Positions 1 through 64,000 of a stretch of DNA of 64,000 nt are shown one piece after another. The position numbers and the translations under genes were made by a program. Under the pieces are notes generated by a model. That model worked only from the letters and a program-made list of their open reading frames with translations. It had not been told where the DNA came from and did not search any database. The stretch lies in IMG/VR virus record IMGVR_UViG_3300025410_000009; one strand, given 5' to 3'. This stretch comes from a virus (lineage: Duplodnaviria > Caudoviricetes). The stretch's first letter is position 1. Every line of letters begins with the position of its first letter.

Positions 1-1113
1 CATGACACCGTTTAAGAAAAATCTCCAAGCACCACTGGTGGTTTGTCTAGTAAATGCCACATGATTCCATGTATTTAATGGGATGGTCACAGAACCACTG
101 AAAAATGAATTAGCGTAGTAGTCTATACTAAAACCTGTAGAACTTACAACAAAATTGGGACGTGTTTGCCCACTAGCACCGCTGGATGTTGTAAATAGCC
201 CAAATGACGCTGTTGATGTTAGGTATACCCAAGCTTCAACACAGCAGGCATTGGTGCCTAGATCAAGCCCGTTACTGACTGTCAACTGCAAGTAATCGGT
301 GCTGCCGTTAAACAACATGCTGTAATACCCGGTGGGCAAATACGGTGTAAATCTGTTGCTGCTAACAGTGCCGGTTGGTGTAATATTGGCATTGCTGACA
401 CTGGCATCAGTGATATAAGTGGTGATTGGAGTTTCGCCGTTCACTAACAAAGGCGTATAATTAAAGTTCAAATCACCAATCACGATGCTTAGAGTAATGG
501 TTTGCTGTGTGGTCTGTGAGTAGGCATCAGTGACCAAAATGGTCACTGTTGAAACAAATACCAAGTTGGCGCCGGTATAGGTACCAAAAATCAAACCAGT
601 ACCCGACAGGGAAAGACCCTGTGGCAGTGTGCTGCCCGACTGTAAGGTATAGTTCAGTGTACCCGATCCAGTGGCCTGTAGTTGTACATTGACCACGGCT
701 GTGCTTGAACTGTAGCTGGTGGCGGTGACACTGGGGTAACCCGAGAATGTGAGTCCAGCTGCATACAAACATCCACTGGATGAATTGTTAAACAGCATCA
801 AGGAATATGTACCAGCCGACCCCGAACCCACAACAGCATGCACTTCACTTGAGCTGACAAATGTGGTTGTCACTGCCAACCCGTTGATGTAAACGGTGCA
901 GCCAGATGCAAAGTTGCTGCCAATCAGCTTTAAATATCCGCCACTGGTGTTCATGGCTGTGTCAGGCAAATTGGTGTAACTGGCGTTGGTTATAAAAACA
1001 CCAGTAATGACCGGGGCAGTTGACGAAGCAAGACTGGGACTAGAACCCACAGTGGTGCTGCTCACAGCACTGGTATTGGCCACGCTTAAACGGCTTGATG
1101 TACGGTATGCCAT
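1..1113 (-). CDS. Fibre/adhesin-type virion protein, partial (runs off the window start): IPT/TIG-like + Ig-like + LamG/ConA-like domains
   Basis: Not in the ORF track because it has no stop in the window. ATG at 1113 overlaps the upstream TAA (TAATG) and the frame is open for 371 codons (MAYRTSSRLSV...PVITGVFITNASY...GGYLKLIGSNF...LPQGLSLSGTG...CVEAWVYL...WNHVAFTR...RFFLNG). EAWVY/WNHVA/FFLNG are LamG-type motifs. Confidence 0.8.
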   Translation of the reverse strand, partial: MAYRTSSRLSVANTSAVSSTTVGSSPSLASSTAPVITGVFITNASYTNLPDTAMNTSGGYLKLIGSNFASGCTVYINGLAVTTTFVSSSEVHAVVGSGSAGTYSLMLFNNSSSGCLYAAGLTFSGYPSVTATSYSSSTAVVNVQLQATGSGTLNYTLQSGSTLPQGLSLSGTGLIFGTYTGANLVFVSTVTILVTDAYSQTTQQTITLSIVIGDLNFNYTPLLVNGETPITTYITDASVSNANITPTGTVSSNRFTPYLPTGYYSMLFNGSTDYLQLTVSNGLDLGTNACCVEAWVYLTSTASFGLFTTSSGASGQTRPNFVVSSTGFSIDYYANSFFSGSVTIPLNTWNHVAFTRQTTSGAWRFFLNGVM

Positions 1114-1442
1114 TACGAAATCTCACTTCCAAATGCTAAAAAACTGACTTGAGCTGTGCTGGCTGCAACCGAAACAACATCAGTTGCAGCCAAGGTGATA
1201 CCTATCGTGATCATGACTGTGTCATTTGCCGGCAGCGTGGTGGCATAATTGATGTAGTTTTTACTGCTCACAGCAGCACCAGCTGGCCTCACAGCCAGGC
1301 TGTATGTGGCTGAAGTATTGGCCTGATTGCACACCGCAATGGTACTGATCACCGTACTAGTGCTGGCTGGTACCGTGTACAATGTGCTCAGTGTGTTTGG
1401 CGCGGGGTTAATTTGGCCTAAAACTCGATAGGTTGTTGTCAT
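1113..1442 (-). CDS. Small virion beta-sandwich protein; stand-alone copy of the ~105-aa 'Y(K/R)VLGQ' module
   Basis: 109 aa, clearly paralogous to the N-termini of the three upstream ORFs; tight gene packing. Confidence 0.75.
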   Translation of the reverse strand: MTTTYRVLGQINPAPNTLSTLYTVPASTSTVISTIAVCNQANTSATYSLAVRPAGAAVSSKNYINYATTLPANDTVMITIGITLAATDVVSVAASTAQVSFLAFGSEIS

Positions 1443-1456
1443 TATAGTCTATTTAT

Positions 1457-3181
1457 TTAGAATGTTATCGTGCCCGAAGAAGTAAACACATAGGTTCTAA
1501 CACCAGCAAAGTCGGTCACAATGGGATTTCCGGTTATGCTGCTAGGTGGTGAATAAGAATCACTGTAACTGATGGCCACCAAGCCCGATCCGCCACTGCC
1601 GCCAACCCCATTTGCGCCCAGAGTATACCCAGCACCGCCACCACCGCCTCCGGTATTGGCCGTACCACTCACAGCACTGGCAGCACTATTTGTGTTGGCT
1701 CCAGCCCCACCACCGCCTATGCCCCCGGCTCCACTTCTACCCAAGATACTGGCACCACCGCCACCACCGCCGGCGTAGGTCACACCATTGACCCAAGTTA
1801 CCCCGGCACCACCTGCTCCGCTGGTGTTGTCTGTGGCCGAAATACCCACTGTGGCTGCACCACCACCGCCACCTGCAGACTGCTGATTTGCCAGGCCACT
1901 TCCGCCCGAACCACCCGAGAAGCCCTGTGCTGGAGTCTTGGCTGGATTGTTACCCGAGCCGGCTGCTGATCCGCCAGCACCATTGGCACCACCGCCTGAA
2001 CCACCTGCGGCTGCATCGGCTGCAGTATCACCGCCATGGCCACCACCAGTGGCTATTTCGTTCCAGGCGCTGCTGTCGGTTCCGTTTGTGGCTGCAGTCA
2101 CATTGGCACTGTAACCACCCGATCCGCCAGCGCCCACGTTGATCACATAAGTTGATCCGGTTACTACACCAATACCGCTTAGAGAACGGTATCCGCCAGC
2201 ACCACCGCCACCACCGCCTGAATTGGTGACAGCATAGCCACCTCCGCCACCACCAGCCACTATCAGCAGGTTCACATTACTGGGCGCTGAAGTAACGGTC
2301 AGTGTTATTGCTTGATTGGTAATTTGTGACAGCGCATTTGTGGCAGTCACAGTGAATGTGTACACACCAGCAGTTCTAGTGCCCGACAACAATCCAGTGC
2401 TGCTTAAGGCAACACCTGCGGGCAGTGTGCTACCTGAGGCCAACGAGTAGGTGACAGGACCAGTTCCGCCAGCTGTGGTAGCCGACAGTTGTACACTGAC
2501 GTTGGATCCAAATGCACCTGTACTCAAATAAGTGCCTGTGGTCCAAACAGGAGCTGCCGAGTAGGTCAAACCACCTAGGAACAAGTAACCAGCACCGCTG
2601 CCGTTAAACACCGACAGTGCCTGAGTTCCTGCTGAAGCCGCAGGCAATTGAGCATAGATAGTGGTACCATTTACACAATTTGTGGTTATTGCTGGTACTG
2701 AGTTTACATATACTGTGCAGTTGGCTGTGAACCCGCTGCCGTTTAATTGTATGAAGCCGCCCAAGGTGGACATTGTGGTTGCTGACAATGCGGTATAGCT
2801 GCTATTGGTGATTGCAAAACCAGTGATAATGGGTCCGTATGTGGTACTGGCCACTGTGGTCTCTGCGCCAAAAGCATTAAAACTCACATTGCCAGTTGAT
2901 GCTCGAGCCGACAACACATCGGTTGTGGCCATAGTCAAACCTAGAACCAGTGATATGGTATCGTTGGCATTGATAGTGGTGTTGTAGTTGAGATAGCTGT
3001 TGGCCACAATGGCACCACCACCAGGCTGTACACTCAGGGTAAACAGGGCCGGTGTGGCTGCTTGATTACAAACCACAATTGAACTAACCACCGAACTGAC
3101 TGCTGCGGGTACGGTGTACAACACAGTTGGTGCGTTTGCTGCAGGATTGATTTGTCCCAAAACTTTGTAATTTGTTGTCAT
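1457..3181 (-). CDS. Glycine-rich fibre/adhesin protein (YKVLGQ module + TIG-like + Ig-like + polyglycine domain)
   Basis: 574 aa. LLIVAGGGGGG...GGSGLVAISY...VFTSSGTITF domain and an LPAGVALSSTGLLSGT Ig-like motif. Confidence 0.75.
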   Translation of the reverse strand: MTTNYKVLGQINPAANAPTVLYTVPAAVSSVVSSIVVCNQAATPALFTLSVQPGGGAIVANSYLNYNTTINANDTISLVLGLTMATTDVLSARASTGNVSFNAFGAETTVASTTYGPIITGFAITNSSYTALSATTMSTLGGFIQLNGSGFTANCTVYVNSVPAITTNCVNGTTIYAQLPAASAGTQALSVFNGSGAGYLFLGGLTYSAAPVWTTGTYLSTGAFGSNVSVQLSATTAGGTGPVTYSLASGSTLPAGVALSSTGLLSGTRTAGVYTFTVTATNALSQITNQAITLTVTSAPSNVNLLIVAGGGGGGYAVTNSGGGGGGAGGYRSLSGIGVVTGSTYVINVGAGGSGGYSANVTAATNGTDSSAWNEIATGGGHGGDTAADAAAGGSGGGANGAGGSAAGSGNNPAKTPAQGFSGGSGGSGLANQQSAGGGGGAATVGISATDNTSGAGGAGVTWVNGVTYAGGGGGGASILGRSGAGGIGGGGAGANTNSAASAVSGTANTGGGGGGAGYTLGANGVGGSGGSGLVAISYSDSYSPPSSITGNPIVTDFAGVRTYVFTSSGTITF

Positions 3182-3196
3182 AGTTTGCTCTTTTTA

Positions 3197-6100
3197 TTAG
3201 AAAGTTATCGACCCCGATGTGGTCCAAATATAAACTTTATACCCATTTATGTTGGATACAGCAGGGTTACCAGTGGTTGATGCAGGATCAGGATTAGCAT
3301 TGGGGAAACGCATGATGACCGCACCCGAACCGCCGGCACCGGCACCAGATCCATACACAGCACTAGCACCAATTGATCCACCACCACCACCACCTCCGCT
3401 GTTGGCACCACCGTTACCACCTAGGCCAGTACTACCGACAGTGCCGTTAGCACCCGAATTGAGTGATCCGCCACCGCCACCACCACCGGTATTGGAGATA
3501 CTGCTATTGTTATAAATACCACCACCGCCACCACCGCCCAGGCCGCCGGCACCACCAATTGATACGCCATATACTGTGTCAGCACCACCCGATCCACCAC
3601 CACCACCGCCAAAATACAATGTTGATCCTGTGATCGAAGTTGGGGCTCCAATACCACCATAACCACCAACACCAGTACCGGGAGCAGTTTGACCATTGGC
3701 ACCAGCGCCACCCCCACCGCCCCCACCGTATACGTGTGAACTAGTGTACCCGGCACCACCAGCATAGCCTTGACCTGATGTGCCGTTGGCTCCGTTTGGG
3801 TTGGTCGAATAGTTACCACCGCCACCTGATCCTCCGGTATTGGCAGCTTGAGTGGCTGATGCACCGCTACCGCCACCTATTGCAGTTATGGTTGCTATTG
3901 ACGATCCTGAAATAGTGGAATTTGCACCCACTGTGGCTGTTGCAATAGATGTATTTGATCCAACTCCGCCAGCACCCACGGTCACAGTAAAAGTTGTGCC
4001 GGTGCTAAAGGTAAACGAGCCAGTTGCAAATCCACCACCGCCGCCGCCGCCGCCAATGCTGTTACTGTAGCCACCACCACCACCGCCGCCGGCTACTACC
4101 ACATAATCAATACTGTTACCAGTCAAGTATGGTGAGAACGGAGCAGGTGGTGTAAAGGTCACTGTGCCTGAACTTTTCCAATAGTAGTAGGTATATCCGC
4201 CCACGTTTGCATAAGTTGTAGTTCCAGTAACCACCAAATTGGCATAGGTATTGGGATATCGAATGGCCACTAGACCCGATCCACCGTTACCACCGATGTT
4301 GGTATTGGTCGAATAGTTTTGTGCTGCGCCACCGCCACCACCGCCGGTGTTGACGTTGCCACTAGTGGCTGTAAGAGTACCCACTGATGCGCCTGGTGCG
4401 CCTCCACCGGTGCCACCTGCACCAGCAGTTCCGCTTGGATTACCAGCTGCACCACCACCGCCACCTCCAGCATAGGTTACTCCATCCAGCCATGCCAGCC
4501 CAGCACCGCCGGCACCGGATACTTGACCAGATCTAGCAACACCACCGCCACCAGCCCCGCCACCGCCACCAGCAGCTTGATTGCCAGCCGCACCAGTACC
4601 ACCAGCCCCGCCATCGTTGCCTTGGTTTGGATTAAGCATTGGGGTATTGCCGGTACCACCTGTAGCACTACCGCCATCGCCACCGCCACCAGATCCACCT
4701 GCACCGCCTGCTGATGTTCCAGTAGCACCACCGCCACGACCACCGCCAGCAGCAGTATATCCAAAAATTGATGAAGATTGTCCCTGTTGAGAATCAGTAG
4801 CGCCAGAATTTCTAGCACCCAAGCCGCCGGCTCCCACTGTCACAGTATATGTACCATTGGCCACCACTTGCGAAGCGAAACTCAAATAACCGCCAGCACC
4901 GCCACCGCCACCGCCACTATAACTAGATGTGGCACCACCGCCACCGCCACCGCCAATTATCAATACATCTACCACGCTGGGTGTTGTAGTGCCTTGATCT
5001 GCGGTCAGGGTACTGGGGAAAGCGCGACCCGGTCCCCATATAATTCTAACTGCGCCACCAGCGCCAGGGCCAGTCACATATGTGGCACCATATTCAAAAA
5101 CCCAACATCCACCACCACCACCAAAGCCACCGCCTACACCAGCATACCACGGCCCGCCCGGGCCTGGCCTAGCACTTGATCCACCTGCAACACCACCTGA
5201 TCCACCGCCGCCGCCGGCGCCGCCCACTGCTGTAACTGTACCATTTGCCCCTAACCCAAAAATACCAACACCACCACCAGCACCAGACGAGTAATTGATA
5301 TTGGTTTGCCCACCACCGCCACCGCCGCCGGTACTAGCAGTGGCATTTAATAGAGAAGTACCATCTGAGCCGGCTCCACCTGATCCAGTATATCCACCGC
5401 CACCGCCACCGCCACCACCGCCATGGTTAGGAGAATTTGTGCCCGATGAGCCCCCAAAGCCGCCGCCGTCACCAGACCAGCCGCCGCCAAGTTGAGATTT
5501 CAACAAGGTACCAGTACTACCAGTGCCACCACCAGTGCCACCTAGGCCGCTGACTGTGCTGTAATTTATAAAATAGCTATCTCCACCGGGATTGCCGGCA
5601 TTTTTATTAACACCATCACCAGTCACATAAGCACCACCAGCGCCAACTACCACTGTATAGCTGACACCGGGGACTACTGCAATATTGTTTCTCCATCCTA
5701 GCCCGCCACCTGACCCGCCTTGAGCTTCTTGTCCGGCAGAACCACTGCCGCCACCGCCTACAGCAACAGCACTCACTGAAGTGACACCAGCTGGTGCAGT
5801 CCAGGTATACGTGCCTGGAGTAGTAAATACTGCTTGGCCGACCGGTGCAGTATATGTATAAATTACAAATGCTCGACTGTCTGAATAAGTCTGTGAGGTG
5901 GCTGTCACTGTAAACGAGTTGGTTCCACTGGTGGTCGAAGTACCGGATATTATGCCAGTATTGGCATTTATTGACATACCTGTGGGCAGCGATCCTGCGG
6001 TGATGGCAAAACTGATTGTTCCAAAATTGACACTGGCAACTGGACCCACTGCAAAATTGGTGTTGGGAAACAGAGTGCCAATCACACCAGGTGCATTTAA

Positions 6101-6754
6101 CCAAGTGATAGTTGGAGTTGGAGTCACGGTATAAGTCAAGCCTGTGCGATAGATTATGCCCGGACTGGCACCGTTAAACAACATCAAGGGATAGGTACCA
6201 GCTGATCGAGCCGGCACTTGAGCATTCAGTTGTGATGAACTCACATATGTGGTTGTGGTGGCCAGGGCGCCGCTCACATACACATTGGCATTGCTGGCAA
6301 AATTTGCACCAGTTACCTGAATATACCCACCCCCGGTGCTTACAGTATTGTTACCACTCACAGTGGTATATGCACTATTGGTAACTGCCACGTTGCTGAT
6401 AACCGGCAACACAGCGCCAGTTACAGTGCCTATTTCAGCACCAAAGGCGGTAAAACTCACTGAATTACTACCTGCAGACACTGTAATGACATCGGTAGTG
6501 GCTAGAGTAACCCCAATGGTCAATGACACTGTGTCGTTAGCAGCAATAGCAGTCGAGCTGTTCAAATAGTGTTGTGCCTGCACCGCAGCACCAGCAGGTC
6601 TAATGGCAATGGTGAATGTGGTGGGTTGTACCCCTTGATTACAGACCACAATGGTGCTGACCACAGCACTGACGTTGGGTTGCACAGTATACAGATCAAT
6701 ACTGGTTCCTGTGACCGGATTGGCTTGCCCTAGAACTTTATAAAAAACTGTCAT
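3197..6754 (-). CDS. Large glycine-rich fibre/adhesin protein with three tandem polyglycine domains
   Basis: 1185 aa. YKVLGQ module, TIG-like and Ig-like domains, then three Gly-rich domains starting at AVAVGGGG, VLIIGGGGGGG and YVVVAGGGGGG. Confidence 0.78.
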   Translation of the reverse strand: MTVFYKVLGQANPVTGTSIDLYTVQPNVSAVVSTIVVCNQGVQPTTFTIAIRPAGAAVQAQHYLNSSTAIAANDTVSLTIGVTLATTDVITVSAGSNSVSFTAFGAEIGTVTGAVLPVISNVAVTNSAYTTVSGNNTVSTGGGYIQVTGANFASNANVYVSGALATTTTYVSSSQLNAQVPARSAGTYPLMLFNGASPGIIYRTGLTYTVTPTPTITWLNAPGVIGTLFPNTNFAVGPVASVNFGTISFAITAGSLPTGMSINANTGIISGTSTTSGTNSFTVTATSQTYSDSRAFVIYTYTAPVGQAVFTTPGTYTWTAPAGVTSVSAVAVGGGGSGSAGQEAQGGSGGGLGWRNNIAVVPGVSYTVVVGAGGAYVTGDGVNKNAGNPGGDSYFINYSTVSGLGGTGGGTGSTGTLLKSQLGGGWSGDGGGFGGSSGTNSPNHGGGGGGGGGGYTGSGGAGSDGTSLLNATASTGGGGGGGQTNINYSSGAGGGVGIFGLGANGTVTAVGGAGGGGGSGGVAGGSSARPGPGGPWYAGVGGGFGGGGGCWVFEYGATYVTGPGAGGAVRIIWGPGRAFPSTLTADQGTTTPSVVDVLIIGGGGGGGATSSYSGGGGGGAGGYLSFASQVVANGTYTVTVGAGGLGARNSGATDSQQGQSSSIFGYTAAGGGRGGGATGTSAGGAGGSGGGGDGGSATGGTGNTPMLNPNQGNDGGAGGTGAAGNQAAGGGGGAGGGGVARSGQVSGAGGAGLAWLDGVTYAGGGGGGAAGNPSGTAGAGGTGGGAPGASVGTLTATSGNVNTGGGGGGAAQNYSTNTNIGGNGGSGLVAIRYPNTYANLVVTGTTTYANVGGYTYYYWKSSGTVTFTPPAPFSPYLTGNSIDYVVVAGGGGGGGYSNSIGGGGGGGGFATGSFTFSTGTTFTVTVGAGGVGSNTSIATATVGANSTISGSSIATITAIGGGSGASATQAANTGGSGGGGNYSTNPNGANGTSGQGYAGGAGYTSSHVYGGGGGGGAGANGQTAPGTGVGGYGGIGAPTSITGSTLYFGGGGGGSGGADTVYGVSIGGAGGLGGGGGGGIYNNSSISNTGGGGGGGSLNSGANGTVGSTGLGGNGGANSGGGGGGGSIGASAVYGSGAGAGGSGAVIMRFPNANPDPASTTGNPAVSNINGYKVYIWTTSGSITF

Positions 6755-6756
6755 GA

Positions 6757-7389
6757 TTAGCTGTATGTTATTCCCGACGAGTAAATGGATCCTGGCCCAC
6801 CTGATCCATTAAAAACCATTAGCGAATATGTGCCGGGTGCCTGTGGTGGCACTTGAGACCAAAGCTCGCTGCTGCTGATGTATCTAGTGGAGGGTACTGG
6901 TTGTCCAGCAACAAACACTTGACTCAACAGGGTAAAATTCGAACCTAAAACCTTTAGGTATCCGCCATTTGCAGATGCACCCGAACCGGTATTGGCTGTG
7001 AATGTGTTATTGGTTTGTACCAGTTGACTAATCACAGGTGGTACCACCACTGGCATGGTGGGAGTTTGTCCGCCAAAGGCCACAAAGCTGACGCTGCCCG
7101 ATGCTGACGACACTGTGACAACATCGGTCTGAGCCAGGGTCATGCCCATGGTGAGCGATACTGTGTCATTGGGCGATAGGTAAGTGTTATAGCAAATATA
7201 GTGTTGTGGCTGCAGGGCTGCGCCTATAGGACGAACTGCAATGGTAAATGTGGTTGCTGTGGCAGCTTGATTGCACACCGTGAGCGAGCTTACCACTGTG
7301 CCGGTGTATATGGGCCCTGTATACAAGTCGGCATTGACGCCCACTGCTGGTATAGATTGGCCAAGTACTTGATATACATCTGGCATCAT
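6757..7389 (-). CDS. Virion protein: YQVLGQ module + TIG-like domain
   Basis: 210 aa, paralogous to the first ~210 aa of the two downstream ORFs. Confidence 0.72.
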   Translation of the reverse strand: MMPDVYQVLGQSIPAVGVNADLYTGPIYTGTVVSSLTVCNQAATATTFTIAVRPIGAALQPQHYICYNTYLSPNDTVSLTMGMTLAQTDVVTVSSASGSVSFVAFGGQTPTMPVVVPPVISQLVQTNNTFTANTGSGASANGGYLKVLGSNFTLLSQVFVAGQPVPSTRYISSSELWSQVPPQAPGTYSLMVFNGSGGPGSIYSSGITYS

Positions 7390-8075
7390 GCACCCATCAA
7401 CAAGAATGGGCTTAGGGTATCTGTAGTGACTGTGGCGGCCAATACCACCAACTCTCTAATTTGTATGTTTGCACTTAGTGCAGGTGCCACCGCAAATGTT
7501 AATACTGCGCCCGAAACAGTATAATCAGTGGTGGGTATCATGACTGCACCTGCGTTTACCACCAGCACGCTGTTGACTGTGGTGCCCGAAGTAACTGTGA
7601 AATTACGTGTTGTACCATCACCAGTGTAGGTTCTGGTCACATACGAACCCGAAGTGCTGGCTGCACCTTGAATTGTGGACACTTCGATCTGCGAGCCTGC
7701 ATAGGGTGCTTGTGAAAATATGATCACGTTGCCCACAATGGCATAGGCGCTGTGCAGTTGCACAACACCGTTATAGTTTACAATGGTCTGATTCAAACTG
7801 CCGGGAGTGACACTTAGCGCAAAGTTTGTGGTCACTCCGTCACCAGTGAACTGATCAACCGATGTCACTGTGTTTGTGGTACCTGCGGTGCCGGTGGTGG
7901 CCGCTGCCCAATAAACTGTGCCCTGCCCGTTTGTGGTCAAGACATATCCCGAAGTACCACCTGTGATTGTGAGCCCGGATACTGGTCCCAAATTGGCATT
8001 TCCACTCAAGGAAACGTTAGCCAGCTGTAGACCAGTGGTGTCCAAGCCTGATGATTTAATTCGTGATAATGTCAT
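7386..8075 (-). CDS. Fibre-associated protein with two 'FTGDG' beta-sandwich modules
   Basis: 229 aa. VDQFTGDGVTTNF and TRTYTGDGTTRNFTV modules; the same pair occurs near the C-terminus of the 2284-aa fibre. Confidence 0.7.
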   Translation of the reverse strand: MTLSRIKSSGLDTTGLQLANVSLSGNANLGPVSGLTITGGTSGYVLTTNGQGTVYWAAATTGTAGTTNTVTSVDQFTGDGVTTNFALSVTPGSLNQTIVNYNGVVQLHSAYAIVGNVIIFSQAPYAGSQIEVSTIQGAASTSGSYVTRTYTGDGTTRNFTVTSGTTVNSVLVVNAGAVMIPTTDYTVSGAVLTFAVAPALSANIQIRELVVLAATVTTDTLSPFLLMGA

Positions 8076-8087
8076 GATGTTCTACTT

Positions 8088-8441
8088 TTAAACTTCGGCA
8101 GTTTTCCAAGTTTGGCTGGCTTCATCCCACACATAGGGTTCGTTACCATCAGTGGGCATGGCCACTGGTGCTGACCACAAACCGGTATTGGTGTCCAAGA
8201 TCCACGAATCGTAAGGTTTGGGTGGAATAAAAGCGTCTAGATCAGCATCGTATGTGTAACCGATACCGGCATAATTTTTACGTAAGGGAGTACCGCCCAA
8301 GCGATGCTCGCCACCAAAGGTGTTGTAACTGGTTTGGACCCATATTGCAGGGTCGCCAAAAAGCCCAGTGTCAATGACATCCTGTTCAATAACCAAGACC
8401 TGTGTCACTACACCGTTTTCAACTTTTGCAAAATGACTCAT
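8088..8441 (-). CDS. Conserved phage protein, possible fibre assembly chaperone
   Basis: 117 aa (MSHFAKV...WVQTSYNT...RKNYAGIGYTYD...DAFIPPKP...W.APVAMP...YVWDE). I recall this type accompanying Gly-rich proteins in aquatic phages; the chaperone role is inference. AGGAG SD and an upstream AATAAATA box are present. Confidence 0.6.
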   Translation of the reverse strand: MSHFAKVENGVVTQVLVIEQDVIDTGLFGDPAIWVQTSYNTFGGEHRLGGTPLRKNYAGIGYTYDADLDAFIPPKPYDSWILDTNTGLWSAPVAMPTDGNEPYVWDEASQTWKTAEV

Positions 8442-8483
8442 AAGTGTTCTCCTATCCTGTATTTATTCTAAATTTTTAGGGCA

Positions 8484-9758
8484 TTAGAATGTAATCGAGC
8501 CCGATTGTGTGTATGTGTAATACACATAACCATTTGTGTTATCTGTGTATTTTGTGGGATTACCTGTGGTGTTGGCCGGGGTGTAGTAGCCTACTCGCCA
8601 GCGCAGAATAACTATGCCCGAACCGCCAGTAAAGCCCAACTGCAAGGGTCCGTTGTTGCCGCCACCGCCACCGCCGGTGCTGCCTAGACCTGCAGAGCCT
8701 GCAGATACCCGGGTGACTCCAACCACAGCGTTGCCACGATCTGTAGATCCTGCGCCACCGCCACCCGACCCACCGGCTCCGCCACCAATTGATGCTGTGT
8801 AGGTATTGGCTCCGCCCCCGCCGCCAGCTAGATAGTACACACCCAAAACATTTTGTCCACTTGAGATATTGGTACCAATGTTGGGCCAAGAATTAATCAA
8901 GCCCACGCCACCAGCACCGCCATTGGCATCAGTTGGAGATGCGCCTGCTGCTCCAGCTCCACCCCCGCCACCAGCACTGTAGTATGTGGTGTTGGCGTTA
9001 CCGCCTGCGGTGTCGTATATGCTGCCGGCAGCTCCACCAGTCACCTGTGAGTAAGAGCCACCGCCACCGGAACCTCCGGCACTGGCAGTGGTTTGATAGC
9101 CTGCGCCTGATCCACCACCCTGTGCTACAACTGGACCAAATGCTGAAAATGTGCCGGTGTTGGTGCCGGCACCGCCTGCGCCCACAAATATGGTATACTG
9201 TGTTGCTGCTGTGGTATTCAAATAACCGGTTACATAGCCACCGGCACCTCCGCCACCACCGCCATACACGCTACTGGTGGCATCGGGTCCACCTCCGCCA
9301 CCACCGCCCACAATGATATACTGTACATTGGCCACGTTGGCAGGTGCAAACGATGTGTCACGCACAATAACTGGTGCTGATTTTGCCAATTCAGAGACAC
9401 CGCCGCCAGACCCGTATACATACAGAGCCATCACTAGATTTTGATCACCTTCGGTGATGCCGTCATTGGTTAGAGTTCTAGTGAACGTGGCTTGTCCATT
9501 AATGATAGTGACATTACCCGATACCTGCCCATCGGTCCAACGAGCAGCACCACCCGACAGCGTACTACCATCAGCGGCACTGCCCACTTGCCACGTCACT
9601 ACAGAATTATTGGCCACGCCAGTGGTTGACACTGTGAACAATAAGGTACCACCTTCGTTTACTTGGGCAACATTAGCTGAAATTTTGTATTTGCTATAAC
9701 TATTAGATATTGCCTCGAAGCCAGAAAATCCACCCGTCATTGAAGAAATTCTAGTCAT
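8484..9758 (-). CDS. Glycine-rich fibre/adhesin protein (Calx-beta/Ig-like N-domain + polyglycine domain)
   Basis: Start re-called at ATG 9758 (MTRISS), just after the upstream stop; 424 aa. VNEGGTLLFTV...EGDQ N-domain and YIIVGGGGGGG...GGSGIVILRW...SGSITF C-domain. Confidence 0.72.
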   Translation of the reverse strand: MTRISSMTGGFSGFEAISNSYSKYKISANVAQVNEGGTLLFTVSTTGVANNSVVTWQVGSAADGSTLSGGAARWTDGQVSGNVTIINGQATFTRTLTNDGITEGDQNLVMALYVYGSGGGVSELAKSAPVIVRDTSFAPANVANVQYIIVGGGGGGGPDATSSVYGGGGGGAGGYVTGYLNTTAATQYTIFVGAGGAGTNTGTFSAFGPVVAQGGGSGAGYQTTASAGGSGGGGSYSQVTGGAAGSIYDTAGGNANTTYYSAGGGGGAGAAGASPTDANGGAGGVGLINSWPNIGTNISSGQNVLGVYYLAGGGGGANTYTASIGGGAGGSGGGGAGSTDRGNAVVGVTRVSAGSAGLGSTGGGGGGNNGPLQLGFTGGSGIVILRWRVGYYTPANTTGNPTKYTDNTNGYVYYTYTQSGSITF

Positions 9759-9763
9759 TGCGA

Positions 9764-12700
9764 TCAACCGTAACTGGAATATTGTCCCAAAACTGTCCAC
9801 ACACCGTTGACGTTGATCAAACTGAATGCGTACACTTCGGTCTTGTTGGCAGCGCCAGCTGGTGTCAACGCACTGGCCCATAGTATGGTTTGTGCAACAC
9901 CGTTGATCTGTATTGTGCTGATACTGTAAGGAGTGGCTGTTTGTAATACCACCAAGGTGACAACAAATGCACGACCGTATGTGGTGGGCACATTGACAAA
10001 ATTGGGTGTAAAATTACCAGCCAAACTTGACAGCACAAACACTGTGGCCTGTGTGGTATCATGAGCTGTTACACCAGTTGCACCTGTTATAGATGATAAT
10101 GCATCTGTGGTTCTAAAGAATGTGGCTAATCCACCAACATACACATTACCGCCAATATTGGCATCACCAGCAATGCCAGCGCCACCTGCAACTACAAGCG
10201 CACCAGTTGTGGTACTGGTACTGGGTGTGGTGTTTGATGTCAACATCACAATGTTTGTAGGGAAATTGCCTTGCGAACCATTATAACCTACGCTGCCAGC
10301 ATAACCCTGACTGCCGGTATAACCTGTGTTGCCCTGATAGCCTTGACTACCGGTATAACCCTGGCTACCAGTATAACCAGTTGAACCTTGTATACCAGTT
10401 GGGCCCACTGCAGCTATGGGTATTTCACGTATGACCACGGCAGCGCTGGCAGCTGGAGCATTAGAGAATGTGAGAGTTGTAGCAGCCACAGCATAGTCCA
10501 CAGTGGGCACTTGAATATTGCCCGACACATAGACCATGACACTGTCGGTTGTGGTGCCTTGAGTCACTGTAAAGTTTCTGTTGGTGCCATCACCGGTACT
10601 GCGTCGTGTCACAAAGCCAGTAGTACCGTATAACACAGTGGTCACTTCAATGGCTGCATTGTTGGCTGGAGCTTCGCTAAAGGTAATGGTGCTGCCGCTT
10701 ACTGAATAAGCTGCTCGTAGCTGTGTGACGCCGTCAATGACCACAATAGTTTGATTTTTACTAGTGGGAGTCACTGTCAAACTGTACGATACAGCAACAC
10801 CGTTGCCGGTAAAGGTATCGACGTTTAGGCTTGATGCTGTGGTACCAGCTGGACCAGCAACACCTGCACTTCCAGTATAACCAATTGATCCAGTATAACC
10901 AATTGGGCCTTGGCTACCAGTATAGCCCACACCACCCGAACCAGTATATCCAATGCTGCCGGTACTACCAGTATAACCTGTAGCACCCTGGCTACCAGTA
11001 TAACCAGCACCTTGACTACCAGTATAACCAATGGATCCAGTGTAACCCGGGGCAGTACTGACTGATCCGGTGTAACCTGTTGAGCCGGTATAACCTACGG
11101 ATCCAGTATAACCAATTGATCCAGTGTAGCCCAATCCACCAATTGAGCCGTTGTAACCAGCACTGCCTGTAAAGCCTGCACCCTGGCTACCAGTGTAACC
11201 TATTGAACCAGTATAACCAGTGCCGCCTATACTTCCAGTGAACCCAATTGATCCCGAATAGCCTATTGTACCTTGGCTACCGGTGTAACCAGCACCGGTA
11301 GATCCAGTGAAACCAGTGCTACCGCCGTAACCGGTACTGCCATTATAGCCCACGCTGCCGGCATAGCCTCGGCTACCGGTGTAGCCTGTTGCACCCATAA
11401 AGCCGCTGGCAGCAATTTCAACCCATTGTGAGCCGTTGGCATCTTGTACCCAGACCACTTCGCAGCCGGTCAATGAATCTAGCCAACGATCGCCGTATTG
11501 CGGATTTGTGGGCGCTGTTGGGCCAAAAGTAAACGAGCTTTCGCCCATGCTACCTGTATAGCCAAGACTACCTGTGTAGCCGGCTGCGCCAGTACTACCG
11601 TTATAGCCTGCTGCGCCTGCTGAACCAGTGAAACCAATTGACCCTGTATAACCAGTGGCACCAATCGATCCAGTGTAGCCGGTACTGCCCGCATATCCAG
11701 TGCTGCCGGTATAACCAGTGCTGCCGGTATAGCCCGATGATCCCGAATAACCAATTAGGGGAGTACCGTTGGCATAGAAATAACTGGTACTGTAGACATT
11801 GCCAGCAAATATGTTACCAGTAACACCTACACCGCCCGAAACTGTCAGCGCACCGGTAGTGACACTGGTACTGGGAATTGGAGTTCCATTGGCCACTAGT
11901 GGGGTTGATGAGTTATATGTAACTGATCCAGTGGCTGTTGCAGTCAGTGCATTGGTACTGGAATCTGTCAGATATGTGCCCGATGTTGACACATCCAGCA
12001 GCAATTGGGTATTTGTGACCGCAGTTAACGGAGTTGTAGGTACCGAGAAGTTGGTGGTGTATACCAAGGTGCCACGAACAATTCTTACATTAGTGACATA
12101 ACCGGCTATGTATGTTGACAAAAATGCACCAATGATCAAGCCATAGCTGGGAGTACTGGTTGGAGTACCGGACACAAGACCCGAAGCACCCAAAGTACCA
12201 TTGATGTACAAGTACATGGTGTTGCTGCTCAACGAGTAACCAAATGCCACGTGTGTCCAAGTGTTTAATGGCACTGTGGCTGTGGTTGTAAGCGCATTTG
12301 CACTACCAATCCAATAGAACCATTTCAATTGACCAGTGCTGGTCAAACCCAATGACCACTGGTTGCCACCAGCAGCGGGTTGCATGTTACCGATCAAGGT
12401 ACCTTGATCATATGTGCCACCAGCATGCCAACCTGAATAGCTTGTGGGATATATCCATGCTTCTAGTGTATAGTCTGCAGTCCACCAATTGAATTGAGTA
12501 GTGGTATACGGTATTGACAAATAGCCGGTGGCAAAAAGCAAACTACCACCAGCGGGTTGTGTGGCTGGTGGTACAATAGTATGACTAGCACTAAACAAAT
12601 TACCGCTAATACCAGCTCCGCCGGTGACAATTAAAGCACCGGTGGTGGTACTGGTACTTGAAGTAGTGTTACTGGTAATGATCTGTTGTGTGGTTGTACC

Positions 12701-15700
12701 TGAGAATGTGCCCACACTACCGGTATAGCCCGTACTACCAGTGTAGCCGGTAGCGCCCGTTGAACCAGTGTAGCCCGTACTGCCTGTTGAACCAGTGTAT
12801 CCAATTGAACCAGCGCTGCCGGCTGAACCAGTATAACCTATACTGCCCACGCTACCGGTATAACCCGTACTACCAATAGATCCGTTATAGCCAGCACTGC
12901 CGGTATATCCGGTTGATCCATTAGTACCTGCTGAACCAGTGTAGCCTGTGGCGCCAGCACTTCCAGTATAACCCTGTGAACCTATACTACCAGCATAGCC
13001 AGCACCAGCTGACCCAGTATAACCAATCGAACCAGTGTAGCCCACACTACCATTGTAGCCAGTGCTACCTGCATAACCAGTGGTACCTTGACTGCCAGTG
13101 TAGCCAATTGAGCCGTTGTAACCCTGAGATCCTGTATAACCAATTTGAGAATAGGGTGCACCATTGGCATAAAAATAGCTGTCGGTATATACACCGCCCA
13201 CATACAAGTTACCACTGATACCAGCACCACCAGCCACTTGTAGTGCACCCGATGTGGTGCTAGTTGCTGCAACTGCTGGTATGACTGTCGCAGTGCCTGA
13301 TGTTAGTGGAGTTGATGGATCGTACCCAACACCGTTGTGATTCACCAACGTGATATTATTGCTGCTGGAGTCGGTTATGTAGGCTGCATCCGACGACACA
13401 TCCAACAACAAAGCTGTGTTAGTGATGTTCAGCAAGGGTGTTGTACTGGGTGTAAAATTACTAGAATAAACACCGGTGCCATTCACATATCTAAAGTTGG
13501 TTATCAAGCCCGAGAAATAGTGAGTATTTCTAGTTTGAGCACCAAGTTCAAAATTTGAAATGTTTATGCTGGTACCTAGGTTACCATTGGTATATACACT
13601 GGACCCATTTACATAAATGTTAAAAGTTGTACCAATTCTAACAAAAGCATGGTGTACCCAAGTGCTTGCAGCCGATGCAGTCGATTGCACCACTTGTTGA
13701 TTAATTGTCCATCCACCACCGTTACCAACACTGAGCGTAAAATTACTGCCGCCCATTTCTAGTAAAATACCAAAGGTACCACCGCTTGTGGATGCGCCAT
13801 TGAATACTGCACTACCACCAGTGTAGTACATCCAATATTCAATTGTGAAGTCGTTGGTACCAATTGCTGGCAAGGTTGCAGCCAAATATCTAGTGCCACT
13901 GAAACTCAAACTTCCACCAATGGGGCCATAAACTGTTACTGATGAAGTACCTATATTCAAATTACCCTGAATGCCGGCACCGCCTGCAACCACAAGCGCA
14001 CCAGTTGTAGTACTGGTACTGGGTGTGGTGTTGGCAATGTTAGCTGAACCAAATTTCAATGTATCTAGTACAACATTAGGCGAAGTTAGTGCAGCAACAC
14101 CAGCAGTGGGTTCAGCAATATTACTGGCCAAATACCATGCATTGTCTGCATAATTACGAATTAGACCAGTGTGTGCGTACACATTGGCTGGGCCACCAAT
14201 GAAATGTGAATAAAAACCTATGTCGTAATTATAAGGATAAACTGTGTTGCTTTGTAGATACAGTAAAGGTTCTTCAACTACCAAAATTTGTTGTGTAGTT
14301 GAAATCAAGTTTGCCGCATAAACTGATCCACCAACATAAAGATCAGCACTGATCGAAGCACCGCCTGCTACTTGTAATGCACCAGTACCAGAACCAACAC
14401 TGTTGGTGGTATTGGTAGTGATAATCTGTTGTGTGGTAGTGCCTGAGAATGTGCCCACAGATCCAGTATAACCTTGAGCACCGCTAGCGCCCGAGGCCCC
14501 AATACTGCCAGTGTAACCTGTAGCCCCAGTAGCTCCTGTGGCACCAATGGATCCAGTATATCCTGCTCCGCCTGCACTACCACTTGCACCAGCAGCTCCG
14601 CTGGCACCTATGGATCCAGTATAACCCAATAAACCAATGCCACCTGTGGCACCAGTTGCACCCACGCTGCCGGTATAACCTTGCGGTCCTGTAGCGCCTG
14701 TGGCACCAGTTAGGCCAGTGGCACCCACACTGCCTGTGTACCCAATACTACCAGTATAACCGGTGTTTACAAATGGTGCTCCGTTGGCAAAGAAATAATT
14801 ATCGCTGTAGATGTTGCCAGCCCAAAAACTTTCGGACACACCCAAACCACCCGCCACAGTCATTGCACCTGTAGTGGTGCTGGTACTGTCAATGGTATGA
14901 TAAATGTATTGACTATATGGTGTTCCGACATCGTACGAAACACCATTGTTATTGGTGATTGTGCTTACACCACTTAAATCCACCAAATAATCGGCAGAAT
15001 CAGCCACATTTAACAATAGCGCAGTATTAGATATAACTGCCAGTGGCTCGGTGGGTGGTGTAAATGCACCGGTATAAACTGCTGTACCGTTGACTACTCG
15101 TACATTGGTCAAGTAACCATCAAGATAATAGAGTCCGTTAGAACCGCTATCGCCGCTGCCATCTTCACCAAGATAAAAATTGTTGCTGGGTGCATAGACT
15201 TGGCTAGTCATTGCTCGAGAGCCGCTGACTGCACCGTTTATGTAAACAGTCAATGTAGATCCTGATCGTACCACAGCAATGTGGAACCAATCGCCAACGT
15301 TGACTCCAGTGATAGTGCCGCTTAAAGTGCCGCCTGAATTTACGTCACCATCGTGTGACCAGCCTAGACCCCAGGTAGTGGTGGTAACCCGTATGTTAAA
15401 TCCACGTCCTGGGCTGGGCGATAGATCAGTGGTCCATAAATTATAAGTACCTGTTCCTGACAGGTTGACCCACATTTCTACTGTAAAATCATTTGACGCC
15501 AAATGTGATACTGCTGTGCTAGTGGCCACAAGCGATTGGCCGCTGCCGTTGAAATGTAAACTACCACCTGGTGAAATTGGTACAGGGAGAATATTAACAC
15601 CAACGGTGTATACGTTGCCAGCAATGGCAGCACCACCAGCCACTTGTAGCGCACCTGTTGTCAAACTGGTACTAGAAGTGGTATTACTGGTTATGATCTG

Positions 15701-16618
15701 CTGTGTGGTAGTTCCTGAGAATGTACCTACAGATCCAGTGTAACCGATATCACCCTTGCTGCCTGTGTAGCCAATATCGCCATGGCTACCGGTGTAACCA
15801 GTGGCACCTTGACTGCCTGTGTAACCAATTACACCACTAGCACCCGTTGCTCCGGTTAAACCAGTGGCACCCACACTACCTGTATAACCAGCACCGCCTG
15901 CAACACCACTGGCACCAGTCGCACCAACGGGACCAGTTGGTCCTGTATCACCAATTGATCCTGTAAAACCAATCGAACCAGTGAAACCAATCGATCCTGT
16001 AAAACCTATACTACCAGTATAACCTGTGGCACCAAAACTACCGGTGTATCCAAGGTCGCCTTGACTTCCAGTATATCCAGTAGCTCCAGTTGCACCAGTT
16101 GCTCCAGTGGCGCCTGTGCTGCCAGTGTACCCAATTGATCCAGTATAACCTATATCACCTTGGCTGCCCACATAACCAGTGGCACCCACGCTACCAGTAA
16201 ACCCAATTGATCCAGTATAGCCCGATGCGCCAGTGAAACCAATTGAACCTGTAAAACCAATACTACCTGTAAAACCAATTGATCCAGTATATCCAGTTAC
16301 ACCCGTGGGACCCAACGGACCTTGACTGCCAGTATAGCCAGTTGCACCAATTGAGCCATTATAACCAACGTCACCTTGACTACCAGTGTAGCCAATTACA
16401 CCAGTGGCACCCACAGGACCTGTGGGTCCAGTTGAACCTACACTACCCACATAACCCTGTGGACCAGTGTTAAACAGTTCTTTAATGCTTCCGTCTGCGT
16501 GTTTGGTGTATAGTACTGCGTCGGCGGTGTTGACTGCCAATTCCCCGACCTGCAAATCGGAGGGGGTCGGCATTTTGCCGGGTACGACTGATTTTTTAAT
16601 TATAATACTATTGGCCAT
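9764..16618 (-). CDS. Giant collagen-like fibre with three LamG/ConA-like domains
   Basis: 2284 aa. N-terminal IIIKKS..PGK.P....GELAVNTAD module, six (Gly-X-Y)n blocks dominated by GYT-GSx, and three LamG-like domains (FTVEMWV/WFHIAVVR, FTIEYWM/WVHHAFVR, YTLEAWIY/WTHVAF). Confidence 0.85.
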   Translation of the reverse strand: MANSIIIKKSVVPGKMPTPSDLQVGELAVNTADAVLYTKHADGSIKELFNTGPQGYVGSVGSTGPTGPVGATGVIGYTGSQGDVGYNGSIGATGYTGSQGPLGPTGVTGYTGSIGFTGSIGFTGSIGFTGASGYTGSIGFTGSVGATGYVGSQGDIGYTGSIGYTGSTGATGATGATGATGYTGSQGDLGYTGSFGATGYTGSIGFTGSIGFTGSIGFTGSIGDTGPTGPVGATGASGVAGGAGYTGSVGATGLTGATGASGVIGYTGSQGATGYTGSHGDIGYTGSKGDIGYTGSVGTFSGTTTQQIITSNTTSSTSLTTGALQVAGGAAIAGNVYTVGVNILPVPISPGGSLHFNGSGQSLVATSTAVSHLASNDFTVEMWVNLSGTGTYNLWTTDLSPSPGRGFNIRVTTTTWGLGWSHDGDVNSGGTLSGTITGVNVGDWFHIAVVRSGSTLTVYINGAVSGSRAMTSQVYAPSNNFYLGEDGSGDSGSNGLYYLDGYLTNVRVVNGTAVYTGAFTPPTEPLAVISNTALLLNVADSADYLVDLSGVSTITNNNGVSYDVGTPYSQYIYHTIDSTSTTTGAMTVAGGLGVSESFWAGNIYSDNYFFANGAPFVNTGYTGSIGYTGSVGATGLTGATGATGPQGYTGSVGATGATGGIGLLGYTGSIGASGAAGASGSAGGAGYTGSIGATGATGATGYTGSIGASGASGAQGYTGSVGTFSGTTTQQIITTNTTNSVGSGTGALQVAGGASISADLYVGGSVYAANLISTTQQILVVEEPLLYLQSNTVYPYNYDIGFYSHFIGGPANVYAHTGLIRNYADNAWYLASNIAEPTAGVAALTSPNVVLDTLKFGSANIANTTPSTSTTTGALVVAGGAGIQGNLNIGTSSVTVYGPIGGSLSFSGTRYLAATLPAIGTNDFTIEYWMYYTGGSAVFNGASTSGGTFGILLEMGGSNFTLSVGNGGGWTINQQVVQSTASAASTWVHHAFVRIGTTFNIYVNGSSVYTNGNLGTSINISNFELGAQTRNTHYFSGLITNFRYVNGTGVYSSNFTPSTTPLLNITNTALLLDVSSDAAYITDSSSNNITLVNHNGVGYDPSTPLTSGTATVIPAVAATSTTSGALQVAGGAGISGNLYVGGVYTDSYFYANGAPYSQIGYTGSQGYNGSIGYTGSQGTTGYAGSTGYNGSVGYTGSIGYTGSAGAGYAGSIGSQGYTGSAGATGYTGSAGTNGSTGYTGSAGYNGSIGSTGYTGSVGSIGYTGSAGSAGSIGYTGSTGSTGYTGSTGATGYTGSTGYTGSVGTFSGTTTQQIITSNTTSSTSTTTGALIVTGGAGISGNLFSASHTIVPPATQPAGGSLLFATGYLSIPYTTTQFNWWTADYTLEAWIYPTSYSGWHAGGTYDQGTLIGNMQPAAGGNQWSLGLTSTGQLKWFYWIGSANALTTTATVPLNTWTHVAFGYSLSSNTMYLYINGTLGASGLVSGTPTSTPSYGLIIGAFLSTYIAGYVTNVRIVRGTLVYTTNFSVPTTPLTAVTNTQLLLDVSTSGTYLTDSSTNALTATATGSVTYNSSTPLVANGTPIPSTSVTTGALTVSGGVGVTGNIFAGNVYSTSYFYANGTPLIGYSGSSGYTGSTGYTGSTGYAGSTGYTGSIGATGYTGSIGFTGSAGAAGYNGSTGAAGYTGSLGYTGSMGESSFTFGPTAPTNPQYGDRWLDSLTGCEVVWVQDANGSQWVEIAASGFMGATGYTGSRGYAGSVGYNGSTGYGGSTGFTGSTGAGYTGSQGTIGYSGSIGFTGSIGGTGYTGSIGYTGSQGAGFTGSAGYNGSIGGLGYTGSIGYTGSVGYTGSTGYTGSVSTAPGYTGSIGYTGSQGAGYTGSQGATGYTGSTGSIGYTGSGGVGYTGSQGPIGYTGSIGYTGSAGVAGPAGTTASSLNVDTFTGNGVAVSYSLTVTPTSKNQTIVVIDGVTQLRAAYSVSGSTITFSEAPANNAAIEVTTVLYGTTGFVTRRSTGDGTNRNFTVTQGTTTDSVMVYVSGNIQVPTVDYAVAATTLTFSNAPAASAAVVIREIPIAAVGPTGIQGSTGYTGSQGYTGSQGYQGNTGYTGSQGYAGSVGYNGSQGNFPTNIVMLTSNTTPSTSTTTGALVVAGGAGIAGDANIGGNVYVGGLATFFRTTDALSSITGATGVTAHDTTQATVFVLSSLAGNFTPNFVNVPTTYGRAFVVTLVVLQTATPYSISTIQINGVAQTILWASALTPAGAANKTEVYAFSLINVNGVWTVLGQYSSYG

Positions 16619-16654
16619 TGGGCACCCTTGTTAACATGCTATATAGCAGGGCCA

Positions 16655-16698
16655 CAAATAAAAAACCGGATCGCTGTGAAGTTCTCCGGTTTTATTTG
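16655..16698 (-). terminator. Probable intrinsic terminator
   Basis: On the minus strand, AAAACCGGA-N14-TCCGGTTTT runs into TTATTTG, downstream of the 16727..18784 gene. Confidence 0.5.
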
Positions 16699-16726
16699 TG
16701 TTCTTAAACTTCTAAATTATTTATCT

Positions 16727-18784
16727 TTAGAATGAACCGCCGTCTATTGTGTCATTAGTATTAATTACTTCGTAACCAGCTTTGTAAATGGTTCCAGCTG
16801 CACGAATGTCTTGTTGTACTTGAACGTATCCAGCAACACTTACATCGCCAGTTACTTGGAAAGTACCAGTGTTGTAAGTACCTTGTGTATAAGAAGTACC
16901 AGCAGTCAAAGTCACAACATTACCAAAAGTGGCTGTGCCAGTTGAGGTAAAATGTGCGGCTGTTAATCTATGTGCGGTAGCATCATATGTTAAACCGGTG
17001 TCATCCGAAAATGCACCCATCGAGTTTGTGTATGGTACACGACCAGTAGTCAATCCAGTGTTGGTGGTTCCACCAGTAACCGACAAAGTGGTAACTGTAA
17101 TTGCACTGACACTCAATGTGTTAGAAGCAGTATCAAAAGTGAATGTAGAATTGTCAATGATTCTGCCAGATGGACCAACCACTGTAACACGACCAGCGGT
17201 CAAGGAATCATCAATGAATCCACCAGCTTCAACCAAACCAGATACCACTGCACTGTCTGCATTGACTTGGCCAGTTGCAGCATCAATGGTGAATGTGTGC
17301 AAGTCAGCTAATTTACCATCGCTGCCGGTAAACACAATTCTAGTGCTGGTCAAGCTGTTGTCAGCCAAGTGATCAGCAGTTAGTGTATTGGCTACTGTAA
17401 CACCACCAGTGGCATTCAACCAGATACGGTCAGGTGCATCGTTTGTGACACCAATTTCCAGTGTACGGTCGTCGCCGCTGCGAGCATAATATCTAATGTA
17501 AGCTGAATCGCCACCAGATACCACAGGGAACAAAATACCATCACCACTGGAATTACCAGCTGTGGGCAAGATTTGGCCGTATACACCAACAGCAGAAAGT
17601 ATACTTGATCCACTGTCAAATGTAAGATCTGGGCTGTCAACAAGTTTTCCGTTGCTGCCAGCAAAAGTAACACGACCAGCGGTCAAGCTGCTGACTTTAG
17701 CAACATTCAAGCTGGCTGTGCCGCCCGAAGAAATGTTAGAAGCAGTTAAAGTATTGGTGCTGGTGTTGTAGGTAAATCCTGTTGTACCAACCAAGACATT
17801 GCCGTTACCAAATACAATTTGTTTGTCGGTAACACCGGTTGTGGTCAATGTTGTAAAGTTACCAGTTGATGATGTAATGGCACCAATTGGGGTATTGTCA
17901 ATCGAAGCTGCTGTAACAGCACCCAGTGTCAAGCTACCGCTTAGGTTAACGCTGCTTGAGCTAGAAATAGATCCGCTGATGTTGACGTTGTTGGCAAAAA
18001 TGTCGCCAGTGGAAACAACTGATTGATCAGTGTAGATATTGCTGGTAAAGTAACCGGTACCAGTTACTCGCAAATTCTTGTTTAAATTCCAAGACTGATA
18101 AATGCTGTCATATTCAATTGTGGCATTGGCACCGTTAACAGTGATACCAGCACCATTTGCATCCATTGCAGTAGATGCATCTTTGGCCAAAACCACATTC
18201 AAATCAGTAATAGCAACTGTGGTACTGTTAACAGTGGTTGTTACACCTCTAACATACAAGTTACCATGAACAATGGCGTCACCATCAACGTCCAAGTTAC
18301 CAGTTGATTCCAGTGTGGTAAATCTACCAGTAGATGCTGTAGTAGCACCAATTGTGGTGGCATCAATGGTACCACCTGAGATACTGACATTGTTGGCGTT
18401 TTGTGTGGCAATGGTACCAAAGTCGCTAGCAACCGAGAAAGTCACATAGCTGGCAGCACTGATACGACCTTTGCTGTCAACAGTGAAAGTTGGAATCTGA
18501 ACAACTTCGCCAACTTTGCTACCGTACGACCCAGCTGTAACACCAGTTGTGTTCAAGTCTACTGTGATAGCAGTTTTGCCGCTAGCAGTTACAATGTCAT
18601 CGCCGCTTAGGGTAATGGTATCATTTTCTTTAAGGTCCAAGACCGACGGGCCCGAGCCACTGTTGATCTTGGTAAAAAGTCTACCATCATAGGTGTTAAG
18701 AGCAAGTTCGCCATAACTTAAACTATTGGTACCCGGTACGTTACCACCGGTGCTGCTTCTTTTAATTAAAATTGTATTAGCCAT
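16727..18784 (-). CDS. Tail fibre-like protein
   Basis: 685 aa. N-terminal ILIKRSST...GELALNTYDGRL module, repeated 'LTAGRVTF.G..GKL.D' units, C-terminal DGGSF. Confidence 0.72.
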   Translation of the reverse strand: MANTILIKRSSTGGNVPGTNSLSYGELALNTYDGRLFTKINSGSGPSVLDLKENDTITLSGDDIVTASGKTAITVDLNTTGVTAGSYGSKVGEVVQIPTFTVDSKGRISAASYVTFSVASDFGTIATQNANNVSISGGTIDATTIGATTASTGRFTTLESTGNLDVDGDAIVHGNLYVRGVTTTVNSTTVAITDLNVVLAKDASTAMDANGAGITVNGANATIEYDSIYQSWNLNKNLRVTGTGYFTSNIYTDQSVVSTGDIFANNVNISGSISSSSSVNLSGSLTLGAVTAASIDNTPIGAITSSTGNFTTLTTTGVTDKQIVFGNGNVLVGTTGFTYNTSTNTLTASNISSGGTASLNVAKVSSLTAGRVTFAGSNGKLVDSPDLTFDSGSSILSAVGVYGQILPTAGNSSGDGILFPVVSGGDSAYIRYYARSGDDRTLEIGVTNDAPDRIWLNATGGVTVANTLTADHLADNSLTSTRIVFTGSDGKLADLHTFTIDAATGQVNADSAVVSGLVEAGGFIDDSLTAGRVTVVGPSGRIIDNSTFTFDTASNTLSVSAITVTTLSVTGGTTNTGLTTGRVPYTNSMGAFSDDTGLTYDATAHRLTAAHFTSTGTATFGNVVTLTAGTSYTQGTYNTGTFQVTGDVSVAGYVQVQQDIRAAGTIYKAGYEVINTNDTIDGGSF

Positions 18785-18824
18785 TGTAATGATATCCCAT
18801 TTGTTTTATTTATTCGAATCCTAC

Positions 18825-21323
18825 TCAAAATGTGCCGCCATCTAACGCACCGTACTCAGAAACTACCCGAGCCCAGCCGGTCCAGTCAGCCGAGCCCACT
18901 TTGGTTCTAACATATTCAGCACCGTACTCGGTAGTGGTATCGTTGGGTTGATATTTTTGTACAACCACATCTTCACTTACCAACACCGTTAGCAAGCCTG
19001 TGGGCCATGCATCGTTGGGTGTGCCTGCAGTTGCGCTCCAACTACTTCTTTTTACCGCATACAAACCAAAATTAACATTCAAATTCCAGTTACTGGGATC
19101 GTTTCCGTGATCCACAAACGGCAATTCTAACAAGCTGATGGCTTGATTAATCTTGGCAATACTGTCAGTAACTGAATCTGTAGGCAACAGAGTTATGGCA
19201 TTACTGGTGAATGTGCCTGCAGTATTTGTGCCCAATGCTACTGCATTACCAAACAAGTTAGGCAGAGATACGCTGCCAGTAATTGCAATATTGCCGGCTG
19301 TGACCACATTAGCAGTCAACGTTGATGTTGTTATTGCGTTGTTGACTGTTAAGTTGTTGGTGGTGGTGTTGCCTGTAACTGTTGCAGTAGCAGCAGTCAA
19401 ACTGGTATTTGCTGTTATTACACCACCGCTGATATTAGTAGAATTGGTATTTGTGGCATTAACATTGACCGCGGTCATGTTAGTGACTGCTATGTTTCCG
19501 CCAGTTATAGCAACTGAATTGGCATTTTGCAATACCATGGTACCAACACCAGTAATACTGGCAATTGGTATGGTATTTGAGCTAGTGGTTGTCGAACCTA
19601 GACCGCGCAGGTATCCGTAGAAATTTGTACGTCCAGTACCGCCACTGGCAACAGGCACTGTGCCGGTATTGATGGTGATATCACCTGCTGCGCCATCACC
19701 GTTTGAAACTGTAATAAACGAACTCGACGATGTGACTTGGCGCAGAACCATGCTGCCATATGTGCTTCTAGCAACCACACCCGATGAAAAATCGGTAGGC
19801 AATTGTGCCAGTGATATGGTGTCAAGATCAATCACAGTCGAGAATGTTATTGGTGTAGTGCCAACTGTGATTTTTCCACCGGTGGCCAAACGCCAAACGC
19901 TACCACCATACAAAGTACCTTCTGTGACCACTACCAGTGTACCTGTGTACATACCAGTGGTGGTATTGGCATCGGCGCTGCGTGTCAGTGGGGTTCCGGC
20001 ACCGTTCCAGACATAGATACCGTTTTCTGCATTATTGGACTGGTTCTGTAACAGAACTCGATCATACACATTTAGGACAACACCGTCCCAGAGATTATTT
20101 GATCCAATGCTTTGGCGCGGATTTGATACCGTAATTGAAACTGTAGCAGTTGCTCTAACTGGCAACAAATAGCTGGGTGCTAGATCAACATGTCTAATTT
20201 GAATAACTTGTCGACCAGCATGTGTGGTTACATAAAGATAGTCACCATCAAATTCAATGCTGCCCAAGTCAGGAGCAGGGGTCAGTGTGCCATCAGTTAC
20301 CCGAATGGGAACTTCGTTATTGGCTTGCCCGTCTAAGAATAAAGTGGCAGTAACAGTACCACCGTGTGTTGCAGTGAATGCAGATTCGAAGATTGCATCA
20401 TTCAACACATACAAGCTGTTGGTGGTCAAGTTGAGTCCAACACCCAGGCCGCCGCTTATGACCACAGCACCGGTGTTTATGTCGTTGCTGTCAGTGCTGT
20501 TTAAGAATGTCACCTGCTGATCAGTTGTAGATCCAGCAGCAGTTACATTTTGTAAGGAAAGTGCTGTGGTAGTACCCGATAACACTTGCCCGTATTCGTT
20601 GACAGTGACTTGAGTATACGTGCCCGGAGTAGCACCAACCGAAGTCAATGCAATCTGATTGCCAGTTCTAGTGATACCGTAACCGGTACTCAGTGCACTG
20701 GGGCCATCAGTCCAAGTCAATACACCACTGCCGTTAGTGGTTAAAATTTGGTTGTAGCCGCCGCCACCAATGTTGATTTTGCTGACGTCACCAAGGTTAA
20801 CTGTGCCATCTGTATTGGGCACAATGTTATCAACTGCCAGTGTACCAACATTAATTCTAGTAGCGTTGACTGTGGCAACGTTGGCAGTTGTGCCAGTTAG
20901 TGTAGTAACGGTGGCTGCAGTGATTGCTGCAGATGGGGAAGTAATAGAACCAGTGTTGATCAGAGTACCAATGTTGGCATTGGCGCCAAACAAATTTGAT
21001 GCAGTGACCGAGTTGATGTTGGCTGTGGTTGATGTTAATGCACCTGAATTAACAATGGTTGTGGTGCTAAGTGAACTGGCTGCAACTCCGTATGTAAAAC
21101 TGGCAGAATTGGCCGTTATGCCACCAGATAATATCAATTGAGCAGCATAAATGTTGCCACCAATACCAACCCCACCCGAAACCACTAAGGCACCAGTTAC
21201 GGTACTAGTACTGGGCAGCACATTACTGATCGTGACTGCATTTGGTATATTAGAAATACTATTCTGCACATAAGATGATAGTGCAGCAGTAGTACTGGGA
21301 TTTTTTAAATAATTAATTGCCAT
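18825..21323 (-). CDS. Tail fibre-like protein
   Basis: 832 aa. Ser/Thr/Asn-rich beta-repeats, a DRVLLQNQS...ENGIYV...RSADA module, C-terminal DGGTF. Confidence 0.7.
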   Translation of the reverse strand: MAINYLKNPSTTAALSSYVQNSISNIPNAVTISNVLPSTSTVTGALVVSGGVGIGGNIYAAQLILSGGITANSASFTYGVAASSLSTTTIVNSGALTSTTANINSVTASNLFGANANIGTLINTGSITSPSAAITAATVTTLTGTTANVATVNATRINVGTLAVDNIVPNTDGTVNLGDVSKINIGGGGYNQILTTNGSGVLTWTDGPSALSTGYGITRTGNQIALTSVGATPGTYTQVTVNEYGQVLSGTTTALSLQNVTAAGSTTDQQVTFLNSTDSNDINTGAVVISGGLGVGLNLTTNSLYVLNDAIFESAFTATHGGTVTATLFLDGQANNEVPIRVTDGTLTPAPDLGSIEFDGDYLYVTTHAGRQVIQIRHVDLAPSYLLPVRATATVSITVSNPRQSIGSNNLWDGVVLNVYDRVLLQNQSNNAENGIYVWNGAGTPLTRSADANTTTGMYTGTLVVVTEGTLYGGSVWRLATGGKITVGTTPITFSTVIDLDTISLAQLPTDFSSGVVARSTYGSMVLRQVTSSSSFITVSNGDGAAGDITINTGTVPVASGGTGRTNFYGYLRGLGSTTTSSNTIPIASITGVGTMVLQNANSVAITGGNIAVTNMTAVNVNATNTNSTNISGGVITANTSLTAATATVTGNTTTNNLTVNNAITTSTLTANVVTAGNIAITGSVSLPNLFGNAVALGTNTAGTFTSNAITLLPTDSVTDSIAKINQAISLLELPFVDHGNDPSNWNLNVNFGLYAVKRSSWSATAGTPNDAWPTGLLTVLVSEDVVVQKYQPNDTTTEYGAEYVRTKVGSADWTGWARVVSEYGALDGGTF

Positions 21324-21345
21324 TTGTGTTTATGCCGTTGACCAA

Positions 21346-21705
21346 TTAATGACTTACTTCAAAACCCAAATTTAAATGTATTAAATTGTTTTGGTCTGAA
21401 TATGCACGTATGCTGTCGCCTTCTTGCAAGTAGATGGCAGAATCTCTAGTCATTACAATCAAGCTGTTGCCCGGAGCCACTTCCATACGATCAATCAATC
21501 TGATGCTTATGCTGTTTCTATAGAAATCCACGCTCACGTGAGCAGTTTGAGAATTGTCAACGTTGGCAACATATAGAGTTGTTATCTTGTACGAGCTGTT
21601 GCTAGTTGATGGATTTGATACCAAAACCGTGATAGCAGTGCCTATAGTTGTTGCGGTATTGTACCCATATACACTAGATACGGTGATTAGATTTGGTGCG
21701 GCCAT
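21346..21705 (-). CDS. Small virion beta-sandwich protein
   Basis: 119 aa (MAAPNL...VANVD...IYLQEGDSIRA); perfect TATAAATA box upstream. Confidence 0.65.
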   Translation of the reverse strand: MAAPNLITVSSVYGYNTATTIGTAITVLVSNPSTSNSSYKITTLYVANVDNSQTAHVSVDFYRNSISIRLIDRMEVAPGNSLIVMTRDSAIYLQEGDSIRAYSDQNNLIHLNLGFEVSH

Positions 21706-21731
21706 AGTTATTCTTCCAGCTTAGTTCTTAG

Positions 21732-21739
21732 TATTTATA
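21732..21739 (-). promoter_or_regulatory. T4-type late promoter TATAAATA
   Basis: Exact T4 gp55 consensus, 26 nt upstream of ATG 21705. Confidence 0.7.
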
Positions 21740-21768
21740 CGTTCGAACAATAGAGCGGGCCACGGCAG

Positions 21769-23523
21769 TTAAGTTACACTAAACACAGCTATTGCAGTAT
21801 AGGTATTTGATGCTTGATCTGTAGCAGTCCATATTGTATTGGTAGTAAAGCCAGAAGTTAGCGTACCAATTAGTACACCAGTGTTGACATCAAAAGACAG
21901 CCCGGGATCAAGTGGCCCAGCTATAGTCCAAATCAGCCCCGGAGTTAAGGTATAGCTTATACTAGTACCACCAACAGAATTGCCAGTTAACATATATAAG
22001 TTGGTAATTGATAATCCGGTACCGGGTGTGTTTGGGATCCACTCGCCGTACATGGGTGCAGGTGCAGGTGCTGGAGTTTGGAAATTTGCGGTGGCTGTAT
22101 ATATAGCATCAACCCCGGTAGTAGAAAATGTCACATTCATTGATGTGCCAGCGGTCAGTGTACCAGATAGTGTATAATCCGCAAATCTTAATCCAGGATC
22201 TCCAAAATCTCCAGTATAGGTCCAGGTTCCTGCGGGTTCCAAATTGAAACTTATTGTGCTTCCTGCCACACCTGTGCCCGATAGAGACGATGTGTGTTGA
22301 GCATAAGTTATACCATTTTGCGGAGTTGTACCAGCCCATGTACCATTGCTGTATGGCAGTGTAGCTACAAAATTAGCACTAGCCGAAGCTTTGAGACCGG
22401 TGGCGCTATAGGCTATCAAAGTCACTTTTGCTGCTGTGTCAGCTACACGCGGTGAGAACGACCAGGATCCTGCGGGCGGCAAACCAGAAACAACAGCACT
22501 GGTATTACCGCCCGCAGTATAAGTTGCTGACACGCTGGTGGTATGTGTGGTGGTGTAGTTGGCTGTGAATATCGTGCCAACTGGGCCCGAGCTTGGTGTA
22601 ATGCTGGATATGTGTACGGTGGGTCCGGGTAAAACCTTGATGTATACACATTGAGGTTCGCTCACTTGCCCGTGCTGGGTTATAGTGGCCCAACTGAATG
22701 TGTCTTGACCAACAAATTGAAAATTTGGCACGTATACAATACTGCGACGATCAGCTGAAAGTCTAGCATATCCGTTATAGGGCTGTGTAAGCACCACTGG
22801 CTCACAGTATAAACTGACACCGGTGTGTATATTTGTAGTAAAAATTGGTGCAAATCCGGATATATTGCCTTTGACCGTCATAAAGTCAACCCCGGCTGAG
22901 TTTGCATTAAAGGTTATACTACCAAATGTACTGTCAACAATCTGTATGTTTGCACCATTGTAGGCGTCTGGCGAACATCCGCTAATTGTTATATTTGAAT
23001 TTGTGAAAAATTGTGGGCCGACATCGTATTCAATTACAGTTTTAAACCCACGTCGGTGTCCACCAATGATGTTCCAACTATTAACTATGATGTTGGACAT
23101 CGTGGTTGTTTCCACATTGCCCTGAAAATTGCGTATGTCGATTTTGAGGCCACCCCACCACGGCGTGGCTTTGGTGTCGCATATTATCTTGATATCTCCC
23201 GAGACCGGGGTTGCAAAATGAATTTTGCGACCAACTACATTAAACGCTTGGTAAAGTGTTCTAGCAGTGATGCTGTTAACATCGGTGTCCTTGCCGGTCA
23301 CTCTGGGATTAACCAACCTAGATCCGTCCACATAGACTTCAACCCACTCGGGCGCGACTGGAGTCCAAGGCAAAGTCAGCACTGATACGGCTGCAGTCGA
23401 ATCAACTGAAATAGAATAGTTGTGCTCGCCGCGATCGCCAGAATTGTCAACTCGCCAGGGTGTTGATAATCTTAATTCGGGTGTAACTGGTACTACTACT
23501 GTATAATTTGGTACTACTATCAT
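21769..23523 (-). CDS. Virion protein with Ig-like/cadherin-like domains
   Basis: Start re-called at ATG 23523, 1 nt after the upstream stop. YVPNFQFVGQDTFSW motif and a duplicated C-terminal LTGNSVGGTSISY/LSGTGVAGSTISF module. Confidence 0.62.
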   Translation of the reverse strand: MIVVPNYTVVVPVTPELRLSTPWRVDNSGDRGEHNYSISVDSTAAVSVLTLPWTPVAPEWVEVYVDGSRLVNPRVTGKDTDVNSITARTLYQAFNVVGRKIHFATPVSGDIKIICDTKATPWWGGLKIDIRNFQGNVETTTMSNIIVNSWNIIGGHRRGFKTVIEYDVGPQFFTNSNITISGCSPDAYNGANIQIVDSTFGSITFNANSAGVDFMTVKGNISGFAPIFTTNIHTGVSLYCEPVVLTQPYNGYARLSADRRSIVYVPNFQFVGQDTFSWATITQHGQVSEPQCVYIKVLPGPTVHISSITPSSGPVGTIFTANYTTTHTTSVSATYTAGGNTSAVVSGLPPAGSWSFSPRVADTAAKVTLIAYSATGLKASASANFVATLPYSNGTWAGTTPQNGITYAQHTSSLSGTGVAGSTISFNLEPAGTWTYTGDFGDPGLRFADYTLSGTLTAGTSMNVTFSTTGVDAIYTATANFQTPAPAPAPMYGEWIPNTPGTGLSITNLYMLTGNSVGGTSISYTLTPGLIWTIAGPLDPGLSFDVNTGVLIGTLTSGFTTNTIWTATDQASNTYTAIAVFSVT

Positions 23524-23524
23524 T

Positions 23525-26500
23525 TTATCCACCGTGTAATAACCAAGCCACTGCATATCTACCACGTGGTATTTTACATATTAGCCCGGTATCAAATATA
23601 ACTCGATACGTATAGAAATTGGTGCCATAAATCAATTCAGGTTTAAAGTGCGAATAGCCTGCAGCAGCCGCTATAGCATCATGCTCGGTAGCAAATGCTC
23701 CGTACTCGGTGGTTATGTCTTCCTGCCACACAACGCCGCGATCCATCTCTGCGTAAGTAAACTTCATTATCATGGTGTAGCCTGAATCCACTTTGAATGA
23801 CGGTCTTACCGGTATAAACGGTATCGTATTCTGTTGTATCTGCAGACGTCGTGTAACCACCGACGATGTTGACTCTTGTTTGATTTGTACCGAGATCAAA
23901 ATATCGCTCAAATTTGTATTTGGTTTGTAGTGTGCACTTGTTAATATCAAACTTTGATAATTTTGAATATATTTTGGTCTAATTAAGATATCATCAGATT
24001 GAGCTTGTACGTACAATGGCCTGATCAAGGGCACATTGGGATTGTCGTGCACATAGATTGGCTTGATCATGATCGTATCGGGGTTGTCATGCACATAGAT
24101 TGGCTTGATCATGATCGTATCGGGGTTGTCATGTGACGAAATCATCTTGAGTAGGCGAGTCTCAGGATTGTCATGTGACGAAATCATCTTGAGCAAGCGA
24201 GTCTCAGGATTGTCATGTGACGAAATCATCTTGAGCAAGCGAGTTTCAGGATTGTCATGTGACGAAATCATTTTAATTAAACGAGTCTCGGGATTGTCAT
24301 GTGACGAAATCATCTTGAGCAGTCGAGTCTCGGGATTGTCATGTGACGAAATCATCTTGAGCAGTCGAGTCTCGGGATTGTCATGACCAACAATCATTTT
24401 AAGCAAGCGAGTCTCAGGATTCTCGTGCACAAACATGGTCTTGATCAATTTAATATTGACATGATCACGATCGTAATTTGTGCGTATCACAAACGAATCA
24501 AAATCGTTTTTGTCATACTGGCTTCGTATCACAAACGAATCAAAATCGTTTTTGTCATACTGGCTTCGTATCACAAACGAATCTGGATTGTTGTGACCAT
24601 ATGAGGTACGTAACAAAATTAAATTGGGGTTATTATCACCGTATGCATTTCGTATTACCGGTTCAGGCAATTGAAGATTTTCGTATGCCTGTATTCGTAC
24701 CTTGGCATCAGCTGTGGCTTCCAACTTGATTGGCAAGATTTGATTATTATCAAAATAATTAAAATCTATTTTGTACGAATAGTTACGATTGGTACCATAA
24801 TCATTGATCAATTTTTCATAGTGTGTATGATCTGATATCATAGTATTGATTTCTAAGTTGCTTGGAAATATCAATAATGTTTGTTTGTCTCTGTTAGGAT
24901 CCTGCAACGGTTTTGGCCCGTACGACAACGCAACAGTATTACTCAAAAGACGAGTATTATTTCCAAGTCCCAGTATATCATCAGACTTTATCCTAATAGG
25001 CAAATTTGGTCCACTGCGTGTACCATTAGTGCTCAGTAGCCTGGTGCCGCTCATGACCGATTGTTTGTCGTTAGATATAATTAATCTAGCACTCGACATG
25101 ACCGACTGTTTATCAGCTGATCGTAACTGGATAGCGCCGTAGGCATTTTGAAATGCAAACCCAATCTCCAATGATTTTGAGTGTGCAGACCTAGCAATAC
25201 TCAAGCTGGTGCTTGAAAATTTTGAATGTGCAGACCTAGCAATATTTGGTCCGATTCTGTAGAATTCGCTGTGATCAGATCTAGCAATCATCGGTCCAAT
25301 TCTATAAAATTCGCTGTGATTGGACCTAGTGACCATTGGCCCAATTCTGTAGAATTCACTGTGATCGGCTCTAGCAATCATTGGACCGATTCGATAGAAT
25401 TCACTATTATTGGCTCTAGCAACCATTGGGCCAATTCTATAAAAGTCAGAATGTGCTGCACGAGCTATTTCAGTGTTTAATTCTAAAAATTCAGTTTTTG
25501 CTGATCTAACAACAATAAACACGCCCGGACTAGTAAATGCCGAATGTGCTGATCGAGCTATTTCAGTGTTTAATTCTAAAAATGCCGAGTGGGCTGATCT
25601 AGCAATACTGATGCTGGTTCGCATGAATGCTGAATGTGCTGATCGAGCTATTTCGGTATTGGTTTCTAAAAATGCCGAGTGGGCTGATCTAGCAATACTG
25701 ATGCTGGTTCGCATGAATGCTGAATGTGCTGACCGAGCTATCTCCAAATTGACATTGGTAAATTCAGATTTATTCCCTAGACTTATTAAATTGTTAACTG
25801 CAACAAATTTGCTGTGTGCAGATCGTGATATCATGTTTGATGTTCGATCAAATTTTGTAACTGCTGCTCGATTCAATCCAGCATTATTCATAGTCAGCAT
25901 CACATGTGCCGATTTCATGTATTGAGCTACACTAATATCTCGACGAGATTTATTTTTGTTTTTAAAATCCAATAGGTCATGCGATCTACCAATAGCGGTG
26001 TTGTGTCTACGTGATGTCAATTGTGTGCTGCGATTTTTGACCATTGATTTACCACCAATTAATCGGTCACGGTTTATCATGGCCGAACTGTTTAAAGTCA
26101 ATGCCAAAGCGCCAGCATGTGTAAAATTTGGAAGGCCCATGGTTTGATTTACTATCTCCCAAGTGCCTACAACCAGTTCAACCACATCGTCATCAACATC
26201 GGTGTAGACTTGAGTAATAGTCACGTTGCTATCAAAATAGCTTTCCACAGTACGACCCAGAGCAATTTCTGTACCCAACTTTACATTGACATAAAAGTCG
26301 GATGTTATAACCCCGTTTATAATAAAAAAACTGTTGCCCCCACTGATGCCCAAATTGGCCGAAAAATTACCAGTTATCCCAGACACAGCTATGTTGGCTG
26401 TTACACATTGTATTATGGGTGGCTCAGTTACTTCAGGTACAAATGCCCCAGTGATAAAACTTTGTGTGGGCATGTCAATTATTTCCTCAGCACCAGTCAA

Positions 26501-28714
26501 GATTGGTGGATTAAATCGCACATAAGGTTGTTCCAATGCCGGAAACGATAAAAAATCAATTGGTGTTGGTACTATGTTTTGTGCTATAAATTTAAAAATT
26601 TGTGCGCCTAACACATACACCACATTAGTATCATACTGTTTGTAACTGGAAACAAAAGACACTGCCAGTAAATCGCCACCGGCGAATTGCGAATAGTAGT
26701 CACCAACTACCAATACACCATTTTTTGTAATAGTGACTGTGTAGTAGTTGGGTATAACAAACTGATATATAGCAGTATCACCGCTGACCACAGTATCTTG
26801 TTCAACCTGAGACAGCGGATACAGTCCGTTATAGGAAATAACCACAGGACTAGACAGTGCTGGATTCAGGCTGATAGGAATCGCAAATTGTCTCTGGCCT
26901 AGGGTAAAAATAGGTGCTAGGCCCGAACTCACTTGCTTGTCTAGGCCGGCATACACAGTTACCGTAACAATGTCGTTGGGGTTTACCATGAGTGTGCCGT
27001 CGTAATCGAGGCCATTTAATTTCAATGACCCGTACTCGATGCCCATCAAGACCGGCTGTAAATGCTTGGGCATGGTAAAACTTTCGCTATACAAGCCGTT
27101 GGCATCAGGCAGCTTGATAGAAAAATCAAAGTATCTGGGAAAGTAAGTTTGTGCTACCGCTTTGACTTGAAAGTCAAATGCACTGTCGCCAATGATACAA
27201 GGTACTTGTTGTACACCAGCAACATGTACTGCATAGCTGATGGCAAACACATCACCGTTATTCAATTGAGCACCTACAGTACCGGCACTGTTGGATCTAA
27301 CACCGTTTATCCAAAGTACCACACCCGGCGGGGTATATGTGGTCACCGACTGTACACCCAACAGTTGTGCGGTTATCAAATTACTACCTACATGGCTCAC
27401 AGGAGCGGTAACCGGTTTGAATTGGAACGGAATTATTCTATATAAATCTTTGGTTTCTAACAGCGTGAAATCTTTAAGCCAGTGCGAGGCTATAATGCTG
27501 CCCCCTAGGACCGATACCCACGTGACTTTGTAACCAAATGTTAAAGTTTTAACCAGGTGGAAACTAAAATCGTAAACCAAAACTTCAGGTGAATCGTTGC
27601 CACAGATGTACAGCAAGTTGTCTCTGACTTGTGTGTAACTGGGACTAAATCCGCCGGTAAAGAACGAATCTACAAATTGATTGGTCACGGTGTCATACAC
27701 AAATATTTCACCAGTTTCACCTTCGGGTATACAAATACGTGTATCAACTCTGATGGGCTGACCCAATGCAATTCCCTGCCGTAATTCAGTAAAAACACCG
27801 GCATTGGTAACTGAAAATATCTTGTTAGACTGTGTGGTTATGATGGCAGCCGACGAGTCGGGAAATGCAGCTATGCCAAACGCATACTCGTCAAAATTGT
27901 AAGTGGCTATCAAGTTATACGACATTGTTGGATCTAAGATCCAGATTGTACCGTTGCCGGCTACCCAGACATAGCTACCATCGTAGTCCAAACATGTAGC
28001 AGCCGGCACTGACTTGGTTGATCGTATTTTTCTAAGATATGTGATCTCGTCTTCGCCTGGTATTCTTGACACATAGGTCAGGTCAACAAATTCGCTATAA
28101 TTTAAAATAGCGTTCAGTCGCGGAATAGGATTTTTCGAAAGTGTCGCTTGTACATTATATAATGAACCACCAAAGCATAGAATCAGCACTTCGTTAGTAC
28201 CGTATATTCTCACATAATCAATGGGTGCCGACGGCAATGATATTTTGCTTATTAATATGCCACTGGCATTGTAAAAGTATGCAGCATTGCTATTGTCATC
28301 CATCACAACATGGCAATCCGATGTCAACAAGTTTGTGGTTGCGCCCAGTGTGACTGGATAGTTTTTGCCAGACGGAGTCTGATAGGTCAGTGTATGGTCT
28401 GTAGGAAAATAGTTATACCACTGTTTCTTTGGATCAATTACGTGAAATGTAAAAGGTTTTTGACATATTACTGCAAATACCTGTGGTACACCATTGATGG
28501 TATAATTGTAAAATGCAGTATATAAGAAATCAACAGGTGCGGTAACTGCCGCAACCACAACGTCACTGGCATTTGCTGTTGCATATTGCCCATGTGATGC
28601 ACCATTGATTTGAAAATCAATGTTGTCGGTGGTGGCTAACGATATGGTTTCGGTTGCAACAAATTGTGTAGTTACTTGCGAATTTGGAAAAGCTCTTGAG
28701 ATCGACGAAAACAT
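23525..28714 (-). CDS. Giant virion-type protein with a possible beta-propeller N-region and a long 15-aa/14-aa repeat region
   Basis: 1729 aa with a GGAG SD. Propeller-like blades (CLDYDGSYVWVAG, LYICGNDSPEVLVYD) and tandem repeats at ~24040-25900. Confidence 0.7.
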   Translation of the reverse strand: MFSSISRAFPNSQVTTQFVATETISLATTDNIDFQINGASHGQYATANASDVVVAAVTAPVDFLYTAFYNYTINGVPQVFAVICQKPFTFHVIDPKKQWYNYFPTDHTLTYQTPSGKNYPVTLGATTNLLTSDCHVVMDDNSNAAYFYNASGILISKISLPSAPIDYVRIYGTNEVLILCFGGSLYNVQATLSKNPIPRLNAILNYSEFVDLTYVSRIPGEDEITYLRKIRSTKSVPAATCLDYDGSYVWVAGNGTIWILDPTMSYNLIATYNFDEYAFGIAAFPDSSAAIITTQSNKIFSVTNAGVFTELRQGIALGQPIRVDTRICIPEGETGEIFVYDTVTNQFVDSFFTGGFSPSYTQVRDNLLYICGNDSPEVLVYDFSFHLVKTLTFGYKVTWVSVLGGSIIASHWLKDFTLLETKDLYRIIPFQFKPVTAPVSHVGSNLITAQLLGVQSVTTYTPPGVVLWINGVRSNSAGTVGAQLNNGDVFAISYAVHVAGVQQVPCIIGDSAFDFQVKAVAQTYFPRYFDFSIKLPDANGLYSESFTMPKHLQPVLMGIEYGSLKLNGLDYDGTLMVNPNDIVTVTVYAGLDKQVSSGLAPIFTLGQRQFAIPISLNPALSSPVVISYNGLYPLSQVEQDTVVSGDTAIYQFVIPNYYTVTITKNGVLVVGDYYSQFAGGDLLAVSFVSSYKQYDTNVVYVLGAQIFKFIAQNIVPTPIDFLSFPALEQPYVRFNPPILTGAEEIIDMPTQSFITGAFVPEVTEPPIIQCVTANIAVSGITGNFSANLGISGGNSFFIINGVITSDFYVNVKLGTEIALGRTVESYFDSNVTITQVYTDVDDDVVELVVGTWEIVNQTMGLPNFTHAGALALTLNSSAMINRDRLIGGKSMVKNRSTQLTSRRHNTAIGRSHDLLDFKNKNKSRRDISVAQYMKSAHVMLTMNNAGLNRAAVTKFDRTSNMISRSAHSKFVAVNNLISLGNKSEFTNVNLEIARSAHSAFMRTSISIARSAHSAFLETNTEIARSAHSAFMRTSISIARSAHSAFLELNTEIARSAHSAFTSPGVFIVVRSAKTEFLELNTEIARAAHSDFYRIGPMVARANNSEFYRIGPMIARADHSEFYRIGPMVTRSNHSEFYRIGPMIARSDHSEFYRIGPNIARSAHSKFSSTSLSIARSAHSKSLEIGFAFQNAYGAIQLRSADKQSVMSSARLIISNDKQSVMSGTRLLSTNGTRSGPNLPIRIKSDDILGLGNNTRLLSNTVALSYGPKPLQDPNRDKQTLLIFPSNLEINTMISDHTHYEKLINDYGTNRNYSYKIDFNYFDNNQILPIKLEATADAKVRIQAYENLQLPEPVIRNAYGDNNPNLILLRTSYGHNNPDSFVIRSQYDKNDFDSFVIRSQYDKNDFDSFVIRTNYDRDHVNIKLIKTMFVHENPETRLLKMIVGHDNPETRLLKMISSHDNPETRLLKMISSHDNPETRLIKMISSHDNPETRLLKMISSHDNPETRLLKMISSHDNPETRLLKMISSHDNPDTIMIKPIYVHDNPDTIMIKPIYVHDNPNVPLIRPLYVQAQSDDILIRPKYIQNYQSLILTSAHYKPNTNLSDILISVQIKQESTSSVVTRRLQIQQNTIPFIPVRPSFKVDSGYTMIMKFTYAEMDRGVVWQEDITTEYGAFATEHDAIAAAAGYSHFKPELIYGTNFYTYRVIFDTGLICKIPRGRYAVAWLLHGG
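24126..24430. repeat. 42-nt tandem repeat encoding HDNPETRLLKMISS (six near-identical plus degenerate copies)
   Basis: TTGTCATGTGACGAAATC recurs at 24126, 24168, 24210, 24252, 24294 and 24336, with a variant at 24378. Confidence 0.9.
25040..25900. repeat. 45-nt (15-aa) degenerate tandem repeats: IARSAHSAF, FYRIGPMIAR and DKQSVMS families
   Basis: Visible in the translation; near-exact 90-nt duplication at 25581 and 25671. Confidence 0.85.
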
Positions 28715-28784
28715 TTACTGCTCCAAATTCACAAATGCTGGGTTTGTTACTCCCAACGCCGCATATGATTGCATGTAAGCAACA

Positions 28785-30335
28785 TTAGCTATATTTATTG
28801 TTAGCTGGCAGCTCTTTAATGACCATGATACGCATGTCAGTGCCGTTAACACCGCTTGGCCATAATGCATGATATGTACGTTTAACTGGGGAGTTAGAGC
28901 CATTAATATTCAAGTATTCGTTATATACTGCCACATCGATCTCTTGACCACCACCTACTACGTCAGCGCCGACTGTGCCCAGCATGTCTAGTTCATCAGC
29001 ATATTTGAAACGACTGGTGTTCAAATTATTGATAAACGAAATAACATACTCGCCGTTCTCGGTCAAACTCAACTGTTGAGTAGAATTAATAACTGCGCCA
29101 CTATCTAACGAGTTAACATCGGCTTGTTTTCTTGTACTAGGAATTGGCAAGTCGTGTTCGCGAACAATAAACTTGTAGAATTGATTATCGGTCGAGTTTA
29201 CACAGAACAAGGGTCTATTGCCGGTATTGGCTGGATCACCGTGTGGGAAGCCAGGTAGTACGCCGCGCACAATGCCGGTAGATTTATCAACGCTGCGTTG
29301 TACCAACAACCAACTAAAACCAAGTGCCAACTCTTCAGGATTTTCACCCCAGACTGACAGGAATAGACCATGGTCGGTCAACACAATACGATAGCTCATT
29401 GGACTGGCTTCTTGTGCAGTTGCATCGTCAACTGGGTTTGTACCAAACAAGCCTGATACTTTTGATTTGTAATTCCAGCGATTTACAAAAAGTTCACCGC
29501 GATTATAAACATCGGGTCCATCACCGTATAGTGTTGCGCCGCTAGTAACTGCAGTTACTCCGTTGGGGCCTGCTGGGGTATGGACGCTAACTCCCGGAGC
29601 TGAAGTAGCCGGTGCGCCCTGAATCTTTGTACTGTCAAGCGGGTCCCAAGGGTTTGACCACGGAGCGCCTGTGTTGCCTACTGGTTCAGTGTATAGTCTC
29701 GGTGCGCCACTTATATAGTCTGTGCCAAACGCCAATTGGCCATCGGTTTGGCCATTTATTAGTGCATGAGCGAACCAAGGTGGTGTCAACGACGCTGCGT
29801 TGCCTGTAGTTAATGTAACTTGATCGTAAGCAATGTGTACGTTTGCAGAAGCAGAGCCAGGATTTCCCGGATCGCCCACTCGAATAGTAGCCGGGGTACC
29901 AAGATATACGCCCATGCTTTTGACTTTTATATTAGCGTCCCAAGCTGTCCAAGTCCCTGTTCTACCGTTTTGTCCGGCAGAATATAGTTCATAGGGCAAC
30001 CACTCAAAAGTTTGGAATACAATCCGCCATGGATCTGTTGCAGGATCGTCAACAGTGACATCACTTCTTGCAAACGGATCCATGTTTGTAGTTGACTCTA
30101 GCACAATGGTGTAGTTTTTTGTGGCGTCTACACTATTATAATTAGTAAAATCAATTGAGTTATCATTTACATAAACTATTTTCATGTGGTTTGCTTTTGG
30201 TACACCAAATAGTGGTGTACCGTTGCCAGATAGATCTCGCACCATTTGCCACAGTAATGTGTTGGTTTCGGGGGCACCTTGCCCGGTATAAGTGGTTACT
30301 GGGATTGTTGGTGCAGATGATGTAATTGTTGCCAT
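28785..30335 (-). CDS. Putative virion structural protein, paralog of the upstream gene
   Basis: 516 aa. Shares WLLVQRSVD / YKFIVRE / RFKYADELDMLGT.GADVV with 30351..32285. Confidence 0.6.
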   Translation of the reverse strand: MATITSSAPTIPVTTYTGQGAPETNTLLWQMVRDLSGNGTPLFGVPKANHMKIVYVNDNSIDFTNYNSVDATKNYTIVLESTTNMDPFARSDVTVDDPATDPWRIVFQTFEWLPYELYSAGQNGRTGTWTAWDANIKVKSMGVYLGTPATIRVGDPGNPGSASANVHIAYDQVTLTTGNAASLTPPWFAHALINGQTDGQLAFGTDYISGAPRLYTEPVGNTGAPWSNPWDPLDSTKIQGAPATSAPGVSVHTPAGPNGVTAVTSGATLYGDGPDVYNRGELFVNRWNYKSKVSGLFGTNPVDDATAQEASPMSYRIVLTDHGLFLSVWGENPEELALGFSWLLVQRSVDKSTGIVRGVLPGFPHGDPANTGNRPLFCVNSTDNQFYKFIVREHDLPIPSTRKQADVNSLDSGAVINSTQQLSLTENGEYVISFINNLNTSRFKYADELDMLGTVGADVVGGGQEIDVAVYNEYLNINGSNSPVKRTYHALWPSGVNGTDMRIMVIKELPANNKYS

Positions 30336-30350
30336 TATTAGTTTTCCTTA

Positions 30351-32285
30351 TTATGATGGTATGTAAGTAAAGAAGAAATCTTTAGATGTATAGCCACCGC
30401 CAGTTTTACTCAAGTATCTATCAAGGTCTTCAGCATTCACTGCATCCACCGTAAACACAATATCAGTTGGCTGTGTGTATGCTGCAGCTTGGATGCCGGC
30501 ACCGCCCAAAACAAAATTACCAGTGTCTTTGTCTAGATCAATGCCAAGCACATGCAATATGCTCTTGCCGCTAGATATATAATACTTGGGTGGATTACGA
30601 GCTATGCCTGTAGAGTCAGTAATTGGTGCTGCAGTTACATTTGTAGTTGGTAGCACAGTTAGCCCATGGCTTATATCGCCTAACGGATAAGGATCGTTAA
30701 ATGTTGCATTTGTGCCAATTTTTGCTATTACACTAGCACCAGCTGGATCGTATGCGCCACCAGCTTGATCTGGCCACCATGGGCCTTGTGGTGAGCACAA
30801 GGCAGCAATTCTTAATCCAGTGTTGTTGGCGCCTGCAGGTGGTAACGCAGCATAGGTTCTAGCACCAAGTTCGCCATAAGCTCTAAATTGAATTTGCTGT
30901 CCTGCCATAACAACATCAGCTGATGTTGTACCCATCAAATCTAATTCTTCAGTGTATCTAAATCTTGGCGTAGTCAAGTTGTGTGGGAAAGTCAACAAAT
31001 ATGTTTTATCTTCAGTCAACACAATTTGATTTTGACTGTTAAACAACATGCAGTTGTCAATGGTATTTTGATCAGCAGGTACACGAGCTGTTGGGTGTAG
31101 TACGTCTGATTCACGAACAATCATTTTGTAATATTTGTAGTTGACACCGTTGACCATGAATACTGGGCACTTGCCTTGAACTAGGGTAGCACCAGTATTG
31201 CGATCAACTGGACGTTGCACCACAACCCAATTGAAATAATTACTACTTGCTGTAGCTGCTGCACGTTGAGTACTCCAGTTACCTTCCCATACACCCAAGA
31301 AGAATCCTCTATTGGCCATGGTCAATCGATAGTTCATTGGATATGTAACTGATTGATTTGCTACACGAATTTTTCTATTATAGAACCCTTCGTTAACATC
31401 CGTAGACACAAACTGCCCATTTGTTTGCAGGCCGCCTATAGAGCCAACACTGTCAATGATGGCGCCGGTATCGTCTGTGATCTTACTAATAGTAACATGC
31501 CCAGCTGCCGGGTCGTTGTTCATCTGTAATGCTGTGGCTATGGCACCCGATACCATCTGCTCGTCAGTGACTGTGAATTGTAATCTCCATGGTTGAGTTG
31601 GCATGGGAACATCAGGTGGTGTTGCATTATCTGTGATGGGATCAAGTTGTGCAGTCACATCCAATGTGAAACTAAACGAGTCGGGATTTTTATTAATCAC
31701 AAGCCCAGTAGTCGGATCAATTATGTTAGAATTGGCTATGGCATTGTATTGTGTTAGCGGAGTTGAGTATTTGTCAACTCGGATAGTAGCAACTTTGGTA
31801 GTGGTGGCATGACCATTAACGTCTGCGGTATAAAGATCAACATTGGCCGATGTACCAACATCTATTTGATTGTATATTAACGAAATATCATAGCCATTTG
31901 TGAGTGAAGGCTCAAAGTCAGATCTCACATCACTGGTCAGTGTAACATTGCCTGATGCACCAGCTGCATCAGTTTGATTTACATAAACATAGAGTGGGGC
32001 ACGAGATTCACCTGCAAAAGTTGGCGGTGTTAACGGTCCATGGGGATCTAGAATCAATCGGTCGCCGGGTGACACTTTATGGATAGGAGTTGCCAAACTA
32101 ACCACAGTAGTTTTTAATGCAACCACATTGAGATTTCCAGCAGCAACATCGCTTGATGTTATGTTTGAACAATTAACTACTGAAAAGAATCCGGTGTTGA
32201 CCATGTCGGCAAAAACGTCAAGCATCACATCAGACACTCTGGTGTAGCCCATACGTTCAACCGAGTAAAAATTTTCTATTGCCAT
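30351..32285 (-). CDS. Putative virion structural protein, paralog of the downstream gene
   Basis: 644 aa. WVVVQRPVD / YKMIVRE / RFRYTEELDLMGTTSADVV; AGGAG SD and upstream GATAAATA. Confidence 0.6.
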   Translation of the reverse strand: MAIENFYSVERMGYTRVSDVMLDVFADMVNTGFFSVVNCSNITSSDVAAGNLNVVALKTTVVSLATPIHKVSPGDRLILDPHGPLTPPTFAGESRAPLYVYVNQTDAAGASGNVTLTSDVRSDFEPSLTNGYDISLIYNQIDVGTSANVDLYTADVNGHATTTKVATIRVDKYSTPLTQYNAIANSNIIDPTTGLVINKNPDSFSFTLDVTAQLDPITDNATPPDVPMPTQPWRLQFTVTDEQMVSGAIATALQMNNDPAAGHVTISKITDDTGAIIDSVGSIGGLQTNGQFVSTDVNEGFYNRKIRVANQSVTYPMNYRLTMANRGFFLGVWEGNWSTQRAAATASSNYFNWVVVQRPVDRNTGATLVQGKCPVFMVNGVNYKYYKMIVRESDVLHPTARVPADQNTIDNCMLFNSQNQIVLTEDKTYLLTFPHNLTTPRFRYTEELDLMGTTSADVVMAGQQIQFRAYGELGARTYAALPPAGANNTGLRIAALCSPQGPWWPDQAGGAYDPAGASVIAKIGTNATFNDPYPLGDISHGLTVLPTTNVTAAPITDSTGIARNPPKYYISSGKSILHVLGIDLDKDTGNFVLGGAGIQAAAYTQPTDIVFTVDAVNAEDLDRYLSKTGGGYTSKDFFFTYIPS

Positions 32286-32349
32286 TCTATATTCTCCTTG
32301 CTTATTTTAAAATAAGGCATAATGTTATTTATCCGTTGCAACAAGTTAC

Positions 32350-33249
32350 TCAACTTGTTGGATTCCATACTGCGTTATACCAAACATACATTTTATGATC
32401 TGTTGTCAGCACCACTGTTTGACCGGTGTAGCCCGATATTGGTAATACATCAACTACATTTGCATCGTAAATTTTTGCTGAATTGTCGGTTACTGCAGCA
32501 AAATAAGTCAAACTCAAGCTCACATTGCCGGATACACCATCAATATTGGTAACACGAGCATACACTTGCGGCTTGGGCGGTACATCTTGATTGGCAAAAA
32601 TGCTGTATTGACGTTGCTGAATAATGCTACCGTCATCGAGCAGTACACTACCATCGTCGGTCAAATGATCAGCTGTGGCCAAAAATGTATAAGGATTTGG
32701 TTCGTTTATATACTGATTTGAAAATACTTCGACTAAAACTGGTCTATTTACAGTTAAACCGTAAACAATGTTGGCAAGTCCGATATCCATTACAAAAAGT
32801 TCATTTGCGCCTGATGGTAGATTTTCAATGAAGTGATGAAATTGTCTACGATTGATAGTGACTGTGTTGGGGGCCCAATTGGCACTGCCAGCGCCATCAG
32901 ATATGATGGTATACCCCTGTTCGCCAGGCTCAACCGGCAACGAGTACGAATTGCCAGTAAATTCACTAGTAATCGACACTGTGCCAGTGATGGCAGCATT
33001 ACCAATGATCGCAGTATTACCGCCAATTGTGGTATTGCCGCTGATGGCCATGGTGCCACCAATTGTGGTATTGCCGCTGATATTGGTGTTGCCAACAACA
33101 TCAAGCTCAACTTGGGGACTGCTGTTGTTTATACCAACACGCAATCGGTTGACATCAAAGTATATTAAGTTACCCTGTATTGATAAATCCAAACCCTCTC
33201 GTTCCAGGTTTGAAAATAGCATTGGGCCCGATATGCGTCCTATTGCCAT
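32350..33249 (-). CDS. Fibre-like structural protein
   Basis: 299 aa. MAIGRISGPML..NL.R start and ISGNTTIGG hexapeptide beta-repeats. Confidence 0.62.
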   Translation of the reverse strand: MAIGRISGPMLFSNLEREGLDLSIQGNLIYFDVNRLRVGINNSSPQVELDVVGNTNISGNTTIGGTMAISGNTTIGGNTAIIGNAAITGTVSITSEFTGNSYSLPVEPGEQGYTIISDGAGSANWAPNTVTINRRQFHHFIENLPSGANELFVMDIGLANIVYGLTVNRPVLVEVFSNQYINEPNPYTFLATADHLTDDGSVLLDDGSIIQQRQYSIFANQDVPPKPQVYARVTNIDGVSGNVSLSLTYFAAVTDNSAKIYDANVVDVLPISGYTGQTVVLTTDHKMYVWYNAVWNPTS

Positions 33250-33259
33250 GGTGTGTTAA

Positions 33260-33679
33260 TTATAATGTAATGGCTGTGCTGGCGTATCCATGCAAAACAA
33301 TAATTGGTTGTCCTGAATTTGGTGGTGCAGTAAAAGTCAGTGTGTTGCCAGCAACCGTGTACACTACACCGGGATTTTGAAAAACATTACCAACAAAAAT
33401 TATCATGTTGGCTTCTTGTCCTGCAGAGTATGCAATCGAAATAGTGTACGAAGTGGTTGAACCATCACCCATAAAAGAGTCTTTGGTTATAGCTGTGGTT
33501 CCTTCTATGCTGACCACACGCCAACTGCCATGAGTATAATACTCAAACTTGCCAGTGGTGGAATTCAATCTGAATAGCCCGTCAACTGGCGAGCTTGGCC
33601 CAACAGCACTGGATCCATATGGAGCTCGTATGCTGTAGCTAGCAGATCGCAATTCACGATTCTTTATAAATCTTCCCAT
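33260..33679 (-). CDS. Small structural protein with an 'FxGDG' module
   Basis: 139 aa; KDSFMGDGSTTSY...VFVGNVFQNP...Y...TLTFTAPP. Confidence 0.62.
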   Translation of the reverse strand: MGRFIKNRELRSASYSIRAPYGSSAVGPSSPVDGLFRLNSTTGKFEYYTHGSWRVVSIEGTTAITKDSFMGDGSTTSYTISIAYSAGQEANMIIFVGNVFQNPGVVYTVAGNTLTFTAPPNSGQPIIVLHGYASTAITL

Positions 33680-33681
33680 GG

Positions 33682-33990
33682 TTACACGCTAATTGTGTTA
33701 ATTGTTGCAACTACTACACCGGGAGTGGTTGCTGATGCCCACAAACTGTCACCGTCATCTAAAATAATTTTTTCAGTATCGATCAAGTAAGTGTCTTGGC
33801 CAGTCAAATTAATTTGATTGTAAATTAAATTTGTTGCCGATGCTGTGTTGCCACTGCTGACTGCATGTACATTGACCATGGTGGCATTGCTGTCAGTGTT
33901 ACAAAAATAGCCAACTACTAGTGCGTTGACACCAGTACTGGTAAAAATTGCTGTTGGGGCTGTGCCCAGCATGGTTGTTGTTATTGCCAT
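33682..33990 (-). CDS. Small virion beta-sandwich protein
   Basis: 102 aa (FCNTD...IILDDGDSLWA), similar in pattern to the 119-aa and 109-aa modules. Confidence 0.6.
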   Translation of the reverse strand: MAITTTMLGTAPTAIFTSTGVNALVVGYFCNTDSNATMVNVHAVSSGNTASATNLIYNQINLTGQDTYLIDTEKIILDDGDSLWASATTPGVVVATINTISV

Positions 33991-34000
33991 GGTATTCCTA

Positions 34001-34618
34001 TTATAATATCAATGAATATATCAGTGCCTTGCGACGAGTAATCAACTCATCAGCTGGGCTTTGTGTGTTTCTAATAAACAATCCCGAACCACCGCCACTG
34101 GGCACTTTGGCATACACCGTGGTGTACCCTGTGACTGGATCAGAATCTGTAGTTTCGTGTCTAACTCGTAAAATGGTCTGCAAATTCAATGCACTTGACT
34201 CAGGTGTGTGTATTGTGATGTCACGGTCTTGATCACAATAAATCATGTAGCCATTTGTGTTTAAATCGCCACCAAGATGTGGGTCAGTGTCAGTGACCAA
34301 TTTTGTACCTGATAGTTCGCGCCAATTGGTTCCAGAATTGATTTCCCAAACCAGCGAGTGCTCGTTCCAGCGTATACCAGCCTGCGGGCTATCACCGCGA
34401 TTGACTTCGATGCCAGCATTGAGAGTTGGTGCCCCAGTTACCCCAGCATTTAAAGTTATGAAATTATCATAAACCAAAGTGTTAGCTGATTCAAGAGCTG
34501 TTGACGACCCAAGCACAAACAAATTGCCGTTGATGGTAAGATTATTTGTATCTATTGCTATGTTGCCGTTGGCAGCAACTAGGTTATAATCTCCGGATAT
34601 TCTTTTGGTAACAGACAT
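34001..34618 (-). CDS. Fibre-like structural protein
   Basis: 205 aa; NAGIEVNRG...IRWNE and DTDPHLGGDLNTNG motifs. Confidence 0.6.
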   Translation of the reverse strand: MSVTKRISGDYNLVAANGNIAIDTNNLTINGNLFVLGSSTALESANTLVYDNFITLNAGVTGAPTLNAGIEVNRGDSPQAGIRWNEHSLVWEINSGTNWRELSGTKLVTDTDPHLGGDLNTNGYMIYCDQDRDITIHTPESSALNLQTILRVRHETTDSDPVTGYTTVYAKVPSGGGSGLFIRNTQSPADELITRRKALIYSLIL

Positions 34619-34637
34619 CGTATTTCCCGCTTTAACA

Positions 34638-34645
34638 TATTTATA
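34638..34645 (-). promoter_or_regulatory. T4-type late promoter TATAAATA
   Basis: Exact consensus, 19 nt upstream of ATG 34618 and just downstream of a terminator. Confidence 0.7.
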
Positions 34646-34659
34646 TCAAAAGTCTAGAT

Positions 34660-34689
34660 AAAAAAATAGCTGCCGAAGCAGCTATTTTT
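34660..34689 (-). terminator. Intrinsic terminator (UUCG loop)
   Basis: Minus strand AAAAATAGCTGC-TTCG-GCAGCTATTTTTT. Confidence 0.85.
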
Positions 34690-34706
34690 AATTGCCAAGT
34701 TGATTC

Positions 34707-36374
34707 TTAACCGTAATAGGCCAAAATGTCAAAGTTTTGGATCCATACTAGGCTATCAGCAGTTTGTTCGGTCACTTTAGAATAGTCCAAAGTCCAAGCA
34801 GCTGATTTGTATTCACCTGCAGGCCAGTCGCTACCATCAGTAGCACCCGAATTTGGTGCAAAGATCCAAGCATCGTTAAACGCTGACATTGGCACTAACA
34901 GAGCACGGTGAGCAGTTAGCTTGGTCACAAAGTACAAAGATGAAGTGTAGTCCATGGCCAAAATAGCAATTTCGCCAGGATTTTGTGGCCAGTGGCCAAC
35001 CAACTGTGCTGACTGTTCAATTAGTGGACGATTTGCTACTTCTTCAGACAAAATAACAGCACCGTCGATTTGACCAGCCACAGTAGTAAGATCGCCATGG
35101 ACATTTTTCAATGTAAATGTGCTGGTACCATTTGTGGCAGTAACTTCGTAATAACAACCGCTATAATATCCGCCAATGGATCCTGCACCAGTCAAGTTAC
35201 CGTGAATAACCACATAGCTACCAACTGCAAATGTACCAGCTGGCTGCGGAATACTGATACTAAAAGCACCGTGTGTGTTTGTAGCAGTTAATACACCATA
35301 TTGTGCAGATGTCAAACTGGCAAATTGGCGTTCACGAGTTTTATATCTACGGCTCGAAACTTGCTTGATGATGTTAACTGGCAAGTAGGGAACTGCGCTT
35401 AACAATTCTACAGGGCTATAACCATAAACAGTGATAGCGCGAGATACATCAGTAAAACTATAACTTTCTGGAGCAACAGCATACACATCGTAACTGGCGT
35501 TGGCATCAGGAGTAAAGCTCACCAATGGGCCACCTGTAACAATGTAAGCACCTTCGCTTACAGCAATTTCATAGCCATCGCCTGGATTGGTAACATCAAA
35601 GCCCAATAGACCCAAGGTGATAGTGGCTTTAGCGCCAGTACCACTGCCAGTTATAGTATCCAACACACCGGCTGCACCAGTGCTAGGGAACACAGTATAG
35701 TTGCCAGGCACTGAAGGAGCACCAAAACTGTAAGCACCCCATACTAGATTGTCTAGTACCAAACCAGCACCGTTGTTGTCGATTGGGCCATCATGACATG
35801 TTGCTGTAAAACCGTTGGATCCACCTGCAATGGTAGTCGGGGGAGCACCAGTACCAGTCCATACACCTGGGTTGACAACCACAATACTTGTTGCGTGACC
35901 GCTGGTGCCAGCAGTGACTTTGACTGTTAAGGGTGTAGAGAAATTGCTGTGTGAATATGTGACTTGGTCACCGTTGGTGCCATTGCCAGGATCCAAATTG
36001 TTACCGCCGTTATTGATATGAGGAGTGCCAATGATAGTAATGGCGCTAACTGGGGCACGAGCTTTTGTGCTGGCTGTACCAGTATGCACTTCAACTACAT
36101 CACCCACTCGATATCCTGTACCATTTGCTGTTGTTGCAAACGACAAGGCTTGATAGTGTGCTACCACCTGAGCGGTGATACCATCAGCCATCTGTGGGGC
36201 TTCAACAACATACGTAGGTTGCACTGTCCAACCGTCGCCAGTACCGTTTACTGTAATGCTTTCAATACCAGCGCCGCCTAGACCAGCATCACCTGCTGTG
36301 TTGGCTGCACCGTAGTTGCCATCCCGACCTGGATTGCGACTACCAAAATATTTTTTACTTAAAGGACGTCCCAT
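34707..36374 (-). CDS. Putative virion structural/decoration protein (MGRPLSKKYFG...)
   Basis: Start re-called at ATG 36374 with an AAGGAG SD; 555 aa. IESITVNGTGDGWTVQP and GTGYRVGDVV motifs typical of T4-like structural proteins. Confidence 0.6.
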   Translation of the reverse strand: MGRPLSKKYFGSRNPGRDGNYGAANTAGDAGLGGAGIESITVNGTGDGWTVQPTYVVEAPQMADGITAQVVAHYQALSFATTANGTGYRVGDVVEVHTGTASTKARAPVSAITIIGTPHINNGGNNLDPGNGTNGDQVTYSHSNFSTPLTVKVTAGTSGHATSIVVVNPGVWTGTGAPPTTIAGGSNGFTATCHDGPIDNNGAGLVLDNLVWGAYSFGAPSVPGNYTVFPSTGAAGVLDTITGSGTGAKATITLGLLGFDVTNPGDGYEIAVSEGAYIVTGGPLVSFTPDANASYDVYAVAPESYSFTDVSRAITVYGYSPVELLSAVPYLPVNIIKQVSSRRYKTRERQFASLTSAQYGVLTATNTHGAFSISIPQPAGTFAVGSYVVIHGNLTGAGSIGGYYSGCYYEVTATNGTSTFTLKNVHGDLTTVAGQIDGAVILSEEVANRPLIEQSAQLVGHWPQNPGEIAILAMDYTSSLYFVTKLTAHRALLVPMSAFNDAWIFAPNSGATDGSDWPAGEYKSAAWTLDYSKVTEQTADSLVWIQNFDILAYYG

Positions 36375-36461
36375 TTTATTTTCTCCTTGTGAAACACGGC
36401 GTTCTAGGCCGTACGCGGTTGGATTTCCGCATAAAACTTGCACCATGCAAGTCGTATAAGA
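36375..36461 (-). promoter_or_regulatory. Structured 5' leader with three consecutive hairpins
   Basis: ACUUGCA-UGG-UGCAAGU, AUGCGG-N8-CCGCGU and ACGGC-N7-GCCGU lie between a CATAAATA box (36462-36469) and the SD. Confidence 0.5.
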
Positions 36462-36510
36462 TATTTATGAAAATTTGTTTTAGCATACCCAGTCATCCAT
36501 AAATATTGGC

Positions 36511-37125
36511 ATGAAATATTTTATTTTTGACTCCAGCAACGACGGTGTTGTCTGGATGGGCAATCAACTGTCTATAGCCAACCGACTGTGTCACGGTTTA
36601 CTTGACTGTGAAATCAGCATGGTTTGGCCAAATAGCAAATCATATCAGGTGCTAACAACAGCGAATGGTGCCAACTTGCATTGGAACTATGCAACAAAAC
36701 AAATGCTACCGCTACCAGAATCGGCTATTAATTCATTATTTGTTGAAAAGAAACGCCTAGCCGGCATACGACATCCTGCTATGTCAAAATTATTTGTTCT
36801 TGGTAGCCATATGATTAGAAAAATTTACACAACAACGGTGCCCACAATTGAAAATGATCTATCATTTGCGCTCGACAATTCAGACCCCAGTAAAGATCAA
36901 TACGACTATTCGGTCACTGAGTACGCACAAATTACTGGGATCACCGACCGTGATGCCTACAAAGAACTTACGCTGTATGTTGAGAACATGCGGACACAAA
37001 AAATCAGAACATTTAGTTACACTGAATATTTTTCTAAAAAAATTAATTCAGCTACTACCCAAGAAGAAATTGCCATAATCATTGAAGATATTGAGAAAAA
37101 ATTTATTACAGATAGTCAAATATGA
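36511..37125 (+). CDS. Hypothetical protein, translationally coupled to the amide ligase
   Basis: 204 aa; ATGA overlap with the next gene; CATAAATA box 5 nt before the ATG. Confidence 0.7.
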   Translation: MKYFIFDSSNDGVVWMGNQLSIANRLCHGLLDCEISMVWPNSKSYQVLTTANGANLHWNYATKQMLPLPESAINSLFVEKKRLAGIRHPAMSKLFVLGSHMIRKIYTTTVPTIENDLSFALDNSDPSKDQYDYSVTEYAQITGITDRDAYKELTLYVENMRTQKIRTFSYTEYFSKKINSATTQEEIAIIIEDIEKKFITDSQI

Positions 37126-38210
37126 TGCGTTGTAATGCATACAATCCCTTGGTTTTTAGAACTATGCAAGGTCCAGACTGGGATCGCTGGCGTTCGTTGT
37201 ACAAATTAATAAATGCAGCCGTGTCAATGAATGACCGTACTGGCTATATTAAAACTCCGGTCAACTCAAATGTGCCAGATGCATTGGCCATGCCCGAGTA
37301 CGATCCTAATTTTGGTTTGAGCTATCAAGACTGCTGTCATAAAAAAGTCAACGAATTGGTTGCGCTGCAAGATCAACTTGGTGTACCCATCAGAGTCATG
37401 TATTCAGGCGGTATCGACAGTAGTCTAATCTTGAGCAGTTTCATTGATGTTCTAGGAGTCAGCGAAACTGCGCGACGCATTGAAGTACTAATGGATCAGG
37501 AGAGTATACACGAAAACCCCTGGATGTGGGATCGATTTATTCGTAGCAATTTCACTGTATGCGACAGTGACAAACATGGTGCATATTACACCAAAGACAA
37601 TATCTTAATCGGTGGCGAAGGAAATGATCAATTACTAGGAACCGACATGTATCGTGACATAGTACGTCGTAACGGCGATGGCATACTCAATGTGAGATGG
37701 ACTGAGGCCAATATTAAATCTCATATGATTGATAGGGGCATGACCAATGCTGAAGCTGACATGTGGTTTGAATTATATATCCAGCAGATGTCCCGAACAC
37801 AAGCACCCATTGACACCATTGGTGATTTTTGGTGGTGGGTTAATTTTAGCTGCAAGTGGACCACAGTGTTTCACAGAATGATGTTTTATGTGCAGAACCC
37901 ACAAGACATCAACCAGGAGTACATGAACACATATTACCAACAATTTTTCAACACAGTTGAATTTCAAAAGTGGAGTTTACGGGATCGAGATCACAAGCAC
38001 CAGGGCAACTATATTACCTATAAGTTTCATGCTAGGGAGTTAGTGGCCAAGACCATGGGTGCGCCCGAATATCTCAACAAGATCAAACGTCCCAGCTTGT
38101 CACATGTGACACGCTTTAAACATGCATGCGATATAATTGACGATTCGTACCAGTTTCACTACAATGTGAATCCCATGGACTGGTACAACCCCGATAACTC
38201 ATTTGTCTGA
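37122..38210 (+). CDS. Stand-alone asparagine synthetase-like (ATP pyrophosphatase) amide ligase, no glutaminase domain
   Basis: 362 aa. PP-loop VMYSGGIDSS and ILIGGEGNDQLLG (compare AsnB SGGLDSS and SGEGADELFGG); only ~90 aa precede the PP-loop. Confidence 0.72.
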   Translation: MMRCNAYNPLVFRTMQGPDWDRWRSLYKLINAAVSMNDRTGYIKTPVNSNVPDALAMPEYDPNFGLSYQDCCHKKVNELVALQDQLGVPIRVMYSGGIDSSLILSSFIDVLGVSETARRIEVLMDQESIHENPWMWDRFIRSNFTVCDSDKHGAYYTKDNILIGGEGNDQLLGTDMYRDIVRRNGDGILNVRWTEANIKSHMIDRGMTNAEADMWFELYIQQMSRTQAPIDTIGDFWWWVNFSCKWTTVFHRMMFYVQNPQDINQEYMNTYYQQFFNTVEFQKWSLRDRDHKHQGNYITYKFHARELVAKTMGAPEYLNKIKRPSLSHVTRFKHACDIIDDSYQFHYNVNPMDWYNPDNSFV

Positions 38211-38858
38211 CAGATAAGTTCGATTCAGCATGGTGTGGTTGTGATCAGTTGGGCCCCAATCGCCATCGGGGTGAAATGCGATCACTGTCATTGAAGAATC
38301 TGCAGTCCTAAATCTATGTCGCTCGTGCTCCTGCAAGCAAAAGCTAACACCCACTGTTAACGCATCTTCTTGTTCAGCACCAGGATTGCCGTGTTGACTA
38401 TATCCTGATCCAGCAATAACACAGCCTAGTCTGATGCTGGGGTGTGTATGAAATGATTGGCTGATACCAGGCGGGAAATACAACAAGTTTAAACTGCTAT
38501 CGCCTAGTCGTGCAGGATACACTAATAAACTGTCGCTACAGCCATCAATATAACTCAATCGCCCTTTTGCCTCGACCCAGCCAATTTGGTTAGGTACTCG
38601 ATATCCAAGTCGTACAATCAAGAATAATTGATCTGATACTATAGCTGACATGTTGTTATTAACTGTAAGCCCAAAATATTGCCCGGCTTCAAGAGCAATT
38701 GTTTTACCGTCGACAGTTAATTGGCTGGCACCATAGCTATAACCATATATGGAACAGTGCTGGCAAAAGTCAGGCAATACAAAATTACCAGCAGTCAGCA
38801 TGTAGCCTGATGATGGGTACATGGTGTCCCAAAGATTTAGTTGATTTGAAATTATCAT
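38199..38858 (-). CDS. Cupin-fold metalloprotein (3-His type)
   Basis: Start re-called at ATG 38858; 219 aa. FPPGISQSFHTHPSIRLG..IAGSG and ERHRFRT motifs. Confidence 0.72.
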   Translation of the reverse strand: MIISNQLNLWDTMYPSSGYMLTAGNFVLPDFCQHCSIYGYSYGASQLTVDGKTIALEAGQYFGLTVNNNMSAIVSDQLFLIVRLGYRVPNQIGWVEAKGRLSYIDGCSDSLLVYPARLGDSSLNLLYFPPGISQSFHTHPSIRLGCVIAGSGYSQHGNPGAEQEDALTVGVSFCLQEHERHRFRTADSSMTVIAFHPDGDWGPTDHNHTMLNRTYLSDK

Positions 38859-38889
38859 CTTGATGCCCTTTATACAATATTTAGTCAAC

Positions 38890-38912
38890 AAAAAAGGGCC
38901 TTGCGGCCCTTT
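38890..38912 (-). terminator. Intrinsic terminator after gp23 (GCAA loop)
   Basis: Minus strand AAAGGGCC-GCAA-GGCCCTTTTTT. Confidence 0.85.
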
Positions 38913-38955
38913 AATGTAACTTCCCATCCCAAGGGTTGTAAGTTTGCTTGTGTTA

Positions 38956-40140
38956 TTATTGGAAAGACAAGTTCTGAATAGCGATTTCAGAAACGTAGTC
39001 ACCAGCATTGCCAAGAGACGATGCGGTGTTTGTCAACTCTACATAACCATAACGTGTCATAAAGCCCACGACTGGTTCGAAAGTTTGTGGATCCAATACA
39101 ACTCCAGAGCTCATTAGAGGAATATATGGGCAATAGAACGCTGCAGCATCTGCCTCGCTAGAACCTTTATATCCAACCAATACTGGTGTAGAATCGTTAG
39201 CATAGCTGTTTACATAGATACGCATTGCACCGTTCAAAGTACCAACAAACTTGGTGTTTGTAGGAGCTTCAAATGTACCTTCTGTAGTGCGAGCAAAAGC
39301 AGAAGTAGTAGCAGATTGCAACACTGTCAATGCAGCTGGAGAAACGATAGCCCAGTTACCAGCACCACGACGTGTACGTTGTGCGATCAAGTTAGCAGCA
39401 CGGTTGATAAGAACAGCTAGAGCAGCGTGTTCGTCACCAACGAATGTAGCTGTACCAGATACATTGGCTTGGTTGTATGTGAACTCTTGAGCAGCCAAAG
39501 CGCTCAAGCTGTTGATAATTTCTTGGTCAATTTCAACAGTGATTTCTTGTGCCAAAGCAGCCATGATTTCTGCTTCAACGTCCAAACCGTGCATGGCTTG
39601 TGCGTCTTGAGCAGCTTCAAATGTCCAACGTGCAGACATTTTACGTGTTTTAGCTTCAACAACTTGTTTCATGATTTGTACGTTGATACGGTTACCAGGT
39701 ACGCCTTCAAGAGCGCTTGTAGAAGAAGCACGGCCAGTTGCTGGGTCACCAGAATAAGCCTGAGCAATTTTGAATGGGCTCAATGCTTCATCACCAGCTG
39801 TAACTGAAGTTGCATATGGTGTGCCGCTTGTGTCAGCCACGCTGTCAGCATAACGTACACGTAGTGTGTGGATCTGAGAAACAGGTCCAGTCATTGGTTG
39901 AACACCAATGATTTCGTTAGCGATAACGGTAGGCATTACACGACGGATAACTGGTAGAATCACACGGTTTAGTGTGGCAACGTTAGCAGCTTGTGTGCCA
40001 CCGGTGGTTGCATTTTCTGACAAGTATTTACGGGTGTTTTCTAAGATAACAGCCATTGAAGTGCGGCGTGAACCTTGTAGTCCTTCTAACAGGGCATCTT
40101 TAGTTTCGCCCCAACGGCTTTCTAGTAGTTCTGTAGTCAT
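38956..40140 (-). CDS. gp23: T4-like major capsid protein
   Basis: 394 aa. GVQPMTGP, VEAKTRKMSARWT.E.AQD, ALAQEI..EID.EI, AAFYCPYIPL and FMTRYG motifs. Confidence 0.96.
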   Translation of the reverse strand: MTTELLESRWGETKDALLEGLQGSRRTSMAVILENTRKYLSENATTGGTQAANVATLNRVILPVIRRVMPTVIANEIIGVQPMTGPVSQIHTLRVRYADSVADTSGTPYATSVTAGDEALSPFKIAQAYSGDPATGRASSTSALEGVPGNRINVQIMKQVVEAKTRKMSARWTFEAAQDAQAMHGLDVEAEIMAALAQEITVEIDQEIINSLSALAAQEFTYNQANVSGTATFVGDEHAALAVLINRAANLIAQRTRRGAGNWAIVSPAALTVLQSATTSAFARTTEGTFEAPTNTKFVGTLNGAMRIYVNSYANDSTPVLVGYKGSSEADAAAFYCPYIPLMSSGVVLDPQTFEPVVGFMTRYGYVELTNTASSLGNAGDYVSEIAIQNLSFQ

Positions 40141-40170
40141 TTTCTTTTTCCTTTAAGGTTTAACTATTTT

Positions 40171-41268
40171 TTATTTTAGCCCTGCCAAACGCTTCAAATC
40201 AATAACATTTGCATTATTGGCTTGTGTAGTTAATTTAGCAGTCTTATCTCCTGTGACTTCAACATGCGATTCGCTAAGAATAGCCTTTTCAGACTTCTTA
40301 ACAACCGAATTGTTCAAGACAGCTGGAAGATACTTTTCATATGCACTCTGCAATTTAGCAGTTTGCACATTTTCTAGAAGCTCTGTCATAACAGTAGCTT
40401 TTTCACGATTTAAGGGTTTCAACAGGTCAGTCATGATGTCACGACGTTGTGCTGATTCCTTGATGATACGGATTTCACGTTCTTTGCTTTCAACTAGTTT
40501 TTCTGTTGATTCAACAGACTCTTTGATGGCAGCAATAGTACGTTGTTGTTCTTCGATAGTTTTGTGCAACTGACGAATTTCTTTGTTCTCATTTAAGTGA
40601 GTCAAACTAAATTCGCTAGCAAAAGCTTCGAATAAACGACGTCCAAACATGTTCTCACGAGCACTTTGGATATCTTCTTTCAATTGCGATAGTTCTGACT
40701 TTAGATTTTTAGTAACTGTCTCTTGAACAAGTGCCGAACTGCGAGCAATAAATCGGCTCTTCAATTCTTCTAATTTGTGTTTAGCAGTAGCAACTAAGCG
40801 AACTTTTGTTTCTACCACTTGACGCTTGTCATGAGCAAACTCTTGGATTTCTTCAGCGAGTGCACCAACTACGAATTTTTCTAAACGTTCAAAATTTTCT
40901 TTCTGAACTTTACGATCTGTACGTAGCTCTTGAATTTCTTCAGCTAATTTCTTAACTAGGAATTCATTGAAGCGATTTGCGCTTTCCATCATGTGACCTT
41001 TAAACTTCACACGATCTTCCACCATAGCTTGTTTCTCACTGGCGAATTCTTGAATTTCGGCAGTAAGACCTTCGGTTACCATCTTGTCTAAAGCTTCTAC
41101 CATTACTTTTTTGTCATGTTCATAACGACTAGCCATCTCCTCGCGCAATTCTGCACGAATGGTTTCACGGGCTTCGGAAAGTTTGCTTTCCCAAGCTTCG
41201 TTGATTGCACCACGAGTTTCCTCGTTGATAATGCCGCTGTCCAATAACGGTTTGATAACGTCAAACAT
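40171..41268 (-). CDS. gp22: Prohead core scaffolding protein
   Basis: 365-aa charged coiled-coil protein between the protease and capsid genes. Confidence 0.85.
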   Translation of the reverse strand: MFDVIKPLLDSGIINEETRGAINEAWESKLSEARETIRAELREEMASRYEHDKKVMVEALDKMVTEGLTAEIQEFASEKQAMVEDRVKFKGHMMESANRFNEFLVKKLAEEIQELRTDRKVQKENFERLEKFVVGALAEEIQEFAHDKRQVVETKVRLVATAKHKLEELKSRFIARSSALVQETVTKNLKSELSQLKEDIQSARENMFGRRLFEAFASEFSLTHLNENKEIRQLHKTIEEQQRTIAAIKESVESTEKLVESKEREIRIIKESAQRRDIMTDLLKPLNREKATVMTELLENVQTAKLQSAYEKYLPAVLNNSVVKKSEKAILSESHVEVTGDKTAKLTTQANNANVIDLKRLAGLK

Positions 41269-41280
41269 TTGCGGTTCTCC

Positions 41281-41916
41281 TTATATTTTCAAGTCTCTAA
41301 TCAAGCGAGTTACCTGCTCTCTTAGATACTTTTGTACTTTTTGATTGTCTTTGGCTTCACCAGCCATTTCTAGAACCCTATGTCCTCCCCGCATATTCAT
41401 CAAGCCTTCATAGATGGCAGTTGGATATGCATGGGGTGCACTAGGCTGTGCTACAATATCTACAGTGACGATTTCAAAGTCACTAACATGTCCGTTAGAC
41501 TCGTTAACGTTACCGCTACCGCGACTAGACACGCCCAATTTAACACCACTTTCCAACATAGTTTTAACTAAGTGGCCCATTGGTGTTGGTAGAATCTTTA
41601 GTTTACCGTGTCCGGCAGGGCCGTCCATCCACATTTGTTCAATCATGTGACTCACACGGTCTAAATTAATTTTCAAATCATCGGGGTGGTCAACTTCGCC
41701 TAGGACTGAGTAGCCACCTTTAACTTGTTCATTAATAGATTTAACAGCTTGTTCAATTTCGTTCACAGGGTAAACACGCTGGTTAGCGTTCTTTACCCCG
41801 CCTTCGATGAATACACCCTTCATGTAAAGATCTTTGCTCTTGCCGTCTTTGGAATCCTCGGAGAGGATTTCCATGCGAGCATGATCAAATGTTAGGTGTT
41901 CTTTTAAGTAAGCCAT
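41281..41916 (-). CDS. gp21: Prohead maturation protease
   Basis: GEVDHPD, GVSSRGSG and DIVAQPSAP catalytic motifs. Confidence 0.95.
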   Translation of the reverse strand: MAYLKEHLTFDHARMEILSEDSKDGKSKDLYMKGVFIEGGVKNANQRVYPVNEIEQAVKSINEQVKGGYSVLGEVDHPDDLKINLDRVSHMIEQMWMDGPAGHGKLKILPTPMGHLVKTMLESGVKLGVSSRGSGNVNESNGHVSDFEIVTVDIVAQPSAPHAYPTAIYEGLMNMRGGHRVLEMAGEAKDNQKVQKYLREQVTRLIRDLKI

Positions 41917-41928
41917 TTTTAGTTAATA

Positions 41929-42840
41929 TTAACGAATTTTTCCGCCGATTTCGCTCTTGGTGTTTACAGGAACTTTACCACTGGTAGTTTGTCCTTCAGC
42001 ACCACGTGCTTTTTCATAGCTGGTAGATTTGTTTGTGTAACCTTTAGTTTTAGCGCCAGGAACGTTTTGGAAGTTGTTAGCACCTTTCAATTCGCCACGG
42101 CCTTTGGTGTATTGGTTGTTGGGTGTTGGAACTGGTTTGCCATCAGCAGACTGTTCTGTGCCACCGTGAACGATGTTGGCTGCAGAGCCGCCCATGTCGT
42201 TCTTTTTAGCTACAATGCTTTGTTTGTTAACTACAGGAGCATCGCCGCCTTTGCCAACTGTTTTGCCTTCGCCAGCAGCTGGTTCTTGTTTGTAAACTTG
42301 GCCGTGATCTTCAACATATTCACGAACCATGCTTTCTTCAGTGTGCTCTTCGCCGCCGAATTCCATTTCGCCTTCGTCGCCCATTTCTTCGCCGCCGAAT
42401 TCTTCTTCGCCGTGTTCATGACCGCCCATTAGTTTTTCAAATTCAGCTTTAAGATCGTCAAGAGCCAATTCGATGTCTTGAATTTTGCTTTCAACGCCTT
42501 CTTCGCCTGGTTCCATGCCCATACCGTCAACGTCGTCAAAAGAGTCATCAGATGGTAGTTCGTTGCCGTCTACATCGCTGTGCTCTTCTTCGCCGCCCAT
42601 GGGACTCATGTCCATTTCGCCGTCTTCTTCGGCTTCGTGCATGCCGGACTCGTCGGATTCGACTTCGTGCATTAGGCTTGTAACTTCGTTACCGCCCATG
42701 TCTTCTTCAAAATCTTCTTCGTCAATGAGTGATTCATAGATATCGCGGCTTTTCTCGATCACCAATTGGTGAAACAATTCGCGAGCTTTATCTTCATTCT
42801 CATTGATAATAAATTCAATCAGCTGTTCGTACTTGTTCAT
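41929..42840 (-). CDS. Acidic prohead core protein (gp67/gp68-like position)
   Basis: 303 aa, very Glu/Asp-rich, located between the portal and protease genes. Confidence 0.6.
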   Translation of the reverse strand: MNKYEQLIEFIINENEDKARELFHQLVIEKSRDIYESLIDEEDFEEDMGGNEVTSLMHEVESDESGMHEAEEDGEMDMSPMGGEEEHSDVDGNELPSDDSFDDVDGMGMEPGEEGVESKIQDIELALDDLKAEFEKLMGGHEHGEEEFGGEEMGDEGEMEFGGEEHTEESMVREYVEDHGQVYKQEPAAGEGKTVGKGGDAPVVNKQSIVAKKNDMGGSAANIVHGGTEQSADGKPVPTPNNQYTKGRGELKGANNFQNVPGAKTKGYTNKSTSYEKARGAEGQTTSGKVPVNTKSEIGGKIR

Positions 42841-42930
42841 AAGAACTCCTTTTTTAGTATAGCTTGTAACTTATTTACAATATATGCAAATATTTCTAGT
42901 TATATAGGTGTTTTTGAGGGGGATTTTAGA

Positions 42931-43155
42931 TTATACGCCGGACGCTTCAGGTTCAGCGGTGTTGTATTGTTTAGAAACTGAGTCTAGTTTCTTTTCGTGC
43001 TCAAACTTACGCACATCGTTCATGATCCGTAAACGATTAAGCTGCTCAAGACTCAGACGTGATTTGCGGAGGTCAGACAGCTTTAAAGGAGTATGGTCTT
43101 CCTTTTCGGTGTAGTACCCTTCGGGTGCAGAATCAAACATTTCAGCAATTAACAT
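42931..43155 (-). CDS. Small hypothetical head-associated protein
   Basis: 74 aa directly downstream of the portal gene; TAAATA 6 nt before the ATG. Confidence 0.55.
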   Translation of the reverse strand: MLIAEMFDSAPEGYYTEKEDHTPLKLSDLRKSRLSLEQLNRLRIMNDVRKFEHEKKLDSVSKQYNTAEPEASGV

Positions 43156-43180
43156 ATACGTTATTTAACCCAAATGTAAA

Positions 43181-44902
43181 TTATGCTGGGTTCGGTACCG
43201 GATTGGCGCCTACACCACCACCGCCGGGAACACCACCTGCGCCAACTCCCACGGGGCCGCCTGAGCTACCAGGAGCTGCTTCACTGCCATCGCCAAGGTC
43301 AGGTGGTGTGGCTGCAGCCAAGTCAGTGTCCAAGCCGCCAGGAGTAATGCCCACGCTGCGTAGACCCAGGGGATCGGCTGCAGCATTTTCCTTGTCGCCT
43401 TTTTCTTCTAGCCACATGGTTTCGTTTTCGCTCATCTCTTGTTCGTTCAAGCCCAAGTAGCGTTGCATCAAGAAACGTTTACTGAAATATGGGAAACCTT
43501 CTAGCTGTGTAAATGTACCAATTCTAGCACCGTCAACTTCGGCCTGGCGATATTGTGCAAAGTTTTGCGGTTCATTGAACACCAAGTCAAACAGTTGGCC
43601 ATCGATATTGATACCGCGCCAGCGCATGAACATCTTGAACTCTTGGTCCAGTTTGTCAATGATCATCTTTTGCAAACGCTTGCAGTACTGGTTAAAACGC
43701 CATTCTTGGATCAAGGCAGTGCCTACACGCCCGTCAGTCACAGCCTGTGTGCCATCTTCCATGCCAGTGGGCAGGTAACTACTGGGGATACGTAGACCAC
43801 GGAACAACTTGTTGGTAAAGAATTTCAAGTCAGTGATCTCGCCCAAGTTGCTGCCGCCGGGCAGCACTTCAACCTTGCTGCCACGACCTTCAGCAGTTTG
43901 CGGGAAGAAAAAGTCTTCGTTTGTGCTCAAGGGATTATAGGTAGCGTCCATCATGTTGGCACCACCACCTGACTGTGTGGGTATTCTGCGCTGTGCAATT
44001 TCGTTTTTGACACGGTCCACAAAGGCCATGGCCATGTGACTTGGCATGCTACCAACGTCAATATAGAATGCTCTACGTTCAGGTGCACGCTGTACACGAT
44101 AGATAATGATGGCATCTTCCAGCAGTTCTTTTTGTTTGAACACCTTGAAAATGTTCTCTAACACGCTGCTGCCAAACGGATAAAACACGTCTAGGCCTTC
44201 GGTCAAGCTGCAATGCACAATGTGCTCAGCATTGATCACGCTTTCGTTTGTGGCATGTGTAAATCTGCTGCCGCCGCTGTAGGGGCTTCTTGGCTGCACA
44301 TAGCTGCCTTGTGGGCCACCCACTTGGGGACTGTTGGTGTAAGTGTCTGTGGTGCTGACTGCTGTGGCAGTTAGATTTTGAAAATTAGGTTGCAGGTCCT
44401 TGATCACATACTGCTCGGGCTTTTTGCCTTCGGCTTCATTGACAATGACCTTGACTATTTTGCTGGATTCAGTCCAGTACAGTTTGAATGTTTCAGGGTC
44501 GCGAATAAAAACTTGATCGCCATATTTGATGGTATTACGCACAATTTTAAACATGCGTTTGTTAAAGTCGTTCAAGTTGACCCACTGTAACAGTTGTTCT
44601 TTGATGATTTTAACTTCGTTGTCAGTGGGCTTTTCTTTAAAGTGCAAGTCCAAAGGCATTTGTGTTTCCAACTTGGGCTGTGTGCAGAACTCGGCCAAAA
44701 TATCCAGCGCAGCATTAACTTCACTGTCTTGATCCATTTGCTCGTACTGATTGTAGCGCTCTAAACGATTGGGGTGACCCACGTAGATATCCGGCAATTG
44801 GCTTTGATAATTGCGATAAGACATGCTGCCCTCGCCACCACTGCCAACAGGGCTCATGGATCCAGACGTATTTGCAGCTCTAAAGTATTTTTTCCACGAC
44901 AT
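43181..44902 (-). CDS. gp20: Portal vertex protein
   Basis: DSEVNAALD, LEDAIIIYRVQRAPERRAFYIDVG and EDFFFP...GRGSKVEVLPGG motifs. Confidence 0.96.
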   Translation of the reverse strand: MSWKKYFRAANTSGSMSPVGSGGEGSMSYRNYQSQLPDIYVGHPNRLERYNQYEQMDQDSEVNAALDILAEFCTQPKLETQMPLDLHFKEKPTDNEVKIIKEQLLQWVNLNDFNKRMFKIVRNTIKYGDQVFIRDPETFKLYWTESSKIVKVIVNEAEGKKPEQYVIKDLQPNFQNLTATAVSTTDTYTNSPQVGGPQGSYVQPRSPYSGGSRFTHATNESVINAEHIVHCSLTEGLDVFYPFGSSVLENIFKVFKQKELLEDAIIIYRVQRAPERRAFYIDVGSMPSHMAMAFVDRVKNEIAQRRIPTQSGGGANMMDATYNPLSTNEDFFFPQTAEGRGSKVEVLPGGSNLGEITDLKFFTNKLFRGLRIPSSYLPTGMEDGTQAVTDGRVGTALIQEWRFNQYCKRLQKMIIDKLDQEFKMFMRWRGINIDGQLFDLVFNEPQNFAQYRQAEVDGARIGTFTQLEGFPYFSKRFLMQRYLGLNEQEMSENETMWLEEKGDKENAAADPLGLRSVGITPGGLDTDLAAATPPDLGDGSEAAPGSSGGPVGVGAGGVPGGGGVGANPVPNPA

Positions 44903-44935
44903 ATATGGTGTTCTCAGTTAGTAGTATTTAACCAA

Positions 44936-47900
44936 TTAATAGGAGTTATCAAGTAATCTTTGCTGTAAATCGCGGGTAGAAGATTGCATATCCACTTGAT
45001 CTCCAGCTTTGCTGACCAGCTGTCTTAGCAAATCCAGCTGTTGCTTCATTAAATCATTTAATTCTGCACCGGCAGCAGCAGATTTTACGTTGCGATCGCT
45101 GCCAGGTGCAACTATGCTTTGATTTGAGTCAGTGTCTCGGTTGTCTTTTGAACCACCAAATAATCCACCAGTTTTTATTTTAAAGTTATTATCAGACTGT
45201 ATTGAAGAAATAAGACCGTTGATGTCGGGTGTGTTAAGGCCTGGTTGACCGGTATTGTTAATACCATATGGCATTAAATCTTTAAAACTATCTTCTATAG
45301 TGGCACCAATACTCTTACTGGTATCATCTTTTTTATCGTTGGCTCCAACAAAATTATCAAGCATGCCACTGCCCAACACACCGCCAACTATGGTACCGAC
45401 TCCAGGCAATATCATTGACCCAAGTGCTGCGCCAATGGCTGCATTACCCATTGTATCAAGCACGCTGGGTCGTTCTTTGTTTTTGTCGGCTGCTTGGTTA
45501 GCTGTCATTTGATCAACTATTTTTTGATTTTGATCAAATAATCCACTAGTACCCAGCATCTTGCCAAGATCCAATTTGGAGGTGCCGAATCCCATATCTT
45601 TAAAAGCACGCCCTAGATCGTTATTGGATTTTACGAGTTCGCTAGTGGAGCTTTCCCATACGCCCATGTCCGGGCCGTTATCTTTAGTATCCTGTGTTAA
45701 CCCGCCCAGCAAGCCGCCAAGCGCAGTACCAATGCCAGGAAGTATCGCAGTACCAATTGCAGCGCCCATTGCAGCACCGCCCCAATTGGTTGATTTAGAG
45801 TCGTTGGATTGACCCATGCTGTTGCGAGTAAAATCGCCCATGTCCAATTTAACTGGAATAGTCTTGCCGTCAGGTAAAGGCACTATGGCTTCAGTACCGT
45901 GCAACAATTGCTGATAACCCGAGGTGGGACCAGTACTGACACCGCCCATGGCATAGCCTTCTTCTTTTTTCCCAGATGTCCAGTTACTGAATTTGTCAAC
46001 ACCTTTACCAATGGCGCCGCCAATTGCGTCACCCACTGCGCCAGCGGTTAATCCACCGAGTATTGTACCTGCTATACCACCAAGTTCGGTGCCAATTACA
46101 GTCCCAACACCGGGAGCAATAGCTGTACCAATTGCGCCACCAATTACTTCACCAAAACCTAAACCCACTGCACTACCAGCAATATCACCAGTGATACCAC
46201 CAGCGGTTGATCCAAATTCTTCTTCTTTACCTTTTTTCTTGGTACCTAACCCCATATCGTTGAGCATGTCCTGCACTGCGCCCAGCATCTCTTTAGATAC
46301 TTCGGCAAATTTTGCAATAGCCGGCGTTAATTCTTTTTCTAATGCCAGTTTTAAATCTTGTGCTGCCTGCTCAGCTGATAGTACACCATCGGTTAATTTA
46401 TCGTTAGTTTCTTTTTGTTTTTTTGCAGCTTCCTGTGCACTCTTTACTGACTCTTCAGTGACTTTATCAGTATTGTCAACTACTCCGCTAATTCCTCGAT
46501 TTAGATCTTCTAATCCACCGGCACCGGCCATGCCTGCAATACCTATGTCATTGAGATTCCCAAAGTTTGCACGCATCTTGTCATTGGTTTTACCCTGCAG
46601 ACGTTGTGCTTCGTCAACTGAGAATTGCCCGCTTTTTGCTAAATCCACCATGCCGTCGATTTGTTCAGACATACCCGGCAATTGTTGCATTAAAATATTG
46701 GCATTTTTATCAACCACATTACCCATGGTTAGTTTTTCCATGAACGCTTTTTTACTAGTTTCGTCCATGGTGTTCATGCTCTGTATTATTTTATTCATTA
46801 CACCGGGCTGTTTCTTTTCCAATTCCTGCAATTTGTTTCGGAACGCCACCTGTGTTGCAGCCTTGCGGTTTTCTTCCATTTTACGTTTTGCATCTTCGCC
46901 GGTTATTGCTGCAATAGTACGTAGATTAGTGGCATATGATGCAGTTTCTTGAGCAATTTGTTTATCGCTCATGTTTTTCAACTGGTTGCCTTTACGCAAA
47001 TCTGCCATGACTTCAGCTGTTAATGCTGCTTGATCTTCAAAACTGTACCCCAGCTGTAGCATTTCTCGCTGCAATGATTTGCCGCTGGATCCTATTAATT
47101 TTGACGATTCAGCACTGACCGCACCCATCTTGCGTGAAGCCTCACCAACACCCAAACCGCTTTCTGCTAGAGTACTTGAGTTAGCCGACACCACTTTTGA
47201 GAATTGTTCGACAGTTAAACCGGCACTGTTTGCTGCTTGCCGCATACCAGTCATGCCATTGGCAAACAAGGCTCCAGACGAACTCATGCTATTGAAAGCA
47301 TTGACTGTTTTTTCTACTTCCTTGGATAAAACCTCGATGCCAAATTTGGCCAGTTTGCTTGCCCCGCCAGCAAACGATTGTAGAGCGCCACCAAATAGAT
47401 CAAGTGCAATACCTGCGTAGCCAGCTTTGCCTTTAAGGTGCGACATGGCACTGCCAACACCTTGCATGGCTCCACCAAGCATGCCAGCTGATCCGGCTGC
47501 AAGATCAACTGCACCATTCATTAGCGTGCTACTTAAATCAGTGGAGCTGGCACCCGATTGTAGGGATTTTACAAAACTACCGGTAGTGGCAGAAATCTGA
47601 CTAACAGCAGTTTTACTAAAGGTTTTAATAAACTCAGACGTAGCTTGCTGAGTTTGCACCAATCTTAAATTTGATGCTACGGTTTCTCGTTGTTTTTGTA
47701 ATGCTTCCTTGTGGCTGTCGTCGGTTGTGTTTTTAATTGCAGCATCAAGATCTTTAAGACTTTTATTAAAGTCTTTCATGGTGTCGGCAAAATTCTCGCG
47801 ACCTATAGAAGTAAAGCCCTTGATGAATTTGCCCATTACACCATCGCTAGCGGCCTGCTTGATTTTGGCGTTTAATTCGAGCGTGGATCGGTATTGTTCT

Positions 47901-48055
47901 CGTTTGGCTAGATCTTCTTTCTTTTGCTGGGCTTGTCGTGCGGCAGCCGATTGATTTTCTTTTTTATACTGTTTTAAAATTTCAGCCAGTTCAGGTTTCA
48001 ATTTAGCAAACAGCTCAATCACAGCATTGAGATCTTGGTCATTCATTTCAGCCAT
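44936..48055 (-). CDS. Tail tape measure-like protein
   Basis: 1039 aa, largely helical, with Gly/Ala-rich hydrophobic zipper segments; adjacent to hub-assembly genes. Confidence 0.7.
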   Translation of the reverse strand: MAEMNDQDLNAVIELFAKLKPELAEILKQYKKENQSAAARQAQQKKEDLAKREQYRSTLELNAKIKQAASDGVMGKFIKGFTSIGRENFADTMKDFNKSLKDLDAAIKNTTDDSHKEALQKQRETVASNLRLVQTQQATSEFIKTFSKTAVSQISATTGSFVKSLQSGASSTDLSSTLMNGAVDLAAGSAGMLGGAMQGVGSAMSHLKGKAGYAGIALDLFGGALQSFAGGASKLAKFGIEVLSKEVEKTVNAFNSMSSSGALFANGMTGMRQAANSAGLTVEQFSKVVSANSSTLAESGLGVGEASRKMGAVSAESSKLIGSSGKSLQREMLQLGYSFEDQAALTAEVMADLRKGNQLKNMSDKQIAQETASYATNLRTIAAITGEDAKRKMEENRKAATQVAFRNKLQELEKKQPGVMNKIIQSMNTMDETSKKAFMEKLTMGNVVDKNANILMQQLPGMSEQIDGMVDLAKSGQFSVDEAQRLQGKTNDKMRANFGNLNDIGIAGMAGAGGLEDLNRGISGVVDNTDKVTEESVKSAQEAAKKQKETNDKLTDGVLSAEQAAQDLKLALEKELTPAIAKFAEVSKEMLGAVQDMLNDMGLGTKKKGKEEEFGSTAGGITGDIAGSAVGLGFGEVIGGAIGTAIAPGVGTVIGTELGGIAGTILGGLTAGAVGDAIGGAIGKGVDKFSNWTSGKKEEGYAMGGVSTGPTSGYQQLLHGTEAIVPLPDGKTIPVKLDMGDFTRNSMGQSNDSKSTNWGGAAMGAAIGTAILPGIGTALGGLLGGLTQDTKDNGPDMGVWESSTSELVKSNNDLGRAFKDMGFGTSKLDLGKMLGTSGLFDQNQKIVDQMTANQAADKNKERPSVLDTMGNAAIGAALGSMILPGVGTIVGGVLGSGMLDNFVGANDKKDDTSKSIGATIEDSFKDLMPYGINNTGQPGLNTPDINGLISSIQSDNNFKIKTGGLFGGSKDNRDTDSNQSIVAPGSDRNVKSAAAGAELNDLMKQQLDLLRQLVSKAGDQVDMQSSTRDLQQRLLDNSY

Positions 48056-48064
48056 GTTTTTTTA

Positions 48065-48095
48065 CCATAAATAAGTACATATCAATTATTTATGG
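48065..48095. promoter_or_regulatory. Face-to-face pair of late promoters forming a 10-bp inverted repeat
   Basis: CCATAAATAA (48065-74), N11, TTATTTATGG (48086-95), between divergent genes. Confidence 0.65.
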
Positions 48096-48104
48096 AGATC
48101 AAAT

Positions 48105-54984: not shown

Positions 54985-57894
54985 ATGGCCACCAGCGATC
55001 CCAACACACTGACCGGCGTATCTGGTGATCAAATAACCAGCAATCCTGCATATAAAAAAGCCTATGACTGGGCCCTGGCTCGCCAACCCAATCCTAAATC
55101 AGCCTCGGCCATACAGTCGGCGCAGGCCTATGCCGCCTCTGTGGCAAAAGATGCCATAGCTCGCGATGCTGCTGCTGGTCAAACTGCAGCCGGAGCAGTC
55201 AAAAAAACAGCACCAGCTCAACCAGCAGCAACTCCAGCGTCATACGATGCCTTAGATGAGGCCAGTGGATTTAATCCCTATTACAAAGATCCAGTTACAG
55301 ACAAAGTGGTCAAAGCCAAACCCACATCGGTATCGTACGATGCACTAGATGAAGCAGCTGGTTTTAATCCCTATTACAAAGACACCACAGCCGAGGATGC
55401 ACTGGCCGCAGCACAAAAAGCCCAAGAGCTGGCCAATTCTACAGCAAACACTTCGGGCGAGCAAACTCAGCAAGATCAGGATCAAGCTAAGACTGCAGCT
55501 GCCGCTCCCGCAGCGCAAGGATCCATACCCGGTAGACCCAATCCCCTAGATCAATATCCTGACTATACCTACAATCTAAGTATGCACATTGTACCACCAG
55601 CCAAGTACAATGACTTGATGAACAATCCAACACCGTATGTGCCCAGTTATAACGGTGTTGGCACTGTGTTGATTGCCAGCGGTGGTCGTCGCACAGAAGG
55701 TACTTTTGCTCGTCATCCCAAATTCAATGAAGATTTCTACTTTGGCGAATTTAAAATGCAGACCGTGGTTGGTCAAAATGCCCGCGGCAAAAATTCTAAT
55801 GTGATATCAATGTCGTTCACCCTAATTGAACCATACGGGTTCACCTTTTTTGATCGATTGCTGGCAGTGGCCAACGAAATTGATGCAAAAAACTGGGGAG
55901 AAATGCCATTCCTAATGCAAATAGATTTTCTTGGCAACAGTGATACTGGTATGCCTTTGCACCCAATCCCGGATCAAACCAAATATATACCATTCAAGAT
56001 GATTGGTGTCAAGGCAAAAGTGTCGGTTAGAGGTGCCGAATATCAGTGTCAGGCCATACCGTATCACCATGCAGCTTACAGTGAAAGCAATGTTAGTACT
56101 CCAATTAACTTGGAAGTAACAGCCAAAAGTGTCAAAGAATTTTTTAGTTCTACTGGAAGTTCGGGCGACATTAACACAATTAAACAAGTAAATGATGCAG
56201 TTGCACAGCGACAAGAAACCGAGTTATCCAAGTCCAAATATGCCAAAAATCCCAAGGATGCCGAAGCTGCAGCCCGCAAGAAATACTCTGCAGTAAATCA
56301 AGCCATATCTAATGCACCGCATCTGGTGGGCAGTTATACCGCCGCAGTCAATGCCTACCAAAAAGAACTGGTTAAAAATCAAAATCAGAATCATCCAACC
56401 ATATACGAATTCCAGTTTGATCCACTTTTTGCAAGTTCCCCGCTGACATATCCGCCAAAAACTTCTAGCCGCCGCACACCTATGCCGGATCCGGTCAAAA
56501 ACGAAGTCAACGCTGCTAGATCAGCTGCTGGTTTGCCAGTGATGGGTGTCAAGACCGAAGTTGAGGTTTTTCCAGTCAATGCTGGTACCAGCATAATTGA
56601 TGTGATCAATACTGTCATGCGTAGCAGCGAATTCATACGAAAACAATTCCCAGATCCAAAAACGCTAACAGCAAACACTAGCGGGCAGGAGTTGGCCGAC
56701 AAAGAAGGCAAGCCCATCACATGGTATAGAATAACCACCAAAATTAATCTAATGGATTTTGATGACAAACTAGACACCTACAGTAAAAAAATTACCTATT
56801 TTGTACAGCCCTACATTTACTACAATAGAAAATTTAAAGATGCACAGTTGTCAAAGCCTGGCACTTATACCAAGGCATACGACTACATCTACACTGGTAA
56901 AAACACCAGCATTTTAAATTTTGACATTGACTTTGATGTGTTGTTTTACACCATGATCACAGCACAGCGTGATAAGGTAACTGCCACTGTGGTGCAACAA
57001 AAAGACAAACCGCCACCAAAGCCCGAGCAAGGGGGAGTAGCCTCAACCGGCACACCGTTGCAGAGCAAACAGACCAAGTACATTTCCAGTAATGCCAATG
57101 TGCCTGATGCTAACAGCCCTGATGCTACTGCAGTTTTAGTAAACGATTTCAGCAAAAGCATGTTGAGCAAAAGCCGCGGCGACATGATCAGTGTGAATTT
57201 AAAAATCATTGGCGACCCCGAGCTCATCAAACAAGATGATGTTTACTTTAATCCGTCAAATAACCCTAGCCCGCCCGGGGTACTAATAGATGCAAACAAC
57301 AGCGTGGTGTTTGATGCTACAGAAATATTCGCACAATTGACATTCCGGACTCCGGTAGACATTGATGATGCCACTGGATTTATGAAATTTGATTCAGCAT
57401 CTACCACCAGTTCGTTCAGCGGGCTGTATAAGATGCTGACTGTGGATCACGAATTCCAAACTGGCCAATTTACACAGACTTTGCAGCTGGTACGAACCTG
57501 GGATCAAGCCAATCAAGTCACACCTGAGATACCCAGCAAAGATAGTCAAACTCAGCGCAAAGAAACTGAAGCCCCCACCAAAGCAGTTACACCAGCTACC
57601 GCTGCAGCTGATTCGTCGGCCAATGCCCTGGATGAAGCTAGAGGATTCAATCCCTATTACGATGATCCAGCCGCAAATACCAAAACTGACACAGCCAAGG
57701 CAGTACCAGAGCCAGCCGCAAATACCAACAACCCCAATACAACAAAAAACAAAAACGAACAAGCGGCAGCACGTAATAGTCAACAAAAAGCATTGACAAA
57801 CGCTAAGTTAGACCCAAAATTGGTAGATATGCTTAGATGGCAACAGCATAAAACTGTTATTCGCCCCGAAGAAGGAAATGGCCCAGGATTATGA
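54985..57894 (+). CDS. Baseplate hub protein (gp27-like) with low-complexity terminal extensions
   Basis: 969 aa between gp53 and gp5; NPLDQYPDYTYNLS, FTLIEPYG, LKIIGDP and FTQTLQLVR motifs. Confidence 0.62.
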   Translation: MATSDPNTLTGVSGDQITSNPAYKKAYDWALARQPNPKSASAIQSAQAYAASVAKDAIARDAAAGQTAAGAVKKTAPAQPAATPASYDALDEASGFNPYYKDPVTDKVVKAKPTSVSYDALDEAAGFNPYYKDTTAEDALAAAQKAQELANSTANTSGEQTQQDQDQAKTAAAAPAAQGSIPGRPNPLDQYPDYTYNLSMHIVPPAKYNDLMNNPTPYVPSYNGVGTVLIASGGRRTEGTFARHPKFNEDFYFGEFKMQTVVGQNARGKNSNVISMSFTLIEPYGFTFFDRLLAVANEIDAKNWGEMPFLMQIDFLGNSDTGMPLHPIPDQTKYIPFKMIGVKAKVSVRGAEYQCQAIPYHHAAYSESNVSTPINLEVTAKSVKEFFSSTGSSGDINTIKQVNDAVAQRQETELSKSKYAKNPKDAEAAARKKYSAVNQAISNAPHLVGSYTAAVNAYQKELVKNQNQNHPTIYEFQFDPLFASSPLTYPPKTSSRRTPMPDPVKNEVNAARSAAGLPVMGVKTEVEVFPVNAGTSIIDVINTVMRSSEFIRKQFPDPKTLTANTSGQELADKEGKPITWYRITTKINLMDFDDKLDTYSKKITYFVQPYIYYNRKFKDAQLSKPGTYTKAYDYIYTGKNTSILNFDIDFDVLFYTMITAQRDKVTATVVQQKDKPPPKPEQGGVASTGTPLQSKQTKYISSNANVPDANSPDATAVLVNDFSKSMLSKSRGDMISVNLKIIGDPELIKQDDVYFNPSNNPSPPGVLIDANNSVVFDATEIFAQLTFRTPVDIDDATGFMKFDSASTTSSFSGLYKMLTVDHEFQTGQFTQTLQLVRTWDQANQVTPEIPSKDSQTQRKETEAPTKAVTPATAAADSSANALDEARGFNPYYDDPAANTKTDTAKAVPEPAANTNNPNTTKNKNEQAAARNSQQKALTNAKLDPKLVDMLRWQQHKTVIRPEEGNGPGL

Positions 57895-60101
57895 CAACAG
57901 ATAGACGAGTAGGTAAACAAGCGCCCGATCAATTCCGCCGTGAGGAAACAGCCACCAGGCTTGATACCGGGCCCTATATTGGTAAAGTGATGAACAACAT
58001 AGACCCCACTAGATCGGGTCGGTTGCAGGTCTATATACCTGATTTGAGCAGCGGTGACGAAACATCGCAAGGCAATTGGCGAACTGTGGCCTACGCCAGC
58101 CCATTCTTTGGCAGTACCACACAGCCTGACTCTAACAAGCAGAACGCATTCAGCAAGGTACGTCACACCTATGGTTTTTGGGCAGTGCCGCCCGACATTG
58201 GCAACTTTGTGTTATGCACATTTGTTGCTGGTGATCCTGCACGTGGATTTTGGTTTGCCTGTATTCCCAATCAGCTGGGACACATGATGGTACCGGGTAT
58301 TGCTGGCACTTACAAAGTTGATGATGCCACCATCGAAGATGCCAACGTGGCAGCTGCCTACGATTTTGGCCCTACAGTAACATCAGAATTCAATGAAAAC
58401 ACCGGCGATCTTGATTGGTATAAATTTGCATTGCTCAAAAAGCCCATACACGAAGAAATCTTCAAAGTCTTGCTCGAGCAAGGTCTAGAAACCGATTATA
58501 TTCGAGGCATCATATCCAGTAGCAGCCAACGCGAAACTCCCAGCACAGTATTTGGTATGAGTACTCCCGGCAGACCACTCAATGATCCAGCTGGTTCCAG
58601 TACACAGGAAAGCAAAATAGCATCAGGCGACATTGCGCCCGGCGAGTATAAAATTGGTGCTAGAAAAGGTGGCCACACGTTTGTTATGGACGACGGTAAC
58701 TGGCAAGGCAAGGATCAGCTGATACGTCTTCGTACCGCCGGCGGTCACCAGCTGTTGATGAACGACAGCGAGCACATACTTTATATTGGCAACAGCGATG
58801 GCAGTGTCTGGGTTGAAATGACCGGCCCGGGTCACCTGAACATTTTTGCTGCCGCCAGCGTTAATGTGCGAGCACAGGGCGATTTGAATTTCCACGCCGA
58901 CAACGATATAAATTTTCACGCTGGTGGATCATTTAATGTACATGCAGCCAACAGTTTAAATCTACAGAGCACTAAGATAGCAGTAAACTCTGCTCAAGAA
59001 TTGACTTTGTTTGGTGGCAAAGTTGGTGTTGGCAGTAGTGGCGCCATGGATCTCAATGCTTCAGGTCCTGCCAGCTATACCAGTAGCGGAGATAATTTAA
59101 GATTTACTGGCAAGTTGGTAACACTCAATGAAGGTTCCGGGCCTGCTGTTCGTCGCCCTATGGCAATAAAGATGAATGCCTTAAGCGACACCGGCAAAGA
59201 CGGCCTAGTTTGGAAAAGTGTAGACGGAGCTCTAGATACTATTGTACCAATCGCACCCACACACGAACCCTGGAGTTATCATTTGTCAACCAAACTGGCT
59301 GGGTCAGTGAGTGTGACTGCAAAACCACCAGTGGCTCTCCCTGAAGGCGGTACATCCGGCAACACCGCTACGGCCAGTGATGGAGTTACCACTCGCTCGC
59401 TACGCAGCAACAACGTGACATCGGGTGCAGCACCCGCTAAAGACTTGCCGGTTGTGGAGTGTAAGGGTGGCAAACCAGTGGGCGCAGGCCCCGAAGCTGC
59501 ACAGAATCAGGGAGTAAAAAATCCTGTAAACCAGAGTTATCTAAATAGAAATGATAATCCAGCTCCGCCAGGTCCGGTGGGACCACTGACACAAACACAG
59601 ACCAAGGCCTTAATGACACAGCTGGGTTGGAACGAAAGCAGCTTCAACTACGGCGTGGCCAACCAGTACAATTATCTAGGCAAATATCAAGTGGGTGCAC
59701 CGGTGCTGGCTGATCAAGGCTATATCAAACGTGATGCAGTACAATTGTACGGCAACAAAGCAGTTAACTATCCCAACTCATGGACTGGCAAAGACGGAAT
59801 AACCAGCAGGGAAAGTTTCTTGAGCAGTACTGATACACAAGAAAAAGTAATGTATGCCCTGCTAAACTCTAACTACAAGACACTGACTAGAATTGGTGCC
59901 TTGCAGTCAGGAGATGATCTCTGTGCAGTGGCCGGTATGTTGGCAGCCAGCCACTTGATTGGTGCTGGCGGCGCCAAGAACTGGCGCGACACTGGTGGCG
60001 GCAGCGACGCAAACGGCACAACAGGTACTCAGTACTACAACATGGGTCGCTATGCAGTTGATGTGCTGGCAGCTAACAATACCAATAATCAGCAGGCTTA
60101 A
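57891..60101 (+). CDS. gp5: Baseplate central spike with OB-fold and C-terminal lysozyme-like domain
   Basis: GKVMNNIDPTRSGRLQVYIP, GHTFVMDD, LRTAGGHQLLMND; C-terminal NES.FNY...NYLGKYQ...MLAASHLIGAGG. Confidence 0.82.
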   Translation: MTTDRRVGKQAPDQFRREETATRLDTGPYIGKVMNNIDPTRSGRLQVYIPDLSSGDETSQGNWRTVAYASPFFGSTTQPDSNKQNAFSKVRHTYGFWAVPPDIGNFVLCTFVAGDPARGFWFACIPNQLGHMMVPGIAGTYKVDDATIEDANVAAAYDFGPTVTSEFNENTGDLDWYKFALLKKPIHEEIFKVLLEQGLETDYIRGIISSSSQRETPSTVFGMSTPGRPLNDPAGSSTQESKIASGDIAPGEYKIGARKGGHTFVMDDGNWQGKDQLIRLRTAGGHQLLMNDSEHILYIGNSDGSVWVEMTGPGHLNIFAAASVNVRAQGDLNFHADNDINFHAGGSFNVHAANSLNLQSTKIAVNSAQELTLFGGKVGVGSSGAMDLNASGPASYTSSGDNLRFTGKLVTLNEGSGPAVRRPMAIKMNALSDTGKDGLVWKSVDGALDTIVPIAPTHEPWSYHLSTKLAGSVSVTAKPPVALPEGGTSGNTATASDGVTTRSLRSNNVTSGAAPAKDLPVVECKGGKPVGAGPEAAQNQGVKNPVNQSYLNRNDNPAPPGPVGPLTQTQTKALMTQLGWNESSFNYGVANQYNYLGKYQVGAPVLADQGYIKRDAVQLYGNKAVNYPNSWTGKDGITSRESFLSSTDTQEKVMYALLNSNYKTLTRIGALQSGDDLCAVAGMLAASHLIGAGGAKNWRDTGGGSDANGTTGTQYYNMGRYAVDVLAANNTNNQQA

Positions 60102-60108
60102 ATACAGT

Positions 60109-60483
60109 ATGACTACTACGTACAAGGGATTTAGCACCTACAACCGAATTAATAAATTTCGTTTGACCGATTTTGCCTTGGTCAAACAAGATTTGTTCAA
60201 CAGTTTTCAAATCCGTCAGGGTGAAAAACTAATGAATCCCAGCTTCGGCACCATTATCTGGAACATGATATTTGAGCCATTTACACCAGATGTACGGCAA
60301 GCCATCATCAAAGACATCAAGCGTTTGGCGTCATATGATCCACGCTTGGCAGTGAATTCTGTTGTTGTCACCGAATACGAACAAGGTATACAAATCTCTT
60401 TGGACTTGACCTATATACCAACAAATCAGACCGAACGCATGAACCTGCAGTTTGATCAAAAAACTGGATTACATGCCGGCTGA
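60109..60483 (+). CDS. gp25: Baseplate wedge subunit
   Basis: Start re-called at ATG 60109; RQGEKLMNPSFG..IW..IFEP and DPRL motifs. Confidence 0.88.
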   Translation: MTTTYKGFSTYNRINKFRLTDFALVKQDLFNSFQIRQGEKLMNPSFGTIIWNMIFEPFTPDVRQAIIKDIKRLASYDPRLAVNSVVVTEYEQGIQISLDLTYIPTNQTERMNLQFDQKTGLHAG

Positions 60484-60535
60484 TAAACAGCGCATATTTT
60501 AATACAAATAAATACTAGATACTGGGCGTAACCGA

Positions 60536-63500
60536 ATGGCAATCAACACACGACAAAATAGTTTACTGGTAACAGAAAATTGGAAGAAGATCTATCAAAC
60601 CTTCCAAGAAGCTGATTTTACCAGCTATGACTTTGAGACCTTGCGTAAGAGCATGATTGACTACTTGCGCCTGTACTATCCTGAAGATTTCAACGACTTC
60701 ATTGAAAGCAGCGAATTTGTTGCCTTGATTGACCTAATAGCTTTCATGGGTCAAAGTCTTGCCTTCCGGACCGACTTGAATGCTCGTGAAAACTTTATTG
60801 ACACCGCTGAACGTCGCGACAGTATTCTTAAACTGGCACGCTTAATCAGTTACAACCCCAAACGCAACATAGCCGCCAGCGGATTGTTAAAAATACAAAG
60901 CATAAACACCACAGAAACCTTGTACGACAGCAATGGTTTGAATCTCAGTGGCCTAGTGGTCAACTGGAACGATCAAAGCAACGACAATTGGCTAGAGCAA
61001 TTTACCACAATTCTTAATGCTGCCTTGGTCACTAGCCAAGTGGTGGGCAAGCCCGGTAATTCACAAACCATCAATGGCATACTCACTGAAGAATATGCAC
61101 TGAATCTTATACCTAATGTGTTGGGTGTGTATGCGTTTAGAAGTCAAGTTGAAGACAGCACATTTGACTTTGAAGCAGTCAGTGCAACCAGTGCTGGTCA
61201 ACCCTACATTTACGAAGTTCCTCCCAGCTCATCGTCGATATTTAATTTGTTGTATCGCAACGACAACTACGGCAATGGATCAACCAATACTGGATTTTTT
61301 GTATACTTCAAGCAAGGTACATTGACCAGCAAAGATTTTAATTTAGCAGACTCGCTACCGAATCGTGTGGTGCCGTTTACCGACGGCGATGTAAATAACT
61401 CTGATGTTTGGTTGTATAGCCTAGATACCAACAACAACATACAAAATTTGTGGACTCAAGTGCCAGCCGTGAGTGGCACCGGCATCAATGTGATTTACAA
61501 CAAACAAAGCCAGCGCAACCTGTATCAAGTCAACACCAAGGTTGGAGATCAAATTGATCTAGTGTTTGGTGATGGCAGTTTTGCCAACATCCCAATTGGA
61601 CCATTTAGAACTTACTACAGAACCAGCAATGGTCTGTCGTACAAGATCACTCCAGCTGAGATGTCAAACATCATTATAACATTCACCTATGTCAGTAGAA
61701 CCGGGCGTAGTGAAACACTGTCTATCACTGCCAGTTTGCAGTACACAGTGAACAATGCTGCATCTAGAGAAACTGCAGCCGACATAAAACAAAACGCACC
61801 GCAGCAGTACTATACTCAAAACCGCATGATCACCGGGGAAGATTACAATATTCTTCCTTTTACCAGTTTTACCACTGTGGTCAAGGCCAAAGGCATCAAT
61901 AGAACCAGCTCGGGTATCAGTCGTTATCTTGATACCTTAGATCCCAGCGGCAAGTACTCTAGTACAAATATTTTTGCTGCTGACGGCCTTCTGTATCAGG
62001 ATGATGGTATCAAGACTTTTAGTTTTACAGTATCGTCGTTTACCAATGTCATGAACATTGTGAACCAGCAAGTGGCCAAGGACATTGTGGCCTCCACCGA
62101 ACTGCAGCAATTCTATTATTCATATATTGTAAAACCCAATCAGTCTGAATATTTGCCCACTGGCTACACCTGGCATTTGAGCACAGTGGGCAGTAATGCT
62201 GCCACTGGTTATTTTGTGTTCAATAATAGACCTGCACAAATTGGTTCAATTGTGCAAAACAATGCCAAGTACTTGGCCAAAGGCGCCATAGTTAGATTTG
62301 CAGCACAGGATGGTTATCATTTTGATGCCACCAATAACATGCTGCCTGGATCAGTTTTGTCGGTTACTGACAAAAAATATATCTATGCTGCTGTGGTTGA
62401 GGTGCTGGGCGATGGTACCAACTCGGGTGCTGGTAACTTTGCCAACGGTCAAGGGCCTGTGACTTTGAACATCAAAGTGCCTGCAGGTGCTGTAATTGAT
62501 GCAGTATATCCAGTTTGGAAAAACAATTTCAGCAATACATTTGTGAGTCAAGTAGTTGGCTTGATCAACGGATTTAAAAACTTTGGCATTGGTTATGACA
62601 GCATGACCCAGACCTGGAGAATCATCACCAGCGACAATTTAAACATCACTGGCACATTTGGCAACTACGAAGGTGACACCAGTGGCACTGGACTAGATGA
62701 CAATTGGCTGATACGCTTCTCGTTTGATGGAGCCACTTATACAGCGTTTTATCGCGGCTTGTCGTACATTTTCCAAAGTGCTGGTGAAACCACATTCTAC
62801 TATGATCCCAAACTAAAAGTTTACGATCCCAAGTCGGGTACTGTGCTACAAGATCAAATCACTGTGCTAAAAACCAATTCGTCGGCTGCAGCACCAACAC
62901 CCATTGGCAGTGATTACACTTGGTATGTGTACAAAAACTTAATTGCCGATGACGGTTTTGTAAACCAAGACAAAGTTTTTGTAACCTATGCTGACACCAA
63001 CAATGATGGCATTCCTGACAATCCTGATCTGTTTGGTGACATTGTTGACGCTCCTGCACAATATGTTTATTTTAAATCAGTCACTGGCTACAACAGATTT
63101 AACGATCTAGTGGCAGTGGACAATACCACAGTATGCAGTCTTTATCCGACTCTGATCGCCATTGGCAATCATGTAAATTTATTCACCAATGGTCAGTTGT
63201 TTTATGCCACTGCAGAAGATGCATTCTACCAATTGTCAAGCGGCACGCTGGTGGCATTGAGCAATTACCAAATGCGAGTGGGACGACAAAACTTGATGTT
63301 CCAGTATCGCCATAACAGTCCTGATTATCGCAGAATTGATCCTAGCTCGACCAATATTGTCAATTTGTATCTTTTGACTTCGACCTATTCAACCGATTAC
63401 TTCAACTGGATACGCGACACCAGCAATACCATTGCCATGCCCAGTCAGCCAACTCCGCAAGAACTAAGCGACAGTTATGGTGCAACACTGACCAATCTAC

Positions 63501-63937
63501 GCAGCATAAGCGACACCATAGTGTTTAATAGTGCAGTCTTTAAACCCATCTTTGGATACAAAGCCGACTATGCTTTGCAGGCAAAATTCCAAGTGATTAA
63601 AAACCCTAGCATTTCTACCAGCGATAACGATATTAAAACATCAGTGATCAATGCTATCAATGCTTACTTTGATATCAGCAACTGGGACTTTGGCGAAACA
63701 TTCTACTTTAGTGAATTGAGCGCTTACTTGCACCAGGCCCTAGTACCCAGCATAGCATCTATCATCATGGTGCCCATGGACAGCTCGGCCACATTTGGCA
63801 GTCTGTATCAAATAAATGCCGAACCCAACGAAATTATTGTTAGTGCAGCCACAGTAGAAAATGTGGAAATAATCACTGCAATCACTGCAAGTCAATTGAA
63901 CGTAAATCTTTCAAACATAAACAACAGCGTGTTTTAA
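60536..63937 (+). CDS. gp6: Baseplate wedge subunit
   Basis: DFNDFIESSE, NARENFIDTAERRDS, YNPKR and QNRMITGEDY motifs. Confidence 0.88.
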   Translation: MAINTRQNSLLVTENWKKIYQTFQEADFTSYDFETLRKSMIDYLRLYYPEDFNDFIESSEFVALIDLIAFMGQSLAFRTDLNARENFIDTAERRDSILKLARLISYNPKRNIAASGLLKIQSINTTETLYDSNGLNLSGLVVNWNDQSNDNWLEQFTTILNAALVTSQVVGKPGNSQTINGILTEEYALNLIPNVLGVYAFRSQVEDSTFDFEAVSATSAGQPYIYEVPPSSSSIFNLLYRNDNYGNGSTNTGFFVYFKQGTLTSKDFNLADSLPNRVVPFTDGDVNNSDVWLYSLDTNNNIQNLWTQVPAVSGTGINVIYNKQSQRNLYQVNTKVGDQIDLVFGDGSFANIPIGPFRTYYRTSNGLSYKITPAEMSNIIITFTYVSRTGRSETLSITASLQYTVNNAASRETAADIKQNAPQQYYTQNRMITGEDYNILPFTSFTTVVKAKGINRTSSGISRYLDTLDPSGKYSSTNIFAADGLLYQDDGIKTFSFTVSSFTNVMNIVNQQVAKDIVASTELQQFYYSYIVKPNQSEYLPTGYTWHLSTVGSNAATGYFVFNNRPAQIGSIVQNNAKYLAKGAIVRFAAQDGYHFDATNNMLPGSVLSVTDKKYIYAAVVEVLGDGTNSGAGNFANGQGPVTLNIKVPAGAVIDAVYPVWKNNFSNTFVSQVVGLINGFKNFGIGYDSMTQTWRIITSDNLNITGTFGNYEGDTSGTGLDDNWLIRFSFDGATYTAFYRGLSYIFQSAGETTFYYDPKLKVYDPKSGTVLQDQITVLKTNSSAAAPTPIGSDYTWYVYKNLIADDGFVNQDKVFVTYADTNNDGIPDNPDLFGDIVDAPAQYVYFKSVTGYNRFNDLVAVDNTTVCSLYPTLIAIGNHVNLFTNGQLFYATAEDAFYQLSSGTLVALSNYQMRVGRQNLMFQYRHNSPDYRRIDPSSTNIVNLYLLTSTYSTDYFNWIRDTSNTIAMPSQPTPQELSDSYGATLTNLRSISDTIVFNSAVFKPIFGYKADYALQAKFQVIKNPSISTSDNDIKTSVINAINAYFDISNWDFGETFYFSELSAYLHQALVPSIASIIMVPMDSSATFGSLYQINAEPNEIIVSAATVENVEIITAITASQLNVNLSNINNSVF

Positions 63938-64000
63938 ATGCCAATAACAAGAACCCTAGATTTTTTACCTGGTATATTTCGTACCGAAACAAACAAAAAG
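63938..64000 (+). CDS. Start of the next baseplate wedge gene (gp7-like position), partial
   Basis: ATG directly after the gp6 TAA; MPITRTLDFLPGIFRTETNKK; only 21 codons visible. Confidence 0.5.
   Translation, partial: MPITRTLDFLPGIFRTETNKK

Follow-up and report, generated by a model that had tools for sequence, protein, structure and literature searches.

A partner protein, a glutaminase-less AsnB-fold enzyme and a cupin encoded between the tail and head genes of a jumbo phage: a possible arm of an accessory amide-forming pathway

The locus

The DNA analysed here, referred to as the window, is a stretch of 64,000 nucleotides from an uncultured freshwater jumbo phage, in which a unit of three genes lies between the tail genes and the head genes. 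ORF A (36511..37125, plus strand; 204 aa) encodes a partner protein of a new family without a catalytic signature. ORF B (37122..38210, plus strand; 362 aa), which overlaps ORF A in the letters ATGA, encodes a PP-loop protein modelled as a glutaminase-less adenylating enzyme of the AsnB fold (PP-loop S95-S100, E131 and G165-E166-x-x-D169-Q170). The third gene (38199..38858, minus strand; 219 aa) encodes a cupin and is convergent with ORF B, their 3′ ends overlapping by 12 nt. A first-pass annotation of this DNA had described a two-gene operon: both ORFs and their overlap are real, but the convergent cupin gene, the third member of the system, was missed. To the left of the unit are genes for tail-fibre-like and virion structural proteins, and to the right those for the Gp23 capsid protein, scaffold, prohead protease and portal. 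As had been noticed, this is the only plus-strand unit of the fibre/head region: ORFs A and B are the sole long plus-strand ORFs from ~9.7 to 48 kb.

The unit has its own promoter-like element, as was also seen earlier. A T4-type late-promoter-like box, CATAAATA (36498..36505, plus strand), ends 5 nt upstream of the start codon of ORF A and may act as its promoter, in which case the ORF A message is predicted to be almost leaderless. It belongs to a back-to-back pair of boxes in a divergent spacer of 64 bp, and the pair is kept in the closest relative, contig L007, where a box at 8560-8566 precedes a start codon at ~8571 in the same arrangement as in the window. The ATAAATA core is not enriched in number, since 16 copies are seen in the window against 11.4 expected; 11 of the 16 are located no more than 100 nt upstream of the start of an ORF of at least 120 aa in the correct orientation. 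On the other side of the unit, a consensus scan alone picked out a terminator-like hairpin with a T-run (38893..38912, minus strand) between the gp23 stop codon and the cupin start codon, which is predicted to separate the cupin from the capsid transcript. The sequencing runs listed as carrying the phage are freshwater metagenomes, and no RNA run is listed among them.

ORF B: a predicted AsnB-type fold without a glutaminase domain

The AF2 model of ORF B (pLDDT 93.2, pTM 0.91) was compared with 48,161 chains by VIA-align, and the best five are all AsnB-type synthetase domains: TsnB9 (Z 12.4), human ASNS (11.1), β-lactam synthetase (10.6), carbapenam synthetase (9.6) and AsnB (9.1), with 207-259 residues aligned at an rmsd of 3.6-5.8. 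Generic PP-loop enzymes rank below them (Z ≤8.0, GMP synthase being the next class at 8.0); QueC is not among the VIA structure matches listed, and ORF B has no QueC family match. Foldseek against the PDB gave only weak matches to LarE and AsnB (TM 0.16-0.38). The likeness concerns the synthetase half only: the part of AsnB-type chains that the model matches begins near residue 143, the 362-aa protein has no Ntn glutaminase domain, and an N-terminal Cys of the Cys1 type is not conserved in the homologue alignment. Judged from the model, ORF B is an AsnB-type adenylating fold without a glutaminase domain, in agreement with the first-pass annotation.

The two motifs on which that annotation relied, SGGIDSS (residues 95-101) and GGEGNDQLLG (residues 164-173), are both present and are invariant or nearly so among 32 homologues down to 28% identity; SGGIDS (95-100), E131 and GEGxDQ are invariant in this set. 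The PP-loop aligns to those of AsnB, LarE and ASNS, and beyond it no sequence similarity to AsnB is detectable. The hhalign comparison of the ORF B profile with E. coli AsnB aligned the PP-loop alone, NCBIfam TIGR03104 gave a sub-threshold PP-loop match (12.8 vs 570 bits), and Pfam PF00733 (Asn_synthase) reached 13.7 bits against a cut-off of 21, matching only the PP-loop at positions 10-35 of 354 (homologues, 12.9-15.4 bits). Since sequence similarity is confined to the PP-loop, the catalytic equivalence of ORF B to AsnB rests on the fold and the two motifs. What ORF B shares with human ASNS, β-lactam synthetase, carbapenam synthetase and TsnB9 is the fold, the PP-loop SGGxDS, an acidic residue ~36 positions further on and a GEGxD-type motif, so that ATP-dependent adenylation of a carboxylate followed by amide formation is its most likely chemistry. 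It differs from AsnB in lacking the N-terminal Ntn glutaminase domain, in being ~190 residues shorter, in a similarity that stays below the Pfam cut-off, in an invariant N-terminal motif peculiar to its own family (D38-R39...P46), and in having an obligate separate partner and a linked cupin. One homologue is a fusion of B with a GNAT domain.

ORF A and its pairing with ORF B

The model of ORF A (AF2 pLDDT 95.9) comprises an N-terminal α/β domain (residues 1-67) and a helical bundle (75-203). No invariant residue and no catalytic signature are found among its homologues. ORF A has no Pfam, PHROG, NCBIfam or PADLOC family, and a profile search against the PDB returned nothing meaningful. VIA-align returned generic three-helix bundles only (Z ≤9.6), a result that is uninformative for helical folds, and the modelled fold is not Ntn-like. 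ORF A shows no homology to the small ORFs upstream of B in a distant Bacteroidota branch (127-aa and ~165-aa families; hhalign probability <1%), to the 200-aa protein of the second gene set or to the N-terminus of the eukaryotic fusions described below. All this makes an adaptor-like protein of ORF A more than a catalytic one. It had been suggested to be a substrate or an adaptor of ORF B: the second role suits a conserved partner, whereas the first is disfavoured because ORF A has no invariant residue.

The pairing itself is firmly conserved. In the close family, 76 dereplicated loci from phages, CPR bacteria, Bdellovibrionota and Burkholderiales were compared, and in 75 of them a detectable ORF A homologue immediately precedes B. 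Tandem A-B-A-B copies have diverged as units, and several diverged paralogous pairs occur in one genome. The distances of A and of B co-vary (r = 0.85 over 98 pairs; the best of 500 permutations gave 0.057), which only fits partnership, as linked genes are expected to co-vary anyway. Complex prediction, proposed earlier as a check, scored A with B at 0.37 (best control, 0.00) and lends weak support to their binding: of 80 solved complexes 58 score as high or higher, as do 2 of 110 mismatched pairs, and between this mark and 0.60 lie only 7 of the 80 solved complexes and both mismatches. Agreement between runs is at least 0% of contacts, with a partner pLDDT of at least 85. A is absent from the distant branch and from the eukaryotic fusions, and B therefore needs no A as a substrate.

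The cupin

The 219-aa protein matches Cupin_2 (PF07883) at 27.7 bits against a cut-off of 27.2; it has no PHROG, NCBIfam or PADLOC match, and its best sequence match in the PDB is acireductone dioxygenase (E 2e-4). The HxH...H metal motif, formed by H137, H139 and H181, shows no variation among 28 homologues, and C107, D120, R143, H196 and H208 are further conserved positions. A cupin gene is found within 6 kb of B in 66 of 135 dereplicated loci. In addition, 18 of 24 long homologues are fusion proteins in which a cupin of this family (E ~1e-50) stands C-terminal to B, and they contain SAM methyltransferase domains as well. Those with a named source are diatom proteins, among them ones from Seminavis robusta and Chaetoceros tenuissimus; a profile search of their N-terminal region against the PDB found nothing. 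The combination of a methyltransferase with a possible cupin decarboxylase had raised the idea of DMSP synthesis, which was dropped because the work on that synthesis (PMC11306096) has no link to a cupin or to AsnB.

Distribution and the second gene set

The B family comprises ~1,000 cluster representatives at 50% identity. It is mostly viral, with more than 440 viral loci, and is covered by no Pfam, PHROG or NCBIfam model. Neither A nor B has a match by tblastn among 50,697 GenBank phage records, ORF A and ORF B belong to no PHROGs or NCBIfam family, and a comparison with the defence models of PADLOC-DB 2.0 at E up to 0.1 gave no match for A, B and the cupin, nor for the proteins of the distant branch. 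No paper on the A-B-cupin family was found in the literature, and the earlier view of the A-B pair as undescribed holds for the libraries and literature searched.

Of the relatives, only L007, a contig of the same genus, has the unit beside the gp23 capsid gene. In phages whose B is 44-51% identical or less, the unit lies among genes for dCMP deaminase, RNase H, SegE and PD-(D/E)XK proteins, or else adjoins desaturase, GNAT and hydroxylase genes. It also occurs in chromosomal settings that are not phage, for example between two aconitase genes in Tenacibaculum. A Mu-like prophage of Xanthomonas albilineans has A-B directly behind its Gp45/Gp46/Baseplate_J/Gp48 baseplate genes, along with the cupin and a 2OG oxygenase. 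From the position of the unit in the window, modification or cross-linking of virion proteins had been proposed, and a want of linkage to structural genes among relatives had been named beforehand as evidence against it. This is largely what the neighbourhoods show, the unit being unlinked to structural genes beyond the genus, and the step from position to such a role is not supported.

In many large aquatic phages a second set of genes recurs beside the unit; it codes for a short PP-loop enzyme and a 200-aa protein, together with a membrane desaturase, GNATs and hydroxylases. In 24 of 59 dereplicated viral loci, and in Duganella sacchari, A-B adjoins short PP-loop, 200-aa, FA_desaturase, GNAT, Asp_Arg_Hydrox and radical-SAM genes in a recurring order. 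The window's own genome has such a cluster at C1:178146-181825, ~95 kb from the unit, with genes for a carrier protein (PP-binding, E 2.8e-7), the short PP-loop protein, the 200-aa protein, FA_desaturase and GNAT. An ATAAATA box stands 20 nt upstream of the carrier gene. Since this box also precedes an unlinked enzyme cluster, late expression would not be confined to virion genes: the late expression assumed earlier is in keeping with the box before ORF A, but it does not single out a virion role. The carrier protein was rejected as a general feature, as it adjoins the short PP-loop gene in three lineages only (the window's own genome, L016 and L031/L032), a restriction that counts against the pathway outlined below. 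The hydroxylase families that neighbour the unit include protein hydroxylases.

A possible tailoring pathway

The reading that we favour, with a probability of about 0.45 and thus somewhat short of even odds, is that A, B and the cupin make up one arm of a conserved accessory pathway for amide-forming tailoring, to which an unlinked second set of genes in the phage also belongs. This arm would have landed between tail and head genes in this phage genus only. B would bind ATP at its PP-loop and adenylate a carboxylate, and the acyl group would then be passed to an amine or an intramolecular nitrogen, with release of AMP and PPi. As B has no glutaminase domain, the nitrogen would not come from hydrolysis of glutamine by the same chain. 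A would be an obligate non-catalytic partner that binds B, probably for recognition or delivery of the substrate, and the cupin may be a metal enzyme acting on the same substrate or product as B. The remainder of the pathway would be supplied by the C1 cluster ~95 kb away, with its carrier protein, short PP-loop protein, 200-aa protein, membrane di-iron desaturase/hydroxylase and GNAT acyltransferases. As a late-type box precedes each of the two gene sets, the product would be made late in infection.

What might such a pathway make? The likely product would contain an amide link and might be acylated or lipid-like, and it would be either a small molecule or a component of the envelope. Genes of the asnO-ngg type, which make the osmolyte N-acetylglutaminylglutamine amide, combine an AsnB-type enzyme with GNAT-type acyltransferases to build a small amide-linked molecule, with AsnO retaining its glutaminase domain. 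In contrast to that system, no homologue of the ATP-grasp protein Ngg is seen at the unit, and TIGR03104 is matched far below threshold, as given above. A protein or peptide as the substrate would suit this context too, since some enzymes of the Asp/Asn β-hydroxylase-like, prolyl-hydroxylase-like 2OG oxygenase and YcaO families have proteins or peptides as their targets. Counting against the favoured pathway is the location of the unit among virion genes in the window and L007, and after baseplate genes in X. albilineans.

Other readings of the unit

That same location invites the reading that tail-fibre or head proteins are the targets of B, which late in infection would amidate or cross-link carboxylates at their side chains or termini, with A as a chaperone-like adaptor presenting the structural protein. 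In the window and L007 the unit stands between tail-fibre-like genes and gp23 behind a late-type box, in the X. albilineans prophage it takes the place after the baseplate genes that fibre genes usually have, and the hydroxylase neighbours include protein-hydroxylase families. A further hint came from ORF A, whose C-terminal KKINSATTQEEIAII region had been said to recall fibre-assembly proteins loosely. Alteromonas phage V22 gp27 is a tail-fibre chaperone of the DUF4376 class (PMC7289586, PMC10579305). The ORF A model does resemble DUF4376 proteins weakly, both in Foldseek against BFVD (E 0.009-0.2, TM 0.34-0.64, helical bundles matching widely) and in the ESM Atlas (TM 0.42/0.44, the three-helix bundle being a very common fold), and the two are alike in size (~195-240 aa) and in having a C-terminal helical domain. 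This likeness does not extend to sequence: PF14301 (DUF4376) matches 0 of 40 ORF A homologues at E up to 1, and hhalign of ORF A against V22 gp27 gives a probability of 0.2%, with the KKINSATTQEEIAII motif as the sole aligned stretch. ORF A is always paired with an enzyme and not with a fibre gene. No phage locus beyond the genus links the unit to structural genes, the unit also occurs in non-phage chromosomes, and B is part of diatom fusion proteins. We regard this reading as unlikely.

Somewhat less probable still is that ORF A itself serves as a scaffold: B would adenylate its C-terminal carboxylate and attach an amine, and the cupin, methyltransferases, desaturase, hydroxylases and GNATs would build a small molecule on A before its release. 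Pathways of the LysW type and the pearlin type follow the same logic. The obligate 1:1 pairing with co-divergence, which extends to paralogous pairs within one genome, the lack of a catalytic signature in A and the clustering of tailoring-enzyme genes around A-B all accord with it. The last residue of ORF A is I, L, V, M or F in 75 of 112 unique homologues, against a rough background of 27% in other ORFs, and the C-terminus in the homologue set often reads [DN]-x-x-[ILV]. This end is biased, not invariant, however, and the last residues (pLDDT 75) finish a well-packed helix; the distant branch and the eukaryotic fusions do without A altogether.

Could the substrate be a ribosomal peptide, on which B forms a macrolactam or a C-terminal amide with A as the leader-binding partner? 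Lasso-peptide cyclases of the McjC type and AsnB homologues that amidate peptide C-termini have an AsnB fold without glutamine hydrolysis by the same chain, act on peptide carboxylates and use a separate recognition protein. A glutaminase-less B would suit this, as would the CPR bacteria in which A-B lies beside YcaO and nitroreductase genes (seven dereplicated loci) and the radical-SAM/B12 neighbours seen in eight loci. In contrast to lasso systems, no precursor peptide, PqqD-like RRE or leader protease was seen in the window or in most loci. With a spacer of 64 bp upstream and the convergent cupin downstream, a precursor gene would not fit beside the pair in the window, and no Pfam match to the PqqD-like RRE or the transglutaminase-type leader protease was found in A, the flanks or 40 A homologues. 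The fold of ORF A, an α/β domain with a helical bundle, differs from the winged-helix RRE, and YcaO is missing from most phage loci. This reading is doubtful, slightly more so than the preceding one.

A QueC- or TilS-like action of B on a base or nucleotide carboxylate is quite improbable. It could draw on the dCMP deaminase, RNase H and PD-(D/E)XK neighbours in many phages, on the PRTase-propeller genes that adjoin the pair in CPR, and on the short PP-loop paralogue, which has a sub-threshold QueC match; but AsnB-type domains outrank QueC, TilS and GuaA-type enzymes structurally, the median pI of A and B is mildly acidic at ~6.2, and the fusion partners of B are a cupin and methyltransferases of the small-molecule type. 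Finally, B might simply make Asn from ammonia for the infected cell as an ordinary asparagine synthetase. The superfamily fold and the retained PP-loop and GEGxD motifs would agree with this, but an obligate partner and a linked cupin are unexpected for Asn synthesis. Several diverged paralogous pairs occur in one genome, and the Pfam Asn_synthase match stays below the cut-off and is limited to the PP-loop. This reading is very unlikely indeed.

Implications

The question is directly testable, since cultured carriers exist in Duganella sacchari Sac-22 and Xanthomonas albilineans. Should B turn out to act on a virion protein or on the tail of its own partner, this would be a new kind of post-translational chemistry; the latter case, with ORF A as the scaffold, would mean protein-templated biosynthesis with a PP-loop enzyme as its driver and aquatic phages as its main means of spread. 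The favoured tailoring pathway, for its part, points to an undescribed metabolic capability, shared by some bacteria and algae, with which phages may burden their hosts in the late phase of infection.

The A-B unit and its late-type box

ORF A (36511-37125, plus strand, 204 aa) and ORF B (37122-38210, plus strand, 362 aa) share an ATGA overlap and, as the first-pass annotation had described, are the only long plus-strand ORFs within a minus-strand block of virion genes. On the minus strand, the left flank encodes tail-fibre-like and virion structural proteins (34001-34618 and 33260-33679) and the right flank the Gp23 capsid protein, scaffold, prohead protease and portal. Adjoining the unit is a 579-aa ORF (34707-36446, minus strand), which has no match in Pfam or PHROG, likely starts at an internal ATG at 36374 after GGAGAA, and is a lineage-specific insertion absent from the otherwise syntenic contig L007. 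Elsewhere in the block, two neighbouring paralogous genes (28785-30335 and 30351-32285, both minus strand) match PHROG "tail sheath" family 12249 (E 8e-53 and 8e-60), and a separate 1,039-aa gene (44936-48055) adjoins the portal gene.

The unit has a box of its own, CATAAATA at 36498-36505, as had been noted at first pass. The ATAAATA core is not enriched in number in the window (16 copies vs 11.4 expected); its placement there is not random, since 11 of the 16 cores are followed within 100 nt by a long, correctly oriented ORF. The 64-bp divergent spacer carries two back-to-back boxes, an arrangement kept in L007, the closest relative. From box to ATG of ORF A there are 5 nt in the window (36498-36513) and 4 nt in L007 (8560-8573), leaving no room for a Shine-Dalgarno sequence in either, whereas the window's remaining boxes lie 16-100 nt from their ORFs. 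If the box acts as a late promoter does in phage T4, transcription would start at or beside the ORF A start codon, and the ORF A mRNA would have almost no leader, or none.

ORF B, an AsnB-fold enzyme

Both motifs claimed earlier for ORF B, SGGIDSS and GGEGNDQLLG, are present, and the glutaminase domain is indeed absent. ORF B matches only PP-loop in Pfam, falls by score outside the Asn_synthase family (13.7 bits, cut-off 21), and has no match in PHROGs, NCBIfam or PADLOC. Unnamed relatives of the same length number 131 in a word-indexed search and 1,035 cluster representatives in an exhaustive one (E up to 1e-3). D38, R39, P46, S95-G-G-I-D-S100, E131, G165, E166, D169, Q170, K301 and K320, among others, are kept in 32 relatives down to 28% identity; one homologue (P0125, 561 aa, 44% identical) has a GNAT acetyltransferase domain fused at its C-terminus. 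When the confident AF2 model (pLDDT 93.2, pTM 0.91) was aligned structurally to 48,161 PDB representatives, the best five chains were all AsnB-type synthetase domains: TsnB9 (Z 12.4, 259 aligned residues, rmsd 4.8), human ASNS (Z 11.1, 215, 4.0), beta-lactam synthetase (Z 10.6, 225, 5.8), carbapenam synthetase (Z 9.6, 220, 4.7) and E. coli AsnB (Z 9.1, 207, 3.6), with generic PP-loop enzymes at Z 8.0 downward. Sequence-level likeness to E. coli AsnB is confined to the PP-loop. From the motifs, the model and these five chains, ORF B is predicted to work like an AsnB-type adenylating amide synthetase.

ORF A, a clade-specific partner

A direct search with ORF A returns only three close homologues, and yet the genes that precede distant B homologues can be aligned to it. 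A profile iterated over the ORFs of 80 viral and 79 genomic loci places an A homologue immediately upstream of B, mostly with a 4-nt overlap, in 117 of 182 B copies and, after dereplication, in 75/76 loci of the close family. Such loci occur in uncultured phages, in Bdellovibrionota and Burkholderiales, and in CPR bacteria (Nomurabacteria, Moraniibacteria, Saccharibacteria). ORF A is a clade-specific obligate partner of B. No residue is invariant among its homologues; in its confident model (pLDDT 95.9) a small alpha/beta domain leads into a helical bundle.

Distances between A homologues correlate with those between B homologues (r = 0.85; the best of 500 permutations gave 0.057), and where A-B-A-B stands in tandem the copies diverge as units; this is compatible with partnership and no more, because the same pattern is expected of linked genes. 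Tandems, in which as many as three pairs follow one another and the copies are 31-53% identical, occur in L017, L020, L027, L028, L056, L092 and L004, and L005 and L042/L049 have further, more distant B paralogues, each with its own upstream genes. Complex prediction supported A-B binding weakly, with a score of 0.37 (best control 0.00; partner pLDDT at least 85; runs agreeing in at least 0% of contacts). Of the solved complexes 58/80 reached the mark, as did 2/110 mismatches; at 0.60 or below it was reached by only 7/80 and both mismatches.

A cupin as third member

When all neighbouring ORFs were clustered, the commonest neighbour was a cupin of 210-235 aa, represented in the window by a gene (38199-38858, minus strand) convergent with ORF B, the two 3′ ends overlapping by 12 nt; between this gene and gp23 there is a terminator-like hairpin. 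After dereplication, 66 of 135 loci have the cupin no more than 6 kb from B (close family, 23/76; distant family, 43/59), and 28 homologues retain H137, H139, H181, C107, D120, R143, H196 and H208. The B-cupin linkage is confirmed by gene fusion: 18 of 24 long B homologues end in a cupin of the same family (E about 1e-50), and most of the seven scanned with Pfam carry SAM methyltransferase domains in between. Those with a named source come from two diatoms, Seminavis robusta and Chaetoceros tenuissimus, and MMETSP transcripts are also among the long homologues. The long homologues P0270-P0292 (1,100-1,800 aa) begin with a conserved region of ~250-400 aa that has no similarity to PDB or ORF A; the B domain comes next, then a SAM methyltransferase domain or two of them, and finally the cupin. 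In a distant branch of bacteria, comprising Bacteroidota and Alphaproteobacteria, B and the cupin occur with other small partners not related to A. The conserved core is B plus cupin.

Gene neighbourhoods

In L007, from the same genus (MCP 91% identical), A-B-cupin also lies beside gp23, as it does in none of the more distant phages examined. There A-B adjoins genes for dCMP deaminase, RNase H, SegE, PD-(D/E)XK and metallophosphoesterase. In Duganella sacchari, as in 24/59 dereplicated viral loci, A-B adjoins a second enzyme set that recurs. Its members are a short PP-loop enzyme, a 200-aa protein, FA_desaturase, GNAT, Asp_Arg_Hydrox, a B12/radical-SAM enzyme and a 270-aa protein. The window's own genome (IMG/VR record of 210,216 bp, CheckV completeness 60%) has such a set ~95 kb from A-B (G000:C1:178146-181825, equal to L170:2146-5826), as co-directional, overlapping genes in the order GNAT-like protein (215 aa), phosphopantetheine carrier protein (74 aa; PP-binding, E 2.8e-7), short PP-loop enzyme (309 aa), 200-aa protein, FA_desaturase, GNAT and NAD sugar-nucleotide dehydratase, with an ATAAATA box 20 nt before the carrier gene. 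In CPR bacteria the genes beside A-B are those for YcaO, nitroreductase and a PRTase-propeller protein, and in Tenacibaculum the trio lies between two aconitase genes. In Xanthomonas albilineans the unit is part of a Mu-like prophage or tailocin-like cluster (L166, 8234-14956) in which no tail-fibre gene can be recognised beyond Gp48; behind the baseplate genes come, instead, A, B, the cupin and a 2OG-Fe(II) oxygenase, and then DUF5675 and holin.

Possible functions

Tailoring functions surround the trio: acyltransferases, hydroxylases, methyltransferases, a membrane di-iron enzyme and, in some loci, a carrier protein. Because the core is B plus cupin, A is a clade-specific partner and the surrounding enzymes are of tailoring type, we rank first, at a probability of roughly 45%, an accessory amide-forming pathway, whose product would be small-molecule or lipid-like. 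Modification of virion proteins, as first proposed, is favoured by the unit's position in the window, the X. albilineans case and a weak resemblance of the ORF A model to DUF4376 tail-fibre chaperones (PMC7289586, PMC10579305), a likeness that fails at the sequence level, and we consider it unlikely. Less probable still, B might act on the C-terminus of A as a scaffold protein: the last residue of A is hydrophobic in 75/112 homologues vs 27% background, but B also occurs in branches that lack A, and so does not need A as substrate. RiPP maturation comes lower again, nucleic-acid modification is quite improbable, and plain Asn synthesis is the least likely.

A, B and the trio have no model in Pfam, PHROG, NCBIfam or PADLOC and no covering paper in the literature searched. 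New here are the cupin as a third member, proven by fusion, the division of a larger gene set into two separate parts of one genome, both with late-type boxes, and the genus-specific insertion of the unit among virion genes. The system consists of an AsnB-fold adenylating enzyme, a new obligate partner and a cupin.
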